From the IMG/VR virus record IMGVR_UViG_3300013307_000673: a stretch of 64,000 nucleotides of DNA; one strand, written 5' to 3'. Within the stretch, counting starts at the first letter, position 1; the number at the start of each line of letters is the position of its first letter. The position numbers and the translations under genes are program-made. Positions 1-64,000 of the stretch are shown piece by piece. The notes beneath the pieces are model-generated. The model had not been told where the DNA came from. It saw only the letters and a program-made list of their open reading frames with translations, and ran no database searches. Origin of the DNA: a virus. Lineage: Duplodnaviria; Heunggongvirae; Uroviricota; Caudoviricetes.

Positions 1-232
1 AAACCTAATGTTTTATTATATACATCTTCCTGACGTGCTATCATATCATTTAGAACTCTTGTTTCGCTATTATAGTGTTCTCTCACCAAGCGATCCATTT
101 CATGATAATTGGGAGTTTTCGATTTTTGATGCTGTATAGCCTCTTCTATTTCTCGCATCATCGTTGAAATCCGAGAAAGTTGTTTAGCTATTTTTTTCTT
201 GTCTTTTACGACATTCTTTTTATTAAAAAAGA

Positions 233-454
233 TCATTTTATTTTTTTTGCCTTGTGTTCTCTTAACATACGAGTAATAGGATTATTAAACGCTTTTATTT
301 CAGCAACGCTTACTCTTTTACGTCCCTGACATAGCTGACACGTTTTAAGAAGACCGCTACATTCAGGACAGACTTTAAATGGACCAAACTTAACATGGTA
401 TGAATGACGGATAGCATTAACAATAATCTTTTGAATACCCGAAACTTCACTCAT
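233..454 (-). CDS. small zinc-ribbon protein (paralog of N-terminus of 549..1187)
   Basis: CPECSG..TCQLCQG CxxC pairs; similar to CPSCQG..CDICGG of next ORF. Confidence 0.7.
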   Translation of the reverse strand: MSEVSGIQKIIVNAIRHSYHVKFGPFKVCPECSGLLKTCQLCQGRKRVSVAEIKAFNNPITRMLREHKAKKIK

Positions 455-548
455 TTTAATACCTCTTAAAATATTTTAGTAATCGCACTCAATATCTCTG
501 CTTCTTTATATAAAATAATTTTAGCTCATTATTATCTAATAAGTGGGG

Positions 549-1187
549 CTAAAAATCATAGGTATAGATTTTTTTTAACATTTTATTGATGCTTTCTTCT
601 GCTGCTACAAATTTTTTCCTGAATTCTATTTTTATTTCAAACATTTCTTCTGGCTTCATCACATCAGGAATATCACAAACTTCAGCCAACAGAAGGCTTC
701 TCGCGATCAGTTTTTCTTCGATAAAAGACACCAGTTCAAGTTTTAAAATCTGATATTCTACAAAACTATTATTATTCATAGAATAACAACTCAATAAACT
801 ATTGTTTTTATTCAGATAAAAGTCCAGTTCTTTTATATCGGACGTTTTTAACATTAAGTCATTAATTAACTCTTCTTTAAAATCCTTTGTTAAACATTTC
901 CTTTTGTCGGCCTGATGTATTTTTTCCTGAATACTTTCATCTTTTTCTTTTATTTGCTGACGGATTGAGTTTAAGCGATTAATCTTATTACGTTTAATCA
1001 GCTCAGGACGTAAGTTGGCATCGTTAAACATCGCTAAATCTTTTCTGGACACTTTACCCATACCGCCACAAATATCACAATTCTTAGCGGCAGAGACGCT
1101 TCCCTGACAGGAGGGACATATTTTAGATAGGCTATGCTGATCTAATGTAGAATCAATCACTTTCTTCACGCCTGTAAAAATACCCAT
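549..1187 (-). CDS. DnaJ-type zinc-finger/coiled-coil hypothetical protein
   Basis: 212 aa; CxxCxG..CxxCxGxG motif then helical region; ends in TAG. Confidence 0.75.
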   Translation of the reverse strand: MGIFTGVKKVIDSTLDQHSLSKICPSCQGSVSAAKNCDICGGMGKVSRKDLAMFNDANLRPELIKRNKINRLNSIRQQIKEKDESIQEKIHQADKRKCLTKDFKEELINDLMLKTSDIKELDFYLNKNNSLLSCYSMNNNSFVEYQILKLELVSFIEEKLIARSLLLAEVCDIPDVMKPEEMFEIKIEFRKKFVAAEESINKMLKKIYTYDF

Positions 1188-1472
1188 TTTTTCACCTTTA
1201 ATGTAATTTACTGGAGTTGTGTCAACTCTGACTCAGTGTATTATGACATTTGCTTTTATGAACATCAACCATTTTGTCAACAATCGCTCTTGATTCATCA
1301 AGCAAATTACAGGTTTTCTGAATATCTTCCACGCAGCCTTTTGTCATTGCTTTAAAAACGGGATCGCCCAGCAGAAGACTAAGCAAATAGTCACTTATTG
1401 CGGCATATAACTTTTTTATATTTGTGGATATTCCTCAAAGAAAAAAGCAGGCAACAGCCCGCTTCTTTTTCG

Positions 1473-1802
1473 TTATTCAATTACTGACATAGTGATCGCC
1501 AAACCAACTACTTTAAGGGCTGAAAGTTGGTTCTCACTTAGTTCATCTTTCAGATCACTATCAATGAAAGACTGAGCCTGTTTTTCCGTATCAAACGCAA
1601 GCAGATTTTCCTGACCTTCACAGTTAAACTCGTTATCTGATAAACCAAAAACGCTTGAGATACGAGCACTGAAATCCACATGGTCAAATGAATATTGATC
1701 CTCGCCTGAATCTTCATCTTCTAACTGGTGGAGACACATTCCAGTATTTTTATCCATAATCAGGAAAAGAAACGCGTTTTCTTTAGACATAATATTTTTC
1801 AC
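1473..1802 (-). CDS. hypothetical protein
   Basis: Acidic ORF directly behind a TTGTGC promoter, followed by a terminator. Confidence 0.8.
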   Translation of the reverse strand: MKNIMSKENAFLFLIMDKNTGMCLHQLEDEDSGEDQYSFDHVDFSARISSVFGLSDNEFNCEGQENLLAFDTEKQAQSFIDSDLKDELSENQLSALKVVGLAITMSVIE

Positions 1803-1822
1803 CTTTTGTTTAATATGAAGTT

Positions 1823-1852
1823 ATCATATCATAATCTTCCGTCCTGCACAAC
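1823..1852 (-). promoter_or_regulatory. sigma70-like phage promoter TTGTGC-N17-TATGAT (representative of a repeated family)
   Basis: Same -35 GTTGTGCA/CTTGTGCA with 17-nt spacer and TAnnnT also at ~6764-6792, 11735-11763, 28498-28526, 29046-29074, 39604-39632, 40504-40532, 41020-41048, 41241-41269, 52028-52056, 55227-55255, 56048-56076, 63637-63665. Confidence 0.85.
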
Positions 1853-1877
1853 AAAAAAGACGCCCGGAGGCATCTTT

Positions 1878-2567
1878 TTACATATGTTTCCCAACCGTTT
1901 CTGGATGATAAATACTGTCTTCTTCCAGTACTCTTCTTCCCATAGGCTTGATGCTTTCAGGCCGAAACACGCTTTGAATAAATGGCACTACTTGATACTT
2001 TTCTTCACCTACAAGGAACAGTAAAACTTTACCACGCTGAACCTCACAACCTTTCACAGTTTGAGATCTTTCCTCATAGTGAGGATAGTCAAAGAATCCA
2101 ATAAAATCATCTCTTACCTCAGCACGAATAGCACGCTCAAAATCAAAATAGTCCATCTCTGCCGATAATGGCATCTCAATAGGCTCAACGGATTTGAATC
2201 GTCCGATCCAAGTAAAATCATACACCTCTTTAACCGTTTCATTGAGATTTCCTGACCATTTAGCTCTTGTCGCTTCTGATAAATGAACATTGCTTTCATT
2301 TTTTGGCAAAAATGAACTTCCGATACATCCTAAAAAAAGCGCATCAGGAGATTCTTTCTGTAAAGGATTAACAAAATAAACGTCTACAACTTCTGCTCCC
2401 TCGCCCCAATCTCCACGATCACTGATGTAATACAAAGCCTCTTTCATTGTTTCTACCGGGAGCGTCATCAATGACTGAAACAGGTGTAAGAAATCCTCAC
2501 CTTTCTCATGCTCGATTAGTTTCTCTGTAAGCTTAACACAGCTTTCCTCAACAATACGTGCTTTCAT
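1878..2567 (-). CDS. hypothetical protein
   Basis: 229-aa ORF in codirectional operon with GGAG RBS. Confidence 0.85.
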   Translation of the reverse strand: MKARIVEESCVKLTEKLIEHEKGEDFLHLFQSLMTLPVETMKEALYYISDRGDWGEGAEVVDVYFVNPLQKESPDALFLGCIGSSFLPKNESNVHLSEATRAKWSGNLNETVKEVYDFTWIGRFKSVEPIEMPLSAEMDYFDFERAIRAEVRDDFIGFFDYPHYEERSQTVKGCEVQRGKVLLFLVGEEKYQVVPFIQSVFRPESIKPMGRRVLEEDSIYHPETVGKHM

Positions 2568-2582
2568 CTTATACTCCTTTTC

Positions 2583-3446
2583 TTATTGGGTTGCCACTAT
2601 ACTCATTTCTGACCAGCTCATCAAGGTTTTTGTTGGTAATACTTTGCGCAGACAAACCTGACTTGATTTGCTTTCTTTGTAGGAATTTACACGATATTTT
2701 GTGTTTTTACCATCTTTCCACACAAAACTACAGCCACTTACCTCCACCTCAGCCAACAGATCATCCTGCAGAGGCGAAGAAGATAGATTATATTTAATCC
2801 AGTGATTTAAAATAGCAGTAAAGATTACGTCATCTTGCACAAAAACATCTTCTTCGCTCTGATCTAATACATCTTCAAGAGACTTTTCTATGTCAAAGAT
2901 AATACCTGTCGCTTCCTGACTTTTAGAAACTGGCGTTGACGCAGGGCGCTCACCATTCAGAGCACTCTCAGCAGTGCGCTCAAACATAAACTTGGCAACT
3001 GTCTTTTCACGTAGCGCAAACTCATCTTCACTGATAAGCCCACTACGCCATGAGCTAAGCAGAAAACGTGCAATAATAACCGCCTCAGCCACACCTTCAT
3101 CGTTTGACTTGGATAACTCGCATAACAGAACAAGATAGCCCATAATACGCCTGTAGCTCTTCTCAGTGCGTTTAGAGAGATACTCTATATGCGCTTCAAT
3201 AAAATCCTCAGAGGCACTACCTTCATGTTTTACTTTAACTTGTTGCTGATCAACATTCTCCAGAGTAATACCGAGTGGATCAAGCTTAATCAGGACTGCT
3301 TCTACAAGACGCGCAGACACATTCATCAGCATAGATGAAAAATCCTCATCATGATGCATTGACACAACATTATTATCAAAATGAAAATGGTTATTTTCGA
3401 TATACCCTCGACCAACGATTACACGCATGATGTTTTCCTTATCCAA
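2583..3446 (-). CDS. hypothetical protein
   Basis: 287-aa ORF, overlaps upstream stop. Confidence 0.85.
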   Translation of the reverse strand: MDKENIMRVIVGRGYIENNHFHFDNNVVSMHHDEDFSSMLMNVSARLVEAVLIKLDPLGITLENVDQQQVKVKHEGSASEDFIEAHIEYLSKRTEKSYRRIMGYLVLLCELSKSNDEGVAEAVIIARFLLSSWRSGLISEDEFALREKTVAKFMFERTAESALNGERPASTPVSKSQEATGIIFDIEKSLEDVLDQSEEDVFVQDDVIFTAILNHWIKYNLSSSPLQDDLLAEVEVSGCSFVWKDGKNTKYRVNSYKESKSSQVCLRKVLPTKTLMSWSEMSIVATQ

Positions 3447-4095
3447 ATGTTTTAGGGGTTATCGCCTGATAGGAATGAAGTAGCGGCCTTGTAAAATCAC
3501 GCTCTTTATCCACATCAATCAGACCTGCCATACATAACATGCCTTGAGTCATTCCAAGATATAAATGCTGTATTTCTGGCGTATACTCAGCAGCATTCGC
3601 AGGATTTGACATATCTTCAAGGAAAGCTAACTCTCTTGCCTTTGAAATACCCTCATCCCATCTTAAAGGCGCAGAAAACTCGCTATCTGGATGACCTTCG
3701 AGTAGCGCTTTCTCATGCTCAAAGCATTCTCTTAAAACGCTCTTAGAAATCTCATGAGCCACAATGAAACTAACCGGACGAGCATCACTTTTTAACCCAG
3801 CCATATCAATAATCTGACGTGTGAAGCCAAGCCAGCGATAAAGCTTATCATGAGGATAATTCATAAGATTTGTTAACGCCTCATTTACCAGTCTAACCAA
3901 ATGGGCTTTCTGACATTTAACTGGAATAACTGAAATCTCATCGGGGAAGTCAGATGATTTTACTACATCAGCATAGCGGGAAAAAAGCTGAGAAAGCACC
4001 TCTCGCTCAAGAGTTTCTCTTGCTTTATCTTTCGCTTGAGCCTTTTTAAGCGCTTCTTGAATAGCTTTCTTACTCATAGGTTTTTCTTCAGGCAT
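3439..4095 (-). CDS. conserved phage hypothetical protein
   Basis: 218 aa; internally repeated HxxYxWLGF / HxYLGMxQG-like segments. Confidence 0.8.
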   Translation of the reverse strand: MPEEKPMSKKAIQEALKKAQAKDKARETLEREVLSQLFSRYADVVKSSDFPDEISVIPVKCQKAHLVRLVNEALTNLMNYPHDKLYRWLGFTRQIIDMAGLKSDARPVSFIVAHEISKSVLRECFEHEKALLEGHPDSEFSAPLRWDEGISKARELAFLEDMSNPANAAEYTPEIQHLYLGMTQGMLCMAGLIDVDKERDFTRPLLHSYQAITPKTFG

Positions 4096-4106
4096 AATGT
4101 TCTCTT

Positions 4107-4490
4107 TTATGGTTTAACGACTTTATAGACACCAAAACAGTTTCCGTCCTGACTGTTTTTGTCTGTTCGCGGATAGTTGATTTTGTAGAATCCTGATTTA
4201 GGTATGGTCTCATAAATCTCGCCTTGACTCCTGACACCAGAAGGTGGAATTACGCAGGATAATGTGTTGTAGGCAAACAGTTCATCATCATCCGTCTTGA
4301 TGACATTATTGAATGGGCCGTATCTGCCATCTTCAACACGCTTAAGACCTTCTCCGGGCCTGTAAGGATTGACAAACTCATATGTGATGTCTGATTGTGT
4401 CTTGATAGAAACAACATCATTGCTCGCCGCTGAGAAGGCAGTAAGCCCTAATACTATTCCAGCTATTATCTTTTTCATAACTCTCTCCAT
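4107..4490 (-). CDS. secreted/periplasmic hypothetical protein
   Basis: Signal peptide MKKIIAGIVLGLTAFSAAS. Confidence 0.75.
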   Translation of the reverse strand: MERVMKKIIAGIVLGLTAFSAASNDVVSIKTQSDITYEFVNPYRPGEGLKRVEDGRYGPFNNVIKTDDDELFAYNTLSCVIPPSGVRSQGEIYETIPKSGFYKINYPRTDKNSQDGNCFGVYKVVKP

Positions 4491-4546
4491 TTTTTGGAAT
4501 AGTATAGATTAAAAGCAGATTTAAAATCCACTTTAATGAATATCTC

Positions 4547-5035
4547 TTACGACCAGAACACATCCCGGTTTCTGAGCTTGGCATTTTTTACCACTTCCAG
4601 CATATCCGTCAACCTTGACTTGATATAGCCAACATCTACGCCCATGCTCATGAAGTTATGGCTCTCCTCTTGCTTAATTTCATAGCCAGACAAGATATCA
4701 TCTGAGCGATTCAAAGCCAGCATCAGCTTGCGCTGAAAACTAAAGAGATCGGCTACCTTGACACTTCCCACATAGCCATCTTGCTCTGCCACAATAGCCA
4801 TATTAACATCAATCAGGCGAAGGATGTGTGCAAAGTTGCGATTACACATGTTTACTTCATGCTTGAAATCAATTTTATCCACCATCTCATAATAGCGGCC
4901 CGTATCTTCTTCTTTAGACACATAGGGATCACCTTCAAATTGATAATCAGGAATGCCCGGATATGCCTCATCCATGTAAAGCTTTACTTTTTCGACAGTA
5001 GTATAGTCCAGATCAACCTGAAAGGTAACGCTCAT
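4547..5035 (-). CDS. hypothetical protein
   Basis: 162-aa acidic ORF. Confidence 0.8.
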   Translation of the reverse strand: MSVTFQVDLDYTTVEKVKLYMDEAYPGIPDYQFEGDPYVSKEEDTGRYYEMVDKIDFKHEVNMCNRNFAHILRLIDVNMAIVAEQDGYVGSVKVADLFSFQRKLMLALNRSDDILSGYEIKQEESHNFMSMGVDVGYIKSRLTDMLEVVKNAKLRNRDVFWS

Positions 5036-5207
5036 GATAGTTTTTCCATATAGAAGTGGGATTGCTAGGTAGTATAGTTAAAAACATTATCAAAGTCTAC
5101 TAATAAAACAACAAATAGGTGTCTTTATTTTTCCTTTTTTTGCTTGAAATCAACATCGAATTATGCGATCATAGCCTTACTAAATCAAGCCACTCCTATT
5201 TATAAAC

Positions 5208-6044
5208 ATGAGGTTCATCATGCTCCAGATTACTGAAAAAGACATGGCATTCCGTAAGTTAGATCTTGATTATTCAATCAATAGTGTCGGTCATATTGAC
5301 AAGATGATCCCTTTCTTTGCGCTTCTGGCGGAGAAAATCAATCTCAACGCCAATCCTGCCAAAGTGTTCTTCTTTCACCTGCTGAAGCATTATGCAGTTA
5401 ATGATGATGTAGATTTCAGCTTTAAAACTAAAGAGCGTTTCCTGCGCAATTTCATTTTCAAAAAACAACATGGTCGCGTTATGCAGAAAAGCTATCAGTA
5501 TGTTGATCCTGTTTGGCTTTCCATGTATGTGCCTGAGTTTTACGAAACCATCAATGGCATCTTTGAAGGCGATGATGTAGCAACACCCGTGCTTAAGCGT
5601 AAAGGTTGCGCACTTTATGAAAAACACAGTGATGAATCAAAACAGAAAACTGAAGAGTTCTGGAATACTCTGACTCCGGCGCTGGCTCATCTGGACCCTT
5701 CCCTATCAGAAAACGCAGCGACTCTGTTTCTTATTGAGCTTCTGAAAGATGGCGGTGTAGAGATTCCTATTCAAAATGAAGCACACTGGTTTTATAAAGC
5801 CTTTCGTCAGACTGACGTGATTGATAATGATGTATTCACCCTTGATTTTACCTGTGAGGGGTATATTGATTTTGATCGGGGAGAGACAAGGGTTCTTAAA
5901 GACGCGATTGTTTGGAAGCTTCTTAATGAGCGCCCTTATCTATGCGCTAAAGCAGATCTTAAAAATCTGGAGCCGAATCAGGCCTTCTTTGATGCTGTAG
6001 CATTATTCTTTAAAGAGGAAGGCGAGCAAGAAGCCACGGCTTAA
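5208..6044 (+). CDS. hypothetical protein
   Basis: 278-aa ORF, GAGG RBS before the second Met, terminator downstream. Confidence 0.85.
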   Translation: MRFIMLQITEKDMAFRKLDLDYSINSVGHIDKMIPFFALLAEKINLNANPAKVFFFHLLKHYAVNDDVDFSFKTKERFLRNFIFKKQHGRVMQKSYQYVDPVWLSMYVPEFYETINGIFEGDDVATPVLKRKGCALYEKHSDESKQKTEEFWNTLTPALAHLDPSLSENAATLFLIELLKDGGVEIPIQNEAHWFYKAFRQTDVIDNDVFTLDFTCEGYIDFDRGETRVLKDAIVWKLLNERPYLCAKADLKNLEPNQAFFDAVALFFKEEGEQEATA

Positions 6045-6063
6045 CCTGCTATTTAACTAACAT

Positions 6064-6091
6064 AAAAAAGAGAGGCAAGCCTCTCTTTTTT
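6064..6091. terminator. bidirectional intrinsic terminator
   Basis: AAAAAAGAGAGGC-AA-GCCTCTCTTTTTT downstream of 5208..6044, facing minus-strand genes; near-identical reverse copy at 12671-12699. Confidence 0.85.
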
Positions 6092-6362
6092 CATTCTGCT
6101 AATACGACATTCGTAAAAGAATCCATTAACAACCCAAGCGATTCTTCCATAGATTCCATACTGCCTGAGTCATTCCTGTCTGTCTCAATATCCTTTTTAT
6201 TTTGGTTCAAAGTATTCTCAAGATCTAAACTCATTTCTATTTCCTCTTTATGATTAATATCTCTATTAATTACATCACAGCCTGGAAAATAGTCAAATAT
6301 ATTAGATTATTCCTAATAAAAAAGGAGACTTTCGTCACCTTTTATTTTAACATTTCGTAATC

Positions 6363-6731
6363 TTACTTCCCGAAAGCTTTTTTCCATCGCATAATGCCCG
6401 GCAGCTTATCAGAGGGAATTGTTTTCAGGATATTCTCAACAAAGACATCAAGCTCTTTTGATTGTTCCTGAGCGATACGCGCTGACCATTTACCATTATC
6501 ATCCAGCGCCTCTAAATCGAAATCGGCAGTGGTTGGCATACATTGATGCTGACGATTAGTAGAGATATAATACGCAAGCATACGCCAGACATATTTCGCC
6601 TCTCCTGTCGCATTTTTAGGCTTCGTTCTATACAAGGAACCATCTGACTTAAATACCTGACTGGCAATCTCTGCAGTCTTACCTGAAAAACGCGCCAAAT
6701 CAACCTTGGGAGAAACCATTACATTGAACAT
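6363..6731 (-). CDS. conserved phage hypothetical protein
   Basis: 122 aa with YVWRM..Y and C-M-P motifs; own promoter and GAGG RBS. Confidence 0.8.
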   Translation of the reverse strand: MFNVMVSPKVDLARFSGKTAEIASQVFKSDGSLYRTKPKNATGEAKYVWRMLAYYISTNRQHQCMPTTADFDLEALDDNGKWSARIAQEQSKELDVFVENILKTIPSDKLPGIMRWKKAFGK

Positions 6732-6954
6732 ATTATCCTCAAAATGTTATTAATATAGGAATCATTATATCAAAACTGATAACGATGCACAAGAGTTATC
6801 TATTCACATTACTCAATGATAAAATAATAACCTATTGTATAATAAAAATTATTTAATAAAAAATCTATTCATGTATCTATTCATTGATACAGATATTTTA
6901 TACTGTATTAAAAAAACAATACAAAAACAGAGGCACAGCCTCTGTTTTATGTTA

Positions 6955-8052
6955 TTAACACTCTTTTAGTTTTTTCTCAAAGACTTCTTCAGCGTAGGCT
7001 TTGTCTTCATCAGTCATAACATATGTATCACCTTGAGAAGCCCGATGTTTCGTCTTTTCTCCACCGATCCAATACCATGCAAGCTTAATCTTTTGCGTTG
7101 GTGGTAATGTTTGATTTTCTTTACTATCATTCGACTTAAAGTATTTCAACTTTAATGTTCCGAATACCAACATATATTTACGAATAGAGCAAAAATCACC
7201 ATAATTACTTTCAAGATCATGATTAACCCAAGCATTTTTTTCTAAAAACTTAGGCGTTAAATCCATTTCCATCATAACATTTTGAGATTTTAAAAACTGC
7301 AACATAAAAGACTGCTCTTCTTTGATACGGTTTACTTCTGTATCACTTTTATGTGCTCTTTCGGCATGGTTTAGCGCTGCCTGATAATAAACGCCCGCCA
7401 CACAAGCAAAAACAAACAGTTCTTCTTTTGTTCCAAAAATTGGATTTTCTGTATGCTTTTTAAACATCTCAACTACATAGGACGCATGTTCAAAATCCAT
7501 CATGTCTGTTAGCTGATAAGGGATAAAAAATACCGGCTTACTCAATAAATAATCGCGTTTCTTCACATATTCAGCTTTTTGCTCTTCATTTATACTTTTA
7601 TCTGGAAACATATAGCGATATGTTAACAGCGAAGAAGCTTCTTCATGAGTAAAGTCAACCTTATTCTCATCAAAAAGCGATTCTTTGCCTTTTTCTTTGG
7701 CTTTCCAAAATAATTTAAAACTGAACTTCTTAATCAGCTTTTTATCCGCAAACACATAATCTCTGGCAAATACCCAAATATCATCTTGTTTACAAAAATG
7801 AACCCAACTAACAACTTGATTTATCTTAGCTTCCAGATTAATCCAGTCTTTCTCAAATAAAGCTTTTATTCCATCAAGCCATTCAGATATGGTTGCTTCA
7901 GAAATAGCCTCTTTCATAAGACGCTTATGTGGCTCACCTTCATCAAGCCATTGCTTGAGTTCTTTAAGATCCTTTTCTCGCACCCATTCTCTGATAATGC
8001 TGATATTAAATGGCTGAACTTTTGTGTCATAGCGGGGATTATATTGTGTCAT
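6955..8052 (-). CDS. hypothetical protein
   Basis: 365-aa ORF, GAGG RBS. Confidence 0.85.
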   Translation of the reverse strand: MTQYNPRYDTKVQPFNISIIREWVREKDLKELKQWLDEGEPHKRLMKEAISEATISEWLDGIKALFEKDWINLEAKINQVVSWVHFCKQDDIWVFARDYVFADKKLIKKFSFKLFWKAKEKGKESLFDENKVDFTHEEASSLLTYRYMFPDKSINEEQKAEYVKKRDYLLSKPVFFIPYQLTDMMDFEHASYVVEMFKKHTENPIFGTKEELFVFACVAGVYYQAALNHAERAHKSDTEVNRIKEEQSFMLQFLKSQNVMMEMDLTPKFLEKNAWVNHDLESNYGDFCSIRKYMLVFGTLKLKYFKSNDSKENQTLPPTQKIKLAWYWIGGEKTKHRASQGDTYVMTDEDKAYAEEVFEKKLKEC

Positions 8053-8110
8053 AAATGCCTCAATAGTTAGTCTTTATCAAGGCATTATATCATTTTAGGC
8101 AGGTTAAAAG

Positions 8111-8521
8111 CTATACATTTTTTTGATTTTTATATTTTATCTCGGCCCATCTCACAATCACATAAGCCAACAAAGAAACTACAAAGAACACCAACATCAT
8201 CCACGCAAGCCCCTGCAGCGTTTCTATCACAGTTCGGTATACTTCAAGAAACCAGCGCTCTGTAGTGAGTTCTAAGGCCTTATTTCCATCCTTGCCATAC
8301 ATGACAGGGGAAATGTATTTCTCAACGTCATAAACGCGTATACCGGAGGATATGCCCACCACCATTCCGGCAAACTTTGTATATTTAGCCCACGAAGTGT
8401 TAATCGGATCGTCGATGATACGATTAACAATATTATTAATGGATTTTGAGAAAAAAGATATAACAACCAATGACACAGAAGCCGCCACCAGGAAGTTTAC
8501 TACGATAAGATAAAAGAACAT
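8111..8521 (-). CDS. inner-membrane protein (about 3 TM)
   Basis: Hydrophobic segments at N-terminus, middle and C-terminus; GGAGG RBS. Confidence 0.75.
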   Translation of the reverse strand: MFFYLIVVNFLVAASVSLVVISFFSKSINNIVNRIIDDPINTSWAKYTKFAGMVVGISSGIRVYDVEKYISPVMYGKDGNKALELTTERWFLEVYRTVIETLQGLAWMMLVFFVVSLLAYVIVRWAEIKYKNQKNV

Positions 8522-8674
8522 GACCCACCTCCTTTATTAATAACCTCAGTGTATCATATTTAATCAAAAACAAAATAACCACAGTTCTATTTATGTGTGT
8601 CATTATTTAAAAAAATAAAAAGGCTTATCCCTTGCAGAGGATAAGCCTAACTTTATACCCTGTAAGGGATAATA

Positions 8675-9811
8675 TTATTTTAACGCTTTCTTAGCATATA
8701 GCTTGATAGCTGTCTGCTTGTATTCTGGCGTTTTACCCGCATAGAGCTGCATAAGTAATGGCATCAGTGCTTTCTCATCTTTAACCGCACGGGCGAAATC
8801 CCCACGTTCAAGATGTTTATTTGCCTCATAAAGAGCATTAACCTTAGCCACCATATCATGGTATGTCTGTTTAGCGTAAGCCTCAACCTTATCGGCATTA
8901 GCAAGACGCTGCTCAAGATTGTAGTTAGGACTGCGAGCCTTATATACAAACATTGAACGCACTTCATCAAGCATTTCATCAAGAGCCGCACGATAAAGAT
9001 TTTCACCTTCTTTGCTCAGATCCTGAATACTGATAACACTCACCATACTCAGATAAGGCAACGTCTTAATCTTGAGCATACGACCATCATTGAACTCAAG
9101 CACATAACCTTCAATGTCTTTACGGGTGATGTCTACATCTGCTACAGCAATAGGCTTAACCAGATGTGCAGCAATCACAGGATACTCTTTAGCAAACGCT
9201 TCAGAACGGATATCCAGATATTCACCTGTAAGTAAAGAACGCGCTTTCAGCACATGAACAGCATAATCTTTGTATTCGATCATTACACGGTTTACAGGTG
9301 TAGTCAGCTCCAGATCTACAGAGACATCTTTTTCGCTGAGCGCTTGAAGTTCCACTAAAAGCTCAGGAGAAATACTTTTATTTACTGCTTCTTTATTCAG
9401 GTATTCCGGCACATTTTTACTTTTGAACTTCACCAGACCATCAAAGGGAGAAATGTAGCTCGTCAGAAGAGAACCGTCTTCTTTGATATAAGCCATATCC
9501 GCATCGCCAATCTCGATTTTCAGATCTTCTTTCTCACCCTCACCCAAAGAAAAGAACTTCTTCATAGGCAGAGCCAGCAGTTGCGCTTCACCTGTGTTAG
9601 TATTAACTAAAAACAGAGTGCCTCGGCAGTTCAGACCATTTGGGCGCTTAAAATCAGAAAAACGAGGAAGCATGTAAGTAAATACGCGAAAAAGAAGATC
9701 GGAATGACCTTCAATCGGGTAATCTTTTGTTAAAAACTCACCGCTGCCTGTTTCTACAAGCTCAGTTAGTTCAGCAAACAGTGTTTTCTGAAAATTATTT
9801 TGTTCTTTCAT
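8675..9811 (-). CDS. rnl1: T4-type RNA ligase 1 (Rnl1/gp63 family)
   Basis: Motif I KEDGSL, N-terminal CRG..F and PMKKFFSLGE, NRVMI, EGYV (motif IV), LKIK (motif V); 378 aa like T4 Rnl1. Confidence 0.92.
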   Translation of the reverse strand: MKEQNNFQKTLFAELTELVETGSGEFLTKDYPIEGHSDLLFRVFTYMLPRFSDFKRPNGLNCRGTLFLVNTNTGEAQLLALPMKKFFSLGEGEKEDLKIEIGDADMAYIKEDGSLLTSYISPFDGLVKFKSKNVPEYLNKEAVNKSISPELLVELQALSEKDVSVDLELTTPVNRVMIEYKDYAVHVLKARSLLTGEYLDIRSEAFAKEYPVIAAHLVKPIAVADVDITRKDIEGYVLEFNDGRMLKIKTLPYLSMVSVISIQDLSKEGENLYRAALDEMLDEVRSMFVYKARSPNYNLEQRLANADKVEAYAKQTYHDMVAKVNALYEANKHLERGDFARAVKDEKALMPLLMQLYAGKTPEYKQTAIKLYAKKALK

Positions 9812-9819
9812 TTGTATCC

Positions 9820-10077
9820 TTATTTTTTACCAAACATGATATTATAGAGTTTTCCTGAAATAGCTTGCAGAGCCTGTTGAGCCTCGTTAGAAAGCTCAAG
9901 CTCTTCTCTATAAATCAACGCATCAAGCTCACCACGCACAGCCAAAACCTCTTCTCGTGTGCGATCTGCTTTTTCCATAAGCCAAGCAACTAAGGCTGTC
10001 GCATCATTATCGTTTTCAATGACCATTGTCTTAGCTTCAGTTCTGTAAAAACCGCTTTTTGACTCGTATTTAGGCAT
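9820..10077 (-). CDS. hypothetical protein
   Basis: 85-aa ORF co-transcribed with the ligase. Confidence 0.75.
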   Translation of the reverse strand: MPKYESKSGFYRTEAKTMVIENDNDATALVAWLMEKADRTREEVLAVRGELDALIYREELELSNEAQQALQAISGKLYNIMFGKK

Positions 10078-10134
10078 GACAACCTCTTTATTTATAAAAA
10101 TAGTATTATATCGATGTTGCCATTAAGAAGCAAG

Positions 10135-10470
10135 CTATTTGTGATCCTCATCATAGGTAGCCTTCCATTCTGAGATTTTTTCTTTTTCTTTTTCAGAGAA
10201 AACATCTGATGCTAATAAGCGAGGAATGGCCTTATCATAATGCTCATCGTCATCCTCTTCATTAGGAAAGGCTATAGGACAGATTCTGTTTTTTGCAATA
10301 GCTGCTTTTAGGGCTTTAACTGACTTTTTATTGCATTGCTCACAAGGAATATATCCCGTTCCCGTGAGTTTTCTGTCAGGCTTACCAAAATGCTTAAGAC
10401 TTTCAAAATCAACAATACAGCAATCAGGATAGCCATAATATTTACCAAGAACATACCACATTGAGATCAT
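10135..10470 (-). CDS. Cys-rich hypothetical protein
   Basis: GKYYGYPDCC...GTGYIPCxxC motif. Confidence 0.75.
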   Translation of the reverse strand: MISMWYVLGKYYGYPDCCIVDFESLKHFGKPDRKLTGTGYIPCEQCNKKSVKALKAAIAKNRICPIAFPNEEDDDEHYDKAIPRLLASDVFSEKEKEKISEWKATYDEDHK

Positions 10471-10558
10471 AACTTACTCCTCAAATGAAAATATGTTATC
10501 TGATTGCTGATTAAATTTTCAATTATATTAAAAAAAGAGAGCCGAAGCTCTCTTATAA

Positions 10559-11074
10559 TTACAGATCGTCTGTAGTGAAGATTACACCTTGTTTTGCGAA
10601 GATAGCGCCGTTATCTTCAACATCATCGCCAGACCAGTGAACTTTCCCATCGATAACCACTCCCCAAGGCTTGAGGAAGCTCTCGTTAATATATTTAAGC
10701 CATTCCAGATAGTCATAGGCTTTTTCCATTTCCCCCCATTTAAGCTTTGAGCCATTTTCAGCAGGCTCCCAACCACACCACGGATAAGATGGCTGTGTCG
10801 ATGCTGCGCAGTCCGAATTGATTACTGAAGCATCAACACTTTGACCATAAACACCATCATTAGCATTGAAAACGCAATACTCACCTTCAACACCAACAGG
10901 CAAGCCTACCGCTTCGCGAACCGGATCAGAAATCCCTGAGCATTTAGCAGCATTACGTTTCATGCGTTTACTTTCAGAAAAATCAAGTAAATAATCCTGT
11001 TGCGCTTGGCTAAGCGCAGGTGTCAATGTAAAAGTCCCACTAAAATTTGTATTATATCCCATGCTTTTCTCCAA
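10559..11074 (-). CDS. hypothetical protein, tandem paralog 1
   Basis: MGYNTNFSGTFTLTPAL...WCGWEP...WLKYI; clearly similar to 11108..11683. Confidence 0.85.
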   Translation of the reverse strand: MEKSMGYNTNFSGTFTLTPALSQAQQDYLLDFSESKRMKRNAAKCSGISDPVREAVGLPVGVEGEYCVFNANDGVYGQSVDASVINSDCAASTQPSYPWCGWEPAENGSKLKWGEMEKAYDYLEWLKYINESFLKPWGVVIDGKVHWSGDDVEDNGAIFAKQGVIFTTDDL

Positions 11075-11107
11075 TAGAAAAGAGGGCCGAAGCCCTCTTA
11101 TAGTTTT

Positions 11108-11683
11108 TTATTTACCAATCCGGGGAACGTCTTTGACTTCCTCAAACTCACCTTCGAAAACATTGCCTTGTTCAAGCTGCAGTTCGTTCTCATCAGATGT
11201 AAAGATATGACCATTTTTAGCATAAATAGTGCCTACATCTTCACGTTCTTCACCATACCATTCAACTTCGCCATTGATGGTAACACCCCAACGTTTCAGG
11301 AAATTGTCATTGATATATTTAATCCATTCAACATAGTCATAAAACTTCTCAGATCCATTCCATTTAATCTCCGCACCATCTTGAGAAGGCTCCCAAGCAC
11401 ACCACAGACCCGGCTGATTGAAAGGCGACTTGTTAGAATCAATAACAGAAGCATGTCGATTTTGACCAAAGTTTCCGTCTTTAGCACTAAAGACACAGTA
11501 TTCACCCTCATTGCCTACAGGCAAGCCAACTGCTTTACGCACCGCATCTGCTACATCGGCACATTTCTGCGCATCACGTTTAACTCGACGACTTTCAGAG
11601 AAAGCTTTAAGATATGCAACCTGATCGACATTCAGCGCTGGAGTCAACTTAAAAGAACCTTCGAAATCTGTAGTATAGCCCAT
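11108..11683 (-). CDS. hypothetical protein, tandem paralog 2
   Basis: MGYTTDFEGSFKLTPAL...WCAWEP...WIKYI. Confidence 0.85.
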   Translation of the reverse strand: MGYTTDFEGSFKLTPALNVDQVAYLKAFSESRRVKRDAQKCADVADAVRKAVGLPVGNEGEYCVFSAKDGNFGQNRHASVIDSNKSPFNQPGLWCAWEPSQDGAEIKWNGSEKFYDYVEWIKYINDNFLKRWGVTINGEVEWYGEEREDVGTIYAKNGHIFTSDENELQLEQGNVFEGEFEEVKDVPRIGK

Positions 11684-11834
11684 GATATAACCTCGTAGAT
11701 GTTTGTTTAATGAATACTTCTTAAAAGATGAGTCATTCTACCATGATGACTTATCCTGCACAACCTTTTTTATTAAGACTCAAAAAGAAAAACACGGCAT
11801 AAGCCGTGTCTTTAAGATGATCGGATAACCATGA

Positions 11835-12083
11835 TTACATTGCGAAAAAGCGACTCTTAGGTGCGTCTACAGGCTGATGAAGATGTGATGCTGACCACTC
11901 TTTCTGGACTTCTTCAGCTAACTCATTAACCAACTCGTTAGTCGGGTTTACACCTTCAGAACGATACGCTAAAACAATAGACTGGCGAACGTTCGCGTGG
12001 TAAGCACAAGCACTCATACCAGCTTCATGCGCAATCTTACGAATGTTTTCTTCTTGATTCTTGCGGGATGTAAACATAATCAC
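11835..12083 (-). CDS. hypothetical protein
   Basis: 82-aa ORF with GAGG RBS and terminator. Confidence 0.7.
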   Translation of the reverse strand: MIMFTSRKNQEENIRKIAHEAGMSACAYHANVRQSIVLAYRSEGVNPTNELVNELAEEVQKEWSASHLHQPVDAPKSRFFAM

Positions 12084-12287
12084 TTCCTCAGTATTTAGTG
12101 TATATTCATATTATAACAGGCCGCAAACACCCCCACAAGTTAAACAATGCGGTTTCTTTAGCAAAAAGTGTTATTTTTGTGTGATTGTGATGTTATTTTT
12201 ATGTGATGGCAAGCCATGCGAAAAAACTTGCGAACAAGAGCAAAAAAGACTATAATGACAACCTAAATCATAGAAAAGGTTCTCATC

Positions 12288-12656
12288 ATGTCAATCTTAA
12301 GTCTCCTTAAAAATATTTCTAATATTCGCATTAACATTGAATATAAAGAAACCGGAAAAACAGCAGACCATTCGGTTTCAAAGCGAATTCCTTTTTTAAA
12401 AGCCGAACCGAAACCAAAGTTAGCACAGACATTTGATGCGCAAGGCCAATGCTTACATGTTAATTACAAGATTGATAGTCATAGTAGTGAGACACGATAT
12501 TTTAACAATCATCAATATATTCACGATACGATTACTTATTGTTGTAAAGACTGCGGTAAGAAAAATCTTTCCGCTAGCGATATACCTTCAACAACTAGCA
12601 TGAGTTTCTCCAGTCCTATTTTTGAAGATGATCAATCTTCTTGGGGGATTCTGTAA
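12288..12656 (+). CDS. hypothetical protein with possible Zn ribbon
   Basis: CLH...CCKDCG; preceded by TATAAT. Confidence 0.65.
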   Translation: MSILSLLKNISNIRINIEYKETGKTADHSVSKRIPFLKAEPKPKLAQTFDAQGQCLHVNYKIDSHSSETRYFNNHQYIHDTITYCCKDCGKKNLSASDIPSTTSMSFSSPIFEDDQSSWGIL

Positions 12657-12702
12657 AATAAGATAAGCATAAAAAAGAGAGGCTTGCCTCTCTTTTTTTA
12701 TT

Positions 12703-13245
12703 TTAGTCTTTAACTTTTTTGGTTCCATCCAATAACGTCACTGGTTTTAAACCATCATCATGATTACTCGCAGTTATCGAAAGAATATAAGCAGCTTTAT
12801 CTAACTTGTTGACAAATGTTCCTAAGTTTGACTTCAATATTCCTTTATCGCCTATCAGATAAATCCTGCCATTTTCGAATACCAGCTCAGCATTCCCGAC
12901 GACAGGCCACCAGATGTCATCAGGATCTATATCAAAAGACATGCCATCCAGTTTAACTTCCTTGCCATTATTATCCTTATAGGTAGCAGTAAGCTTAAAT
13001 GCTCCTTCAGATGATAAAAAACGGGAATATTTTAACACAAAGTTCTTATAACGCTCAGAAGAAATAATCCAGACATGATCGCCATATCCTAATTGCTCTG
13101 TTATGTCAGTTTTAACACAATCACTATAACAGACTGAATGAAGGTTCTTATCAGCCTCACTTGAAGTATTCGAGGTGAAGCTTAAGACAAGAACTACTAT
13201 TAAAAATGCAACTAAGCCAAAAATAACCTTATTCTTTGTTTTCAT
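12703..13245 (-). CDS. membrane-anchored periplasmic protein
   Basis: N-terminal basic residues plus TM helix VIFGLVAFLIVVLVLSF. Confidence 0.75.
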   Translation of the reverse strand: MKTKNKVIFGLVAFLIVVLVLSFTSNTSSEADKNLHSVCYSDCVKTDITEQLGYGDHVWIISSERYKNFVLKYSRFLSSEGAFKLTATYKDNNGKEVKLDGMSFDIDPDDIWWPVVGNAELVFENGRIYLIGDKGILKSNLGTFVNKLDKAAYILSITASNHDDGLKPVTLLDGTKKVKD

Positions 13246-13340
13246 TTTGAGTCCTGTAATTAGGGATATGGTAGGCTATTATATCAACAAAGAGGATTGA
13301 AAGAAAGGAAAAAATAAAGCCCCAACTAGGGGGCTTAAAA

Positions 13341-13505
13341 GATTTAGGCTCTATATGGGCAACAGGCTCCGATTTTCATCATAAGCATCTCCTATCATTC
13401 CATCGCCCTTCGGACATATGGTGATATCGGCGTGTCGGACTTAAGTTGCCTTTCTCCTATGGCACTCCCAACGCAATCTCGCTTACTCGCGTAGAGCACT
13501 AAATC
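13341..13505 (-). ncRNA. candidate ~165-nt structured RNA
   Basis: Ends pair as GATTTAG/CTAAATC plus GCTCTA/TAGAGC with a 1-nt bulge; inner GGCAAC/GTTGCC and TCCGA/TCGGA helices; followed by terminator 13317-13338. Confidence 0.55.
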
Positions 13506-13643
13506 AAAAAAAAGAGGAACCGAAAGGGCATCACGCACATCTTCTCTCTTTTTCAAAGTTACAGCGTCAGCGTAAATATTAATAAAAGCAGTAAAAACAA
13601 CCATCTCAATACAATCTAAATATACAATTTACGAGTATAGAGA

Positions 13644-14006
13644 TCAACTATTTTTTCCATGAATCTTACATTTTTCATTGATTATCTTATAACCTGAACC
13701 TCTACGCTCTGCGTTATCAAGCTTAGGACAATCACACTGAGGAACCTTATACCATAGATGCATATTCGCATCTTTCTCAAAGCCCCACGCTTCCTGAAGC
13801 GCGAACTCACACTCTTCTGCTTCACTGGCTAAACTTTTCAATGAAGCCACATCATTCTCAACCTTCATTTTATCAAAAATATCCAGACGCTTAACGTGAA
13901 GCGATTTGATTTTTTCAACATCCGCCTCAGACAGCCCTTGCTTCTCAACAAAGGCCTTATTGAGATTAAAGGCTGGTTTGCCATTATGAATCACTGTTAA
14001 ATCCAT
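13644..14006 (-). CDS. conserved phage hypothetical protein
   Basis: LQEAWGF..D..H.W..VP.C.CPK.DN motif. Confidence 0.8.
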   Translation of the reverse strand: MDLTVIHNGKPAFNLNKAFVEKQGLSEADVEKIKSLHVKRLDIFDKMKVENDVASLKSLASEAEECEFALQEAWGFEKDANMHLWYKVPQCDCPKLDNAERRGSGYKIINEKCKIHGKNS

Positions 14007-14241
14007 CTTTTACCTCTCTTAAAAGCAAATACCAGCAGGGGCTAGGCCGTGTGCTGGTATTCTTTGGGTGTTAAGGACGCATGGCAAGCCAGAGGGGAGC
14101 CTTAACTACTTAAAATATTTGGGCATATTCTATGCCCTTGCGAAGGTGGAACAAAGAGTTCTACTACCCGTAGAGCCTATGGCGCAGGTGGTAATCATCA
14201 CCTGTCTTCTTTGCTCAGTCTCAAGGCTTTCACCATTGACT

Positions 14242-14397
14242 TGGCTTCGAGAGCAGGACTCGAACCTGCGCCCTTATAAAGGAAGAGCAACCATTTCCCG
14301 ATAAAGAAGCCTTAACTCTTATTCCCGAAGGAAGGATAAGGCCATTTTAAGGCATAAGCATAGCTTCTTACGTTTTAACACTGAACTACGCCGACCT
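14242..14397 (-). ncRNA. tRNA-like RNA with expanded interior and degenerate acceptor
   Basis: T-arm GCAGG-TTCGAGT-CCTGC, 3' CCA, D-arm GTTC-AGTGTTA-AAAC, cUUCGg hairpin inside; promoter TTGCAA-N17-TATACT puts +1 near 14397. Confidence 0.7.
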
Positions 14398-14436
14398 GAA
14401 ACCAGTATACTTAACTTGTTTATCCATTGCAACTGA

Positions 14437-14868
14437 TCAAACTACTTTTTCTGCCATAACCTCAAAATCGATAATGTCCGTAAAGTTTTTTCCTTGACGG
14501 CACTCGAATGCGATCATCTCAGGAATTTTAACGCCACGAATCTCATATGATCCGCCAGTCTTGAAAAAATCACGATTCACAATGGCTTGCGCATCTTCGA
14601 TATATGCCCATGATTTATCGGACTTCTGATTTTGATAGTTATTATCATTCTCAAAAAACTTATCAATCTCATCTATGGTGCAGGTCTTGAGATTTAAATG
14701 TCGCTTGTTAGAGACCCCTTCAAGGCTGATATTTTTAGGATTAATAAAATAACCTTCAAAAATACGGTCAGGCAGCTCATATTCTTCTACAGAGCGTTTC
14801 TTAACCTTATCAACTATCATAACACCACGATCTTTAATCATCACAAAAGAAAACTTTCCAATACGCAT
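14437..14868 (-). CDS. hypothetical protein
   Basis: 143-aa ORF, GGAG RBS. Confidence 0.8.
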   Translation of the reverse strand: MRIGKFSFVMIKDRGVMIVDKVKKRSVEEYELPDRIFEGYFINPKNISLEGVSNKRHLNLKTCTIDEIDKFFENDNNYQNQKSDKSWAYIEDAQAIVNRDFFKTGGSYEIRGVKIPEMIAFECRQGKNFTDIIDFEVMAEKVV

Positions 14869-14928
14869 AGCTTCTCTCCGATTATTTTACAACCACAAGC
14901 TTATCATGAGTTCTGATTTGCACAAGTG

Positions 14929-15057
14929 TTATTTGAGGTTAAGAAGCATCTTACCTAAGTTATAACGAGAAAGCGCCATGACATCAATCGCATGAGCTTT
15001 ACGTTTAGCCTCTACTTGAGCTTGAACGACTACTTTTTGTTGTTCCTGAGTTAACAT
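14929..15057 (-). CDS. small protein (42 aa, MLTQEQQKVVVQAQ...)
   Basis: Below ORF-track cutoff; GAGGT RBS and helical composition. Confidence 0.5.
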   Translation of the reverse strand: MLTQEQQKVVVQAQVEAKRKAHAIDVMALSRYNLGKMLLNLK

Positions 15058-15491
15058 ATAACACCTCTTTTTTATGGGCTTCATTTCACCTGCTATAGCA
15101 GGTAGTTTTGATTCTACACGCTACAGCCATTAAAAAAGGAGCATGTCGTTAACAAGCTCCTTCTCTTTTTATTTTTCTTTTGGAAACATTTTTTTGTTGT
15201 TGAAAACAACAGCGAACAGTGCCGCGATCACAAGTACAATCATCATCAGGACTCCTACAAAAAGATAAAAGAAAACCGACCCTTTAAAACTTAATGGGAC
15301 AAGCTTCTACTTCGTTTTCGTAGTTCCTGTGAGCGCATGATAGATCCTCATGATTAGTTAAAAATACCTTATAAACTGATTATAACAACAGAGCTTGTTC
15401 AGTGCAACATTTTCTTTAAAAAAATATTTACCGCTTTTCTTTCTGGCTCAGTATGTTAAAATAATAACTTAAACGACAAGAGGAGATTTCC

Positions 15492-16079
15492 ATGAGCAAT
15501 AACACGGTTGGTATCGTCTTAATGGACGAAAAAGATAAAAACATGTCTGAGATTATTAATAAAGTTAAAGTTGCGCTTGATGATTTCTATCAAGAAAAGC
15601 TTCAGGCTTCGATCAATGCGCTGCCTAATGTAGACGCAACTTTCAAAGATCTTTCTTCTTACGCTCAGAAAGAGTTCAAAGAACCAGTTATTGATTTTCG
15701 TTCTCCTGATGACTCTTCCGCCTATGCAAGACTGAGCTTTATTTCTACACCTGGCTTTGCCGGAACGGATAGAACGGTAACTATTCATACTCGTAGCTTT
15801 ATTGATGATGTTAAGGATTATCTCGATACTGACAAAGAGCTTCCAAGCATTTTGTTTAGCATGGGCAATAACAAAAATGGACACGCCATTATTGAAAGAA
15901 TCCTTGAGCAGTTTGGTGATGAGCATCCTTCTTACATGGTAAAAGAAGAAGGAGTACCTAATCAAAAAACTCCCGGAAACCTTACCAAAATCGGCAGTGC
16001 TCCCGAAATAACTCCTATTCAGCTTTCTCCCGCAGAGCCTGAAGAAGAACCTGTTCAGCGCCCAAGACGTAAAATGTAA
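15492..16079 (+). CDS. hypothetical protein
   Basis: 195 aa, GAGGAG RBS, Pro/Arg-rich tail. Confidence 0.85.
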   Translation: MSNNTVGIVLMDEKDKNMSEIINKVKVALDDFYQEKLQASINALPNVDATFKDLSSYAQKEFKEPVIDFRSPDDSSAYARLSFISTPGFAGTDRTVTIHTRSFIDDVKDYLDTDKELPSILFSMGNNKNGHAIIERILEQFGDEHPSYMVKEEGVPNQKTPGNLTKIGSAPEITPIQLSPAEPEEEPVQRPRRKM

Positions 16080-16127
16080 TATTTACTATCAAGGCTGCTT
16101 CGGCAGCCTTTTTAAAAAGGAAAAATA

Positions 16128-16703
16128 ATGAGCAAACGACCTCAAGATATGACCTCAGATGAACTCGAAGAAGCCTCTTATCATGAGCTGCCTCTGAGTC
16201 GTGTTAAGAAACTCGCAGATCCCTTCGGATGCTGGATGGAACTTAAATCTCCCATTACACACCAAGAAGTTCTCGACTGCCTTAAAAATAATCAGGAACA
16301 ACTTACAGATACTCCTTTAGCGTTAGATGCCATGATGGACTCAAAAGGAGCATTTGATGCTGATGAAGCTCGCCAAAAACATATTCAGAAAATAGCTTAT
16401 TTTGTTAAAAATGGTTTTGATGACCCGATTGATATTGACGTGGGCGTTCCGAGCATGAACTGCTATATTTCTCATATGATTGAGGATGGCAATCACCGCT
16501 TAGCTGCTGCTATCATACGCAAAGATAAAACCATTAAATGCTCTATCATGGGCGAAGGCGAATACGCAATAGAACTTGGCTTGTGGAATCCTAATGAGTA
16601 TCTTAATGAATTGGTCAGACGCTATGATGATGATATTGAGCAAGTCGCTCAAGATTTTGATCAGCCTGAGAAACAATCAGTATCTCGTAAGCCTTCTCCT
16701 TAA
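16128..16703 (+). CDS. ParB/Srx-like nuclease-domain protein
   Basis: PIDIDV...IEDGNHRLAAAI motif of ParB-N fold. Confidence 0.75.
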   Translation: MSKRPQDMTSDELEEASYHELPLSRVKKLADPFGCWMELKSPITHQEVLDCLKNNQEQLTDTPLALDAMMDSKGAFDADEARQKHIQKIAYFVKNGFDDPIDIDVGVPSMNCYISHMIEDGNHRLAAAIIRKDKTIKCSIMGEGEYAIELGLWNPNEYLNELVRRYDDDIEQVAQDFDQPEKQSVSRKPSP

Positions 16704-16739
16704 TGTAAAATGGCCCTTATGGGCCACTTTAAGCTTATT

Positions 16740-17153
16740 TTACTCTTCATCTTTTACAACTTTGTATCCCATCTCAGTGGCTCTTTGATGAAGTAGCGCC
16801 ATAAAATCATCTATGTCAACATCATCACCGAAAGTAGGCCATTGGACGCCCATCAAAAAAGAACTTATCATATCGCAAAGATCCTCAGCATTCCCTTGAC
16901 CCTCAACGCCATAAACAGCCATTCTCACTCTAACAAAAGGAAAGAAAGATAGTATATTTATAAGTTGATCTTCAGTTAATGAAATATCTATATATGACTC
17001 AATAGAGATCAGAGCTTTTTTATAATCTTTTTCTTTAATCGGTTTATCTTTATTTTTCTGATAAAAAACTACACTTTCTTTATGCCTTTGGGCAAGCCCA
17101 TATTCAACGCCATCTTTAAAGTTTTTATAAGAACTTGCTGGTGCGATATACAT
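16740..17153 (-). CDS. hypothetical protein
   Basis: 137-aa ORF. Confidence 0.75.
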   Translation of the reverse strand: MYIAPASSYKNFKDGVEYGLAQRHKESVVFYQKNKDKPIKEKDYKKALISIESYIDISLTEDQLINILSFFPFVRVRMAVYGVEGQGNAEDLCDMISSFLMGVQWPTFGDDVDIDDFMALLHQRATEMGYKVVKDEE

Positions 17154-17154
17154 T

Positions 17155-17502
17155 TTAATAATCCTCTTTTAATAAAATCGCGTTAATCTCATCTGCTGTT
17201 ATATCATCATGGAGAAATATAACTTCCACAGCACTATCTGCAGGGACGGCATCAGCAACGGACTGCGTATCAGTAATCAAATAACGCAAACCTGTTAGGC
17301 CTTCATATTTTTTCGTTACCGCCTCCGCCTCACCAAATCCTATCATCTTTATGATATTTTCTCTTTTCTTAACCACGCAAAATATAGCAGAACATGTTTC
17401 AAGATCTTCTGGTAAACATCCGCCATACATCATCACAGGCTTATGTTTTAAAGCTTTTTCCATTCTTTTACGCCAGTTGTCGTCCAAAATAATATTGCTC
17501 AT
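17155..17502 (-). CDS. hypothetical protein
   Basis: 115-aa ORF, GGAG RBS. Confidence 0.75.
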   Translation of the reverse strand: MSNIILDDNWRKRMEKALKHKPVMMYGGCLPEDLETCSAIFCVVKKRENIIKMIGFGEAEAVTKKYEGLTGLRYLITDTQSVADAVPADSAVEVIFLHDDITADEINAILLKEDY

Positions 17503-17598
17503 TTACTCTCCCGTGACTTTAACTTATTCGATTATACACCATAGTTTTTTATTAACAAAAAAAAGAGAGGTCGCCCTCTCTTTTTCAGCTATTTCGGA

Positions 17599-19719
17599 TT
17601 AAATCCATTCCGCGTTGATTTCAGGGAAATCATACACATCAAGATCACCTTCGCCCAACCCTACTACAAAGTCAGCGTCTTCCTTATCAAACACCTGAGT
17701 TTCCCCAGCCGCTTCGATATGAAGTTCAACTAACTCCTTCATAGTGATCTTTGTGTGCTTCATTTTCAGATACGCACGAAGCATATCCGTAGATGAGGCA
17801 ATGTTGTTGTTCAGATTGTTCACGGCTGATCCATATCCGTATGACGCATATCCTGAACCCGGAAGCACAGAATCCAGCCAAATAACTTCTCTCGTTTTCA
17901 GATCGAAGAAACAAGGAACAACTGTTGATCCATCACGTGTGATATCAAACTTCCCTCTCACGGTAGATGGCTCAAAAATCTCACCTGAGTCCATGCTCTC
18001 CCTTAACATAAAGCCAGCAAAGCTCTCTTCATGCTTCAGGAATGATGGCCCACGGTAAACACGCACATCCATTGCTGCATAACGCATTCCACTCTCAAGC
18101 GCATGTTTGATATCAATATCAATGAACTCACTCGCACCATGTGGAGCTGGCGCATACGTCTGATCACCAGAATGACGAGCATAGTTATTACGTAGTCCGT
18201 AATAAGCGATCTGGTCAAACTTAGTCAGATCTTCATTGATAAAGAATCCACTCAGATCCTGATCATCACCAATCCAGTGAATAAACATTCTCAGAATGTT
18301 TTTCTCAACATCTTCTGGAATCAAATCCAAAGGCACACGTGATCCACGTGCAACCGTCTTCTTATCCTCAGTGATAGACGCTAACTGAGCCGGAAGCAGC
18401 ACAGAGTAAGCCTCTGGCGCAATAAATACTTTCTTATCCTTAAGCAACGCCTTATCAGCAAACTGCTTGACCACCTCAGCTCTGATAACCGCTTTGATTC
18501 TCTCAACCACGCTTTCATCCAGCGTCTTCAATGAAGGCGCAAGCAATGCTTTACCTTTGCTTCCTGCAGTGAATACCACACGGTTTCCAGACTCGTTCAG
18601 AGAACGCCCCTTGAAGTGTCCCAGCACCTGAAGCAATACTTTCGTATCAACTTTCTCGGCTACTTTCGCAAACTCAGATACCACCCAACCCGCAGTTTTC
18701 GCATCGGAATCTCTCAGAAGCTTATCCAGCGCACGCGCAAAGACAGATGGCTTATTCACCAACTTAAGGACAGCAGCTTTCACATCGCCAGACTTAATAG
18801 CTTCCGCTACCACTGTCTCTGATGTTAAAACGTTTTTCTCGTTTCTGAAACGTGCCGCCACCTCAGCCACTTTACCGCCGAACTCACCTACATGAAGAGA
18901 ATGGAACGCTCTTTTCCACAATGCCTCGTATGCTTTCACATCAGAGATATTGATAACATCTTCCAGTGCTGATACCAAAGCACGACGCGTTTTACGGCTC
19001 AGCGATTTGAAACGCACTTTCTCTTTCAGCTCAATATCTGCATTAGACAAGGAAGCCATTACACGCAATACATCAGTCGTCGTCGAAACAACGCCATTGA
19101 TTGGCTCACCTGCTTTGATTAATGCTGTTGCAACGCGGCACAGCGTTTCTTTGAAAGGAATCTCTCCCTGATACTCAGCAGCCCAACCCTCAGCGATCCC
19201 CATATCCACAAACTCCACCAAAGACTCTGGCAGGCTGTTTTTAGACGCAAGTAGCTTAAAGAAGTATGCTTTCACATCTTCCATAGAGATAAGCCCTATC
19301 GTAGTCTTAGGATGCTCCTCTTTCAATGCTGGACGCTTAGCTTCCACGTATTCTGGTGTCCACTGACCAAATGACCAGTAGTGCAGAATAGCATTGATAT
19401 AAAGCTCAGCATCAGACGCTTCCATCACCTGACGTGGGAAGTTAGGATAGAACGCCTTCATCTTAACATGCGCACCTACACTCTCTTTCGCAAGCGTAAG
19501 AATAGACTGACAAGCTTTTACCGCATCTGATTCCTCAAGGGATGACAGGTGCTGATACAGCTCTTTTGACACAAGGAAACCAAAGTTATGCATCTCGTTA
19601 ATAAACGTGATAACATTCAGATTGAAAACACCCTCTTCTGATTTACGCGCAGAGCCATCTTCTACAACAACAGCAGACAGTTTGTTAAAAGCGATTTTGT
19701 TTACTAAGTTCATGTTCAT
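17599..19719 (-). CDS. large helical protein with C-terminal TerD domain (possible ROT/TROVE-TerD fusion)
   Basis: C-terminal DxDLS...HSGD...GASEFIDIDI TerD signature; N-terminal ~450 aa helical with TTTDVLR and WKR..HxGE segments. Confidence 0.75.
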   Translation of the reverse strand: MNMNLVNKIAFNKLSAVVVEDGSARKSEEGVFNLNVITFINEMHNFGFLVSKELYQHLSSLEESDAVKACQSILTLAKESVGAHVKMKAFYPNFPRQVMEASDAELYINAILHYWSFGQWTPEYVEAKRPALKEEHPKTTIGLISMEDVKAYFFKLLASKNSLPESLVEFVDMGIAEGWAAEYQGEIPFKETLCRVATALIKAGEPINGVVSTTTDVLRVMASLSNADIELKEKVRFKSLSRKTRRALVSALEDVINISDVKAYEALWKRAFHSLHVGEFGGKVAEVAARFRNEKNVLTSETVVAEAIKSGDVKAAVLKLVNKPSVFARALDKLLRDSDAKTAGWVVSEFAKVAEKVDTKVLLQVLGHFKGRSLNESGNRVVFTAGSKGKALLAPSLKTLDESVVERIKAVIRAEVVKQFADKALLKDKKVFIAPEAYSVLLPAQLASITEDKKTVARGSRVPLDLIPEDVEKNILRMFIHWIGDDQDLSGFFINEDLTKFDQIAYYGLRNNYARHSGDQTYAPAPHGASEFIDIDIKHALESGMRYAAMDVRVYRGPSFLKHEESFAGFMLRESMDSGEIFEPSTVRGKFDITRDGSTVVPCFFDLKTREVIWLDSVLPGSGYASYGYGSAVNNLNNNIASSTDMLRAYLKMKHTKITMKELVELHIEAAGETQVFDKEDADFVVGLGEGDLDVYDFPEINAEWI

Positions 19720-19785
19720 AGTGATTTCCTCTTAAATTTGTTGGGTAGTATAGCAGGAGGAAGCCCTCCTGCATAGCATGTTTTA

Positions 19786-20076
19786 TCAGAACAACCGATT
19801 AATAACTTCGTCTTCCGAGACATCTTTTAATGGATTAGCCTCTCTGATCGCAGCTAACTGCTCATCAGTGAGTGGGCCATCATCTGGCTCATACCACGGC
19901 TCATCTTTTCCATAAGTTCCGTTTTCAATCTGTGTAAATAAGCACTCAGTGAAACTTTCCTCTGGTATATTTGTGGCACTACTATTTGCTCTTATCCATT
20001 CAATCTGCTCTGGAGTTAACGGACCATCGTCTGGCTCATAACACGCTTCTTGTTTACTACTAATTTCATTTTTCAT
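19786..20076 (-). CDS. small acidic protein with two YEPDDGPLTxEQ modules
   Basis: Internal duplication visible at DNA and protein level. Confidence 0.75.
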   Translation of the reverse strand: MKNEISSKQEACYEPDDGPLTPEQIEWIRANSSATNIPEESFTECLFTQIENGTYGKDEPWYEPDDGPLTDEQLAAIREANPLKDVSEDEVINRLF

Positions 20077-20108
20077 ATACTTCTCCCGTTTTACGTTTAA
20101 CTTAAACT

Positions 20109-20237
20109 TTATTCGTAAATCTTTTTAAAACGCTCATCGGGAATATCTTTTGCCGGACTGTTTTCTCTTAACCATGCTATTTAGGCATCGGTTAAATCCT
20201 GATCATCTGGCTCATAACTATACATATTATTGTTCAT
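20109..20237 (-). pseudogene. third YEPDD module interrupted by in-frame TAA
   Basis: AAGGAG RBS; MNNNMYSYEPDDQDLTDA*IAWLRENSPAKDIPDERFKKIYE; TAA (20181-20183) aligns with Gln of the paralog modules. Confidence 0.65.
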
Positions 20238-20281
20238 TAGTTTCTCCTTTAATGAATCTCATCAAAACTACGAAGAAAAAA

Positions 20282-20776
20282 CTATGACAGCAACTTCTTA
20301 TCTGTTTCCTGACTGCTACGCTGCGCAACACTTCTGGTTGTTTTAACTAACTCATCAAGCTTCTCTTTAGGCATTTCCGTAGAGGTTTCTCTTCGTTTTG
20401 CCTTCAAGATTTTCCTGACATCTTCTTTAGTTAAAATACCCGCATCACGCTTTAGATCAAAAGTGTTTTTATTCCGGTAGTATTCATTATGAATATCAAC
20501 CTGCTTAACGGAGACAACTCTAATGTCTTTCTTAAGGTCTCTCCGGTTAAATGACTCACCGTTAAAATAACACTCAATAAATCGGTTATGCGCATCAAGG
20601 CCATTTGACATAAGCAGGTCAAATAAAACAACGCCTTTGTAGCCATGACTTTTAAGCAAACTTATCAGCAACTCATCACCCATAACTTCCATAATGGAAA
20701 ATGCGTAGTTTTTGCTTTTTACAACAAAGTTTTGGTTGTAATAGCACGCATCAAAGTCATCACACAGCCTAAACAT
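20282..20776 (-). CDS. rnlB: RnlB/LsoB-family antitoxin homolog (orphan)
   Basis: KGVVLFDLLMSNG..NRFI..FNGESF and GILTKEDVRKIL match RnlB (GEILFDLLCANG..NRFV; VLSPDDVRQVL) and LsoB (KGDVFFDLIIPNG; FNGEKF) as recalled. Confidence 0.7.
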   Translation of the reverse strand: MFRLCDDFDACYYNQNFVVKSKNYAFSIMEVMGDELLISLLKSHGYKGVVLFDLLMSNGLDAHNRFIECYFNGESFNRRDLKKDIRVVSVKQVDIHNEYYRNKNTFDLKRDAGILTKEDVRKILKAKRRETSTEMPKEKLDELVKTTRSVAQRSSQETDKKLLS

Positions 20777-20939
20777 ATAGTTAGATTTTGTTTCAAGTAT
20801 AATAGAAATAGGACTAACCTCTTTGTATATTAAATTATAAACTCACGTCTCTGCTTTAATACACCTTTACGGTTATCCCTTTTAGAGGATCACTTACGTG
20901 CCGGATGGCAACATAAGAGGTACGAAAGGTATAGGTGCC

Positions 20940-21415
20940 TGGAAAGCATTTTTGGTATTTTCGCCATTGAGTTGTAGAAGTATCCAAAAACTAAGCCAAG
21001 CATTTTCTAGCTGCACTTAAGGTAGCAAATCACCTTTATTTCAAGATCGCACTTAAGGTAGCGTATCACCTGAATCTCTTGTTTGGTAAGCATCTTTAGT
21101 TATTCGCCAATGAGTAGAAGTATCCAAAGAATAAGCCAAACGTTTATCGTCCCGCACTTAAGGTAGCGAATCACCTTATTTTTTAATCTCACACTTAACG
21201 GTAGTGACTCTCCGTTTGTTTCAACTTCGCATTTAAAGGCAGCGACTCTCCTTCTTTTATTAAAACCCGGAAAGCATCATTAGTAGTTCGCATAAGATTG
21301 TAGAAGTATCTAATGAATAAGCCAAGTTTTAAAAATCGTAATCTGGAAAGCATCTTTGGGATTTCAGTTTAAAGTTTGATTTAAGAGTAGAAGTATCCAA
21401 AAAATAAGCCAGATT
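20940..21415 (-). repeat. array of two interleaved structured RNA modules (4 type A, 5 type B)
   Basis: A (plus strand GGAAAGCAT...GTAGAAGTATC..TAAGCCA): 20940-20998, 21084-21138, 21268-21324, 21344-21411; B (GCACTTAAGGTAGC..TCACCT and variants): 21013-21035, 21049-21071, 21154-21176, 21191-21215, 21229-21253. Confidence 0.85.
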
Positions 21416-21488
21416 GTTTATCTCACCGGAGATTTTCATTCTACAAGGTATTCCTTATAAAACTATTTAGGCTCCGGCTTGATATTTC

Positions 21489-21517
21489 ATAGTATACAAA
21501 ATAATAATTGAAGTCAA
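21489..21517 (-). promoter_or_regulatory. sigma70-like promoter driving the repeat array
   Basis: TTGACT-N17-TACTAT (overlapping TATACT) on minus strand. Confidence 0.65.
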
Positions 21518-21550
21518 ATTATTTTTCACGATTTTCTAAAATATTTTATT

Positions 21551-21913
21551 TTAAGCAAAAGCCTGAGCGTAAGAGAACTTGCCTTGCTCAAAAACAACAT
21601 AAAAAGAAGAATAGCAAACTCTTTCTTCACCTTCAACTTCAACACATTGAGCTTGGTCGGCAAAGTCCATCATTTTTTGACGTGTTTTTGGCGAAACCTG
21701 TTGGGAAAGCCAGCAGCCATCCCGCTCAAATCCTTCTCCGTCATCTGTGAATGAAATCACCGGATAGCCTTCTTTGGTGTCAACATCTACAGAGATGCCC
21801 AAAAAACCTTGATACTCGATGGTGTCTTTTTCTATCATTGCCTTCAGACAACGTTCTAGTCTTGCGATAGCTATAGCTATAGCTATAGCTTCTGTTTTTT
21901 CTTGTGAATCCAT
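21551..21913 (-). CDS. hypothetical protein
   Basis: 120 aa; AIAIAIA from a GCTATA microsatellite. Confidence 0.7.
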   Translation of the reverse strand: MDSQEKTEAIAIAIAIARLERCLKAMIEKDTIEYQGFLGISVDVDTKEGYPVISFTDDGEGFERDGCWLSQQVSPKTRQKMMDFADQAQCVEVEGEERVCYSSFYVVFEQGKFSYAQAFA

Positions 21914-21948
21914 TTTGCTCTCCTAAGTTAAGAACACCATTATAGCTT

Positions 21949-22386
21949 TTATTTATCTGATATATCAATATTTTTATGAGGCTTACCATAATATTTATAC
22001 CAATCAGGCTTCATCATGATCTTTTCAAGGATACGGGCGCGAGACAAAGATAGGGCCATTGCTGTAGGAGAATAGTCATTTATCCATTCGATGGGAATCC
22101 CGCTTAAATCGAGACCATCGCGATGAGCAATATTGTATTTTCTTCTGATAAGCTCTGCTATAAGACTATCCTGACGCTTTTTCAGGAAGCTCAGCTTATC
22201 ATAAAAGAAGGTGACATGCCCGGCACCCAATAAATAATCAGAGGCAATCTTAAAGTCAGCAGGCGTCTTTCCTTTCGCAAGGGCTTTTCTGACCAAACCT
22301 AAGATGCGAGGCAGCTCCTGATATTCTCGCATTAAATGCTGGTCGGTAAGCTCCTCTGGTGGGACGATATTTATTCTTGTCATCAA
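21949..22386 (-). CDS. denV: pyrimidine-dimer DNA glycosylase (endonuclease V)
   Basis: MTRIN...L.DQHL..EY.ELPR and LG.GHV.FFYDKL match T4 DenV including catalytic Thr2/Glu23 (start probably at second Met). Confidence 0.95.
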   Translation of the reverse strand: MMTRINIVPPEELTDQHLMREYQELPRILGLVRKALAKGKTPADFKIASDYLLGAGHVTFFYDKLSFLKKRQDSLIAELIRRKYNIAHRDGLDLSGIPIEWINDYSPTAMALSLSRARILEKIMMKPDWYKYYGKPHKNIDISDK

Positions 22387-22392
22387 TCCTCC

Positions 22393-22896
22393 TTAATCAT
22401 CATGATGATGCGAGTGATGGCTATCAGTATTATGACTCTGACCACCACCGTCATCAGAGCAGCCAAGGGCATGGTGCATAATATAGCCTAATACATTATC
22501 CTTACTTCTACTTTTCGACTTATGATGTTTTTGATGCCTTTCAACTATTTCAGACATTTTCCGACTAAGTTCAGAAACCTCTCGATTGAACGCCTCTCTT
22601 TTTTTCAGAAAAATAAAGCAGTTTTTTAAATGCCTTATCAGTCGCCCATTCTTTTCCACACCTGTTATGCCTTTATGGAATGAAACAGCTTGCGTGAGGT
22701 TATTATAAGTAAGAATAACTTCCTCATCCAATCTTGATAAGAGATACTGATGCTTAGAAGGCAGCGTTAATGTTAAAATATTTCCCGTCAAATGATATTT
22801 GAAAGCAAGAGATGGATGGCTATTCAAACCATAGTCCAGCTTCAACATGTCAATTAGGTCTGATACAAAAAATCGTCTCTTTAAATAAGCTAACAT
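22393..22896 (-). CDS. hypothetical protein with His-rich tail
   Basis: 167 aa; start uncertain. Confidence 0.65.
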   Translation of the reverse strand: MLAYLKRRFFVSDLIDMLKLDYGLNSHPSLAFKYHLTGNILTLTLPSKHQYLLSRLDEEVILTYNNLTQAVSFHKGITGVEKNGRLIRHLKNCFIFLKKREAFNREVSELSRKMSEIVERHQKHHKSKSRSKDNVLGYIMHHALGCSDDGGGQSHNTDSHHSHHHDD

Positions 22897-22911
22897 CGCT
22901 ATTGCCTTATT

Positions 22912-23280
22912 TTATGAAGGATAGTATTCGTTATTTTTTACATCTTTTTTACGCTGAGACGCGCCCTGATAATAACCACGCTGAATCCAACGCTTACATT
23001 TACCAAATGCTTCTTTATCAGCACGCACAGGCCACGGATAGCCACCATATTTAACCACTTTCAGAGTTTTTTTATCATAACCCTGCTCCTGACCACATTC
23101 CATGATTTCATTGCGGTAGTAGCTAAGCCAAGCCTCTCTATTACATTTTGGACAAGGAATATCTCCACCATTATCCAAATAGTTTCCATCGCCACTATCT
23201 GCATCCCACAAATAACCATCACAACACAGGCTGTCTGGATAGTGCGCTCCAAACTCATGACCTTGATAACCACAGCTCAT
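22912..23280 (-). CDS. Cys-containing hypothetical protein
   Basis: C..DGYLWD.D...CPKCN; GGAGG RBS. Confidence 0.75.
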   Translation of the reverse strand: MSCGYQGHEFGAHYPDSLCCDGYLWDADSGDGNYLDNGGDIPCPKCNREAWLSYYRNEIMECGQEQGYDKKTLKVVKYGGYPWPVRADKEAFGKCKRWIQRGYYQGASQRKKDVKNNEYYPS

Positions 23281-23582
23281 ACGACCTCCTATTTAAGTTG
23301 TTTTAAAATATCTTTTAGTGCTTCTTTACTCTCATTATTGCTTTCTTTAATCGATTTTAGTCGCTCACGACACTCGCTCAAAGTTGTGCCGCCAGCACCA
23401 CTCTTATTTTTCTGATCCATTATCGGAATCCTTATTTCTAAAATATGACTCACGCGCTGATTCAGTCTCGTTCAGAATCTTTTTAGCCGCTTCTGCTCGT
23501 TTTCGACAATCATCAAGGCTTTTAATCTTCCTCAATGGAAAATCATATTGTTTCTTATCTGACATCTTTACCTCTCTTATAC

Positions 23583-24107
23583 TTATACCTCAAGACCTTC
23601 AAACTCTGGAATCTCTTCGCCTGGCGATTTCCAGTTCATAATCTGACCTGTTTTAACATCGATCATAAGAATAACCATATCACCAAAATGTTTCTCCGGG
23701 AAGAAGCTCGGAACATAACCGCGATAATCGCCCATGCTATTACCTTCCTGATCGAATACCGAACAGGTAAATCTATCGCCAACCTTCGCTTTCATTTTTA
23801 CAAAGTTTACTGACTCGGCAAATGATTTAAACTCTTTTGAACTTAAACCATCTTGGTCTTCATCATAACCATTAGCTTCGGTTATCAGAGAAGCAAGCTC
23901 CATTACATCAATATCTGTAGGCCAGTTTACTATCATTCCCGTCGCTAAGTCTATTTTTAGCTCAACGTAATCACCATAGTGGACTTCTGGAAAGAAAGAA
24001 GGAACATAACCTTCATATTGCCCAATAACACTTTTATCTTTATCAAAGATGTCGCAAGCGAAACAATCGCAAACTTTAAGTGAGGTTTTAATTACTGCTG
24101 CTACCAT
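23583..24107 (-). CDS. hypothetical protein with internal two-domain duplication
   Basis: GYVPSFFPExHxGDxVxLxIDxxTGxIxNW occurs twice. Confidence 0.8.
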   Translation of the reverse strand: MVAAVIKTSLKVCDCFACDIFDKDKSVIGQYEGYVPSFFPEVHYGDYVELKIDLATGMIVNWPTDIDVMELASLITEANGYDEDQDGLSSKEFKSFAESVNFVKMKAKVGDRFTCSVFDQEGNSMGDYRGYVPSFFPEKHFGDMVILMIDVKTGQIMNWKSPGEEIPEFEGLEV

Positions 24108-24129
24108 AGTTTATTTTCCTTTTGTTATA

Positions 24130-25053
24130 TTATTTAAATCTTGGACGCAAAATCGCTCTAAGCTCATTTTCGTCAGGAGGATAAGCACTAAGTTGACCAA
24201 CTTCAGCCATTTTCTTTTGGCAAATCTCGCGAATCTTTTCTATCTCGTCAAGTTGCCACTGATGGTTAGATTTATCCACTATCTTAAACGATAATGTATC
24301 CTTAGTGCCTTGATGATAGTAATAGTGTTTCAGCGGTAATGTGCTTTTAACCAGTTCAGTGAGCAAATCAGGATGTTGCCTGAGCTTACATCTCAATGCT
24401 GATTTAAAACGCTCACGAAAAGCTTCATCCTCACTACTTATTACGCCCAAACCTTCCTCAAGCATTTTTACGCCTTTCTTTTTAGCATTATAGCCATGAA
24501 GCGTTTTAAAGCCCTCATCCTGACCACCTGTTAGTAGCCAATACCAATATCCCTCCAGAGACTGGAAATGGCCTTCAGGAAGCTCTACACGCCTGTCTGA
24601 AATATTACTCAGGCCTTGCCCTAACGTAAAGACAGACTTGGTATACACATTGATATGCGTTATGCCCTCCAGCAAAGGATCAAAGGTTTCATCAGGCTTA
24701 TCCAGACTGTCAAAAATAGCACGTTCTTTGCGATACGATTTCAGAACGCCTAACATAAATAAATTTCTGCAGACTTCCTTTATCTGATTACCATGATAGC
24801 GGCTAAGCTGATCTTCCATGCTTTTCTGATTCTGTGCTTCAAGAAAAGCAAAGACTTTATCTTTCTTGTTCTCAATAAGCGTATCAAGAATATAAGCACC
24901 ACTTCGGATAATAAGACTATCTGTAATGAGAATGATAGCCTGCTTTGAGTCCACTCCATTTACGCTTTCATTAAATAAAACAGCAAAGCGATCCCAGCCA
25001 CCGACTGATCTGATGAATCCTGAATAAAGTGATTTTAGGTCTTGCTCATTCAT
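24130..25053 (-). CDS. NADAR-like (T4 gp30.3-like) domain protein
   Basis: C-terminal HINVY..LG..LSN...FQSLEGYWYWL...AK..G...KLRQHPDL resembles phage NADAR proteins. Confidence 0.55.
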   Translation of the reverse strand: MNEQDLKSLYSGFIRSVGGWDRFAVLFNESVNGVDSKQAIILITDSLIIRSGAYILDTLIENKKDKVFAFLEAQNQKSMEDQLSRYHGNQIKEVCRNLFMLGVLKSYRKERAIFDSLDKPDETFDPLLEGITHINVYTKSVFTLGQGLSNISDRRVELPEGHFQSLEGYWYWLLTGGQDEGFKTLHGYNAKKKGVKMLEEGLGVISSEDEAFRERFKSALRCKLRQHPDLLTELVKSTLPLKHYYYHQGTKDTLSFKIVDKSNHQWQLDEIEKIREICQKKMAEVGQLSAYPPDENELRAILRPRFK

Positions 25054-25135
25054 TTTAGTCGCCTCTGTTTTATTTTTATTCAGTATACTTTATTTATCAT
25101 CAGAAAACAAAAAAGACGGCGAACCGTCTTATTTA

Positions 25136-25516
25136 TTATGCCATTTTCCATTTCTCAAAATCTTCATGGATCATGCCTATCAGATTCTCAGCTAAAAAAA
25201 GATTAACCTTCTGACAATCACCATCATAAGACAAAAATGCTTTTTCAACACAATCAAACAATTTCGAATCAAGTGTTTCAATATAACTTTCATCATAACT
25301 TGCGCCAAAAACCTCAATGAAAAATCCCTCTTTCCAATCTTCATATTTAGAGTGAGAACAGTCGCACATAACGTTTAAAGCATCGAGAAAATGCTTTCCA
25401 ATATAATCAGCCAAGAGAGGCGTTTTAAAACCTTCAATCAGATGCTGTGTTTCGCTTAAAAATGTAAAATGCTTCGGCTTGAAATTTTCGAAGTAATATT
25501 CTTTGTATGTTTTCAT
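25136..25516 (-). CDS. hypothetical protein
   Basis: 126-aa ORF. Confidence 0.75.
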   Translation of the reverse strand: MKTYKEYYFENFKPKHFTFLSETQHLIEGFKTPLLADYIGKHFLDALNVMCDCSHSKYEDWKEGFFIEVFGASYDESYIETLDSKLFDCVEKAFLSYDGDCQKVNLFLAENLIGMIHEDFEKWKMA

Positions 25517-25525
25517 AAAACAACC

Positions 25526-25834
25526 TTAAGATAAGTTAAAGTATTTCCATAGCAGATTCACGAAAGAGTCTGCATAGCCATCGCCTTGATGTGTAAAATC
25601 TTCTTCACCACCATTGGCCTTGGTAAGCTCTTGTTCAAAGAACTCACGGCCTTTACCTTTAAGCCCAATCTTAAAGAAAGAGAAGCACATTTCTGTTGTG
25701 GTATCTTCATAGCAGTTGGTCAGATCCTCACTGCCCCAAATTTTACCATCCTCGAACTTATCAAGCTCAAGGAAATCATTGGTATTTTGCTTAACTGCAT
25801 TCTCAAAATCCTGTTGAACTTTATTAATCGCCAT
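25526..25834 (-). CDS. hypothetical protein
   Basis: 102-aa ORF. Confidence 0.75.
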   Translation of the reverse strand: MAINKVQQDFENAVKQNTNDFLELDKFEDGKIWGSEDLTNCYEDTTTEMCFSFFKIGLKGKGREFFEQELTKANGGEEDFTHQGDGYADSFVNLLWKYFNLS

Positions 25835-25999
25835 TTGTTTTGCCTTAGTATGTTTTTTTCTACTCTATCATAAGTGATGATGACAACCAAGATATTTTTC
25901 TTTTACAGCAAGCAACAAATAGATTGAATCACATAAAGAATATTGATATCATTACCTCATTGAAACACAACCATCATTTAATCCAACAAAGGAAATTCT

Positions 26000-26224
26000 A
26001 TGAAAAAGATTCTTGCTGCTCTGCTGATCACATCTACTCTGGCAGGTTGTGCTACTGGTCCTGAGCGCGGTCATTACTACAAAGATGAAAATGGTCAGAC
26101 GCAGTATGAGCCTTCTGCTGAGGCTAAGAATGCAGACCGTTGGGCAACCACTGGTGCTGTGCTGACTGGTCTTGCCGCTGCTGCCGCCATCACATTGGGC
26201 GTCATCGGAATCAATAAACACTAA
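26000..26224 (+). CDS. small lipoprotein
   Basis: Lipobox TLAGC after hydrophobic leader; C-terminal Ala/Gly hydrophobic helix. Confidence 0.85.
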   Translation: MKKILAALLITSTLAGCATGPERGHYYKDENGQTQYEPSAEAKNADRWATTGAVLTGLAAAAAITLGVIGINKH

Positions 26225-26272
26225 GCAATCAAGCCACTGAAAGGTGGCTTTTTACTTTAAGGATGAATAACC

Positions 26273-26470
26273 ATGATGATGAAAATTCCAGGTAGTGCAA
26301 ACGAATCTTATAACGAAAAAGTTGATGATTATAATAAATTAGCCGAACGCATGGATCGTTTTCGTAAGAAAAACTTTCTTTATCGTTTAATCTTTCGTGG
26401 CCGATACATGTCTATGCGTGCTCACTTAGCCGTTATCTGTATGCCATCCTATTGGGATGAATCAATCTAG
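26273..26470 (+). CDS. hypothetical protein
   Basis: 65 aa, AAGGA RBS. Confidence 0.65.
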   Translation: MMMKIPGSANESYNEKVDDYNKLAERMDRFRKKNFLYRLIFRGRYMSMRAHLAVICMPSYWDESI

Positions 26471-26758
26471 TTTTTTAATGCCTTGATAAAGCTCCTCACA
26501 GAATATGCACAGTGTGTTTTCTTGAGGAGTTTTCCACAATCCTACTTCATATTCAGCATTCTTATTTTGAACAAAATGCGATTTCCACAGTTTATATTCG
26601 TCATTCTCATGAGCATGTCCTACCAGCTTTTCTTTGGTATTATCAATGACCACGCTTAGCATTGTATTAAAACTCTCCAGTGAATCCAAAGCGCCTTTAT
26701 TTTCTTCATTAAGAACCTGAGCAATAATAAAATCTTTTGTTTCTTTTGAAATAGTCAT
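26462..26758 (-). CDS. hypothetical protein
   Basis: 98 aa, GGAGGG RBS. Confidence 0.7.
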   Translation of the reverse strand: MTISKETKDFIIAQVLNEENKGALDSLESFNTMLSVVIDNTKEKLVGHAHENDEYKLWKSHFVQNKNAEYEVGLWKTPQENTLCIFCEELYQGIKKLD

Positions 26759-26864
26759 AGTCCCTCCTTTTTCTACAGCTTATCACAAAAATCAGAAAAA
26801 ATAGGCGTATTTTTGATTTTCCACTTTTTCTTCATTAAACTATATAAATCAAAGGAGAAAAATC

Positions 26865-27428
26865 ATGAATACAATATCATTAGATCTGGCCCGCCGTAAA
26901 TCGAAATGGACAAACGAGGATTTTATTCGTGAGATTATCTCTGATGCAGGATGCTCTTATCTTGACTGGAACAACCTGCAGCCCAATAAACCATTAACCG
27001 ATCTTGGTAGCACCATTCTTCACTTACTTACACTCAATCCTTATACTGATGACCTTTCTGTTTCTGAGGATTTAATACGCTATATATTACAAAAGCCAGA
27101 AGTGAATATCAATGCTCAGGATAGATATGGAAGAACGCCTTTGGTTAACTTTATGTATTGCGGACGTATCTGGCAGGAACATCTCGATTATGGACTTTCA
27201 GGTCTGAAACTTTTATTAGAAAATGGCGCTAATCCCAACCTTTTGTTTACGCCTCAGTTTATTCATTTAGCCAAATGTCAGCAATGGGCGCTTATTCACC
27301 ACTGCCATCATGCTCCGACTTTATTTGGTGTTTATGGGATACCTACTGAGATGATATCTCTTCTTAATCAATATTGGGATTGTGATATGAAAGATTCAGC
27401 AGGCAGAACCTATCTTGATTTTAATTAA
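26865..27428 (+). CDS. ankyrin-repeat protein
   Basis: GSTILH, INAQDRYGRTPL, LKLLLENGANPN, DSAGRT. Confidence 0.85.
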   Translation: MNTISLDLARRKSKWTNEDFIREIISDAGCSYLDWNNLQPNKPLTDLGSTILHLLTLNPYTDDLSVSEDLIRYILQKPEVNINAQDRYGRTPLVNFMYCGRIWQEHLDYGLSGLKLLLENGANPNLLFTPQFIHLAKCQQWALIHHCHHAPTLFGVYGIPTEMISLLNQYWDCDMKDSAGRTYLDFN

Positions 27429-27625
27429 ACGCATCCAATATATATCAGACCGCCTATTGCCGATATCATTAAGAAAACCAATACCGCCATTGTTTTATTT
27501 AAAGAAGCGATATAGGCATCATTTCTTGCGTTAGCTTCTTTGACATATTGATCAAGCCTTCCTTCGGATTCTTTTAAATAATCAATCCTTCCTTGGTTGA
27601 TGTTGAGCATATGTTCTTTATTCAT
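27425..27625 (-). CDS. small membrane protein
   Basis: C-terminal TM helix. Confidence 0.65.
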   Translation of the reverse strand: MNKEHMLNINQGRIDYLKESEGRLDQYVKEANARNDAYIASLNKTMAVLVFLMISAIGGLIYIGCV

Positions 27626-27658
27626 TCTTTCCCCATAAAAGAAAAGCCGCAGCGCGGC

Positions 27659-27928
27659 TTATTTTAACACAACCAGTTGAAGACTTAGGCTATTACTTTC
27701 ATTATCAAAGCCCATGTGCATACTTAACTGTAGGGATTTGGCATCAACATTGTAATCATATTCACGTTCTTCTTCATACATATAAATCAGCTCTTCTTGA
27801 AGATCCTCTTCACGAAAAGCATTATATGATTTGTAATGCTCTACAACACGTTTTGCCACATCACCACAATAAAGCTCGTCAGATGTGCATTCAATCTTAA
27901 CAACCATAGGAAAAACGTTCATTGACAC
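27659..27928 (-). CDS. hypothetical protein
   Basis: 89 aa; weakly similar to 28228..28467 (V.IECT..E...G.VA). Confidence 0.7.
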   Translation of the reverse strand: MSMNVFPMVVKIECTSDELYCGDVAKRVVEHYKSYNAFREEDLQEELIYMYEEEREYDYNVDAKSLQLSMHMGFDNESNSLSLQLVVLK

Positions 27929-28227
27929 CTCCTGCTTGCTAAATAAACCTGATTACTTACATATGATCAAGCGGATTATATTCTTTCTCAAAAGATTTCG
28001 GCTTATCTTTAGTGCCACCTTTCATAGTTATTGTTATTGGCATAGCAACAACCACAAACAGAAGGATTGCAATTAAAATAGTACCTGCACCCATCTTTAA
28101 TCCTCATCAGTTAAATATTTAAAATGCCTCAAACCACTTCAGCAACTAAACTATTTTCTAACGCATTTACCTTACAAAAACGTATAAAACAGTTGGGATC
28201 GGCTTTATACGTCGTATTAATTTACTT

Positions 28228-28467
28228 TTAATAGCTGATAGAAAGATTCAGAGTGCGGTCATTATCAAGACTATCAGTATCCATAATCAAACTCAGCAAA
28301 ACAGTGCCGTCATCATCACCACTGATATTATCAGCAAAACCATTCAGAATATGTTGCGTTAAATCATGCTCTACATGAAAATATTTAGAAGCTTCTTGAG
28401 CAACCAGACCGCTGCGCACTTCAGCAATAGTGCATTCGATAGTTACGATATCATGCGAAGTATTCAT
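28228..28467 (-). CDS. hypothetical protein
   Basis: 79 aa behind TTGTGC promoter. Confidence 0.7.
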   Translation of the reverse strand: MNTSHDIVTIECTIAEVRSGLVAQEASKYFHVEHDLTQHILNGFADNISGDDDGTVLLSLIMDTDSLDNDRTLNLSISY

Positions 28468-28769
28468 TTCTTAATCCTTATCAGTTAAAGTCAACACAGT
28501 ATAGCACTACACTTAGTCCTGCACAACAAAATTAGCGATAATGGCTCATCTTTTTTGCCAGCCATTTTTGATGATTGAGCGGACTCTGATGCTCAGTCAT
28601 TTCAGAATAAACGCCTGAAACCATTCCACCAAAAACAAAAGCAAGAAGAATACAGTTTATAATCATGGCTCCTCGTCAAACTCAACATTATGATTCTGCT
28701 TACTCAATAGCGCCCATCCCCAGCAGAGCGCCACCGAAATAACGAACATGAGTGCTAACCACTTCATGA

Positions 28770-29015
28770 TTACTCGCCTGAGCCAGTTTCTGAGCGCATA
28801 CTCCACGACCCGCGATACTCAACACCATCATAGCCATCACTTTCATCAAAATGGATATTGTCCAGAAGCTCACCAGAGGTGTAGCCTTGAGACACCATCT
28901 CAGCAATGCGATCCTCAGCCGTTTCTTTCAGGGCTTCACGATGATTCTCTTTAATCTCAGCCTTTGGATTTTGAGTATTCCACCATTCGTAGCCTAGAAC
29001 GATTTTACCTTTCAT
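28770..29015 (-). CDS. hypothetical protein
   Basis: 81 aa behind TTGTGC promoter, GAGGA RBS. Confidence 0.7.
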   Translation of the reverse strand: MKGKIVLGYEWWNTQNPKAEIKENHREALKETAEDRIAEMVSQGYTSGELLDNIHFDESDGYDGVEYRGSWSMRSETGSGE

Positions 29016-29147
29016 TTCGCTTTCCTCATAGTTTTCAATAAAGCCAGTATACCAATATCAGACATTATGCACAAGCTTTATTTTCCAGTAGAAAACCATC
29101 ATGGCTTATGATACAATGTCTAAATGAGATAAAAGGAAGGAATAAAT

Positions 29148-29906
29148 ATGATTATACACAAAAAACTGGTTGTGCCGGATGAGCAAGAGCTTTACATCTT
29201 TGGTGATATACATGGCGACTACGAAGCATTTAAATCCATGCTCAAACTTATCGGTGCACAGCCAAATGATTACATTATCAGCACAGGCGATCTCATTGAT
29301 CGTGGCGCAGGCATTGCCCCACTTCTGTTCGACTTTCTTCATAAGCCGAACTATCACGCTGTAATTGGCAACCATGAAGAGATGATGATTCATGTGGATA
29401 AGCCTTATAACCGTGATCTATGGCTTCATATGGGCAATGGTGGCGATAAAACCCTTGAGCAACTTGGATGGGAAGGCGTTAAGTATTTCACTGATAAAAT
29501 CCTCAAGAAGTTCCCACTTATTCTGGAAATCCATCACCGGAATAAAGTCTTTGGTGTGATTCACGCAGGTGTACCTCTGTTTTATGAAAACACCAAAACA
29601 TGGAAAGACATCATCACGCTTGCTAAAAAAGATGAAGACTATCGCAATCAGCTTCTTGAAGACCGCGATCTTATCAGGCGTCTGCAGAGAATGCATCAGG
29701 GAACCGTTCAGGAGCAGCAGGAAGCGTTTAATCAGTTCGAAGCCATTCAAGGCATTGATTATGTCATTCATGGTCATACAGGCGTTGTAGAGCCATTCAT
29801 ACATCATAACATGATTTGGCTGGATACGATGTTTTTGGCCCAAACATTTACCGTTTTAAACTTTAATGAGAAAACTCAGAAGCTGGATTTTTTTGTTAAC
29901 GAATAA
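29148..29906 (+). CDS. Ser/Thr protein phosphatase (lambda NinI/PphA-like metallophosphoesterase)
   Basis: GDIHG, GDLIDRG, GNHE, HAG, HGHT motifs. Confidence 0.92.
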   Translation: MIIHKKLVVPDEQELYIFGDIHGDYEAFKSMLKLIGAQPNDYIISTGDLIDRGAGIAPLLFDFLHKPNYHAVIGNHEEMMIHVDKPYNRDLWLHMGNGGDKTLEQLGWEGVKYFTDKILKKFPLILEIHHRNKVFGVIHAGVPLFYENTKTWKDIITLAKKDEDYRNQLLEDRDLIRRLQRMHQGTVQEQQEAFNQFEAIQGIDYVIHGHTGVVEPFIHHNMIWLDTMFLAQTFTVLNFNEKTQKLDFFVNE

Positions 29907-29951
29907 AAACGATAAATAAAAAAGGCCTCTCAGAGGCCTTTTCCCTAACGA

Positions 29952-30632
29952 TTAACGATGATAACTTACCAGTCCATCCAGACTCTCACCCATAATAAAG
30001 GCGTAGAAATCTGCACTTGGCAGCACACCTTTCTCAATATAGCTCTTGTAGCCAGCAGGCCATTTCCATCCTTCCATGCTGTATTCAGCACTTCCATTAG
30101 CCTCTCCCGTCAGGCGACAAATAGAGAAACCTTTACAAAGCAGTTTACTCTCCTCGCCCTCCAGCTCTTTAGCGTGAAGTGCTGCTAAGAACTGCTCTTG
30201 CGAATATCCATCAACACCGTCTTTATTGATTACCGGGAAAGGCAGTCCTGTCTCATCTTTCTCCGGTTGTTTACGCCAATAGCCTTCAATATGGTCAGGA
30301 AAATAACAATCAGTATTGTCAACCGCTTTGCGTGAGTTTTGTTGATTTTTAATATCATTCTTAATATTGTAATCAACATCTTTCATTACATCGCTGAGAT
30401 GCATCAGAGCATAACTCAACGTGTTCATATCATCACCTGACATTGACATGGTTTCTTCAAAATCAATATACCACTCAGGATCACAGGTTTCTTTTTCAAT
30501 ATTGTAATGCTTAGAGGCGCGAAGCAGTATCGTTTCTGTGGGCATATAAACAAAAGACAGCGTGATTTTGTTCATACCATTATCAAGCAAGTCTACTTTA
30601 TCAAAAACATTGAAATCCTGACGATTAACCAT
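29952..30632 (-). CDS. hypothetical protein
   Basis: 226 aa; C-terminal CKGFSICRL.G..NGS.EY...W.WP.G..Y segment. Confidence 0.8.
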   Translation of the reverse strand: MVNRQDFNVFDKVDLLDNGMNKITLSFVYMPTETILLRASKHYNIEKETCDPEWYIDFEETMSMSGDDMNTLSYALMHLSDVMKDVDYNIKNDIKNQQNSRKAVDNTDCYFPDHIEGYWRKQPEKDETGLPFPVINKDGVDGYSQEQFLAALHAKELEGEESKLLCKGFSICRLTGEANGSAEYSMEGWKWPAGYKSYIEKGVLPSADFYAFIMGESLDGLVSYHR

Positions 30633-30723
30633 AGAATCCTCTTTTATTTAAACGTAGTGTGTAGTGCGACATTATAGCTTGATTTGACAATAAAATACAA
30701 CCACTCAAAACAAAAAAGAGAGC

Positions 30724-30966
30724 CTAAGCTCTCTCTGTTTTTATTTTACCGCATTTATTGATCTGCTCTATGATTTTCTCAATCGTTTTCGGATTGCTAA
30801 GATCAAGAGAGACTTTTCCATCTCTGTTTATCGTGTAAGTTCCAGTATTTTCTTTAAGCGCTTTTGCCAGTCTTCCTTGCGGATAGGATAGCTCACTCTT
30901 AGGAAATAAAGAAGAAACGCCTTTAAAATGGATGATTTTATCGAGTAATGTCTTTATGATTTTCAT
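30724..30966 (-). CDS. hypothetical protein
   Basis: Start moved to MKIIKTLL (GAGG RBS) because the longer ORF overlaps a tRNA-like RNA. Confidence 0.65.
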   Translation of the reverse strand: MKIIKTLLDKIIHFKGVSSLFPKSELSYPQGRLAKALKENTGTYTINRDGKVSLDLSNPKTIEKIIEQINKCGKIKTERA

Positions 30967-30990
30967 AATAAAAACCTCGTTTATGAAGTG

Positions 30991-31140
30991 TGGTGGTTGC
31001 TGCAGGATTCGAACCTGCACATAACAGTCTACACAGAAAGCCGCTACTGTATCAAACATAAAAAGACATGCATATCTCTTTATATCTGGTGCTTGTCACC
31101 TTCTTATCGTCTGTCATAGCTCCCGGCTATCCAAACAACC
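30991..31140 (-). ncRNA. 150-nt tRNA-like RNA (intact acceptor and T-arm, large insert in anticodon position)
   Basis: GGTTGTT/AGCAACC 7-bp acceptor, A73, CCA, T-arm GCAGG-TTCGAAT-CCTGC, TGACAG/CTGTTA stem enclosing ~80 nt. Confidence 0.75.
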
Positions 31141-31960
31141 AGTGGTCCGGGTTATAGTCATTCCCGGTATCGCTTGTCTCAGACTAATGCCCCAATCTGT
31201 TAGGAGCTACACAAACATTTTAGATTAAAAGAGGAAGTCTTGCGAGTCGTCGCGGTGTCCATGTTTTCTCTGCGGTTTTTTATTCGCTTATAACCGCCAG
31301 ATACCAGTAATGGAACATCCTTTACGATGGCAGCTTTCTCTGCCAACTTCCTCTCTTCTGCTTCGCTGTCTGCCGTAAGATTGCAGTTTTCTCTTACAGC
31401 ACAAGTCAGTGTTTATAAGCAACAAACTGACAGCTCGCTATTCTATTCAACTTAAGATATTCACTTTACGACTCGTCGCAGAAACCGCGTAGGCTTGGCC
31501 TTTTGTTTCTCTGCAGTCTTTTCTTCGCTTTCTGACTGCCGGATACTTCGCTAATCTCTTTTACGATGACAGTGAACTGCCTGTAAATATCCTTATCAGT
31601 GTTTATTAGCAACCAACTGATAACCCGCTTTTCAACTTCAAGTGGTAGGTGTTTATCTCCTACTTGATTGCCATCGATAGAGTCGCTCAGGAGTTGCAAG
31701 CTCGCTTTTTGCGGTCTTGGCATGTGTTTTCCAACATTACAAGACAACGGAGCAGTTTCCGCACAACCATCCCATATTAACTATGGATTCACTTGTTTTG
31801 CTGATTCTATCAGCTCGCTCCACAAATAGTAGCGCTCTGATTATCCTCAACAACGTCGGGGCCAGGAACCACCCTGTTTCTCCCCTAATAGCTTTTCTCA
31901 GTCCCGGCCTAAGAGAGGGCCACTACTTTAAGGACTATGGTTTGTAGCGATGGTGGTTTA
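31141..31960 (-). ncRNA. candidate large (~800 nt) structured RNA
   Basis: No credible ORF; many helices; duplicated internal modules; bounded by tRNA-like elements. Confidence 0.6.
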
Positions 31961-31983
31961 GATCAAAGCCACATTCTCTCACC

Positions 31984-32066
31984 TTGTGCTCTGTAAAGGA
32001 TTTGAACCCTTATTCTACCATTCAGAACGACCATCTGACTAGGTTAATGGCGAAGGTCGTCGCCCT
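31984..32066 (-). ncRNA. elbow-only tRNA-like element with upstream pseudoknot
   Basis: T-arm AAGGG-TTCAAAT-CCTTT, D-loop-like AATGGTAG, GTTCTG/CAGAGC; hairpin GGCGA/TCGCC whose loop CGACC can pair with GGTCG. Confidence 0.45.
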
Positions 32067-32200
32067 CTGGTTGAAACTGCCAGCCAGCATTCGCATTCCA
32101 TATCGTCTTCAGCGAACTTATCCCGCTTGCCCTTGGAACTCATACCAGACAAGATGATTTAGAATAACAGCCTCAGTCTAATCTGCTATTCTAATGAGTT

Positions 32201-32285
32201 TGGTGCTCCGGGTCGGACTCGAACCGACACGCCTTGCGACATCAAGACCTAAACCTGACGCGTATACCAATTTCGCCACCGGAGC
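32201..32285 (-). tRNA. tRNA-Leu(UAG)
   Basis: GCTCCGG/CCGGAGC acceptor, anticodon loop TT-TAG-GT, long variable arm, TTCGAGT, CCA. Confidence 0.95.
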
Positions 32286-32338
32286 ATTGCGGAAGAGGAT
32301 ATTCTATTTTACAGCATTATTAGAATCTACCTCATCCT

Positions 32339-32404
32339 CTGGTTAGCTCATGTAAGGATTCGAACCTCAGTGCTTTACGAAACACTCCGTCATTCCCTAA
32401 CCAG
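32339..32404 (-). ncRNA. 66-nt mini tRNA-like RNA
   Basis: CTGGTTAG/CTAACCAG terminal helix, GTGTTT/AAGCAC hairpin, T-arm TGAGG-TTCGAAT-CCTTA; directly behind promoter TTGTTT-N17-TATAAT. Confidence 0.55.
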
Positions 32405-32469
32405 TGAAAAGATTATACATAAAGTCTTTTTTAAAAACAAGCTTTATTTTAAATTTTCGCTTTACTTCA

Positions 32470-32506
32470 TCAAAATAAAGCCCCTGACCAATAAGGACAA
32501 GGGCTT
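32470..32506 (-). terminator. intrinsic terminator ending the upstream RNA operon
   Basis: AAGCCC...GGGCTT followed by TATTTT on minus strand. Confidence 0.6.
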
Positions 32507-33376
32507 GGACTCACCTCTACACCGGTTTGAGAATGAGCTTGCCTTTTGCTATTTCACGACCCTCTCCTAATAGGCTAACGGAGTGGCGCTAAGCCTAAAG
32601 TCTGGCTAAGACATCCTCTTTCTTGTGAATCCATAGCGAGCAACCTTTCTATGGCAAGCGTGTCAGCTTAAAGGAGTAAGACACTATACCTCCTCTAAAA
32701 AGAAGGGGAATCTCACCCCAACTTTGTTATCGATTGCAACAAGCGCTATAACAATCAACCTGCATTCTGTTATATTTCACTAATAACCTTTTATGCTACA
32801 GCTACTAGCTATACTCATTAATTTACACTTATAGTGAGTAGCCTATAAGCAGGTGTTGAATTAAAGAACATCACCATTCTCGAATAACTCCCGTCGAAAC
32901 GACAGTATCCCTATCATTTGCCCATAATGAACGATAATCTTTAAACAAGTATCCTTTCGGATCGAGCAAAGCGTACACATTCGGGCTAGTTGGACGACTG
33001 AGAAACTTCACTTTGGATAAGCTATCCCGCAGATATTTCTAACGCAAGGACCACCCCTAAATTGGTGGCGTTTGGGGACACATAAGAATTCAAAGTTCTC
33101 ACACACTCAGCGACATCTCCCATTTTTACTCATTATACCCCTGACCGCAACATCAGGTGTTTTTGATTGATAAACCCGTTAGCTTGGAAGCAAACCGATT
33201 TACCTGCTTGCCAGAAACTTAAAACTGGCCCCATAAGATATTAAGCTTTACGTTTCCCAGCCGCATCTTTTTAGGCTGTAGCTTTTTGTTCGCGGTTCCA
33301 CCCGCCACCAGAACATTTAACTGGAATCAGTTGGAGTCAAGCTCCTTAGTCAAAAACGGAATGCGCAAGCACATTC
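32506..33376 (-). ncRNA. candidate large (~870 nt) structured RNA
   Basis: No credible ORF (only a marginal + ORF overlapping to 32570); dense hairpins including ATCC-GAAA-GGAT and a candidate pseudoknot at 32812-32849. Confidence 0.6.
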
Positions 33377-33450
33377 TGATACTAGCAGCAGGAGTTGAAC
33401 CCGCTTCGTAAATTTTAATTTTATTTACTAGCTTCCTGTAAGCTACCAAT
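33377..33450 (-). ncRNA. anticodon-less tRNA-like RNA, copy 1
   Basis: ATTGGTA/TGCTAGT acceptor, AGCTT-ACAGG-AAGCT arm, AT-rich linker, T-arm GCGGG-TTCAACT-CCTGC, ends ATCA. Confidence 0.65.
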
Positions 33451-33484
33451 ATTTTTATTTTACTATCAAAAAAACTTTAAAACT

Positions 33485-33627
33485 TAGTAACTATGGGATT
33501 TGAACCCACCAGTGACCGCCGCCACCACCTCAGACCTGAGCATGAATAAACCATCACTTCGGTATCGAACTCGCTGCTCCCTGCCGGGAATGTTTACCAA
33601 AACACGCTTATGTTCACCCTTGTTACT
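33485..33627 (-). ncRNA. ~143-nt tRNA-like RNA with multi-hairpin interior
   Basis: AGTAAC/GTTACT acceptor, GTGTTT-TGGT-AAACAT D-like arm, TCCC-GGCA-GGGA GNRA hairpin, T-arm GTGGG-TTCAAAT-CCCAT. Confidence 0.6.
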
Positions 33628-33723
33628 TGGTATTAGCATCTGGAGTTGAACCAGACTTTATGTAAAGTTTACGCCCCTAATTACTCGGAGAAACGCTTTA
33701 CCAGCTTCCTGTAAGCTACTAAT
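33628..33723 (-). ncRNA. aberrant tRNA-like RNA, copy 2 of the ACAGGAAGCT family
   Basis: ATTAGTA/TGCTAAT acceptor, same AGCTT-ACAGG-AAGCT arm, T-arm TCTGG-TTCAACT-CCAGA, A73 CCA; GU-rich non-canonical central arm. Confidence 0.7.
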
Positions 33724-33726
33724 ATT

Positions 33727-33873
33727 TGGTGTCGATACCGGAATCGAACCGGAGACTTCGAAGACTACTATCTGATCCTAAACACTCGGACATCTTTCCA
33801 CTTAGGGAAAGAGCAGGATTTTAACCTACCTATTCAGACCACGCTTCGCGTTTTACCACTAAACTATCACGAC
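33727..33873 (-). ncRNA. tRNA with a circularly permuted tRNA nested in its anticodon loop
   Basis: Outer D-arm GTTT-AGTGGTA-AAAC, stem CGAAG/CTTCG, TTCGATT, CCA; inner 33770-33839 has T-arm, loop-closed 7-bp acceptor TCTTTCC/GGAAAGA and D-arm in canonical geometry. Confidence 0.8.
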
Positions 33874-33904
33874 ATTAGACTTAAGAAATCGAATCTCTTA
33901 AGTT

Positions 33905-34300
33905 ACTTCCCGCACTAAAAACAAAGCCTTTCGGTTATTTGCTTGTGCTCTTTACTACCTTTGGAACACTCCCTCTTTCGAGGGAGGAAGTCGAGGCTAA
34001 TGTTCTTCACCCCCATCGCCTATTTCAGAACACTTGCTCCACGGTTTCGCAGGGCATAGTAGGCATTTATACAGCACTCTAATATAACCATCTTGAGAGC
34101 CTATGATCATTCCTCTCTCGCCTTTAAGCAAAGCATCCACGATACGCAGCACACCCTACCCCAATCACTCACCCCACGGCATCGCAGAGCAGTCAGGTTT
34201 TCTATTTTCTTAAAAGGAGGCTTAGAGTTCTACTCTTAACAGACAGTTTGGCAGAAGTCATTACCAGTCATCCTCGCCTCAAGAACTACATCTTACCAAA
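33905..34300 (-). ncRNA. candidate ~400-nt structured RNA
   Basis: No credible ORF; CTCCCTC-GAAA-GAGGGAG and CC-GAAA-GG GNRA hairpins on minus strand; downstream of promoter at ~34412-34440. Confidence 0.45.
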
Positions 34301-34446
34301 ACCAAAACTCACAATCAACTACTTTCTACTATTATTTCAACAATATTGTTCTGCTCTTTACAGACATTATAGCGGGAATACATCTCTATTCAGTATCGCT
34401 TTAACAATTACATTATACAAAAACCAACATTGAAGTGCAAGAACTT

Positions 34447-34692
34447 TTAATCTTTTTTCAGGCTATTGATAATTTCTTCAAAATCTTCTGTCGATACATG
34501 AGGTTTCAAATCGGAAGCCAAACGTTTTAGCAAAGAATGGGAAAACTCAACCGAACCAACATTTTCATCAATATCTGAAATTAAATCGCGAATCTTACCC
34601 CAGCTTTCAACATCATTATTATTGCCAACAACTTTAGCAATATCTTTAATACTTAAATCGATTTCAACTTCTACTGTCTTGTTCAGTTTCAT
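34447..34692 (-). CDS. hypothetical protein
   Basis: 81 aa, GAGGT RBS. Confidence 0.75.
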   Translation of the reverse strand: MKLNKTVEVEIDLSIKDIAKVVGNNNDVESWGKIRDLISDIDENVGSVEFSHSLLKRLASDLKPHVSTEDFEEIINSLKKD

Positions 34693-34752
34693 GCAAACCT
34701 CACTTATTACAAAGTAGTCGTTCCAAAAAACAGCCCTCGTTGATACTCCCTC

Positions 34753-34825
34753 ACAGTAAACTAAGATTTTTACTCAGATCTCCATTCTAACACGAATGGC
34801 GCATTAAACATTATGCTACTCACTA
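34753..34825 (-). ncRNA. degenerate cloverleaf with UAAAAAU T-loop and 6-nt anticodon loop
   Basis: TAGTGAG/TTTACTG, GCAT/ATGC, CCATTC-GTGTTA-GAATGG, CTGAG-TAAAAAT-CTTAG; no CCA. Confidence 0.6.
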
Positions 34826-34832
34826 CTTAGTT

Positions 34833-34917
34833 TGGTGCTCCAGGAGGGACTTGAACCCTCACACCTTTCGGTAACGGATTTTGAATCCGCCGCGTCTACC
34901 GATTCCACCACCAGAGC
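34833..34917 (-). tRNA. tRNA-Leu(CAA)
   Basis: GCTCTGG/CTGGAGC, loop TT-CAA-AA, variable arm TACC-GAAA-GGTG, TTCAAGT, CCA. Confidence 0.95.
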
Positions 34918-34921
34918 AATA

Positions 34922-35037
34922 TGGCCTATAGAGAGACTCGAACTCTGATAACCGCCATCCTTTATTCAGTCAGAAGCAAGCTGACCGGGCAGTTCACCTG
35001 TATAGCTAAGCACCCGCTTTACTAAACGCCTATACAC
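34922..35037 (-). ncRNA. 116-nt tRNA-like RNA with an extra arm
   Basis: AGAG-TTCGAGT-CTCT T-arm, TATAG/CTATA acceptor, CCA, extra CGGG/CCCG domain, GTCAG-CTTGCTT-CTGAC anticodon-like arm. Confidence 0.55.
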
Positions 35038-35045
35038 TATCGACT

Positions 35046-35195
35046 TGGCAGGAATAGAGGAATCGAACCTCACTGATGAAAAACAGAAACTGAGAGCGAC
35101 TCAATACTGTTCCTCACTTATAGACCAAAGGATGCCTACCTTCCACATTCTTTCGTCAGCGCTAACTTAGAGAATGTGTGTCTATATTTTTCCCG
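35046..35195 (-). ncRNA. 150-nt tRNA-like RNA with two long internal arms
   Basis: CGGGAA/TTCCTG acceptor, GAGG-TTCGATT-CCTC, CCA, TATAGAC/GTCTATA and CACATTCT/AGAATGTG helices. Confidence 0.6.
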
Positions 35196-35196
35196 T

Positions 35197-35270
35197 TGGT
35201 GTCAATGGCGGGATTCGAACCCGCGTCCAGAGTTTTAGAGACTCCTGCTTTACCGCTAAGCTACAAAGAC
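35197..35270 (-). tRNA. amber-suppressor tRNA (anticodon CUA)
   Basis: GTCTTTG TA GCTT AGCGGTA AAGC A GGAGT CT-CTA-AA ACTCT GGAC GCGGG TTCGAAT CCCGC CATTGAC A CCA; two U-U mismatches in acceptor. Confidence 0.85.
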
Positions 35271-35339
35271 ACTTTCTTTCCTTCCTTCTCACTATGAAAG
35301 TCATTCTATCAAACGACTTCCTGTAGTGCAACAACTTTT

Positions 35340-35747
35340 TTAAACTTTTTCAGTGTGGATTTCCGAGAATCTCTCGAAATTCGTATCACTCACAGCCTCA
35401 CCCGGACCCAGCGCATCAAGCTTTTCCAGCATACTTTTATAACTGAAAAGCAACTCTGGTTCGCCCTGCTCGTTCAACATATAAAATGAAGAAATAGCCA
35501 CATTATCTTCAAACCAGTTCAGCAATCCCGGATTAAATGTATGGATAACAATATCCTTGACTTTACTGGCTTCAACTATCGCATCGACCAAACCTTCGAT
35601 ACTGCTCTGATCATATATAAATGGTCCGAACTTCTCTTCTCCATTAAGCATCTTATACAGCTCAGCATCCGTCAAAACCACACTTGACTCACCTGCTATT
35701 TCTTTAAGCTTTGCCGAAGGACATACATTAACAATAACTTTTAACAT
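35340..35747 (-). CDS. hypothetical protein
   Basis: Start moved to MLKVIV (GAGAGG RBS); longer ORF overlaps a tRNA-like RNA. Confidence 0.75.
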   Translation of the reverse strand: MLKVIVNVCPSAKLKEIAGESSVVLTDAELYKMLNGEEKFGPFIYDQSSIEGLVDAIVEASKVKDIVIHTFNPGLLNWFEDNVAISSFYMLNEQGEPELLFSYKSMLEKLDALGPGEAVSDTNFERFSEIHTEKV

Positions 35748-35762
35748 GATTTTACCTCTCTT

Positions 35763-35834
35763 TGGTGCTTGCGGCAGAGAATCGAACTCCACATACCTAT
35801 TGCTCATAGTGCCTTCCCATTAGGCTACACAAAC
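35763..35834 (-). ncRNA. tRNA-like RNA with shrunken anticodon arm
   Basis: GTTTGTG/CGCAAGC, GCCT-AATGGGA-AGGC, CTAT-GAGCA-ATAG (4 bp plus 5-nt loop), 6-bp T-stem, TTCGATT, CCA. Confidence 0.75.
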
Positions 35835-35932
35835 GGCGTGCCGGACTCGAACCGGATTCTCGTTTAAGTTACAGCCTCTTATCTAGAATTTCGAGGCATA
35901 TCAAACGCGCTTTACCCATAAGCTAACTCCCT
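35835..35932 (-). ncRNA. tRNA-like RNA with hairpin inserted in anticodon loop and decayed acceptor
   Basis: GCTT-ATGGGTA-AAGC, CGTTT/AAACG enclosing GCCTC/GAGGC hairpin, CCGG-TTCGAGT-CCGG; no CCA, abuts the next element. Confidence 0.6.
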
Positions 35933-35974
35933 GAACACACTATAGCAAAACAAATCATGCAGTACAAGTCTTTT

Positions 35975-36163
35975 TTAACTTAAGACATGACTATATACAG
36001 CACGAACAGTATCAAGAGGAACGCCTGAAGAATACGCAATCGCCTCCATTTTTATCTCATTGATTCTTTCTTCACGGCGAGCCATCTCCTCACTGGACAA
36101 TGGAGGACCAATATGCTCAATCTTGTTGATTTTTTTGCCTTTCCATGGAAATATCTGATTCAT
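35975..36163 (-). CDS. hypothetical protein
   Basis: 62 aa, GAGAGG RBS. Confidence 0.65.
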   Translation of the reverse strand: MNQIFPWKGKKINKIEHIGPPLSSEEMARREERINEIKMEAIAYSSGVPLDTVRAVYSHVLS

Positions 36164-36179
36164 AACAGCCTCTCTTATG

Positions 36180-36416
36180 TTATTTTTTTAGAAACCTTTG
36201 CAGATAAGGTTCAGCTCTTTTTGTATCTGACGCCAGAACCACCTCAAGCGGCCCTCTTAAGACACCATCCACTAAGACGTTCTCATGCTTGTATCCACCT
36301 ATATCGTATTTTATGATCTCAGTTATTAAACCTTTAGCCACAAAGCCCTGCTCTGGTAGCGTTAAATACCAGATCTCATCGTTTTTCTTAAGCTTATTTC
36401 CTACAACGTCTTTCAT
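36180..36416 (-). CDS. hypothetical protein
   Basis: Start moved to MKDVVG (AAGGAG RBS). Confidence 0.65.
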   Translation of the reverse strand: MKDVVGNKLKKNDEIWYLTLPEQGFVAKGLITEIIKYDIGGYKHENVLVDGVLRGPLEVVLASDTKRAEPYLQRFLKK

Positions 36417-36516
36417 GATAATCTCCTTGCCTGAAGTTTTAAATTTGATACAGTAAACGTTTAAGTGTAGCATTTACCAATATTAAATGAAAGTAATATT
36501 AATAAAGGAGTTAGCA

Positions 36517-36909
36517 ATGGGATTTTACACAACCACATCTTTAAATCGTTATGCAAATCTTGGGAGTCCAGGAGAAAATGACGATAGCTTAGGCGATTAT
36601 TGGGAACGTATTAACGATACATATATTGAAAATGAGAAAAGCCTTGAACTAGCTCAAAAATATGGCGTCTCACTTTCCGTTGAAACCAGTCAGGAACGCT
36701 ATCAGCTTTTATTTGTTATTCATAATGCGGGCAGTGAAATCCAGAGTCATTTTTACGCCGATGAGTTTTGGGATCTTCCAGATGTTAAAGATGATGAAAC
36801 ATTTTTCCAACGCTCTGAGGATTTTATTAAAGAGTTTGTTTCAGCATTCCCGGAGTTCGAAGGTTGTGAGTTTGGCACGGTAAGTAAACGTTTTTCAGCA
36901 TCATCTTAA
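36517..36909 (+). CDS. paralog family A, copy 1
   Basis: AAGGAG RBS; SLNRY...SLELAQKYGV...LFVIHN...PDVKDDETFFQRSEDF. Confidence 0.85.
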   Translation: MGFYTTTSLNRYANLGSPGENDDSLGDYWERINDTYIENEKSLELAQKYGVSLSVETSQERYQLLFVIHNAGSEIQSHFYADEFWDLPDVKDDETFFQRSEDFIKEFVSAFPEFEGCEFGTVSKRFSASS

Positions 36910-36929
36910 ACAAAAAGGAGCAATAAATA

Positions 36930-37307
36930 ATGAGCATATATGCACTGGTGTCATTAAATACTGTTATTACGATCAAAGAAGACATTGATTATGATGAAGA
37001 CTACGATATTTTTGAAGAACTACATAGTAAATATGTATTGAAATCCAGAAATCTGGCAGAGTCATACAATCTTGAAACAGAAGTTTCTTTTTCTGACGAT
37101 AATCTCAACCTTATTATCCATAATAAATTGGGAAAAAATACGCTAGTTTTTAGTAGTGGCGAAACACATGACTTTCCCATCATTCCCGATGATGAGACCT
37201 TTAGTGATCGCTGTCAGGCATTTATCAAAGATTTAGCCGCAATTTATCCAGAAGTTTCTAACTTTAATATACCTGAAGCTAAAAAAAGGATATTTACTTT
37301 TTCATAA
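36930..37307 (+). CDS. paralog family, B-type copy
   Basis: SLN...LIIHN...PDDETF...KKRIFTFS. Confidence 0.85.
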   Translation: MSIYALVSLNTVITIKEDIDYDEDYDIFEELHSKYVLKSRNLAESYNLETEVSFSDDNLNLIIHNKLGKNTLVFSSGETHDFPIIPDDETFSDRCQAFIKDLAAIYPEVSNFNIPEAKKRIFTFS

Positions 37308-37454
37308 TCATCATGTTTTTCTTTTAACATAAAGAATACCAATATAAAGCCTCGTTAGAGGCTTTTATTATTTATTTACTATACTTTTATACACTTGACT
37401 AAGAAAAGCCTGCTTGTATGATGAAGTGATTAATAACAACAAGAGGATTTTACT

Positions 37455-37883
37455 ATGGAACTTATGGCAATAGCGACACTCAATCGCTACATAAACTTTG
37501 ACGACCCCAATGATGACGAAGACGAAGATTTTGATTACGTGGAACTGATTGAAAAAACCTATATCAATAATACTAAAAGCCGTGAGTTGTGCAATAAATA
37601 TGGGATCTATTTAACGACATTAAGAATTGATAACGATAGTTTAATTTTAATTATGATACATGATAGAGAAAGTGCAGTTCGTATTCCCTTATATAAAGGT
37701 GAACTTTTTAAGTTTCCAGACATTAAAGATGATGAAACTTTTTTCCAACGAACAGAGGATTTCCTTAAAGAGTTTACCATTTCCTTCCCTGATTTCGAAG
37801 ATATTGACTTTGGCCCTGTTGGTAAACGATTTACTGTAGAGAACCAAAATGACACTAAAAAGCACCCGCTCACTGCGCTATAG
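37455..37883 (+). CDS. paralog family A, copy 2 (ends TAG)
   Basis: TLNRY...PDIKDDETFFQRTEDF...VGKRF; own TTGACT promoter. Confidence 0.85.
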   Translation: MELMAIATLNRYINFDDPNDDEDEDFDYVELIEKTYINNTKSRELCNKYGIYLTTLRIDNDSLILIMIHDRESAVRIPLYKGELFKFPDIKDDETFFQRTEDFLKEFTISFPDFEDIDFGPVGKRFTVENQNDTKKHPLTAL

Positions 37884-38073
37884 GACGGATTTTTACGATA
37901 TTTTCAGGTAAAAAAAAGAATATTTACTTCTCCATAACTCCTTAAGCGCACATATAGAGTATTACTTAAAAGCCTCATCTGAGGCTTTTTCTTTTAACTC
38001 ATTCTTCATATAATTGACGAAATAAATCCTGCCTGTATGATATGACCATCAATAATAACAAGAGGATTTAACT

Positions 38074-38463
38074 ATGGGACTTTGGATCAGTGCAACACTA
38101 AATCGTTATACATCTATCGGCGGTGGACATGATTATGAGGATGTTTACGAATATTCAGAGCGAATTGAAAAAACTTACATTAAGGATCCTAAAAGCCTTG
38201 AACTAGCAAAAAAATACGGCGTTTATTTGAATACAACTATGGTTAATGATGGCGACCTGGTTTTGTTTATGATACATAACAAAGATAGTGAAGTTCGAGA
38301 TCATTTGTATGCAGGTGAACTTTGGGATATTCCCGATGTTAAAGACGACGAAACCTTTTTCCAACGCACAGAAGATTTTGCTAAAGAATTCCTTCTTGCT
38401 TTCCCAAGCTTCGAAGAGATGGAGTTTAGCTCTGTAGGCAAACGATTCACAGCAGTGTCTTAA
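38074..38463 (+). CDS. paralog family A, copy 3
   Basis: TLNRY...PDVKDDETFFQRTEDF...VGKRF; own TTGACG promoter. Confidence 0.85.
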   Translation: MGLWISATLNRYTSIGGGHDYEDVYEYSERIEKTYIKDPKSLELAKKYGVYLNTTMVNDGDLVLFMIHNKDSEVRDHLYAGELWDIPDVKDDETFFQRTEDFAKEFLLAFPSFEEMEFSSVGKRFTAVS

Positions 38464-38626
38464 ATGAACAGACTCTACGGAATTGAAAAATTTTAAACAG
38501 AATCCTCTACAGAGGCTTTTTGATCTATTCCTGTATATATTTTTTATACATATTAGTTTTAAAATTTGATATTTAATGTATATACATGTATATGTGTTTT
38601 AATAATACTACTAAGAGGAATAAAAC

Positions 38627-38995
38627 ATGAGTATTTGGACAAGAGCATCATTAAACCGCATAGCCTTGATTGGTGAATGTAGTGATTATGATTATAACGA
38701 ATTAGAAAAGAACTATATTGAGCCTTTAAAAGATTTATGTGAAGAGTTCAATTTAAGTATTGAATATGCTCCAAAAGATAGTTACTCAACGTATTATTTA
38801 GTCATTCATAATAATGGAAGCGAAACAGGCGATACATATTACGATGGCGATATTTCAGATTTACCAGTTATAAGAAATGATGATACTTTTTATCAACGAA
38901 CAGAAGATTTTATTAAAAAAGCGATTGAAATAGTGCCTGAGATTAAAGACCTAAAGTTTGAAGAAGCTAAAGCTAGAGTTTTTACATTCTCTTAA
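38627..38995 (+). CDS. paralog family, B-type copy 2
   Basis: SLNR...LVIHN...NDDTFYQRTEDF...KARVFTFS. Confidence 0.85.
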   Translation: MSIWTRASLNRIALIGECSDYDYNELEKNYIEPLKDLCEEFNLSIEYAPKDSYSTYYLVIHNNGSETGDTYYDGDISDLPVIRNDDTFYQRTEDFIKKAIEIVPEIKDLKFEEAKARVFTFS

Positions 38996-39027
38996 ATAAA
39001 AGAAAAGCCTCTTCAGAGGCTTTTCTT

Positions 39028-39573
39028 TTATTTCTCAGGCGGCACATTCAGATCAATGCCATATTTATGAATATTCCCTTCATGAACCTCGCCAGTTTCA
39101 GCGAGAGAGACTAAACAATCCCAATCTCTGATCCCCTGAGCAACTGTATCAAAACTTCTAATATGCTCCTCTCTGTAAGAATGTAAACGCTCAGCAAACT
39201 CCTGACGTTTTTCATACGCCTTTTGCTCTTCAATGCGAGCGTCAATCTTACTTAAATCAGAATGCAGCTCTTTCATGCGCTCCTGCTCAATCGCAATCGT
39301 GCGATCACACACCTTAACAATCGTTTCAATCAAGTCTTTCTTCTTGGATGCCTGAAGCATAGCAGAACGAAAATCACCAAACATCTTCTGCATTTGCTCA
39401 GAACGTGCTTTAATCGCATCACGCGTATCTTTATTGTAAGCCAAACCTGAAACCTCAGATTTTACCATTTCACAATACGCAATGTTGCGTTCGCAAAGCT
39501 CCAGCTTCTGATGAAGCTTAGCCTGAGCAGCACCCAAAGTGTATTCAGCACGGTTAGCGATAACGTGTGTCAT
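39028..39573 (-). CDS. coiled-coil hypothetical protein
   Basis: Start moved to MTHVIA (GAGGA RBS; promoter at 39604-39632). Confidence 0.75.
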   Translation of the reverse strand: MTHVIANRAEYTLGAAQAKLHQKLELCERNIAYCEMVKSEVSGLAYNKDTRDAIKARSEQMQKMFGDFRSAMLQASKKKDLIETIVKVCDRTIAIEQERMKELHSDLSKIDARIEEQKAYEKRQEFAERLHSYREEHIRSFDTVAQGIRDWDCLVSLAETGEVHEGNIHKYGIDLNVPPEK

Positions 39574-39755
39574 TTCCGATTCCTCATCTCTTAGTAGACG
39601 TTCATTATAACAACAAATCAAATCATGCACAATAAAAAAATAAAACTATAAAATCTATAATATCAATTGTTTACTTAAAGCGCCTTCCTTTTTTTCTTCA
39701 TTATTCGCACAATTTTAATCCAGCCATCAATCCAGATTCTACGATTATCCATTTT

Positions 39756-40109
39756 TTATTTCCGGTAAGGCGCTGGCAGCATATCTACACCGAGAGTTTT
39801 GATTTCTTCAGCATATTCCATCATCTCATCAATGGCATCTTCATCACTAGAGTGAAGATAGACAGTTTTGAGATTTGTGAACGATCCTTCTTTTCTACCA
39901 TGAAGCACTTCAAACACCAGTTCAGAGCCATCAAGATAAAGATCATCCATATAGTAATCCAGATAAAGCACATCGATTTCCTCAGCATGTTCCTTGATAT
40001 AACGAATAGCCTCACGGATTTTCTTAATCCATACAATGCCTTCACACTCAGCCGCCGACAGGAAATCTTGTGGTGCGCGTTCATCATCAATCCAGACTTT
40101 CTTGCTCAT
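39756..40109 (-). CDS. cyclic-phosphate-processing receiver-domain protein
   Basis: VWIDDER.P...W......I.VLYLDYY..DG pattern of this REC-like family. Confidence 0.7.
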   Translation of the reverse strand: MSKKVWIDDERAPQDFLSAAECEGIVWIKKIREAIRYIKEHAEEIDVLYLDYYMDDLYLDGSELVFEVLHGRKEGSFTNLKTVYLHSSDEDAIDEMMEYAEEIKTLGVDMLPAPYRK

Positions 40110-40124
40110 TCGATTGTTCCTTTC

Positions 40125-40487
40125 TTATTTACGATACGTGGCGATTTTAAGCTCAATACCTTCAGATTTAAGCTTAGGGGCATACTTCATCAGTGATTTT
40201 ACTTTTTCTTTAGCATCAGAGTGAAGATAAACGGCTTTAAGTTGAGGGAACTTACTACGCCCAAAGCGCTGAACCAACATCACAAACTCAGAGCCAAAGA
40301 GAACACAGCTATCCATATAGTAATCCAGATAAAGCACCTCTATATCTGCCGCTTTTTTCTGAACATACTCAAGTGCCTCATGGATAGACTTAATCCATAC
40401 AACAGATTGCGCCACTGCCGCTGGCAAAGACCCTTTGGGATCCCGCTTATCATCTATCCACACATGCTGAGCCATTTTCATCCTCAT
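40125..40487 (-). CDS. cyclic-phosphate-processing receiver-domain protein (tandem paralog)
   Basis: VWIDDKRDP...VLYLDYYMD...VYLHSD. Confidence 0.7.
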   Translation of the reverse strand: MRMKMAQHVWIDDKRDPKGSLPAAVAQSVVWIKSIHEALEYVQKKAADIEVLYLDYYMDSCVLFGSEFVMLVQRFGRSKFPQLKAVYLHSDAKEKVKSLMKYAPKLKSEGIELKIATYRK

Positions 40488-40568
40488 TGGTTATTAAGTC
40501 AACATTATAGCAACTTTTAAAGTCATGCACAACAAAAAAGAGGCCGGAGCCTCTTTTTATCGCTTTAC

Positions 40569-40997
40569 TTACCAGTCATGAACAGGCTCACTATCAGCCA
40601 ATGCTTCCTGATGTTCCGCTTCACTGATTTCCCACTCAGTCGCACCTAATACACGAAGTTGCTCACTGGTAAAATCGTAGTCGCCATTTTCATCCTGATG
40701 AATATAACGGCAACCTGCTTTACTTAACTTCTGATACTGCTCTTCCGTGATTCCCGCATCTTGCAAGAATAAACCACGACGGAGTTTGTCAAATGCACGA
40801 TCCGCTTTTTTAGCCTCGCTGGTAGGCGCTTGACGCTCACGACCATACTGCTGCCAAAACGCCTTACAGGACTTGCTACAAAAAAGACCCCAGCCACGAT
40901 TCAAGTCCGCCTGACGTGCCTGATAAATCACAGGACAGCATTTGCATTTCACTTCAACTTTCTTTCCACGCACCGCTTTCTTTTCCATTTCTCGCAT
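40569..40997 (-). CDS. zinc-finger phage protein
   Basis: CKCC...DLNRGWGLFCSKSCKA. Confidence 0.75.
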   Translation of the reverse strand: MREMEKKAVRGKKVEVKCKCCPVIYQARQADLNRGWGLFCSKSCKAFWQQYGRERQAPTSEAKKADRAFDKLRRGLFLQDAGITEEQYQKLSKAGCRYIHQDENGDYDFTSEQLRVLGATEWEISEAEHQEALADSEPVHDW

Positions 40998-41397
40998 CTC
41001 ACTTGCTTACGTTAAAAACAGTATAGCAAAGAACCACATCATGCACAAGCAATATTGTCGTTAACTTAGACCTTGCTTTTTACGCTCAGCAATACGCGCT
41101 TTCAAAGATTCCGCATTGAACGGTTTAGCATTAGGCGACGTTCCACCTGTTTTTACAGCAACTCTTTTTTTAAATTCTTGTTCTTTTTCTGACATAGAAT
41201 CTCCTTATTTAATACGTTTCTCTATTTAGAACCATATCTTAGCATAACAGTAATAGATATCATGCACAACATATCTTTTCCATAACTTCTATAAAATAAA
41301 CGTTGACTCTGATTCCTGCTTTATCGTAATATAGCCACGTTGTAGAATCATACTGAGCTAACGACTCTTTAATTAACCTTTAATTGGAGAGCGTTGT

Positions 41398-41685
41398 ATG
41401 AAAAATCAAATTAACATGAGTGTTTTTGAACTTTGTCGTAAAGAGATTAATATGCCATTAGAAGAACTTTTCCAATGGTTAGGTATCGAAGAAGAAGACC
41501 GATATTCTTTTAGCTTTGGTGATGTGCTTATCCGCTTTCTGGATAATGGTGCCGCTCAGTTTAGCTGCGCAAAAGCAGACTTTGACCGCTGGGCTAACTC
41601 ACAAGACTATGAGTTCGACTTATATCGACCTTCTGAACGTCGCGCCTTCCTTAATCTCTTCGAGTCAGGAATGCAAAAAGTATAA
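41398..41685 (+). CDS. hypothetical protein
   Basis: 95 aa, GGAG RBS. Confidence 0.75.
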   Translation: MKNQINMSVFELCRKEINMPLEELFQWLGIEEEDRYSFSFGDVLIRFLDNGAAQFSCAKADFDRWANSQDYEFDLYRPSERRAFLNLFESGMQKV

Positions 41686-41742
41686 CTTAAAACGCTATAC
41701 TCTTAAAACTAAAAGCCAATCTTGTGATTGGCTTTTTTATTT

Positions 41743-42132
41743 CTAAATAAAGTAAGATTTAACTAATGGAATCGTCCAATCTCTTATCTGATGAGCCGAA
41801 AGAAGACCAAAACAATTTCTTGTGCTTTTTTGACGAAGAAAATTATAAGCATCTTCAATTAAATGATAAGTATAATCATCCGGCTCACCATAATCATCAT
41901 AGATTTTTGCTATAGATCGAAATCCATAAGCATCAAATCCTAACTTATCATTTACCTTCAGAAAAGCATGAATAAGTATAGGAAATCCTTCTCCAATATC
42001 ATCAACCGTCTCATCACTATACCTAACGATAGCATGACACTCCAATTTCTTTAACTTTGAGGCATAAATCGCGAATATATTACAAAAACCATGCGCATGA
42101 ATATCTATAATATCTTGTCTGGTATAAGACAT
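41743..42132 (-). CDS. hypothetical protein
   Basis: HGFC..FA...HA....DAYG; start moved to MSYTRQ. Confidence 0.7.
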   Translation of the reverse strand: MSYTRQDIIDIHAHGFCNIFAIYASKLKKLECHAIVRYSDETVDDIGEGFPILIHAFLKVNDKLGFDAYGFRSIAKIYDDYGEPDDYTYHLIEDAYNFLRQKSTRNCFGLLSAHQIRDWTIPLVKSYFI

Positions 42133-42148
42133 AATCAACCTTATTTTT

Positions 42149-42526
42149 TTATTTATAGAAAAAGGGTGAGACACTCTCAACTCTTTTGGCCTTTTCTTTC
42201 ACAAAAATCAGTTGCTCCCGACCTTTTCTGACATGACTCTCATCCACCTCATAGAAAGACAATACTGCACCCAATCTTCCAAGCTCTCTGCGCCAGTAAG
42301 GATTAAAAACCCACCGATGATATTGCTCAACACTCTCAAAGCCAAAAATGTAATCCCGGTCACGAATGTCATCAAACCTAAGCTTCAGATCACGATGAGG
42401 GAGCACATGAATAGACTCATCTTCAAAATCCTTCGTGACGCGATTCCATACGCTTCTCTGCGCATTACGATAGATTCCTGAACCATCTTCCATCTCAAGC
42501 CTTAAAACGCGCATAAGCCCTCTCAT
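42149..42526 (-). CDS. conserved phage protein, possible ART-like fold
   Basis: VLRLE..G.G.Y...FGF.S.EQ..W...YEV....V..G..Q..F. Confidence 0.6.
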   Translation of the reverse strand: MRGLMRVLRLEMEDGSGIYRNAQRSVWNRVTKDFEDESIHVLPHRDLKLRFDDIRDRDYIFGFESVEQYHRWVFNPYWRRELGRLGAVLSFYEVDESHVRKGREQLIFVKEKAKRVESVSPFFYK

Positions 42527-42834
42527 TAAAGATTTTCAATACTGATGATTCGTGATGCCTCTACTGGCTTCAAACTGAAGACCTCAAAATCAACGACAGT
42601 ATAAAGCTCCAGACCTGACGCATCGACCTTAATTAAACAAATCTCTTCATCCTCATCAAAAAGATGGCACATCCAATTAGAAAGCCCTTCTTCTGCATAC
42701 GCAAGGCTCGGAAAGAAATATGTTGCTGGCTGAGGTTCGCCAAATGACTCAGAGTTTTTACCAATCAACGGCTTAAAGCCTTCAACTGCTATCTTCTCAG
42801 CATTAGCCTTACTCGTAATGTGAAAAATATGCAT
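42526..42834 (-). CDS. possible ADP-ribosyltransferase/KptA-like small domain
   Basis: IFHIT....KI..EGFKP...YF...LIKVD pattern. Confidence 0.5.
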   Translation of the reverse strand: MHIFHITSKANAEKIAVEGFKPLIGKNSESFGEPQPATYFFPSLAYAEEGLSNWMCHLFDEDEEICLIKVDASGLELYTVVDFEVFSLKPVEASRIISIENL

Positions 42835-42895
42835 GTTGCCTCACAATAAAAAAAGCCTTCCGAAGAAGGCCTATTGTAGCAAAATATCATATCAT

Positions 42896-43915
42896 TTAAA
42901 AGACAATAGTGAGCCACATATCAGGATTATCAAGATAATCACCTAAGAAATCTAAGCTCTGGATTTGTGCTGGATTCAAATGAACGTGTTTCAAATCAGC
43001 ATGTTTAGCTTCGAAATCTTCGATAGATTTTCTTTCTGCATGGTAAGACTCATACTTAAACGCTTCTTTTATATCATTTATATGAAGATATTGAGAAACT
43101 CTAACATTATGCTTAGGCGTTACGAACTCGCCTTCACGTAAGTCATAGAGCAACTCATGAGAGCGTTTAAACAGCTCTCGCTTTAACTCCTGTGAAGAAT
43201 GAACGTCATTCATCGGGCGCGGAGCCAGCAGAATAGAACACTCAAAGAAGATGTTCATCATCACCATATCATCCAACAAGACATTCAACGTCTCTTCATC
43301 GGTCAAACCATACTTAAGCTTCAGGTCGCCAAAAATATGATGTCCCGGCTCAGCTATTACATCAATCGCATACTCATGAAGGCTGCCCACATGGAACTCC
43401 ATGCGATATTCCTTATCTTCTTCTGACAGACCTGCTCCAAACTTATCACGCATCTCAATATAATGCTTAAATCCTTGATTAATGCGACTCAGCGCCTTCT
43501 CCTTATGAAAAGCCACCATCTGATCGTAAATCTCTGCGTTAATCAATCCATACTTAAGATATGCGCTTTTATTTACAGCCACATTCTTAAGAACCATTGT
43601 TTGTTTACCGCCAGTATGAATAGAGTCAAATACCTCATCAAAGGTCAAATCTGAATTACCCTGATCATTTCTCAATACAGAGAGAATGTATTGAGATTTA
43701 ATATCATCTTCAATCTCGAACGTGCTACGCTCAACATAACGCGCCGTCATACTTACACCACCGAGAATCTTAGCCACATCCCACGGATAGAAAACATTAT
43801 CGCTAAACACGGGCTGACCATGTATACCATCTGCCACCAAAATAAACAGTTTCACACTGCTTCCTTCAGCAATAGGCGTATTCGATAACATACACATCTG
43901 ATTTGAAAATCCCAT
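42896..43915 (-). CDS. hypothetical protein, paralog 1
   Basis: MGFSNQMCMLSNTPI...; similar to next ORF. Confidence 0.85.
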   Translation of the reverse strand: MGFSNQMCMLSNTPIAEGSSVKLFILVADGIHGQPVFSDNVFYPWDVAKILGGVSMTARYVERSTFEIEDDIKSQYILSVLRNDQGNSDLTFDEVFDSIHTGGKQTMVLKNVAVNKSAYLKYGLINAEIYDQMVAFHKEKALSRINQGFKHYIEMRDKFGAGLSEEDKEYRMEFHVGSLHEYAIDVIAEPGHHIFGDLKLKYGLTDEETLNVLLDDMVMMNIFFECSILLAPRPMNDVHSSQELKRELFKRSHELLYDLREGEFVTPKHNVRVSQYLHINDIKEAFKYESYHAERKSIEDFEAKHADLKHVHLNPAQIQSLDFLGDYLDNPDMWLTIVF

Positions 43916-43967
43916 TTACACCTCGTTTTTTTATATTAACGCCTTCTTTGCGGAGGGCCATCTAAGT

Positions 43968-45023
43968 TTAAAGCAGAACCAATACATCCTGATGCTTGTC
44001 TCGCAGTGATTCTTTCAGGAATAATAGGCTTTCTACATTTTTCGCCTCAATATAGACATGACTTTGGCCTTCATGCTGTTCAACAAAACGCTCGAAATCT
44101 TCCTGAGCGCCCGGCATGTAATCGCCACACTCTTCTAAATAATCGGTAAGATTCTGCTTTGTAACTTCCTGAATAACCTTGACGCGCTTCCTCACCTCAA
44201 CACACTCTTCATCATAATAATCGTTAAGGAAATACTCCATGCCTTTTTTAAGCACTTTCTCCCTTAAAGATTCATTAGCTATCTCATGATTTAAACTCTT
44301 AGGAGAAAGCGTAACGCCTAACTCATATAATCCATCCATTAACACAAGATCATCAGCAATCCGGTCAAACACCTCTTGCTCAGTAAGCTCTGGCATATGC
44401 TGACTAAACAGATAAAAGGCGCATTTACCTAAATCATTATCTAAGCACATAGGCGTATATTCATCAAAGAAGTTCATGTGTCTTAACATCAGATCTTTAG
44501 CGCGTTCCGCCTTATCTTCTGATGGCAGATGATTGTCATTATTAGCCCTATTAATGACCTCGTTGATTCTTGAGAGCTGCTCCATGAGTTTCTCTTTTAA
44601 GCCAGCTTTCTGACTTTCCCCATGATGAATCAACTCTGCATAGGCAAAATCATGAACGCAAGCGATATTCATGAAGACATTCTCTCTGGTGAATGATGGA
44701 CAGGCAAGCTTCCCTTCATCAATCAACTCAAAAACCTTGGAGAAGCCCATATCAGGCTCACCAGTCAACTTTTTCAGTAAATCCAGCAGGAAGTCTGACT
44801 TTTCGTTTTTAACCACATCAAAGCGATTGTAGCCACGATAAACCGCATCTACACACATTCCGCCAAAGATTTTAAAAGCAGACCACGGATTAGGCATAGC
44901 ACCCGTCATAATGGTTTTCTGATTGCGATAGTCTCCATTCGAAACCAAAAAGAAAACTTTTACCGCAGCATCCGGCTTTACTGGCACATTTGATACCATA
45001 CACATCTGATTAAACGATCCCAT
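43968..45023 (-). CDS. hypothetical protein, paralog 2
   Basis: MGSFNQMCMVSNVPV; start moved to match paralog and AAGGAG RBS. Confidence 0.85.
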   Translation of the reverse strand: MGSFNQMCMVSNVPVKPDAAVKVFFLVSNGDYRNQKTIMTGAMPNPWSAFKIFGGMCVDAVYRGYNRFDVVKNEKSDFLLDLLKKLTGEPDMGFSKVFELIDEGKLACPSFTRENVFMNIACVHDFAYAELIHHGESQKAGLKEKLMEQLSRINEVINRANNDNHLPSEDKAERAKDLMLRHMNFFDEYTPMCLDNDLGKCAFYLFSQHMPELTEQEVFDRIADDLVLMDGLYELGVTLSPKSLNHEIANESLREKVLKKGMEYFLNDYYDEECVEVRKRVKVIQEVTKQNLTDYLEECGDYMPGAQEDFERFVEQHEGQSHVYIEAKNVESLLFLKESLRDKHQDVLVLL

Positions 45024-45080
45024 CCGCTCTCCTTTGTCTATTTTTAAAAAAACAAAAACCCCGAATGAACGGGGCATATT

Positions 45081-45383
45081 TTATCTTCTTCCTCTGCCTT
45101 TCAGGTTTCGATTACCTTTTGTGAAATCCTTTAGATCCCGACGAGAATATCCGTGATGGTATTGCTGAGAAGCAGGCACCTCAACGTCTTGAATCGTGAC
45201 AAACCCCATGTTATTCATTGCGACTGTTTCAGAAAGAGACATAGAATTACTTTTGCTTTTACCATTCTGCTTAGCATAGAAGTTTGACAGTAAGCCGCTA
45301 CCAATAACACCACAGCCAATTATCGCAACTTTCTGAGTTTTCTTACCTTCTTCAATCGACTCCTGATCTTCTTTATAGCTCAT
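45081..45383 (-). CDS. hypothetical protein
   Basis: 100 aa; KVAIIGCGVIG segment; basic tail. Confidence 0.7.
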   Translation of the reverse strand: MSYKEDQESIEEGKKTQKVAIIGCGVIGSGLLSNFYAKQNGKSKSNSMSLSETVAMNNMGFVTIQDVEVPASQQYHHGYSRRDLKDFTKGNRNLKGRGRR

Positions 45384-45447
45384 TGGTTTTATCTCTTCAA
45401 AAAAAAGTATAACGCATTATATACTAACGTTGTCATTAAAACAAGAT

Positions 45448-46098
45448 TTATTGAGAGGCTTTCAATTTTAAGCTAGCTTCTCTTTCCTCTGTTAAACAGG
45501 AGATATCACCATCCTGCCATGAGAGCATGATAAAAATCGGCTTAGAATCTTCTTTCAGATAGATTTCACCTTCCATATCGCCATTGGTGTAGTCCATACG
45601 TGAACGCATGGTTTCAGTCCAGTCAATATCTTCTGCGCTCACCTTTGCTGATACCGTTAGCTCTATAGTCCTTTCTTCAGACTCATTACCACAGTAAGCC
45701 GAAGGATTATAGGTTGACCAGAAACGCCCTATATCGAAATCTTCAGTGGTGGCTCTATCAAACATAGCCTGATTACACCAGATAGTGCGCTTTATCAAAA
45801 ACAAACCATCTGACTTATCTACGCATTGCTTTAAATCTGATTCCAGCCATTCTTTCGCATAACGAAAACGTTGCGGCAACCAAGCTTCGAAGTAAGCTCT
45901 GAAAGCAGGATGAACGACCATATCCTCAAAAGTCATTTTATGACCTTGACACTCCACAGGAAAATCATCCTCATCCTGTTTATCATCTATACAATCATAG
46001 AGATCTGCACCGTGATGGCTCCATTTCATCGTTGAATAAAGGCCATCAATATATTCGCGTGTAAGAAACTTTTCCTGGCTAATCATAAAAATCCCCAA
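45448..46098 (-). CDS. hypothetical protein
   Basis: 216-aa acidic ORF; start uncertain. Confidence 0.75.
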   Translation of the reverse strand: MGIFMISQEKFLTREYIDGLYSTMKWSHHGADLYDCIDDKQDEDDFPVECQGHKMTFEDMVVHPAFRAYFEAWLPQRFRYAKEWLESDLKQCVDKSDGLFLIKRTIWCNQAMFDRATTEDFDIGRFWSTYNPSAYCGNESEERTIELTVSAKVSAEDIDWTETMRSRMDYTNGDMEGEIYLKEDSKPIFIMLSWQDGDISCLTEEREASLKLKASQ

Positions 46099-46139
46099 AC
46101 GTGCAAAGAAAAAGGCGACTCTCGCCGCCTGTTATTCGA

Positions 46140-46322
46140 TTAGTAATCGAACTTGCCTTTGTGCTTCTGCTTACGCATCAGCTTTTCGTTTTTCTTACGG
46201 TCTACCTCAGTCTTTGAAGCAAACAGAGGCTGCATCACAATAGACTTTGCACCGTTGATTTTTACGTCTTTCATTTCCATGCTCCAATAAGAGAAAATAG
46301 GGTTTCGCGTTTCAATGAACAT
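46140..46322 (-). CDS. small basic hypothetical protein
   Basis: 60 aa; start uncertain. Confidence 0.5.
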   Translation of the reverse strand: MFIETRNPIFSYWSMEMKDVKINGAKSIVMQPLFASKTEVDRKKNEKLMRKQKHKGKFDY

Positions 46323-46398
46323 ACTATACCATCAGGTATTGTCAGACGCAACCTTTTTTTAGCCTTTTTGAAATAAAAAAGGGGCAAGCCCCTTCTTT

Positions 46399-46728
46399 TT
46401 AACCAACCATTTTATGACCACCGTCTTCACGCCAGTCCGCATTATGATCATGCAGATAATCAAATGGGTTATGACCAGAAGAAACTACACCAATCTCTTT
46501 CAGCACAGCAATCTTCGCGGCATCATCAGTTTTTACAGCAAAGGACATTTCATTAAAATCGCAATACACTTCTGAGTGCTTGCCCAGCACCTCACCAAAA
46601 TAAACCTGTGGATTCAACTTTTGGGCCAACTCAAAGTCATCCTTATCAACTAAAAACAAACCTTTAAGATCGCCCATACGACCATAATCCAGACTCATTT
46701 CTACCAGCAGTTCTTTTGCTTCGCTCAT
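46399..46728 (-). CDS. conserved phage hypothetical protein
   Basis: GRMG.L.GLF...VYFGEVLGKHSEV motif; AGGAG RBS. Confidence 0.8.
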   Translation of the reverse strand: MSEAKELLVEMSLDYGRMGDLKGLFLVDKDDFELAQKLNPQVYFGEVLGKHSEVYCDFNEMSFAVKTDDAAKIAVLKEIGVVSSGHNPFDYLHDHNADWREDGGHKMVG

Positions 46729-46946
46729 TGCTAATCTCCTTTGTTGAATAGGTAATCATTATACCAAATACGCCTATGCCCAACAACTAAAAATAAAGCA
46801 TAAATGACTGTAATGGAGATAATAGGCAACTTTTAATCTGTATAATGACTTCATTGTTAACAATAAAGCATTAAATATCGTTATTGTCGCGTTTAAAGAA
46901 CATTTTTTCTGGACTCATAAAAAAAGCCTCATCAGAGGCTTTTTCT

Positions 46947-47645
46947 TTATTCAGCTTTTCTTTTCTTAAAACTCTGGTTGTCGAACCCTTTGCTATTTCG
47001 TTTATCCACATCAGAGATCTCAATGATTTCTTTTTCGGCCTGACCCAAGACACCACCCATATACATCTCAATCTCCTGATAGACCGTCGCTGCATCCATT
47101 TTAAAAGATTTCGTTATAGCTTTTAGCTCTGGATATACAATCACCTTATTCCCTTCCAGAATGAAATAAGGTGCGCCCACTTTCCTGAAGATATCTGCAG
47201 AGACCTCATAATCTTCCAGACGCTCAAGCTTTTCCTTGATCTTTTCAATGTGGTTTTTAGGCTGACCAAAAGAACGATTAATCTTCATTCCTTCCCGTTC
47301 ACAGGCTTTTAATAGTTCGTCAAAACTATTAAAATAAACCTGATCTGAGCGATTATCTATTTGAGTCAGCTTGCCATTAACCTTTTGCCAATGACTTTTG
47401 GAACAAAAAATACTAAATAATGGATAAACCTTTCCACAAAAATACAAATAATCAATTGCAGCAACACGTGATAAGGGATTGGTGTTACCGACATAAGATG
47501 TGGCGATTCTATCAATACGATTAGGCAGAGATACGTTAATATCCCCCAAATAAACCTGCTCTGTTTTACGCTTCAGCAAAATACTGTCGTCAAAGTAAAT
47601 CATAGCAGAATCATAATAATCATGAAACGGTGAAATGATCTTCAT
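46947..47645 (-). CDS. conserved phage hypothetical protein
   Basis: MKIIS.FHDYYD...YQEIEMY.GG...D.....GFD..SFK. Confidence 0.8.
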   Translation of the reverse strand: MKIISPFHDYYDSAMIYFDDSILLKRKTEQVYLGDINVSLPNRIDRIATSYVGNTNPLSRVAAIDYLYFCGKVYPLFSIFCSKSHWQKVNGKLTQIDNRSDQVYFNSFDELLKACEREGMKINRSFGQPKNHIEKIKEKLERLEDYEVSADIFRKVGAPYFILEGNKVIVYPELKAITKSFKMDAATVYQEIEMYMGGVLGQAEKEIIEISDVDKRNSKGFDNQSFKKRKAE

Positions 47646-47653
47646 ATTCCCTC

Positions 47654-47854
47654 TTAAACCTCAACAAAATCTTTAATTTGTTTCTCGCCTGCCTGACGAG
47701 CCTTCTTACGGCGTGCCTTATCCATAATAGCACGACAGTTTTTCTTAGCACCACACTTTGTTGTGCAGCATCCATATTTACATTCGATCTTATCAAAACG
47801 TGAATGACCATATGCTTTCATTAGCTTTCCTTTTGCTTTTGGTATTTTTCCCAC
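47654..47854 (-). CDS. small basic Cys-rich protein
   Basis: CKYGCC...KKARQ. Confidence 0.65.
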   Translation of the reverse strand: MGKIPKAKGKLMKAYGHSRFDKIECKYGCCTTKCGAKKNCRAIMDKARRKKARQAGEKQIKDFVEV

Positions 47855-48462
47855 TCCGTCTTAATCACCGAGTAAGGCACATAAACAGAAACAGTATACT
47901 TCTCTCCACCCTTGCCCGTCAAGATGGTTTTTCCAATCAACATTCCCACTACTTTACCATCATCACCAAAGACAGGCCCACCCGACTGACCATGAACAAT
48001 CTGTGCAGTAGACGCAAATACAATCGCGTTTTCTTGCCCAGTCTTTTCTGGACGGCTTTCAACTTTCCCCGCAGCAACATAAAAATAACGATTAATGTCC
48101 TGCCCCTTAGATACGACCGTCTTACCGCCGACACTGTTTCCGATAATCGTTACATTTTCAGCCGCAACACTTTCTCTCCACTCCGGCACGACGCCATTCC
48201 CCACAATCTCACGCTTTACAAACTGTAGATCGCAGTTTTCTGAGCATTTGTAAACGCTATCCTGAGCAAAGCTCACATGCTTCGCCGTAACCACATAATC
48301 TTTATTCCAGCGAACACCACTGCCGTAGTCATGCTCAGTTAAAACCCTGTTGCCTTCTTCATAGGTCTGAATAGCTTCAAACTTAACATAGCTGTCTTCA
48401 GCCGAAGCTACACACGATACCAACAGCATCAGTCCAATAATATACTTAAACATTGTGCTCAC
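47821..48462 (-). CDS. secreted trypsin-like serine protease
   Basis: Signal peptide; VVTAKHV and GQSGGPVF catalytic motifs. Confidence 0.9.
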   Translation of the reverse strand: MSTMFKYIIGLMLLVSCVASAEDSYVKFEAIQTYEEGNRVLTEHDYGSGVRWNKDYVVTAKHVSFAQDSVYKCSENCDLQFVKREIVGNGVVPEWRESVAAENVTIIGNSVGGKTVVSKGQDINRYFYVAAGKVESRPEKTGQENAIVFASTAQIVHGQSGGPVFGDDGKVVGMLIGKTILTGKGGEKYTVSVYVPYSVIKTEWEKYQKQKES

Positions 48463-48546
48463 TTATCCTGATTGTATTTGATCACAACCAGTATAGCAGT
48501 TGTCATTATCATTAGCAAAGAATATATAAAATGACCTTAAAGCATA

Positions 48547-49056
48547 TCAGGCAGCTTCGGATTGCGCCTGACGCTCTTTCTTACGTTTAGCAAGACAAAG
48601 CAAATACTCTTCTTTGGCTTTCTCACCATTACACTCCAGACACATCGTTGTCGTGTTGGTCGCATCATCATCACCACCTAATGCACGAGCCAGTGTATGA
48701 TCATGAGTAAACATGCGCTCCTCACCTTCTTCATCAACACCCCACAGATTCAGGTGATAACTTCCCGGCTTTGGATTCTTTTTAGTAATAGGATTACGCT
48801 CAAAAGCAAAATAAGACGCTTTCAGGCCACAACAGGAACATACAACGCCTTGATTAAAGAATGTCAGCAGACGAAGGGAAGTCAGGTGAACTTCTTCGCC
48901 TTTAAATAGCGTTCGATACCCCTTAAAGCCACGCAGTAGCGCCTGATGCATGTTCTTTGATTTCAAAACATCAATAGCATTACCAATCGCCTCCAGCGTT
49001 TCCTCAACTGAAGCTGTCCGCAGGCGATCATATTGTTGCTTTTTCTTCGTCATCAT
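48547..49056 (-). CDS. HNH endonuclease-family protein
   Basis: CSCCG...THDHTL...GG.D...N...MCLECN. Confidence 0.8.
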   Translation of the reverse strand: MMTKKKQQYDRLRTASVEETLEAIGNAIDVLKSKNMHQALLRGFKGYRTLFKGEEVHLTSLRLLTFFNQGVVCSCCGLKASYFAFERNPITKKNPKPGSYHLNLWGVDEEGEERMFTHDHTLARALGGDDDATNTTTMCLECNGEKAKEEYLLCLAKRKKERQAQSEAA

Positions 49057-49157
49057 CTTATCTCTTATTCAGTGGTTAGTTGACTCAGTATAACGTAAAC
49101 ACCTATGCTTGCAAAGCAAAAAAGCCTCCTGAGAGGCTCTTTCTTTATGCTTTCAAC

Positions 49158-49358
49158 TTACACCAGAGTTAACTCATCCTCAAAAGCATGTTCTTCCCGA
49201 CCTTCAACCGAAATGACATACATTGGCCCGGTGTCTTCTCGATCATAGAGGTCTCGCTCAAGCTCTCTCGCAATCACGGCGCTAACCACTGCGCCTTTAC
49301 GATCAGAATCAGTTGAGGCAAACAACACACGATCACCTGCTTTAAAAATATTTTCCAT
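49158..49358 (-). CDS. small SH3-like hypothetical protein
   Basis: FKAGDRV...AFEDEL. Confidence 0.65.
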   Translation of the reverse strand: MENIFKAGDRVLFASTDSDRKGAVVSAVIARELERDLYDREDTGPMYVISVEGREEHAFEDELTLV

Positions 49359-49359
49359 T

Positions 49360-49953
49360 TTATTTTCCTTCTTCGACTAAAACAACATCATCCGGGAAAC
49401 TCTCATTATTCATATAAACCTGAACCGTTTCCGCCCTGTGATTTTGAATATTAACCAAAGCCAATGCTTTGTGAGCATTACGCAACCTGACTTTCAGCAC
49501 AATGCCTCGACCTTCCATAGGCTCGCCTTTGATGGTCGTTTTATAACTCACCAAATCACCCTCTTTTGGTAAAACCTTATACGCTTCCTGCTCATGATAC
49601 ATATTTTGATACATCACATGACGTTTAGCGCCCGTCATTCCTATCATTTTAATCTTTTCATCCACACGTGGATTACATCCTTTCAACAGTAATGTATCAC
49701 GTGGATACGCACTGCTAACGAAATTAACAGGATAAAACTCACCGTCATCCGCCTCTACTACAAAAAGATAATGATTTTTTTGAGCATCAACTTCACTCAC
49801 TTCTTTAACAATGCCATTACCGTATACCAGCTCGCCATTTTTTTCTGTAGTAAAAGCAACAGCCTCACCAACGCGAGGGAAAGACTCAGCCATTTCTTTT
49901 TTGGTAATCACCATTGTCTTTACTTCGCCCACTTCTGCCTTATCCATTATCAA
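49360..49953 (-). CDS. hypothetical protein
   Basis: 197 aa with two KOW/SH3-like P..G..V segments. Confidence 0.75.
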   Translation of the reverse strand: MIMDKAEVGEVKTMVITKKEMAESFPRVGEAVAFTTEKNGELVYGNGIVKEVSEVDAQKNHYLFVVEADDGEFYPVNFVSSAYPRDTLLLKGCNPRVDEKIKMIGMTGAKRHVMYQNMYHEQEAYKVLPKEGDLVSYKTTIKGEPMEGRGIVLKVRLRNAHKALALVNIQNHRAETVQVYMNNESFPDDVVLVEEGK

Positions 49954-50872
49954 CTCCCGTAATTTTTATAATATTTGTGTCAGCATTATACTCAGCCACA
50001 ATGGTTTTGAACGGCATATCAATAACTAACTGCGCATCATCCGCCTTAGCCTGACCATTGAAAACACAGACGGTCCACGCATCCGTTATGATCTTACCTA
50101 TTTTCTCATATCCTGATGTGGTCATTTTTTCATAAGCCTCATCATAGCTTATTTCATCTTCATTTTCAAACGGATTAAAGATCAAGACTTCATTGTCTTT
50201 ACGCCACACTTCAGGCGAGCTATTTCCCACCAGAAAATGACCCACATTGCGTTTAGCCCAGCGCTTCATTTCATGAAGATCACCAAGACGTGTGCCAAGC
50301 TGAGGCGCGTCAAAATCATGCGGAACATTTACACTATGAACAATATTTGCCAGACCAAGCTTTCCGTTGATTTTCAGCTTTGTCTTAAAAACAGGAGCAA
50401 TTTCTACGCATTTATGCGTATCTCTGAAAACAACAATCTCTTTTTTCTCAATGTCTAAAGCATGAAGATAACGGCTTGAGCAATCCCAGCAAAACGCTTT
50501 TGTATTAGAGCACACAAGTTGGTCATCACATAGAAAATCAAAAATATCGTTTTCCTCTTTTGTGATGAGGCATTTAAAGTTAATCAGAACAAGCAAGTTA
50601 AGAATACGACTATCCAGAAAACCAGAATCAATTAACTTTTTCTTTACAGCATCATCATAAGTCAAAAACTTACCTTGAAACAAAATCGGACCAGAAAGCA
50701 CAGGACTTACTTTATTCCAGAGTGATTGAGCAATCTTATCAAAATGAGCATCAATATCAGGACAGGCTTTAGATACTGCCTCTTTGATGTTTTGCTCAGT
50801 AGCAAACCGCCGGAGGTCATGCTCGTCAATCAGACTGCTAAGCTGGCTAATCATGTTTTCGTAAAGCGTCAT
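49940..50872 (-). CDS. hypothetical protein
   Basis: 310-aa ORF. Confidence 0.8.
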   Translation of the reverse strand: MTLYENMISQLSSLIDEHDLRRFATEQNIKEAVSKACPDIDAHFDKIAQSLWNKVSPVLSGPILFQGKFLTYDDAVKKKLIDSGFLDSRILNLLVLINFKCLITKEENDIFDFLCDDQLVCSNTKAFCWDCSSRYLHALDIEKKEIVVFRDTHKCVEIAPVFKTKLKINGKLGLANIVHSVNVPHDFDAPQLGTRLGDLHEMKRWAKRNVGHFLVGNSSPEVWRKDNEVLIFNPFENEDEISYDEAYEKMTTSGYEKIGKIITDAWTVCVFNGQAKADDAQLVIDMPFKTIVAEYNADTNIIKITGVDNG

Positions 50873-50881
50873 TTTTATTCC

Positions 50882-51148
50882 TTATAGATAGGTACATGAA
50901 GTTAAGGCACCTTCTTCTGTCTTTCGACAAACCTTGAAGAACTGCGCATCCCCATAACCTTTTTTAGAATAAGATACGACGTAGTTCCCACAGTCGTAAA
51001 ACTCCGCCATTTCATTTTTAATCTGAACGGGGCATTTCTCCGCAGGCACCATATTTTTAACAATCTCATAAGCGGTCTGCTTTACCTCATCCGCAAAAGA
51101 ACAGGTGGTAAACATCAGAATAGCCAGCCCTGCAATATATTTTTTCAT
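50882..51148 (-). CDS. small secreted protein
   Basis: Signal peptide, paired Cys. Confidence 0.75.
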   Translation of the reverse strand: MKKYIAGLAILMFTTCSFADEVKQTAYEIVKNMVPAEKCPVQIKNEMAEFYDCGNYVVSYSKKGYGDAQFFKVCRKTEEGALTSCTYL

Positions 51149-51197
51149 AGTATCCTCAAAAGAAAAATCCCACTGAAGGCTTTCCAGTGGGGGACGT

Positions 51198-51461
51198 TTA
51201 TAATGAAGCTAAAGAGCACTCGCTAAAATGATACATGATTTCCTCACCATTATCATTTTCTACGATCAAATGAATATCATCTAAGCCTAAGCGTTTCTCG
51301 TTGAAGCCATCACAGAGCATTTCAAAGTGTGCATATTTATCATCGCTCAGATCAACATGCGCTTTTAAAAGCTCAGGATTCATTTCAGCCATCAAGCCCA
51401 CAACATGAGGATATTCACCATCATAATACGTTTTTACAGAAAAAATAGTTTGCTTTTTCAT
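51198..51461 (-). CDS. hypothetical protein
   Basis: 87 aa. Confidence 0.7.
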   Translation of the reverse strand: MKKQTIFSVKTYYDGEYPHVVGLMAEMNPELLKAHVDLSDDKYAHFEMLCDGFNEKRLGLDDIHLIVENDNGEEIMYHFSECSLASL

Positions 51462-51464
51462 ATT

Positions 51465-51752
51465 TTACCCCTTTCTCACCATAGGCAGCTCACGCACGTT
51501 GCATGAGCTATTACTGATAAAGCGATGTGTATCATCCATTTGGACGATAACGACCACATTGCTCTCTTTAAACTCTACCATTTTGGCAAACTGATCAACG
51601 AAGCGATTTCCACCTATGCTATCGCAAACAATGAAAAACCGTGCGCCATTCAGATAGTTTTCAGTAACTCTATCTGAAATATTATCATCCGCAAAAACAT
51701 TTAGACTGAACATGCTCAGCAAACATACGACAATCAGGCTTAATTTTTTCAT
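51465..51752 (-). CDS. small secreted protein
   Basis: Signal peptide ending VFA. Confidence 0.75.
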   Translation of the reverse strand: MKKLSLIVVCLLSMFSLNVFADDNISDRVTENYLNGARFFIVCDSIGGNRFVDQFAKMVEFKESNVVVIVQMDDTHRFISNSSCNVRELPMVRKG

Positions 51753-51761
51753 GATTTCCTC

Positions 51762-52010
51762 TTAAAACTCAATCGTTAATAACGTATCTTTAACAGACGC
51801 TTTGTAGCCAGCATCACCTTTATGAAGAGAAAGATCTTTGATAACTTTTGATGTCTCAATCGCACACATCTGGCTCGCACAGCCCGATGCCGGATAAATA
51901 GTTAAACTAACACCGATGCTGCCACCCACACCTTGTGAGTTAGCAGGCAGTGAAGCAAAACCTAATACGAGAGCTATCAGCAATCCTGAAGTTTTCATCT
52001 TTTTTCTCAT
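51762..52010 (-). CDS. small secreted beta-protein (paralog of 54191..54412)
   Basis: Signal peptide; GG...SLTI...C...LLTIEF. Confidence 0.7.
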   Translation of the reverse strand: MRKKMKTSGLLIALVLGFASLPANSQGVGGSIGVSLTIYPASGCASQMCAIETSKVIKDLSLHKGDAGYKASVKDTLLTIEF

Positions 52011-52143
52011 GTTTGCATTAAGGCGTCATTATAACATCAATACTCATCATGCACAAGCTTTTTCTTCATGCCCTTGTATTGATATTCTTTGCTTTTATGC
52101 CTATTATTTGTCGAACACTTACATTACTTTATAAGAGACAGCT

Positions 52144-52875
52144 ATGATATTAAACAAAAACATACACGGAACCATTTTAGCAAAAACAGTCATTAACAAC
52201 GAAATCCAATACAAAATAGAAAGTGGTAAATACCTCTACACCGTTTACTGCCCTGATGAGGCTGAGTTTGACCTGCCCGTAAACTCTGAGATTTTTGCCA
52301 GCTATAAAAGAGATAAGCTGCTTTGGGGTAAGAAGAAAGCATTTATGGTATCAGACGATCCCGGAGAGGCATGGATACGCACCAGAAAACTTGATATTAA
52401 ATATCTTTTTATTGATTCCTTTACCATATTTGGATTTAGCATGGCGTTTTTTAAATTTTTGCCTATCAGCGATAATATTACAAACGCTCATCAGCTTTTG
52501 ACGCAATACAACCTATTCCTTCTGCTTATTATAAGTATGATAGCTACAATATTTTTTATTTTAAAAAGCGGAAACAATTTCACTCTTTTTGTCAATATGT
52601 ATCAAAAAAGGGAGCGAAAAAACGGAAGACATAAAAAATATCGTAAATATGTAAAAGAAAACTTTAATACTTCAGCGAAGTTTTTGAACAAAAAACTTAA
52701 AGAAGAAGATAAGCAAAACCTGATTTCTTTCGTTAACAATCAACAAGATTATTCAGAAGGAGAAACGATTTTAATCGAAGACATCATCGATAAAGAGATT
52801 ATAAAAATCCAGGATATTCCCATGATTGATGTTAAAAAGATCTCTAAGCTTGCTGAGCTTAAATATGCTAAGTAA
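52144..52875 (+). CDS. membrane protein (2 TM)
   Basis: Two hydrophobic segments in the middle. Confidence 0.75.
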   Translation: MILNKNIHGTILAKTVINNEIQYKIESGKYLYTVYCPDEAEFDLPVNSEIFASYKRDKLLWGKKKAFMVSDDPGEAWIRTRKLDIKYLFIDSFTIFGFSMAFFKFLPISDNITNAHQLLTQYNLFLLLIISMIATIFFILKSGNNFTLFVNMYQKRERKNGRHKKYRKYVKENFNTSAKFLNKKLKEEDKQNLISFVNNQQDYSEGETILIEDIIDKEIIKIQDIPMIDVKKISKLAELKYAK

Positions 52876-52911
52876 TATTAAAAAAGAAGGCCTCATCCGA
52901 GGCCTTTATTA

Positions 52912-53157
52912 TTAACGATTATATACTTCTACTTTCTTTTTAAAAAAACACTTAAACTCTTCTAATACCGATCTATAACCTTCAAGCACAACGTATCCTT
53001 TCTCTCTTATGAAAAACTTATGCACTTCTATTCCTTTAACATCAAGACCTAAATCCTTAGCCATATATTTAATCTCGCCACTCACATTAGCCCATCGCGG
53101 AGCATCATAGTGAAAGCTCATCGTTCCATAGCGATCTTCTTTGTAGTTCTCCAACAT
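52912..53157 (-). CDS. hypothetical protein
   Basis: 81 aa, GAGGT RBS. Confidence 0.7.
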   Translation of the reverse strand: MLENYKEDRYGTMSFHYDAPRWANVSGEIKYMAKDLGLDVKGIEVHKFFIREKGYVVLEGYRSVLEEFKCFFKKKVEVYNR

Positions 53158-53280
53158 TTTATACCTCTGCTAAGATTTTGTTAAATCATACCATTAAAGG
53201 AATCTCTACAGCAATAAATTTATATGATTTTACTATCTCTCTTATGTTAAGATCGTATTATATCATAAAGAGGATAAAAT

Positions 53281-54165
53281 ATGTATCAAGATTACTCCAG
53301 AGAAGCACTTATTCAACTTGTTGAGCATCAACAAAGATTACTTGAACATCGCTCAGAGCCTTTCTTTACTTGCCCGCCAACTATTCTTTGCCCAAAAGAT
53401 ATAAGCAAAGCAGATTGCTTCCTTGATATGTTTTCTAAAACACTGAAAGCCGCCAAAGATTTTGAAAAGGAAATCGATATAAGCGCGTGGCTCAGTAAAA
53501 AAGATTATTACAATATCAGTGATGCTGATTTATTTTACCACTTGTCCTTTGCTGACTATCCTGCTTTTGATAAAGCCGCTAACGACATTCTTTCACCTTA
53601 TATCAATAAGGCTAATACTGATAATGATAATGAATCTTATGCCAATATTCTTAATTTTTTTGATACCTGCTTAGTTCAAAACTTTATTGGTGAATCCGTG
53701 ATCACCTTATTACTCGCCAATATTAAAAAACTTAAAAATGGTAAAGAGCGAGCCTTCTTTGAGAAGCATCTCAGGGATAGCATCATCAGATCACAGGAAC
53801 ATCATATATTTGTTAAAGTTAATCAAAACAATCACGACATATTGAACCTGAAACAGCATCCAGAATCTTTGACGTTTTTCAACTTTACCCGAAATATTAT
53901 TAATGGCTTTATTGAAGACTTTAGAAGCTCAAGCATACGTAATCGTAATGAAATCATGGATGCTGTCGTTAAAACGGGTGTTTTTGATAATGATATTCTT
54001 GAGGCTTATCATCATAAAAATACATTAATGGAAGGCCGCGCAATTAGAACATTTAAAGAACGCATTTTTCTCAGAAATAGTGAAGAAAATGAAAATACCG
54101 TATGTTTTGATAATGCTCTAATTCAAAGACTAGAACTTATTACTCGCGATACACGCCCACAATAA
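53281..54165 (+). CDS. hypothetical protein
   Basis: 294 aa, GAGGA RBS. Confidence 0.8.
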   Translation: MYQDYSREALIQLVEHQQRLLEHRSEPFFTCPPTILCPKDISKADCFLDMFSKTLKAAKDFEKEIDISAWLSKKDYYNISDADLFYHLSFADYPAFDKAANDILSPYINKANTDNDNESYANILNFFDTCLVQNFIGESVITLLLANIKKLKNGKERAFFEKHLRDSIIRSQEHHIFVKVNQNNHDILNLKQHPESLTFFNFTRNIINGFIEDFRSSSIRNRNEIMDAVVKTGVFDNDILEAYHHKNTLMEGRAIRTFKERIFLRNSEENENTVCFDNALIQRLELITRDTRPQ

Positions 54166-54190
54166 AAAAGGCCCATCAGGGCCTTTTCTT

Positions 54191-54412
54191 TTAAAACTCA
54201 ACCGTCAGTAATGAGCCTTGCTTTTCAACCTTAAATGGCTGCGTAGAATCGCATACAACGCGTTTTCTGACATCAGCTATATCAGAATCTATTTTAACCT
54301 CACAGGCGCTCCTGTTCTCAATAGTGAGCTTTGCCGTAAAACCTCCTGACACACTCGCCGCATGAGACGATACACTCAGACACATCATTATGGCAAACAG
54401 TATTCTTTTCAT
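54191..54412 (-). CDS. small secreted beta-protein
   Basis: Signal peptide; GGF...LTI...C...LLTVEF. Confidence 0.7.
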   Translation of the reverse strand: MKRILFAIMMCLSVSSHAASVSGGFTAKLTIENRSACEVKIDSDIADVRKRVVCDSTQPFKVEKQGSLLTVEF

Positions 54413-54436
54413 TACAAACCTCTTAGATCAATGTTT

Positions 54437-55198
54437 TTAGAAAACCGTTGCTGATTTGAACTTGAGTTCATTTTTCAGAATATCAGCAATCGCGTGATTA
54501 TCGTAGTTTTCCGCCTCATCACCTTCTTTGATGTCAAACAGGATATCCGTAATCTTCATCAGAAATGCGCGAGTCTGCTCTGGACTCTGGCACAACACAT
54601 CCAAACCCTGAATGCCTTCCAACACCTCTTCCGTTTCAGCCAGAGCATTATCCAGATTTTTATTGACATGCTCAGAAATCAACTTAAAAATCTCTTTTGT
54701 TGCTTTCGCTGACAACGTGATGACTATATCATCATTGACATAGCTGATAGCGTTGCTGTTTGGATTAAAGAACCATGAAGTAGAACTTGTCTTCTCAAGA
54801 CATTCCTTCATCACTTTAAGAGCATCATGGAAAAACACATCCACAAGAGACTCCGCATATTTCACATGCTCTTCTTTCATCTCTTTTTTATCGAAAGCAG
54901 CATCGACACCATACTGACTATCAATCGAAAACTCGCAACCCGCAAAACTTTTAAGCATTTTAATGGCTTTAAAATAAATCAGAACATTTTTTCTTTTCTG
55001 CAGCAGATCCAGCCATTTCTTAAAATCAATATCAATGCCGCAATCTTTATCCAGGCTGTAGGTGTAAAGCAGGTTTTGAAAGCTAAACTTTAATGAATCG
55101 ACTACGGAGGCTACTTCGCTCACCTCAATAACGCCATCCAGAACCTGAGACGATACCTGATTTTTACTACCTACGAAGAAGCCTGCATTGATTTTCAT
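54437..55198 (-). CDS. hypothetical protein, paralog 1
   Basis: MKINAGFFVG...G.I.V...; similar to next ORF. Confidence 0.8.
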   Translation of the reverse strand: MKINAGFFVGSKNQVSSQVLDGVIEVSEVASVVDSLKFSFQNLLYTYSLDKDCGIDIDFKKWLDLLQKRKNVLIYFKAIKMLKSFAGCEFSIDSQYGVDAAFDKKEMKEEHVKYAESLVDVFFHDALKVMKECLEKTSSTSWFFNPNSNAISYVNDDIVITLSAKATKEIFKLISEHVNKNLDNALAETEEVLEGIQGLDVLCQSPEQTRAFLMKITDILFDIKEGDEAENYDNHAIADILKNELKFKSATVF

Positions 55199-55271
55199 TT
55201 TTGTTCCTCTTTAAGATTATTGAGTCAGTATAGCAGACATGCCGAGCATGCACAACACGCCTGCCATGTTT

Positions 55272-56015
55272 TTAGATACATTTCACATTGTACATACCTA
55301 AGACTTTTCTCAGCAGCTCGCCAACCTTATGCTCATCATAATACTTACCTGAAGCTGGCTCATAAACCTCATCAAGAATCGCCTTAATATCGTCTTTATG
55401 ATCGCTGATACGCATAATACTTAACAGAGGCGAATAACGAGCAAAGCGCTTATTTACAAATTTCTCTGTCTCATCAATGTGCTCTTTTAAATGCTCGCAA
55501 ATAAGACTGAAAATCTTAACCTTAGTTGCAACACCAAGACCTACTTTAACACCGAATGATTGCGCAACCAGAGAATCATGATCAATAGTCCAGCCTCTAA
55601 AGAGTTTTGATACGTCTTTACCCTCGGCCTTTTCTTCTGCTTCAACCACACCCAAAGGCATCATCATAGCAACAGCCATGCCCTTGTCTTTCCCGCCTTC
55701 TTTCTCCTTAGAAAATGAAATGTGAAGATTGCCTGCTTCATCAAAATAAACATCATCTTTAGCAAATTTATTCAACTCTTTTAACGCTGCTACAGCAACA
55801 TCCCCCTTCTTATCATTAGCAATGATTTTTTCCCAACGGTCGAAATCAATCGGGAGCAAAGCAGGCTCAATAGCATGAAGCGCTTTCAGATCAGCAAGAG
55901 TAAAAGACAACTCCTCCAGGAATGGCGTAATATTAGATAAGGTTATCTCACCTTTAATGATATGGATTGACTCTTTCTCACCCGTTCCTAAATAAAAACT
56001 TTTATTAATTTGCAT
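55272..56015 (-). CDS. hypothetical protein, paralog 2
   Basis: MQINKSFYLG...GEI.L. Confidence 0.8.
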   Translation of the reverse strand: MQINKSFYLGTGEKESIHIIKGEITLSNITPFLEELSFTLADLKALHAIEPALLPIDFDRWEKIIANDKKGDVAVAALKELNKFAKDDVYFDEAGNLHISFSKEKEGGKDKGMAVAMMMPLGVVEAEEKAEGKDVSKLFRGWTIDHDSLVAQSFGVKVGLGVATKVKIFSLICEHLKEHIDETEKFVNKRFARYSPLLSIMRISDHKDDIKAILDEVYEPASGKYYDEHKVGELLRKVLGMYNVKCI

Positions 56016-56109
56016 TTTTTATCTCTCATTTGTTTATATTATCAGCAATGATATCACAATATTGCTTTATGCACAACATTTTTTGATTCAAGCCCCTCGG
56101 CATTATATC

Positions 56110-56463
56110 ATGACATCAACTTACTACTACGGCCTACGTATGATGAACATTCCTGATGGCTCTCTTCTTCCTTATTTCTTTGAAGATGATTCCCTGAAGC
56201 TGATCGTTCCTACGCTTTTAGATATACCTGATTCACCTGAAGATTGAGCTTACTTATGTTGTTGAAAGAGACGGCCTCAAGCGATTTTTATGTGGCGAAG
56301 TGGGCGATTTTGATGTCTTTGTTGAAAAACATGGAGAAAACAATATTTATTTTTATGACCTGGAATGCGTAGAAAAGAACCTACATGGAAGAGATTACCT
56401 TATTCGAAACGCTTAAATCGGACAAGAGCAGCTTGAGCGCTTTAAAGCATTACTTAATCAATG
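56110..56463 (+). pseudogene. disrupted hypothetical gene (frameshift plus in-frame TAA)
   Basis: MTSTYYY..SPED* continues in +1 frame as KIELTYVVERDG..LIRNA*IGQEQLERFKALLNQ* up to the terminator. Confidence 0.4.
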
Positions 56464-56489
56464 AAAAAAGCCCCCGCAGGGGCTTTTTA

Positions 56490-57464
56490 TTAGGCTGAAG
56501 TTTCCAGCTCTTCTTCATCCAGTTCTTCTTCGTATTCGTGAACTTCACGGTTGCGATCCGGCTCAAAGTAGATGTGTTTAATATCAGGGAAAGATTCTTT
56601 AAGCGCTTCCTCTACACGGTTGGTTGCGTCAACCAGACCAAACTCACTACCCGTGCGATGCATTTCTGCCTGAATCATCACCATTACCTGCGCACCCCAC
56701 TGTAAAGTCACCAGACGATACAGCGTTTTAATCTCAGGTCGCGCCTCAATAAATGCTTCCATCGCCCGGTGCTTCTTAGGACTCGCAGACTCACCCACAA
56801 TCAGACTCTTAATCTCAAGCACAATAAAGATAGCCACACCAATCAAGACCGCACCTACCAGCATACTACCCAGCGCATCCCAACGAGAATCACCCGTCAC
56901 ATACGCAATCGCCAGTGATACAAGCGCCAGTAACAGACCCGTAATCGCCGCAATATCTTCACCCGTTACAATCAACATTTCAGATGAACGTGTCTCTTTA
57001 AACCACTGCAGCAAACTCATACCCGCACGCTCTTTCTTAATATGCTCCAGCGCACCACGCAAAGCATAACCCTCAAGCGCAATCGACACCAGCAATACCA
57101 GAATCGCATAACCTACATATTCAAGCGGCTCTGGATGCGTGAAGTGCTCATAACCCTTATACATCGACAGCACACCACCCATCGAAAATAACAGGAAGCC
57201 TACCATCAACGAGTAAAAGTATTTTACACGCTCATGACCGAACGGATGTTTCTCACTCTCCGGCTTCTTCGCCTCTCGAATACCTAACAATAACAGCAAC
57301 TGGTTAGCACAGTCAGCAAAGGAGTGAATCGACTCCGCCAGCATTGCTCCCGAACCCGTCATAACCGCCGTAATCGTCTTAATCACAGCAATACCAAAGT
57401 TCGCTCCCAACGCCCTCAAAATCGAAGCAATCGGACTACTACCATGCGCTGAATCAGCTTTCAT
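56490..57464 (-). CDS. cation diffusion facilitator (CDF) family transporter
   Basis: GSGAMLAESIHSFAD, HPFGH.R..Y, ED, DALGS; about 6 TM plus C-terminal domain. Confidence 0.92.
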   Translation of the reverse strand: MKADSAHGSSPIASILRALGANFGIAVIKTITAVMTGSGAMLAESIHSFADCANQLLLLLGIREAKKPESEKHPFGHERVKYFYSLMVGFLLFSMGGVLSMYKGYEHFTHPEPLEYVGYAILVLLVSIALEGYALRGALEHIKKERAGMSLLQWFKETRSSEMLIVTGEDIAAITGLLLALVSLAIAYVTGDSRWDALGSMLVGAVLIGVAIFIVLEIKSLIVGESASPKKHRAMEAFIEARPEIKTLYRLVTLQWGAQVMVMIQAEMHRTGSEFGLVDATNRVEEALKESFPDIKHIYFEPDRNREVHEYEEELDEEELETSA

Positions 57465-57608
57465 TTGTTCCTCTATTTAAGTTTACGTCAACATTTGACA
57501 GAAAACATCATAGCAAGTTTACTCCTCGTTTACAATCACTTTTTTACAATAAAGACAATATAGCCCTTTCTGCAAATAAAAAAGGCCCCGAAAGGCCTTC
57601 TTTTATGC

Positions 57609-58661
57609 TTACTCTGTAGTTTGTCTTTGATGCTTCTTGATATGCTTCACCACATCCCTAACCGCCGCATCATTCACCAGAGAGAACACATACATAATAG
57701 TCCCGCTATCAGCATAAACCGCCTTATTATCCTCTATGACTAAAACTCGATCACTCAGCGTCAAAGTATTGTTAGCGCGTTTTTCTTCAAATGCTTTCCA
57801 TGATGTGTCACGGCCACGGCTTTCAGTATTAATAAAAAAGATTGAGATATTGCCTTTTTCTTTACTCTCAAAAACAAAAGCACAGTTCTGATCTTCAATG
57901 ATTAAATCGTCATTCTTTAACCAAATATGGTTATCCCCATCATTAAACTCAAAACGATTGGCATCATCAAAGCATAACTTTTCACAAACAATCCGCATCA
58001 GATGTTCTCGTTTACCAAGACCATCCACTTTTGACTGATAAGCATTCGTTCCTGCCTGACCTAACGCATAGTAAAACGCATCAGGATAATCCGACATCTC
58101 AACATAGCCACGAATAAAATCTACGTAGTCCTTAATCAGCCATAAGTTAGGAGAAGGCCACACTTCCTCACGATCAATCTCTTTTGAGTCAAAGTCATTC
58201 AGCTCCTGCTCTAATGATGCTAAATACTCAGCAGTTACAGAAGGGATATTTTTCGCAGTATTGATAAAGTTTTCTAACTCCGTTTTCATATCCTCACGGC
58301 TTTTCTGGTTCATTTTTTTGACAACCAGTTTCAGCGTTATATCCTTACCTGTCTCAACTCTATCTTTAATGTAAGACTGCAGATAGTTTAATGCGCTTTC
58401 CTTACGTCCCTTCACCAACTCCTCAACAAAGACATCAACATTACCATACTGATTCTTCACCAAAACATAGCAAAGGCTGGAAGCTTCATTGATAAGGTAT
58501 TTAACCTCTACATCTTTAACCTTCAACAAAGGCACTGAATCCTTATGCGAAAATAATGCTTCACTTTTAGCGATCAGCTCATTGCGAAATGCTTTCTGTT
58601 CGTTTAACGCATCGTAAATATAGTTCGTGTTTTGCATAAAAGAGTCCTTGTTAGTTTTCAC
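57609..58661 (-). CDS. hypothetical protein, large paralog family
   Basis: NRFEFNDGDNHIWL...IEDQNC shared with 60142..61596. Confidence 0.85.
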   Translation of the reverse strand: MKTNKDSFMQNTNYIYDALNEQKAFRNELIAKSEALFSHKDSVPLLKVKDVEVKYLINEASSLCYVLVKNQYGNVDVFVEELVKGRKESALNYLQSYIKDRVETGKDITLKLVVKKMNQKSREDMKTELENFINTAKNIPSVTAEYLASLEQELNDFDSKEIDREEVWPSPNLWLIKDYVDFIRGYVEMSDYPDAFYYALGQAGTNAYQSKVDGLGKREHLMRIVCEKLCFDDANRFEFNDGDNHIWLKNDDLIIEDQNCAFVFESKEKGNISIFFINTESRGRDTSWKAFEEKRANNTLTLSDRVLVIEDNKAVYADSGTIMYVFSLVNDAAVRDVVKHIKKHQRQTTE

Positions 58662-58720
58662 TATTATACCTTGTTGCCATTATGACTATCAATCAAAACA
58701 TACAACAAGGCCACAGTTTA

Positions 58721-60073
58721 TTACTGACGATTGAACGCCAGCAACGCCTCACAATGCGCAATACCTTTATCAAGCGCCTGCTCCGGTGTCAGATTCCTGT
58801 CATGACTCTGAGGAAGGGGCCGCTTAGCCTTCAACACTTCTACAACTTTCTCAATCTCTCTGATCCATTCGGGCGTTAACAATACATCAGTAGGCTGCGT
58901 GTAAAGAGAAATGACAGAAACAGATTCGTCATCGCTCTCAACTGCAGGTAAGCCTTCTACATATTCAGCCCCTAAGTGATATACAAACCCCTTTGCTTTC
59001 TCGTCATACTCAAAACCACCGCCATTTACCAGCAATGCCTGAATCACCATATGAAACGCAGAAATATCTACTATGGTATTCTGATAACGAAGCTGATAAT
59101 CAAATGAGTTTACATCTTCTGGATATTCAATAGCCTCAATATCACCTTCCTTTTCTAACAGGTAAACCAGCGCATTGATTTTATGAAACACACTCATTCT
59201 AAACTGTTTCAGATCAGCATAGACAACTTTACCGTCTTCCGTTTTTAGACACGTATCATCATAAGGAAACACACCCACTTTTCCTTCATTGATTTTCTTA
59301 ATCAGTGTTTTGGGCTTGGATTTATTCAGATCCGAAACGATAAGCACATCCTTACCCTGACGCTTAATAGCATACCGCCAGTCAAAATCCTGAATAAATA
59401 AAACACCATCAATAACCATTGCCTCATAATGCAGATGGCGCGGCTCTTCCGTTAATACGGGCATTACTGTGTCCAGCTTTAAATATAATCCAGTAAGAGA
59501 ACGTTGCACAAAATCGATATCGCCAGCAACTGATTTATCATAAAGCGGCATAATAGAAACATCAGTGCCTGAGAACTTACTTAACGCATCATAGAAACGA
59601 TAAGCTTTATCAATGTAGTTAGGGCATGAGAAGAAGTGAGACTTCATTCTCTCTCTTAACATCAATCTGGTCATCGCATCTTCATTCTTAATAGCGTCAG
59701 CCAGAAGGCCAAGACTATACTCGATAGAGCGTGACTCAACGAAGTCCACATCTAAAATAGACAAAATAAAGTTTGAGGAAAACCGTGTATCTTCTGACTC
59801 CTCTTTTAAACGAGGAATGTTAACTTTTTCAGAAAGAGATGAGAATACAAATAGACGATTACTGTCCGCCTTCTTGAATAGAACATAATGCTCAGTGCTG
59901 CTTACAGTAAAAAGCTTCACGCCCGACTCAAGCTCTTTAAGCGCATCTGAGTTCCAAAGTAAGTTAATCGCTTGACCTAGCTTGTTGTAGAATGCCATAT
60001 CACTCAATACCGCACTACGCAAAGCGGATTCTTTATCAAGCCATTTCTGCATTTTTTCTTCTTTCATGAGCAC
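58721..60073 (-). CDS. hypothetical protein, large paralog family
   Basis: C-terminal SFDYQ..Y / LL..GG.EYD.K.G shared with 60142..61596. Confidence 0.85.
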   Translation of the reverse strand: MLMKEEKMQKWLDKESALRSAVLSDMAFYNKLGQAINLLWNSDALKELESGVKLFTVSSTEHYVLFKKADSNRLFVFSSLSEKVNIPRLKEESEDTRFSSNFILSILDVDFVESRSIEYSLGLLADAIKNEDAMTRLMLRERMKSHFFSCPNYIDKAYRFYDALSKFSGTDVSIMPLYDKSVAGDIDFVQRSLTGLYLKLDTVMPVLTEEPRHLHYEAMVIDGVLFIQDFDWRYAIKRQGKDVLIVSDLNKSKPKTLIKKINEGKVGVFPYDDTCLKTEDGKVVYADLKQFRMSVFHKINALVYLLEKEGDIEAIEYPEDVNSFDYQLRYQNTIVDISAFHMVIQALLVNGGGFEYDEKAKGFVYHLGAEYVEGLPAVESDDESVSVISLYTQPTDVLLTPEWIREIEKVVEVLKAKRPLPQSHDRNLTPEQALDKGIAHCEALLAFNRQ

Positions 60074-60141
60074 CTGCTGTTCCGTGAACCAATATCACTG
60101 GCTCGATTAAAGTTAAGCCTCCCGTTAAGAGAGGCTATTCA

Positions 60142-61596
60142 TTATTTCTTAGCGGCTTTATTTAACTGCTTTTGTTTCTTTCTCAGATAAGCCATCAGTT
60201 TTTCATATTCTGCTTCTTTCCCTTGCTTATCTCCAAACTCCGAGTAAATCTTATGCTTATCAATAAAATCAACCATGAAGTTGAATGCATCCAGCCATTC
60301 CTCATTCAGATATTTTATCGGTTTTAAAATATACTCAACACTCGACACCTGATAATACGCCTTAACATCTTCAGGTGAAACGTCTCGTGCATTCTTCTCT
60401 CGCTTTAAACTTTCAATATAAGGGAAGCTGTATGAAATCAAACCTTTTTCTTTATCGTATTCCTGACCTGCACCTAACAGCAGGAATGTGCGCAGAATAA
60501 AGTTAACCTCGCCCACACCATGACGGGAAAAATGATAATCACGCTGATAAGCATAGCTATGAACATCAGCATTATATTCAGCTTTTCCAAAGCCTTCTCT
60601 TTCCAGAGCTTTAACAGAAAACTCTACATCCAAATCAAAACAATAGGTCAGTGAACCCGCATTAGAATACTCCACCATGCCTTCTTTAACCTGAAGAACA
60701 ACACGACCAAAGAAATCAATAGAGTTATTCAGCTTGCCTTCATTCATCAGAGCTTGAAGCTTTTCTTTTTCTTCTTCATAGCCACTGTATTCTGTTGGCA
60801 GATAATATACCGTAAAGTTTTTATTATCACCCACAAACAGGAAAGTGCAGTTCTGATCGCTTAACACCAGACTCTCACCATCCAACCAGACATGGTTATC
60901 CAGATCGTTATACTCGAAACGATTTTCCGCATTAAAGTCCTGCTCACGGCAAACCTTTTCCATAAATACACGCTTAGCTACAATGTCCTCAACCTTCTGC
61001 TGAGCATCTTCTTTAGCGTTTTCCGCCAGACTCAGATAAAAATCAAAAGAGAAACGTTCCATACCTACGTGTTCAGCTAAAATCTCATTAAGCAGCATAA
61101 GAGACTCAATAGAGGAGGTAGTTTTTACAAAGCCTCCCACTTTGCTAAACATTGCCATTATATCTTTCATGGCGTCGTGTTTAACCAGATCTTTTTCTTC
61201 CATATCTGTCAGCATTTTTTCAAGCAAAGCCATTTTTTCACTGCTCATGGCAACTTCGATAAACTCAGTTTTAGTGCTGAATACATTATGCCATGAATAA
61301 ATATCTTTGCTTTTTTCACGCATAGAGCTTAAACCATACTGTAAATGAGCTTCCAGAGATTTATCGCCTTCGAAGTCATAGCATTGATCCTGATAGGCCG
61401 TGATTTCACCACCAGCCATACGTTCAAACACATGAATGATATCACCCAGGCGAAAAGCTTTTGCCACACGCACATCATCACTATGGACGGTCTTTAGCAG
61501 ATCATTGCGCTCAAACATCTTCAGCAGTGATTCACGCATAGCATTTTTAAATGCATCACTCTGGTTTATTGCGTGTGAAACATGGTTCTCGCTCAT
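60142..61596 (-). CDS. hypothetical protein, large paralog family
   Basis: Start moved to MSENHV (AAGGA RBS); NRFEYNDLDNHVWL. Confidence 0.85.
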   Translation of the reverse strand: MSENHVSHAINQSDAFKNAMRESLLKMFERNDLLKTVHSDDVRVAKAFRLGDIIHVFERMAGGEITAYQDQCYDFEGDKSLEAHLQYGLSSMREKSKDIYSWHNVFSTKTEFIEVAMSSEKMALLEKMLTDMEEKDLVKHDAMKDIMAMFSKVGGFVKTTSSIESLMLLNEILAEHVGMERFSFDFYLSLAENAKEDAQQKVEDIVAKRVFMEKVCREQDFNAENRFEYNDLDNHVWLDGESLVLSDQNCTFLFVGDNKNFTVYYLPTEYSGYEEEKEKLQALMNEGKLNNSIDFFGRVVLQVKEGMVEYSNAGSLTYCFDLDVEFSVKALEREGFGKAEYNADVHSYAYQRDYHFSRHGVGEVNFILRTFLLLGAGQEYDKEKGLISYSFPYIESLKREKNARDVSPEDVKAYYQVSSVEYILKPIKYLNEEWLDAFNFMVDFIDKHKIYSEFGDKQGKEAEYEKLMAYLRKKQKQLNKAAKK

Positions 61597-61711
61597 TGTT
61601 TTTCCTTTTAGAAATGAAATCAGTATATGTTGCCATTCTATCAAATGCTGACATGATGTACAACAAAAACCACCCGAAGGTGGTTTTATCTTAAACTCAG
61701 CAGAGGCTATA

Positions 61712-62332
61712 TTATTTCCAAACACCATCAGCGCACTTAACAGTGTCGCCTTGCTTATCTTTGGATCTCAATCCGTCTGGAGAGCAACCTTGGCCTTTCT
61801 CTTGTGTGCTTTGAATAAAAACAAAATCCGTTATTTGTTTTTTACTTTCAGGATTCAAGTTAGCCACATAATCAACCTTATTTACTTTCATTTCCAATAA
61901 ATATTTTTTTCCATCCGCCTCAAATAACGAATGATAGTCTTCTTTATCTTTATTCAGGTTCATTGTATTGCTAAAACTTAAAACCTGAACATTGCCAGAG
62001 TGCCATTTAGTATCATCAGAGTCATTCAGATCTTTAACATGCATTGTTCTGCCAGAGTAATGGAGAACATCTCCTTTTTCGCCTTTAACAACGGTTGAGC
62101 TAACTCTAACTTCATCCTTGAGATTCAGTTCTTTAGCGCCTATCTCTCTTGAACTGAAAGAAGGATTTTCTTTTCCGTCATTATTTACAATCTCAGATAT
62201 AGACGAAACAAGATGTTTGCTTCCTCCCTCTACAGAATATAACTGCGTATTAATCGTATAAGTAGCATCAGGAACTGCAGCGAATGCAGAAGATGAGGAT
62301 ACTACAAGTAAAGCTAATAATAATTTTTTCAT
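61712..62332 (-). CDS. secreted protein with C-terminal PilV-like Cys motif
   Basis: Signal peptide; CSPDGLRSKDKQGDTVKCADGVW. Confidence 0.7.
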   Translation of the reverse strand: MKKLLLALLVVSSSSAFAAVPDATYTINTQLYSVEGGSKHLVSSISEIVNNDGKENPSFSSREIGAKELNLKDEVRVSSTVVKGEKGDVLHYSGRTMHVKDLNDSDDTKWHSGNVQVLSFSNTMNLNKDKEDYHSLFEADGKKYLLEMKVNKVDYVANLNPESKKQITDFVFIQSTQEKGQGCSPDGLRSKDKQGDTVKCADGVWK

Positions 62333-62440
62333 GGTAAGGTTCTCCGTTAAGATTTAGTCTCAGAATATATAATATTTAAATACATTAGGCAAATTAATAA
62401 CAACAAAAATCCACCTTTACAAAGCTTCTTGATTCTGCAG

Positions 62441-63025
62441 TTATTCCCATTTTCCATCATGACATGAAACTTCAATACCTTCTTTCGTTTTAGCTATCAG
62501 ATTATCAGGTTTACACTCTGAGTCTTTTACAGCAATGTTACTTATCCTTAAAAATCCGTTGCTTTCTTCAGGCTCAATATTATTAACGCGAGTGGCGGTC
62601 ATTTTAACTAGATATTCTTTATCTTTTACGTTAAAAGGAAAAGATTCTTCATATTTAACCTGTTCATCTTTTAGAATTATTTTTTCTTTAAAACTTGAGC
62701 TGAGCCTTAAAAGACCTTCGCCATCAATAAAAGGCGAATTCCCCCAAAAATCCATGATATTATACTTACCAAACTCGCTAATCATTGTAGTAATAACTAC
62801 ACCATCTTCTAAAGCAAATGGCTTATTATTATCTTCTCTTGAAAAGAAAGATAACTTCCTTTCTCTGTTATTACTCACTGGCTCAGATAAAGAAGACAAT
62901 AATGTTTCGACTCCATTATTTACCGAATAGAAATCCGTTTTTACCAAATATGTTTTAGTAATGCTATCAGCAAACGCAGAGCAAGAGATAAGACAGGTAA
63001 GAGCTATAGCTATTATTTTTTTCAT
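62441..63025 (-). CDS. secreted protein with C-terminal PilV-like Cys motif (paralog)
   Basis: Signal peptide; CKPDNLIAKTKEGIEVSCHDGKW. Confidence 0.7.
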   Translation of the reverse strand: MKKIIAIALTCLISCSAFADSITKTYLVKTDFYSVNNGVETLLSSLSEPVSNNRERKLSFFSREDNNKPFALEDGVVITTMISEFGKYNIMDFWGNSPFIDGEGLLRLSSSFKEKIILKDEQVKYEESFPFNVKDKEYLVKMTATRVNNIEPEESNGFLRISNIAVKDSECKPDNLIAKTKEGIEVSCHDGKWE

Positions 63026-63304
63026 GATTTCTCCAAAGGTTAGTATTCATATAACATACAATTTTATAACGTATTTCAGCAAATAAAAAAGGCCACCTTG
63101 ATGGCAGCCTTTTGTTATTCTATGGTATTAATAATACGCCCAACGCTCAGGCGCATAGTAAAGATGCACAGTTCCTTCAAACCAAAGATTTCCAATCCGA
63201 TATAAATCCGCTTCTTCGCCGGAAGGAAGAATAGTTCTAACCACTACTTTTTCTTCAGGAAGTTCTTGATCAGTGCGTTTCCAAATAGTCATTTTTCTCA
63301 CCTC

Positions 63305-63649
63305 TTAAAAAGGAATGTGCGCTTCTAACGTTAAACCTATAATCTCTTCTACATACTCTCTGCGCATTTTATCATCCACTGAAAAATACCAAGCTGAAAA
63401 ACATTCTCTTAAAAAAGAATCTGTATTAGAGTGATAACCATAAACATTCATTTGCTTCCAAGCTAACAACTCATGATCATCTACATGTATATAATCTGAT
63501 TTGCTATCGTTTGCATACGCATTACCATCAGATCCCATAACAACACGCAGCCCAGCCTTATTAAATACCACATTGCCTGAATGAATCGCGTCTAACATTT
63601 TAAACCACCTTATCTCATGAGTTTTAATATGTCGAAAGTATAGCGCCAC
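63305..63649 (-). CDS. hypothetical protein
   Basis: 114 aa; annotated start overlaps a promoter -10, so the true start is probably downstream. Confidence 0.6.
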   Translation of the reverse strand: MALYFRHIKTHEIRWFKMLDAIHSGNVVFNKAGLRVVMGSDGNAYANDSKSDYIHVDDHELLAWKQMNVYGYHSNTDSFLRECFSAWYFSVDDKMRREYVEEIIGLTLEAHIPF

Positions 63650-63701
63650 ATCTTATGATGCACAACTATTATCTTATCAACACTCCATCCCGGTATAATA
63701 C

Positions 63702-63965
63702 TCAGGCAGCTTTGACGCCAAAATAATAACTAAACTGGTTTTCATTATTCAAAACGCGCACATCAGTCTCTACAGCAATATTCTTAATAAAAGGCAGAAA
63801 CTCAAAGTTGCACAGAATGATATCGTTTGACACCATACGACGCTTCAGCTCAGATCGGAACATCAAGCCTTTACGGAAAAGCTCTTCAATGAAGACTCCA
63901 TCGTTAGGATTGTAGATAGCGCTACGTTTATCAACCACAATAACGCCTTGGTCATTCACTTCCAT
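63702..63965 (-). CDS. hypothetical protein (may begin beyond window end)
   Basis: Frame stays open upstream of the Met to the window edge. Confidence 0.6.
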   Translation of the reverse strand: MEVNDQGVIVVDKRSAIYNPNDGVFIEELFRKGLMFRSELKRRMVSNDIILCNFEFLPFIKNIAVETDVRVLNNENQFSYYFGVKAA

Positions 63966-64000
63966 TACGCCGTGGCTTGAAATCTCAGGAATATGAAACT

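Follow-up and report, generated by a model that had tools for sequence, protein, structure and literature searches.

The window, that is, the whole stretch of DNA that was analysed, comprises 64,000 nucleotides of a giant phage (megaphage; IMG/VR record IMGVR_UViG_3300013307_000673). Between positions 20933 and 21418, its minus strand carries four units of one type (A) and five of another (B) in the order A-A-B-B-B-A-B-B-A. Repeat finding and scripts agree on this layout, and they bear out the two-module array that had been recognised in an earlier reading of the letters without database searches (hereafter, the sequence-only reading). The array lies downstream of a predicted promoter and is followed on the same strand by a further RNA element with a predicted fold (C) and by genes for an RnlB-like antitoxin, a 96-aa protein and a 706-aa protein. 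In the following list, scores in bits refer to R1, a narrow covariance model of the A units:

21489-21517, minus strand: sigma70-like promoter (TTGACT, 17 nt, TACTAT), predicted by consensus scan and aimed into the array
21337-21418, minus strand: A1, with P1, internal loop, P2 and a long apical region (80.8 bits)
21261-21331, minus strand: A2, with P2 UCAUUAG/CUAAUGA and a P1 of up to 10 bp (78.6 bits)
21218-21255, minus strand: B1, ToxI-like pseudoknot, GGAGAGUCGCUGCC variant, nearest to toxI repeats of a Pantoea plasmid (L006)
21180-21217, minus strand: B2, ToxI-like, GGAGAGUCACUACC variant, nearest to the other repeat type in that Pantoea toxI array
21143-21179, minus strand: B3, ToxI-like, ...GUGCGGGACGA variant, nearest to P. 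atrosepticum plasmid pPA21A (L005)
21077-21145, minus strand: A3, apical region ending in UUGGCGAAUAA (76.6 bits)
21038-21074, minus strand: B4, ToxI-like, GGUGAUACGC variant, nearest to Pseudomonas putida pGRT1 and Enterobacter plasmids
21002-21038, minus strand: B5, ToxI-like, classical GGUGAUUUGC...GCAGCUAGAAA variant, nearest to 6.4-kb E. coli/Salmonella plasmids (L254)
20933-21005, minus strand: A4, apical region ending in AAUGGCGAAAAUA (84.2 bits)
20860-20933, minus strand: element C, three-way-junction RNA of ~74 nt (predicted fold), kept in all six related loci
20282-20776, minus strand: RnlB-like antitoxin gene (Pfam RnlB_antitoxin, E 2e-10), syntenic in all relatives
19786-20076, minus strand: 96-aa ORF, kept in synteny with 45% identity in the relative, no family match
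17599-19719, minus strand: gene of the 706-aa protein (helical N-terminal part, TerD-fold domain and C-terminal helices, from the AF2 model and structure searches)

Synteny with the window was found in the 341-kb IMG/VR contig L007 and in four contigs reached via the RnlB-like protein (L400-L404). The promoter at 21489-21517 had already been placed there by the sequence-only reading and was recovered by the consensus scan; its -35 block, together with an A/T tract upstream of the -35, is kept in L007. A simple scan revealed no terminator-like site between the promoter and the next gene. The ~480-nt stretch would thus form, if transcribed as predicted, the non-coding head of one operon with the order promoter, RNA array, element C, RnlB-like gene, 96-aa gene and 706-aa TerD-fusion gene. 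Element C has no Rfam match. When the window, L400 and L401 are compared, a G-C pair of its first hairpin is replaced by A-U (and G-U), and in the L007 clade this hairpin is of another sequence. The RnlB-like gene stands without a cognate toxin beside it, and its product has a single relative in IMG/VR. Nine codons 5' of its ATG in the window (20776-20803, minus strand; I-I-L-E-T-K-S-N-Y) are conserved with the syntenic relative, in which an ATG precedes them. The ORF may start further upstream, where the start codon in the window would be AUU or AUA, ~13 nt past a GAGGU Shine-Dalgarno sequence.

Each A unit consists of an outer helix P1 (6-10 bp), a pyrimidine-rich internal loop (5' CUUAU, 3' URCUUW), a second helix P2 (7 bp) and an apical region that opens with an invariant AUACUUCUAC, closes with YGAA and holds a variable part between the two. 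The invariant single-stranded blocks of the unit are UGGCUUA, GAUACUUCUAC, YGAA and CUU..CC. Among the eight units of the window and one relative, 98.2% of the cells in P1 and P2 are paired and both sides have changed at 7 of the 14 pairs; none of 500 shuffles reached the observed value, and each slid register stayed at or below 57%. The figure is 98.3% for a wider set of 21 distinct units, drawn from six related genomes. The P2 stems quoted in the sequence-only reading are correct, whereas P1, which is really the full outer helix, had been reduced there to UGG/CCA. Its claim that selection acts on RNA structure rather than on a DNA repeat holds for both types, through covariation with the shuffle and register controls for A and through covariation of the pseudoknot for B.

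Type A is a new, previously undescribed two-helix RNA family. A search of Rfam at E <=10 with both strands of positions 20750-21560, which included the abiF motif RF03085, Y_RNA and YrlA, returned nothing relevant. Blastn found no match to A in 72,556 plasmids, in 5,426 E. coli genomes or in phages (the latter at E <=1e-5), and R1 gave one 38-bit match in 151 Enterobacterales genomes, which lies inside a CDS and was taken as chance. The full A signature was in none of the matches listed by a variable-gap pattern scan of genome and metagenome contigs (single chance matches), and a second pattern scan, of viral sequences, retrieved chance matches only, besides the known relative. A conserved A 11-mer had no exact or multi-copy match in one Escherichia genome, which therefore gives no sign of a multi-copy (rRNA-like) host source; a second exact copy in the window, at 52923, falls at a gene end and was set aside as chance. 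Nothing on the A motifs was found in the literature. Candidate identities were rejected as well: TenpI or an AbiF-type RNA, with no Rfam abiF match and with comparison made to published descriptions rather than sequences, and HnrS, which is unrelated. The suggestion that the variable loops serve as guides found no evidence. Across the whole window, Rfam at the gathering threshold reported three tRNAs and nothing else. A tRNA with the anticodon CUA (35197-35270, minus strand), an amber suppressor that ARAGORN names tRNA-Pyl, has two tRNA-Leu genes next to it and is a hint that this phage reassigns or suppresses a stop codon.

Type B, judged by sequence and fold, is ToxI, the RNA antitoxin of the ToxIN abortive-infection systems. 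In plasmids, blastn matched the B units to repeat arrays that lie directly 5' of annotated ToxN/AbiQ type III toxins in the same orientation, and a unit-by-unit comparison showed that each of the five matches a different natural ToxI variant from enterobacterial or Pseudomonas plasmids. B1 and B2 are nearest to two repeat types within one toxI array 5' of ToxN on the Pantoea plasmid, and a single base in the 3' tail separates B3 from the 2T repeat of the pPA21A toxI array beside ToxN. The variant of B3 is also present in IMG/VR contig L266 (142,349 bp), and its GAC triplet fits the published pseudo-ToxI. B4 has 90-95% identity to the repeats 5' of ToxN on P. putida pGRT1 and the Enterobacter plasmids. 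B5 matches, save for a known UU/UUU length variant, the repeat core (AGGUGAU... to ...CUAGAAA) 5' of ToxN on L254-type plasmids, and also single or tandem copies in many enterobacterial phages. The five ToxN proteins cognate to these units share 36-54% identity with one another.

The B units fold as an H-type pseudoknot, in which helix two joins loop bases to the tail. Among 18 distinct units, pairing is kept in 91% of the cells, three pairs show compensatory changes, and the covariation score was reached by none of 500 shuffles; the published U9-A25 pair of ToxI (PMC3475682) covaries among the B units. The hairpin and UAAGUG tail described by the sequence-only reading can both be seen, but the tail is not a separate element, since it pairs with the loop.

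When the region was compared with phages by blastn, matches were to B units alone. The phages concerned are unrelated enterobacterial ones (Certrevirus, Sugarlandvirus, phage 7-11 and Kuravirus), in which the B units sit between genes or within tRNA clusters. In 17 other IMG/VR contigs with the ToxI core motif, 16 have one unit and one has two. In Klebsiella phage PWKp9S (L002, 1480-1545, minus strand), two ToxI-like units lie between a tRNA-Ile gene and its 5'-truncated second copy, which suggests decoy insertion by recombination within the tRNA cluster.

A toxI locus has tandem near-identical 36-nt repeats, a terminator and a cognate toxN; the window has five different variants, and toxN was not found. 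Neither the window nor the relative's syntenic 18-kb region yielded a ToxN by tblastn, and an HMM search of the relative's 341-kb contig was likewise negative, a weak negative because the control genomes did not respond either. The five different variants and the missing toxN therefore point to a mimic (pseudo-ToxI) rather than a toxin-antitoxin locus, and the B units are, as predicted from their sequences, a multi-variant pseudo-ToxI decoy set. Pseudo-ToxI is of a kind already known from phage PhiTE; five variants in one array are unusual. ToxN processes ToxI at AA^AU; in the array, sites of the AAAU type can be seen after just two of the units, B4 and B5. As a point against B activity, single, non-identical units amid foreign sequence may escape processing by ToxN.

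The six syntenic megaphage loci (window included) have exactly four A units at the same positions, with an ortholog of A2 in five of five related genomes, whereas their B content differs. B4 is present in the window and absent from L400 and L401, which are close relatives; the B units seen in L400 include decayed ones, and the L007 clade has one B unit between A1 and A2 plus an extra 145-nt segment. Type A is therefore a stable frame and type B a changeable cargo. The extra segment (L007 1815-1950, minus strand; also in L402 and L404) lies between A2 and the next B and contains two more hairpin- or pseudoknot-like units, one of which ends in UUGAAAAA; it has no plasmid counterpart, and its units may represent additional antitoxin-like RNAs that have gone unrecognised.

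Homologues of the 706-aa protein were located by tblastn in nine records, which represent eight different phages. When R1 was run over the flanks of four homologues, the sole notable matches, all weak, were directly beside the gene (Rhodococcus phage Weasels2, Xanthomonas phage XacN1 and LR745208). Inspection by eye resolved them as diverged A units with P1, internal loop, P2, UACUUCUAC or UCCUUCUAA, a variable part, P2', internal loop and P1', and similar units were recognised by eye in untranslated gaps beside the gene in a human-gut phage fragment, Mycobacterium phage WXIN and Rhodobacter phage RcXuper, the last with an exact AUACUUCUAC. In total, the 706-aa homologue is flanked by A-like units in each of the six other phages that were examined (phages of Rhodococcus, Xanthomonas, Mycobacterium and Rhodobacter, and two uncultured ones). 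A broader covariance model, R2, built from 13 units, recovers ten held-out units at 14-36 bits. Applied to four whole phage genomes (135, 385, 485 and 148 kb; 1.15 Mb), R2 proved specific genome-wide: ten of ten matches at E <=1 lie within ~500 nt of the gene. Beyond these four genomes, L405 and L409 have units beside the gene as well. WXIN was missed by the filtered whole-genome scan, and its units are a 13.7-bit match combined with reading by eye. Each genome has 2-5 diverged paralogs, which stand upstream of the gene in five lineages and downstream in two, always in the untranslated flank.

Among phages with A-like units, B was found only in the enteric megaphages; outside them, no ToxI-like unit was noted in flanks read by eye. 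The covariance-model search for co-occurrence with the TerD-fusion gene that the sequence-only reading had called for thus upholds the association for type A only. Its proposal that the units are tied to the TerD-fusion protein has strong comparative support for A, through adjacency in distant phages and occurrence nowhere else in the four genomes, and fails for B, which is ToxI. A single co-evolving system of A and B is not borne out either: type A is, on the comparative evidence, ancestral to the 706-aa protein family, and B is a cargo of the enteric megaphages. Types A and B are unrelated to each other.

The AF2 model of the 706-aa protein, made from 30 sequences, has a pLDDT of 88 and a pTM of 0.86. 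Residues ~463-647 form a TerD-type beta sandwich (2qz7, Z 12.1; 2kxt, Z 11.8; Foldseek probability 1.0), so that the name 'helical TerD fusion' given by the sequence-only reading is right, although the Pfam TerD HMM stays below threshold. Pfam and PHROGs assign the protein no function, and no Pfam match to TROVE was obtained. Structure comparison by VIA-align placed the Ro60 structures of D. radiodurans Rsr, Xenopus Ro with RNA and Thermus-phage Ro60 at ranks 3, 4 and 7 of 48,161 chains, with Z 6.2-7.3 and 303-322 residues aligned across the whole model, where Z values of 6-7 can reflect a common helical arrangement. A profile of the family searched against PDB sequences matched neither Ro60 nor TerD, and nothing relevant on TerD together with non-coding RNA was found in the literature. 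The family has more than 700 homologues, from phages that infect Proteobacteria or Actinobacteria and from giant phages of the gut. Homologues with 43-49% identity are also annotated in yeast genomes (Spathaspora, Scheffersomyces and Sugiyamaella), which could reflect either transfer or contamination. In XacN1 and RcXuper (L407 and L410), the homologue has a nucleotidyltransferase gene and tRNA genes close by, neighbours that would fit a role of the module in RNA metabolism.

The position of the A units beside the gene in distant phages suggests that they are probably the RNA partner of the 706-aa protein. Because this protein has a TerD fold and, over its whole length, weakly resembles Ro60, the most likely role of A is that of a Y-RNA-like partner. 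The protein would bind the conserved stem and loop of A, and the two would form a ribonucleoprotein like that of Ro60 and Y RNAs, with RNA paralogs beside the gene, a conserved stem and a variable 'effector' loop.

Adjacency to the gene could equally mean cis-regulation, and the A units might be cis-acting operon elements, such as autoregulatory sites, a leader or trailer, or RNase III/RNase E processing or stabilising punctuation, that control the TerD-fusion gene and release the B units. Their constant place in the untranslated flank would suit such a role, as would the framing of the B clusters in the array. P1, the mismatched internal loop and P2 make up a ~20-bp irregular duplex like phage RNase III sites such as those of T7, and each A unit has three single-stranded RCUU motifs, a sequence that fits the preference of RNase E. 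Nevertheless, we regard this reading as unlikely: each genome has retained several diverged paralogs across long evolutionary distances, no cleavage-type duplex lies near the invariant loop sequences, the units are not always on the same side of the gene (and in the window the array is separated from the 706-aa gene by two others), and one A-like unit contains a whole tRNA-like insert. For these reasons, A looks more like a set of stand-alone RNAs than a leader.

It is decidedly improbable that A is a second class of decoy, either a mimic of a host RNA antitoxin or defence RNA (TenpI, CptI or AbiF-type) or a substrate decoy for a host RNase, within one anti-defence cassette together with pseudo-ToxI and RnlB. 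The interleaving of A with proven look-alikes of antitoxins, followed by the RnlB-like gene, and the parallel between four diverged A paralogs and five B variants would agree with it. Against it stand the lack of a counterpart by blastn in the plasmids and E. coli genomes, by covariance model in the 151 Enterobacterales genomes (a single match, inside a CDS) and in Rfam, the abiF motif included; moreover, A also occurs in phages of Actinobacteria, Xanthomonas and Rhodobacter, always by the same phage gene, which is not expected of a host-specific mimic. That the repeats are double-stranded DNA sites (iterons or operator arrays) with incidental RNA structure is hardly credible, despite the repeated units, the invariant 10-nt blocks and the nearby promoter, since compensatory changes hold two helices at 98% paired cells though the helix sequences differ, the register controls collapse, the same helices are kept in phages with almost wholly different primary sequence, and the B units copy an RNA whose function has been solved.

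The reading of A as Y-like partner RNAs of the 706-aa protein and of B as pseudo-ToxI, together heading one operon, is held here as a whole with moderate confidence. Each B unit copies a different natural ToxI antitoxin pseudoknot. When the phage stops host transcription, host ToxI would decay, the B RNAs would keep the matching ToxN RNases inhibited, and abortive infection would fail. With the RnlB-like gene, the B units would constitute an anti-toxin cassette that disarms toxin-antitoxin abortive infection in the enteric megaphages. They were presumably inserted among older A units, and the B set shifts between close relatives. Five ToxI variants side by side would represent a broad-spectrum set of RNA antidotes, with a content that changes from one close relative to the next, and would extend the single documented case of pseudo-ToxI to a cocktail strategy. 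For the 706-aa family, which has more than 700 unstudied members without a Pfam domain, the analysis provides a link to a specific undescribed RNA family. The protein is present in cultivable phages (Weasels2, XacN1, RcXuper and WXIN), so that A and the 706-aa protein are a directly testable candidate phage ribonucleoprotein, possibly a distant cousin of Ro60/Y RNAs. The array also calls for caution, as interleaved repeats of one array can differ in origin and partner.

Three known systems invite comparison with the locus. Phage T4 encodes Dmd, an anti-toxin protein against RnlA/LsoA. The window phage likewise has a gene for an antitoxin protein, of the RnlB family, without its toxin; in contrast to Dmd, the predicted product is a homologue of the host antitoxin RnlB itself, with a function predicted from sequence. 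As this gene follows the array, the operon would combine protein and RNA antidotes.

The pseudo-ToxI of phage PhiTE is an established phage precedent for type B (PMC3475682). In both cases, ToxI homologues with the same pseudoknot occur in a phage in which no toxN was detected, and B3 has the GAC triplet that PhiTE pseudo-ToxI carries at ToxI positions 27-29 (PMC3475682). PhiTE, however, has 1.5 repeats of one ToxI variant, which were expanded under selection, and its pseudo-ToxI is active only with more than one repeat (PMC3475682), whereas the window has five single units of five variants that correspond to different ToxN subfamilies. Furthermore, the B set of this type varies among close relatives, and activity of its single heterologous units is predicted.

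The A units and the 706-aa protein differ from the Ro60/Y RNA systems in several respects. The protein has a TerD beta sandwich in place of the vWA domain, no TROVE signature by Pfam and no Ro60 match by the PDB profile search, and the A units, at ~60-85 nt, are shorter than Y RNAs. To our knowledge, Y RNAs have no known counterpart of the invariant AUACUUCUAC / UCCUUCUA block of A, and the Rfam models of Y_RNA and YrlA (RF02553) do not match the A units of the window (E <=10). A GNCGAA motif has been proposed for Rsr recognition in YrlA (PMC4201824). The similar GGCGAA is present in A3, A4 and one XacN1 unit and absent from A1 and A2, and it lies in the apical loop rather than in the 5' stem strand. 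TROVE is absent from four of five other phage genomes searched. The related 341-kb megaphage has a separate 578-aa ORF with a TROVE (Ro60) match above the Pfam cut-off (G001:C1:28713-28922), so that a canonical Ro may already be present there, and the megaphage lineage may have both canonical Ro60 and the TerD-fusion protein.

The likenesses lie in architecture. As in Ro60/YrlA modules (PMC4201824), including that of the Thermus phage Ro60 (PMC12135203), several small structured RNAs stand beside one large protein gene, a neighbourhood found for every R2 match. Like Y RNAs, A is built on a long stem that its 5' and 3' ends close, and it combines a conserved non-Watson-Crick segment with a large loop of variable sequence. 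Covariation supports P1, the internal loop and P2, which offer a candidate binding site, and the apical region is variable. One A-like unit, in Weasels2 (L408 5170-5304), carries T-arm-like and D-arm-like tRNA segments in its apical region, a tRNA-like module as in YrlA, and has a weak Rfam YrlA match (26.4 bits, E 0.077; gathering threshold 69). Some A units share the GNCGAA-like motif, and the 706-aa model aligns over ~300 residues to three Ro60 structures. We propose, tentatively, that the 706-aa protein and the A RNAs might be a new widespread phage ribonucleoprotein, in which a Ro60-like helical protein with TerD for vWA would hold 2-5 Y-like RNAs with target- or effector-recruiting loops, and whose array in the enteric megaphages would have become a landing pad for antitoxin decoys.

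Follow-up and report, generated by a model that had tools for sequence, protein, structure and literature searches.

The window (the whole stretch of DNA that was analysed, 64,000 nt) contains a gap of 4.3 kb that holds just one or two credible short ORFs. Three tRNAs and numerous T-arm/CCA units are also found there, every one of them on the minus strand. Within this gap lies an operon of ~1.7 kb which comprises, in order, a tRNA mimic, a tRNA-Leu, an upstream structured element, the large RNA considered here, a further tRNA mimic and a small ORF. The operon is headed by a predicted promoter at 32440, of which both hexamers are conserved and the spacer varies (L026, L030, L034, L070, L071, L074), and is closed by an intrinsic terminator. 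The tRNA-Leu occupies the same place in all lineages, and the downstream mimic is likewise conserved, the L026 clade having lost 48 nt of it. The genes downstream vary among lineages. Coordinates of all features are collected in Table 1.

Table 1 Features of the operon and of the RNA (window coordinates)
Feature	Position	Strand	Remarks
sigma70-type promoter	32412-32440	-	TTGTTT-17-TATAAT; heads operon; presumed active
tRNA-Leu (UAG)	32201-32285	-	same operon
Upstream structured element	32068-32200	-	ends in CCA; 3' 60 nt resemble a motif in the ICP1 ~800-nt ncRNA
Module I	31640-32067	-	~430 nt
tRNA-type T-arm inside module I	31995-32011	-	from sequence and T-loop scan
Accessory H-type pseudoknot X, copy 1	31596-31629	-	includes 25-nt hairpin; loop pairs with strand just upstream
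Core domain, copy A	31455-31592	-	multi-way junction, 4-bp loop pseudoknot; R1 121.6 bits (model built from these very sequences)
Accessory pseudoknot X, copy 2	31406-31439	-	both stems compensatory in L034
Accessory pseudoknot Y	31358-31401	-	10-bp stem, four compensatory pairs
Core domain, copy B	31230-31354	-	R1 111.8 bits (model built from these very sequences)
Module IV	31143-31221	-	79 nt; kissing-type pseudoknot; ends in hairpin + ACCA
Downstream tRNA mimic	30991-31140	-	acceptor stem, T-arm, CCA; anticodon arm replaced; begins 2 nt past module IV
Intrinsic terminator	30715-30736	-	closes operon after ~80-codon ORF

The surrounding island has several features of its own. About nine T-arm units are seen on the minus strand between 30991 and 35270, most of them without a normal anticodon arm; three promoters of the conserved type (35331, 34440 and 32440) precede T-arm units, and L071 retains a large part of the island. 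At its far end (35197-35270, minus strand) is a tRNA with a CUA anticodon, labelled Pyl by ARAGORN and a possible amber suppressor, which is conserved in L001, L026-28, L034, L070 and L074. TAG ends 11 of the 73 long ORFs, and there is no sign of full TAG recoding in the window.

Extent and coding status

Our best estimate of the full extent of the RNA gene is 925 nt on the minus strand (31143-32067). Homology starts at 32067, right behind the CCA of the upstream element, and it is precisely at this 5' boundary that L001 carries an insertion of ~400 nt. At the 3' limit, 31143, a hairpin followed by ACCA stands two bases ahead of the tRNA mimic (31140-30991). The L001 insertion (L001:4513-4907), between the upstream element and module I, is AT-rich and contains a TATAAT box.

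The 925-nt interval gives a minus-strand folding z of -3.6. A sequence-only reading of the window had proposed a structured RNA at 31141-31960, and for that stretch the z values are -5.07 on the minus strand and -2.44 on the plus strand; the same bias is seen in L034 and L026, and in L071 the strands are equal. The proposal of a structured RNA holds up, but its boundaries do not, as the RNA is read from the minus strand and runs past 31960 to 32067. The stretch had also been called ORF-free, and we see no conserved ORF across the RNA, with homologues having 9-29 stops in each frame.

We consider it almost beyond doubt, from these comparisons, that this is a real, conserved structured RNA, and we lean towards a mature molecule of at least 800 nt. 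One discrete transcript is our candidate form, and the lineage-specific loss of modules makes a row of smaller RNAs possible. Judged by its sequence, the RNA is noncoding, minus-strand and conserved in five lineages, with multiple pseudoknotted modules, a tandem duplication of a 115-140-nt domain, and modules that have been gained, lost and reshuffled.

Homologues and carrier element

Homologues were recovered by an exact-motif scan (which gave one relative, L001), by tracking of neighbouring proteins and by a pattern search for the 3' end. They represent five lineages: the window group (the window, L001, L070 and L074), the L026 group, L030, L034 and L071. Over the RNA, L001 is 92% identical to the window and the other lineages are 62-68% identical. 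At 62.5%, conservation of the RNA is about that of the DNA of the adjacent protein genes (59% and 66%); module IV is 89% identical between the window and L026. When viral and GTDB contigs were scanned with degenerate motifs, nothing came up beyond L001, L039 and matches due to chance, most of which lie in coding DNA, and blastn found no homologue of the element in phage, plasmid and complete E. coli collections. Six of the contigs with chance matches, from gut phages of ~60-100 kb (L014, L015, L016, L017, L021 and L003), carry permuted tmRNA genes that score above the Rfam cut-off.

Homologues of a neighbouring gene lie on contigs of up to 1.37 Mb (1,369,952 bp), and the window's own group extends to contigs of 866 kb and has a Serratia isolate assembly among its members. 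In its supplement, the pMEGA preprint (10.1101/2025.09.30.679422) assigns the samples from which L077 and L079 come to clade 2; it also names a Serratia protein as the best match to HisS of pMEGA2. By these sequence relationships, the homologues are carried by 1.3-1.4 Mb pMEGA clade-2 megaplasmids of Enterobacteriaceae and by Serratia relatives. The phage context implied by the sequence-only reading is thus not borne out among the homologues, and we infer that the window itself probably comes from a pMEGA-related megaplasmid; compared with pMEGA clade 2, it is a more GC-rich (38%) relative, near the Serratia isolate assembly. Two IMG/VR records, L001 and L039 (G001 and G002), are classed as proviruses with 91-97% completeness. 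They appear to be megaplasmid fragments, because Terminase_6N finds no match in either and both are syntenic with the 1.3-Mb contigs. Three Pseudomonas megaplasmids also encode one of the neighbouring proteins; model R1 of the repeated domain finds no match in them.

Several other genes on these elements deserve mention. The Serratia element has an IS605/TnpB (Cas12f-like) element inserted beside its RNA island (L074:1673-2815). In clade-2 plasmids (L026:7788-9851, also L030 and L034), a large glycosyltransferase gene and an ORF of ~450 aa lie between the RNA island and a 220-aa gene, an arrangement not found in the window. In the window, five tandem paralogous acidic ORFs of 122-142 aa (36487-38995, plus strand) are in keeping with reports of multicopy protein clusters in pMEGA clade 2, and a T4 Rnl1-like RNA ligase (8675-9811, minus strand; weak Pfam match, 29% to jumbo-phage ligases) could serve tRNA repair.

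Structure of the modules

Module I is the sole module found in every lineage. It comprises a 5' hairpin, a variable T-arm branch, an H-type pseudoknot, a loop-loop contact and a closed multibranch domain. The 336-nt 3' part contains 59 pairs, with 97.3% of cells paired (33-50% for slid partners) and ten pairs showing compensatory change; these and the following compensatory counts reflect few independent events, as there are five lineages, and the structures were derived from the same sequences. For the whole of module I, RNAalifold gives 23 of 78 pairs as compensatory. The pseudoknot has compensatory changes in five of its 12 pairs and the loop-loop contact has none. A helix spanning 31972-31944 is conserved in all homologues. 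The T-arm is present in the window, L001, L071 and L034 and is degenerate in the L026 clade; the acceptor-like helix that follows it (T-arm and helix at 32011-31963) is absent in L034, and its CCA reads CAA in the window. An internal ACCA run (31957-31951) lies within a loop that pairs with 31873-31868 and hence is not free. The only candidate self-complementary loop (31694-31685) is imperfect in the window and in L026, and a candidate long-range helix (32050-32046/31675-31671) competes with a covarying local hairpin.

Downstream of module I is a core domain that occurs twice, and a search with R1 found exactly two copies in each searched record having the domain. Across 18 copies about 35 positions are invariant, and the 32 pairs are 96.7% paired, with compensatory changes in 18 of them and slid controls at or below 50%. 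The core 4-bp helix shows one compensatory change (in L034B), and the loop pseudoknot is invariant except for a one-sided G-C/G-U change. The 4-nt docking strand and its receiving loop are near-invariant in both domain copies, and the whole presents as tandem pseudoknotted repeats with invariant A-rich loops.

The core domains are accompanied by accessory pseudoknots. All the motifs of the sequence-only reading are found where it placed them. It had noted a 25-nt repeat at 31406 and 31596, which we confirm as identical at 23 of 25 positions with G-C versus A-T flanks (the best of 100 dinucleotide shuffles reached 20/25); a 13-mer repeat was likewise found at 31321 and 31560. The 25-nt hairpin is part of pseudoknot X, of which copy 1 has the same architecture as copy 2 and shows compensatory stem changes in L001. 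In pseudoknot Y, the loop pairing changes from G-C to A-U in L034 and in the L026 clade. We also considered that the 25-nt hairpin loops might kiss loops of the core domains, and dropped this, as across all lineages pairing holds only for the strand just upstream. Module IV is 100% paired, with compensatory changes in three of five pseudoknot pairs, all of them from L030; it is absent from L034 and L071.

The helices that had been picked out from the single sequence fared unevenly in the alignment. Pairing of 31230 with 31346 is real, closing domain B with covarying columns. The 31513/31534 helix is also real, not as a long-range contact but as a local stem of domain A. Two crossing helices had suggested a long-range pseudoknot. 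Of these, the 6-bp helix 31251/31484 is broken in five of seven homologues (L001, L034, L026, L030 and L037), and in these five the 8-bp helix 31243/31468 carries a single mismatch, with no compensatory change among its pairs. They appear to cross because a near-palindromic motif occurs once per duplicated domain, where its covarying partner is found inside the domain. Pairing of the two ends is not supported either: each of the strands involved has a partner nearby, with compensatory changes in the case of the 5' strand, and the 3' strand is missing altogether from L034 and L071, where such pairing is impossible. The broader idea, of a large structured RNA with duplicated domains beside tRNAs, is supported by covariation in the homologue alignment. 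A systematic helix scan supported no unambiguous helix joining module I, both core domains and module IV.

Order and loss of modules

In the window and L034 the modules are arranged I-X-A-X-Y-B, and in the L026 group I-Y-A-B. The first domain copy of the L026 group has a closing helix and an upstream Y like those of the second copy in the window, and a tree groups these two copies weakly (81/83). Together these observations suggest that domains were duplicated or shuffled on separate occasions. In L071, module I is followed directly by the terminator, and the core domains and module IV are missing. Wherever modules occur, their order is preserved. Between module I, A and B we find no CCA end, T-arm or terminator, and the spacers are about 3-11 nt.

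A motif shared with the ICP1 noncoding RNA

In a blastn search of all phage records (2.3 Gb), the 60 nt at the 3' end of the upstream element (32129-32070) hit the genome of vibriophage ICP1 between gp139 and gp140 (E=3e-3). The ICP1 counterpart of the motif lies at HQ641347:80833-80865. The shared 17-nt loop is identical, and both flanking hairpins are 100% paired, with four compensatory pairs when ICP1 is included. Over the element as a whole (32068-32200), the 5' end pairs with the loop, again with compensatory change. We found no further carriers of the shared motif in IMG/VR. A hammerhead reading of the shared loop was rejected, as stem III would not fit and L071 has a changed GAA core. 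The upstream element may also resemble a 23S rRNA hairpin motif. A mature RNA of about 1,050 nt that takes in this element is possible but disfavoured by the L001 insertion, which lies between the element and module I.

Searches for known RNA families

Rfam scans of the window and homologues, by gathering threshold and by E-value, returned tRNAs only. At the locus itself no family was matched at E up to 5, whether ribozyme, riboswitch, RNase P, intron, OLE, antitoxin or CsrB-type. The GOLLD model (RF02032) found no match in the window (E up to 5), in three homologues (E up to 1) or in the L001 contig (E up to 10), and scored 165 bits on phiCbK as a control; the ROOL model (RF03087) found none in the window or the homologues tested, and scored 130 bits on pMP118. 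These negatives, with the positive controls detected, agree with the sequence-only suggestion that this is not GOLLD or ROOL and may be a new class. In the reverse direction, R1 found no match in GOLLD or the ICP1 RNA, and a profile of the element found nothing in ROOL, GOLLD or the ICP1 RNA. Model R2 gave nothing significant against ROOL and GOLLD, with one match of 8 bits (E=0.23) overlapping the 5' end of a ROOL locus. The tmRNA models, including the permuted form (RF00023/RF04321), found no match at the locus, where the acceptor-like helix and CCA are unconserved, and detected phage permuted tmRNAs elsewhere as a control. GGA of the CsrB/RsmZ type is not enriched (14 observed, 19 expected), and is at or below expectation in three lineages. 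We did not find a description of this RNA in the open-access literature.

Proposed function and alternatives

We weighed five candidate explanations, which are not fully exclusive. The one that we prefer, with a probability of about 0.45 for the whole package, is an abundant, self-associating RNA-only scaffold or decoy that would act in the manner of GOLLD and ROOL without being a member of either family. The RNA would be transcribed from the promoter at 32440 together with the tRNA-Leu and the tRNA mimics, and released by host tRNA-processing enzymes, with RNase P acting at the 5' end of the mimic (31140) and 3' trimming to the ACCA at 31143. It would then accumulate as a stable, abundant RNA. 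Since the docking strand and loop are near-invariant in both copies, the pseudoknot may equally close between copies or molecules, and such closing would allow self-association, with the duplication raising valency. The likeliest benefit would be to bind or titrate host RNA-targeting factors, such that the 1.3-Mb plasmid survives abortive defence. The analogy is drawn because contacts that covariation had predicted in GOLLD and ROOL turned out to bridge separate molecules (PMC12286853), and because intergenic RNA peaks, not tied to this locus, are described in the pMEGA preprint: its most extreme peaks are intergenic, two in clade 2 exceed 1 kb, and the loci are unnamed (10.1101/2025.09.30.679422). 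The motif beside the RNA that recurs in the most abundant ICP1 transcript also speaks for this reading. Speaking against it are the want of an unambiguous helix linking the modules, the module losses in L071 and L034, the imperfect self-complementary loop and the one-sided change in the loop pseudoknot of the core domain. Taken separately, self-assembly is a tentative proposal that falls short of even odds, and the counter-defence role is more tentative again. Unlikely, in our estimation, is the fully specified version, in which a plasmid RNA of ~0.9-1.05 kb would form an RNA-only multimeric particle with interchangeable duplicated docking domains, displaying tRNA-like parts (T-arm, ACCA ends) as a decoy, with the neighbouring mimics, against tRNA-targeting defence.

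The most serious competitor, although we would not bet on it, is that a single precursor is cut, as for the nearby tRNA mimics, into several smaller structured RNAs arranged head to tail, with lengths of about 430 nt, about 200 nt (twice) and 79 nt. Its main argument is the independent loss of modules, with just module I in L071 and no module IV in L034; the missing firm inter-module helix and the CCA-ended units that compose the surrounding island point the same way. Against it stand the junctions between I, A and B, which lack any CCA end, T-arm or terminator and measure about 3-11 nt, as well as the paired state of the internal ACCA and the preserved module order. Type III antitoxins contain tandem short pseudoknot repeats of the ToxI/CptI type, placed ahead of an endoribonuclease toxin gene, and a monomeric RNA of this or a sponge kind, sequestering one protein per repeated domain, would suit the tandem pseudoknots with A-rich loops and the counter-defence role that has been proposed for pMEGA tRNAs (10.1101/2025.09.30.679422). 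We regard it as improbable: no antitoxin or CsrB-type family matches, GGA is not enriched, no adjacent toxin gene was recognised, and the downstream genes differ by lineage.

A compact junction with about 35 invariant positions in 18 copies is typical of a precise tertiary fold, and the repeated domain could accordingly be a catalytic core or aptamer, for example one acting on the flanking tRNA mimics. The unmatched ribozyme, riboswitch, RNase P and intron models, the absence of a conserved downstream gene as a regulatory target and the loss of the domain in L071 make such a ribozyme or ligand-binding RNA very unlikely. Slimmer still are the chances of a highly diverged GOLLD, ROOL, permuted tmRNA or group I intron. 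Size and tRNA-array context, the T-arm followed by an acceptor-like helix, and the 8-bit R2 match at a ROOL locus would favour this, but the family models stay silent where their controls score well, the element profile is silent in ROOL, GOLLD and the ICP1 RNA, and the acceptor-like helix is lost in L034 with CAA for CCA in the window.

If the fully specified version above is correct, the RNA would be a new class of large RNA in E. coli-type hosts, with a directly testable function and a motif link to the unexplained ICP1 RNA. The function of the large ornate RNAs (GOLLD, ROOL and the ICP1 RNA) is still an open question, and here an Enterobacteriaceae host can be had, the megaplasmids having been reported from infant guts and from isolates of E. 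coli and Salmonella. The lineages offer a natural deletion series, with module I alone (L071), the 3' module missing (L034) and pseudoknots reshuffled (L026), and the 115-140-nt domain, which duplicates and covaries, represents a new RNA fold of small, solvable size. The unexplained intergenic RNA peaks of more than 1 kb on pMEGA plasmids could also stem from this RNA; the preprint describes no structured noncoding RNA (10.1101/2025.09.30.679422).

Comparison with known systems

We are dealing with a real large RNA family, probably undescribed so far, that is of a known general kind and has an unusual duplicated-domain architecture. In setting it is like ROOL, which is also large and multiply pseudoknotted, lies by tRNA islands and occurs on a megaplasmid, pMP118 of L. 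salivarius (RF03087; PMC12286853, PMC12990946). ROOL, however, has a long terminal helix and intertwined 5' and 3' halves, whereas the ends of the megaplasmid RNA do not pair with each other and its modules are lost independently; our systematic scan found no conserved 5'-3' terminal helix of the ROOL type, and the 3' end is missing in L034 and L071.

Like GOLLD, the megaplasmid RNA is large, is located close to tRNA genes and belongs to a mobile element, and the two are alike in having ~800 nt or more, tRNA arrays alongside, separable 5' and 3' domains, possible internal tRNA parts and many kissing loops (RF02032; PMC12286853). They differ in that the universal part of GOLLD is its 3' region and that of the megaplasmid RNA is the 5' module, and in the internal tandem domain duplication, which is not described for GOLLD in that study (PMC12286853). 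The gp139-gp140 interval of ICP1 gives rise to the most abundant transcript of that phage, which is ~800 nt and unexplained (PMC7567579). ICP1 is a lytic phage without tRNAs, and its RNA has nothing similar to module I, the repeated domain or module IV, but it resembles the megaplasmid RNA in size, in falling outside any Rfam family, and in the two-hairpin motif of ~60 nt that it has in common with the upstream element.
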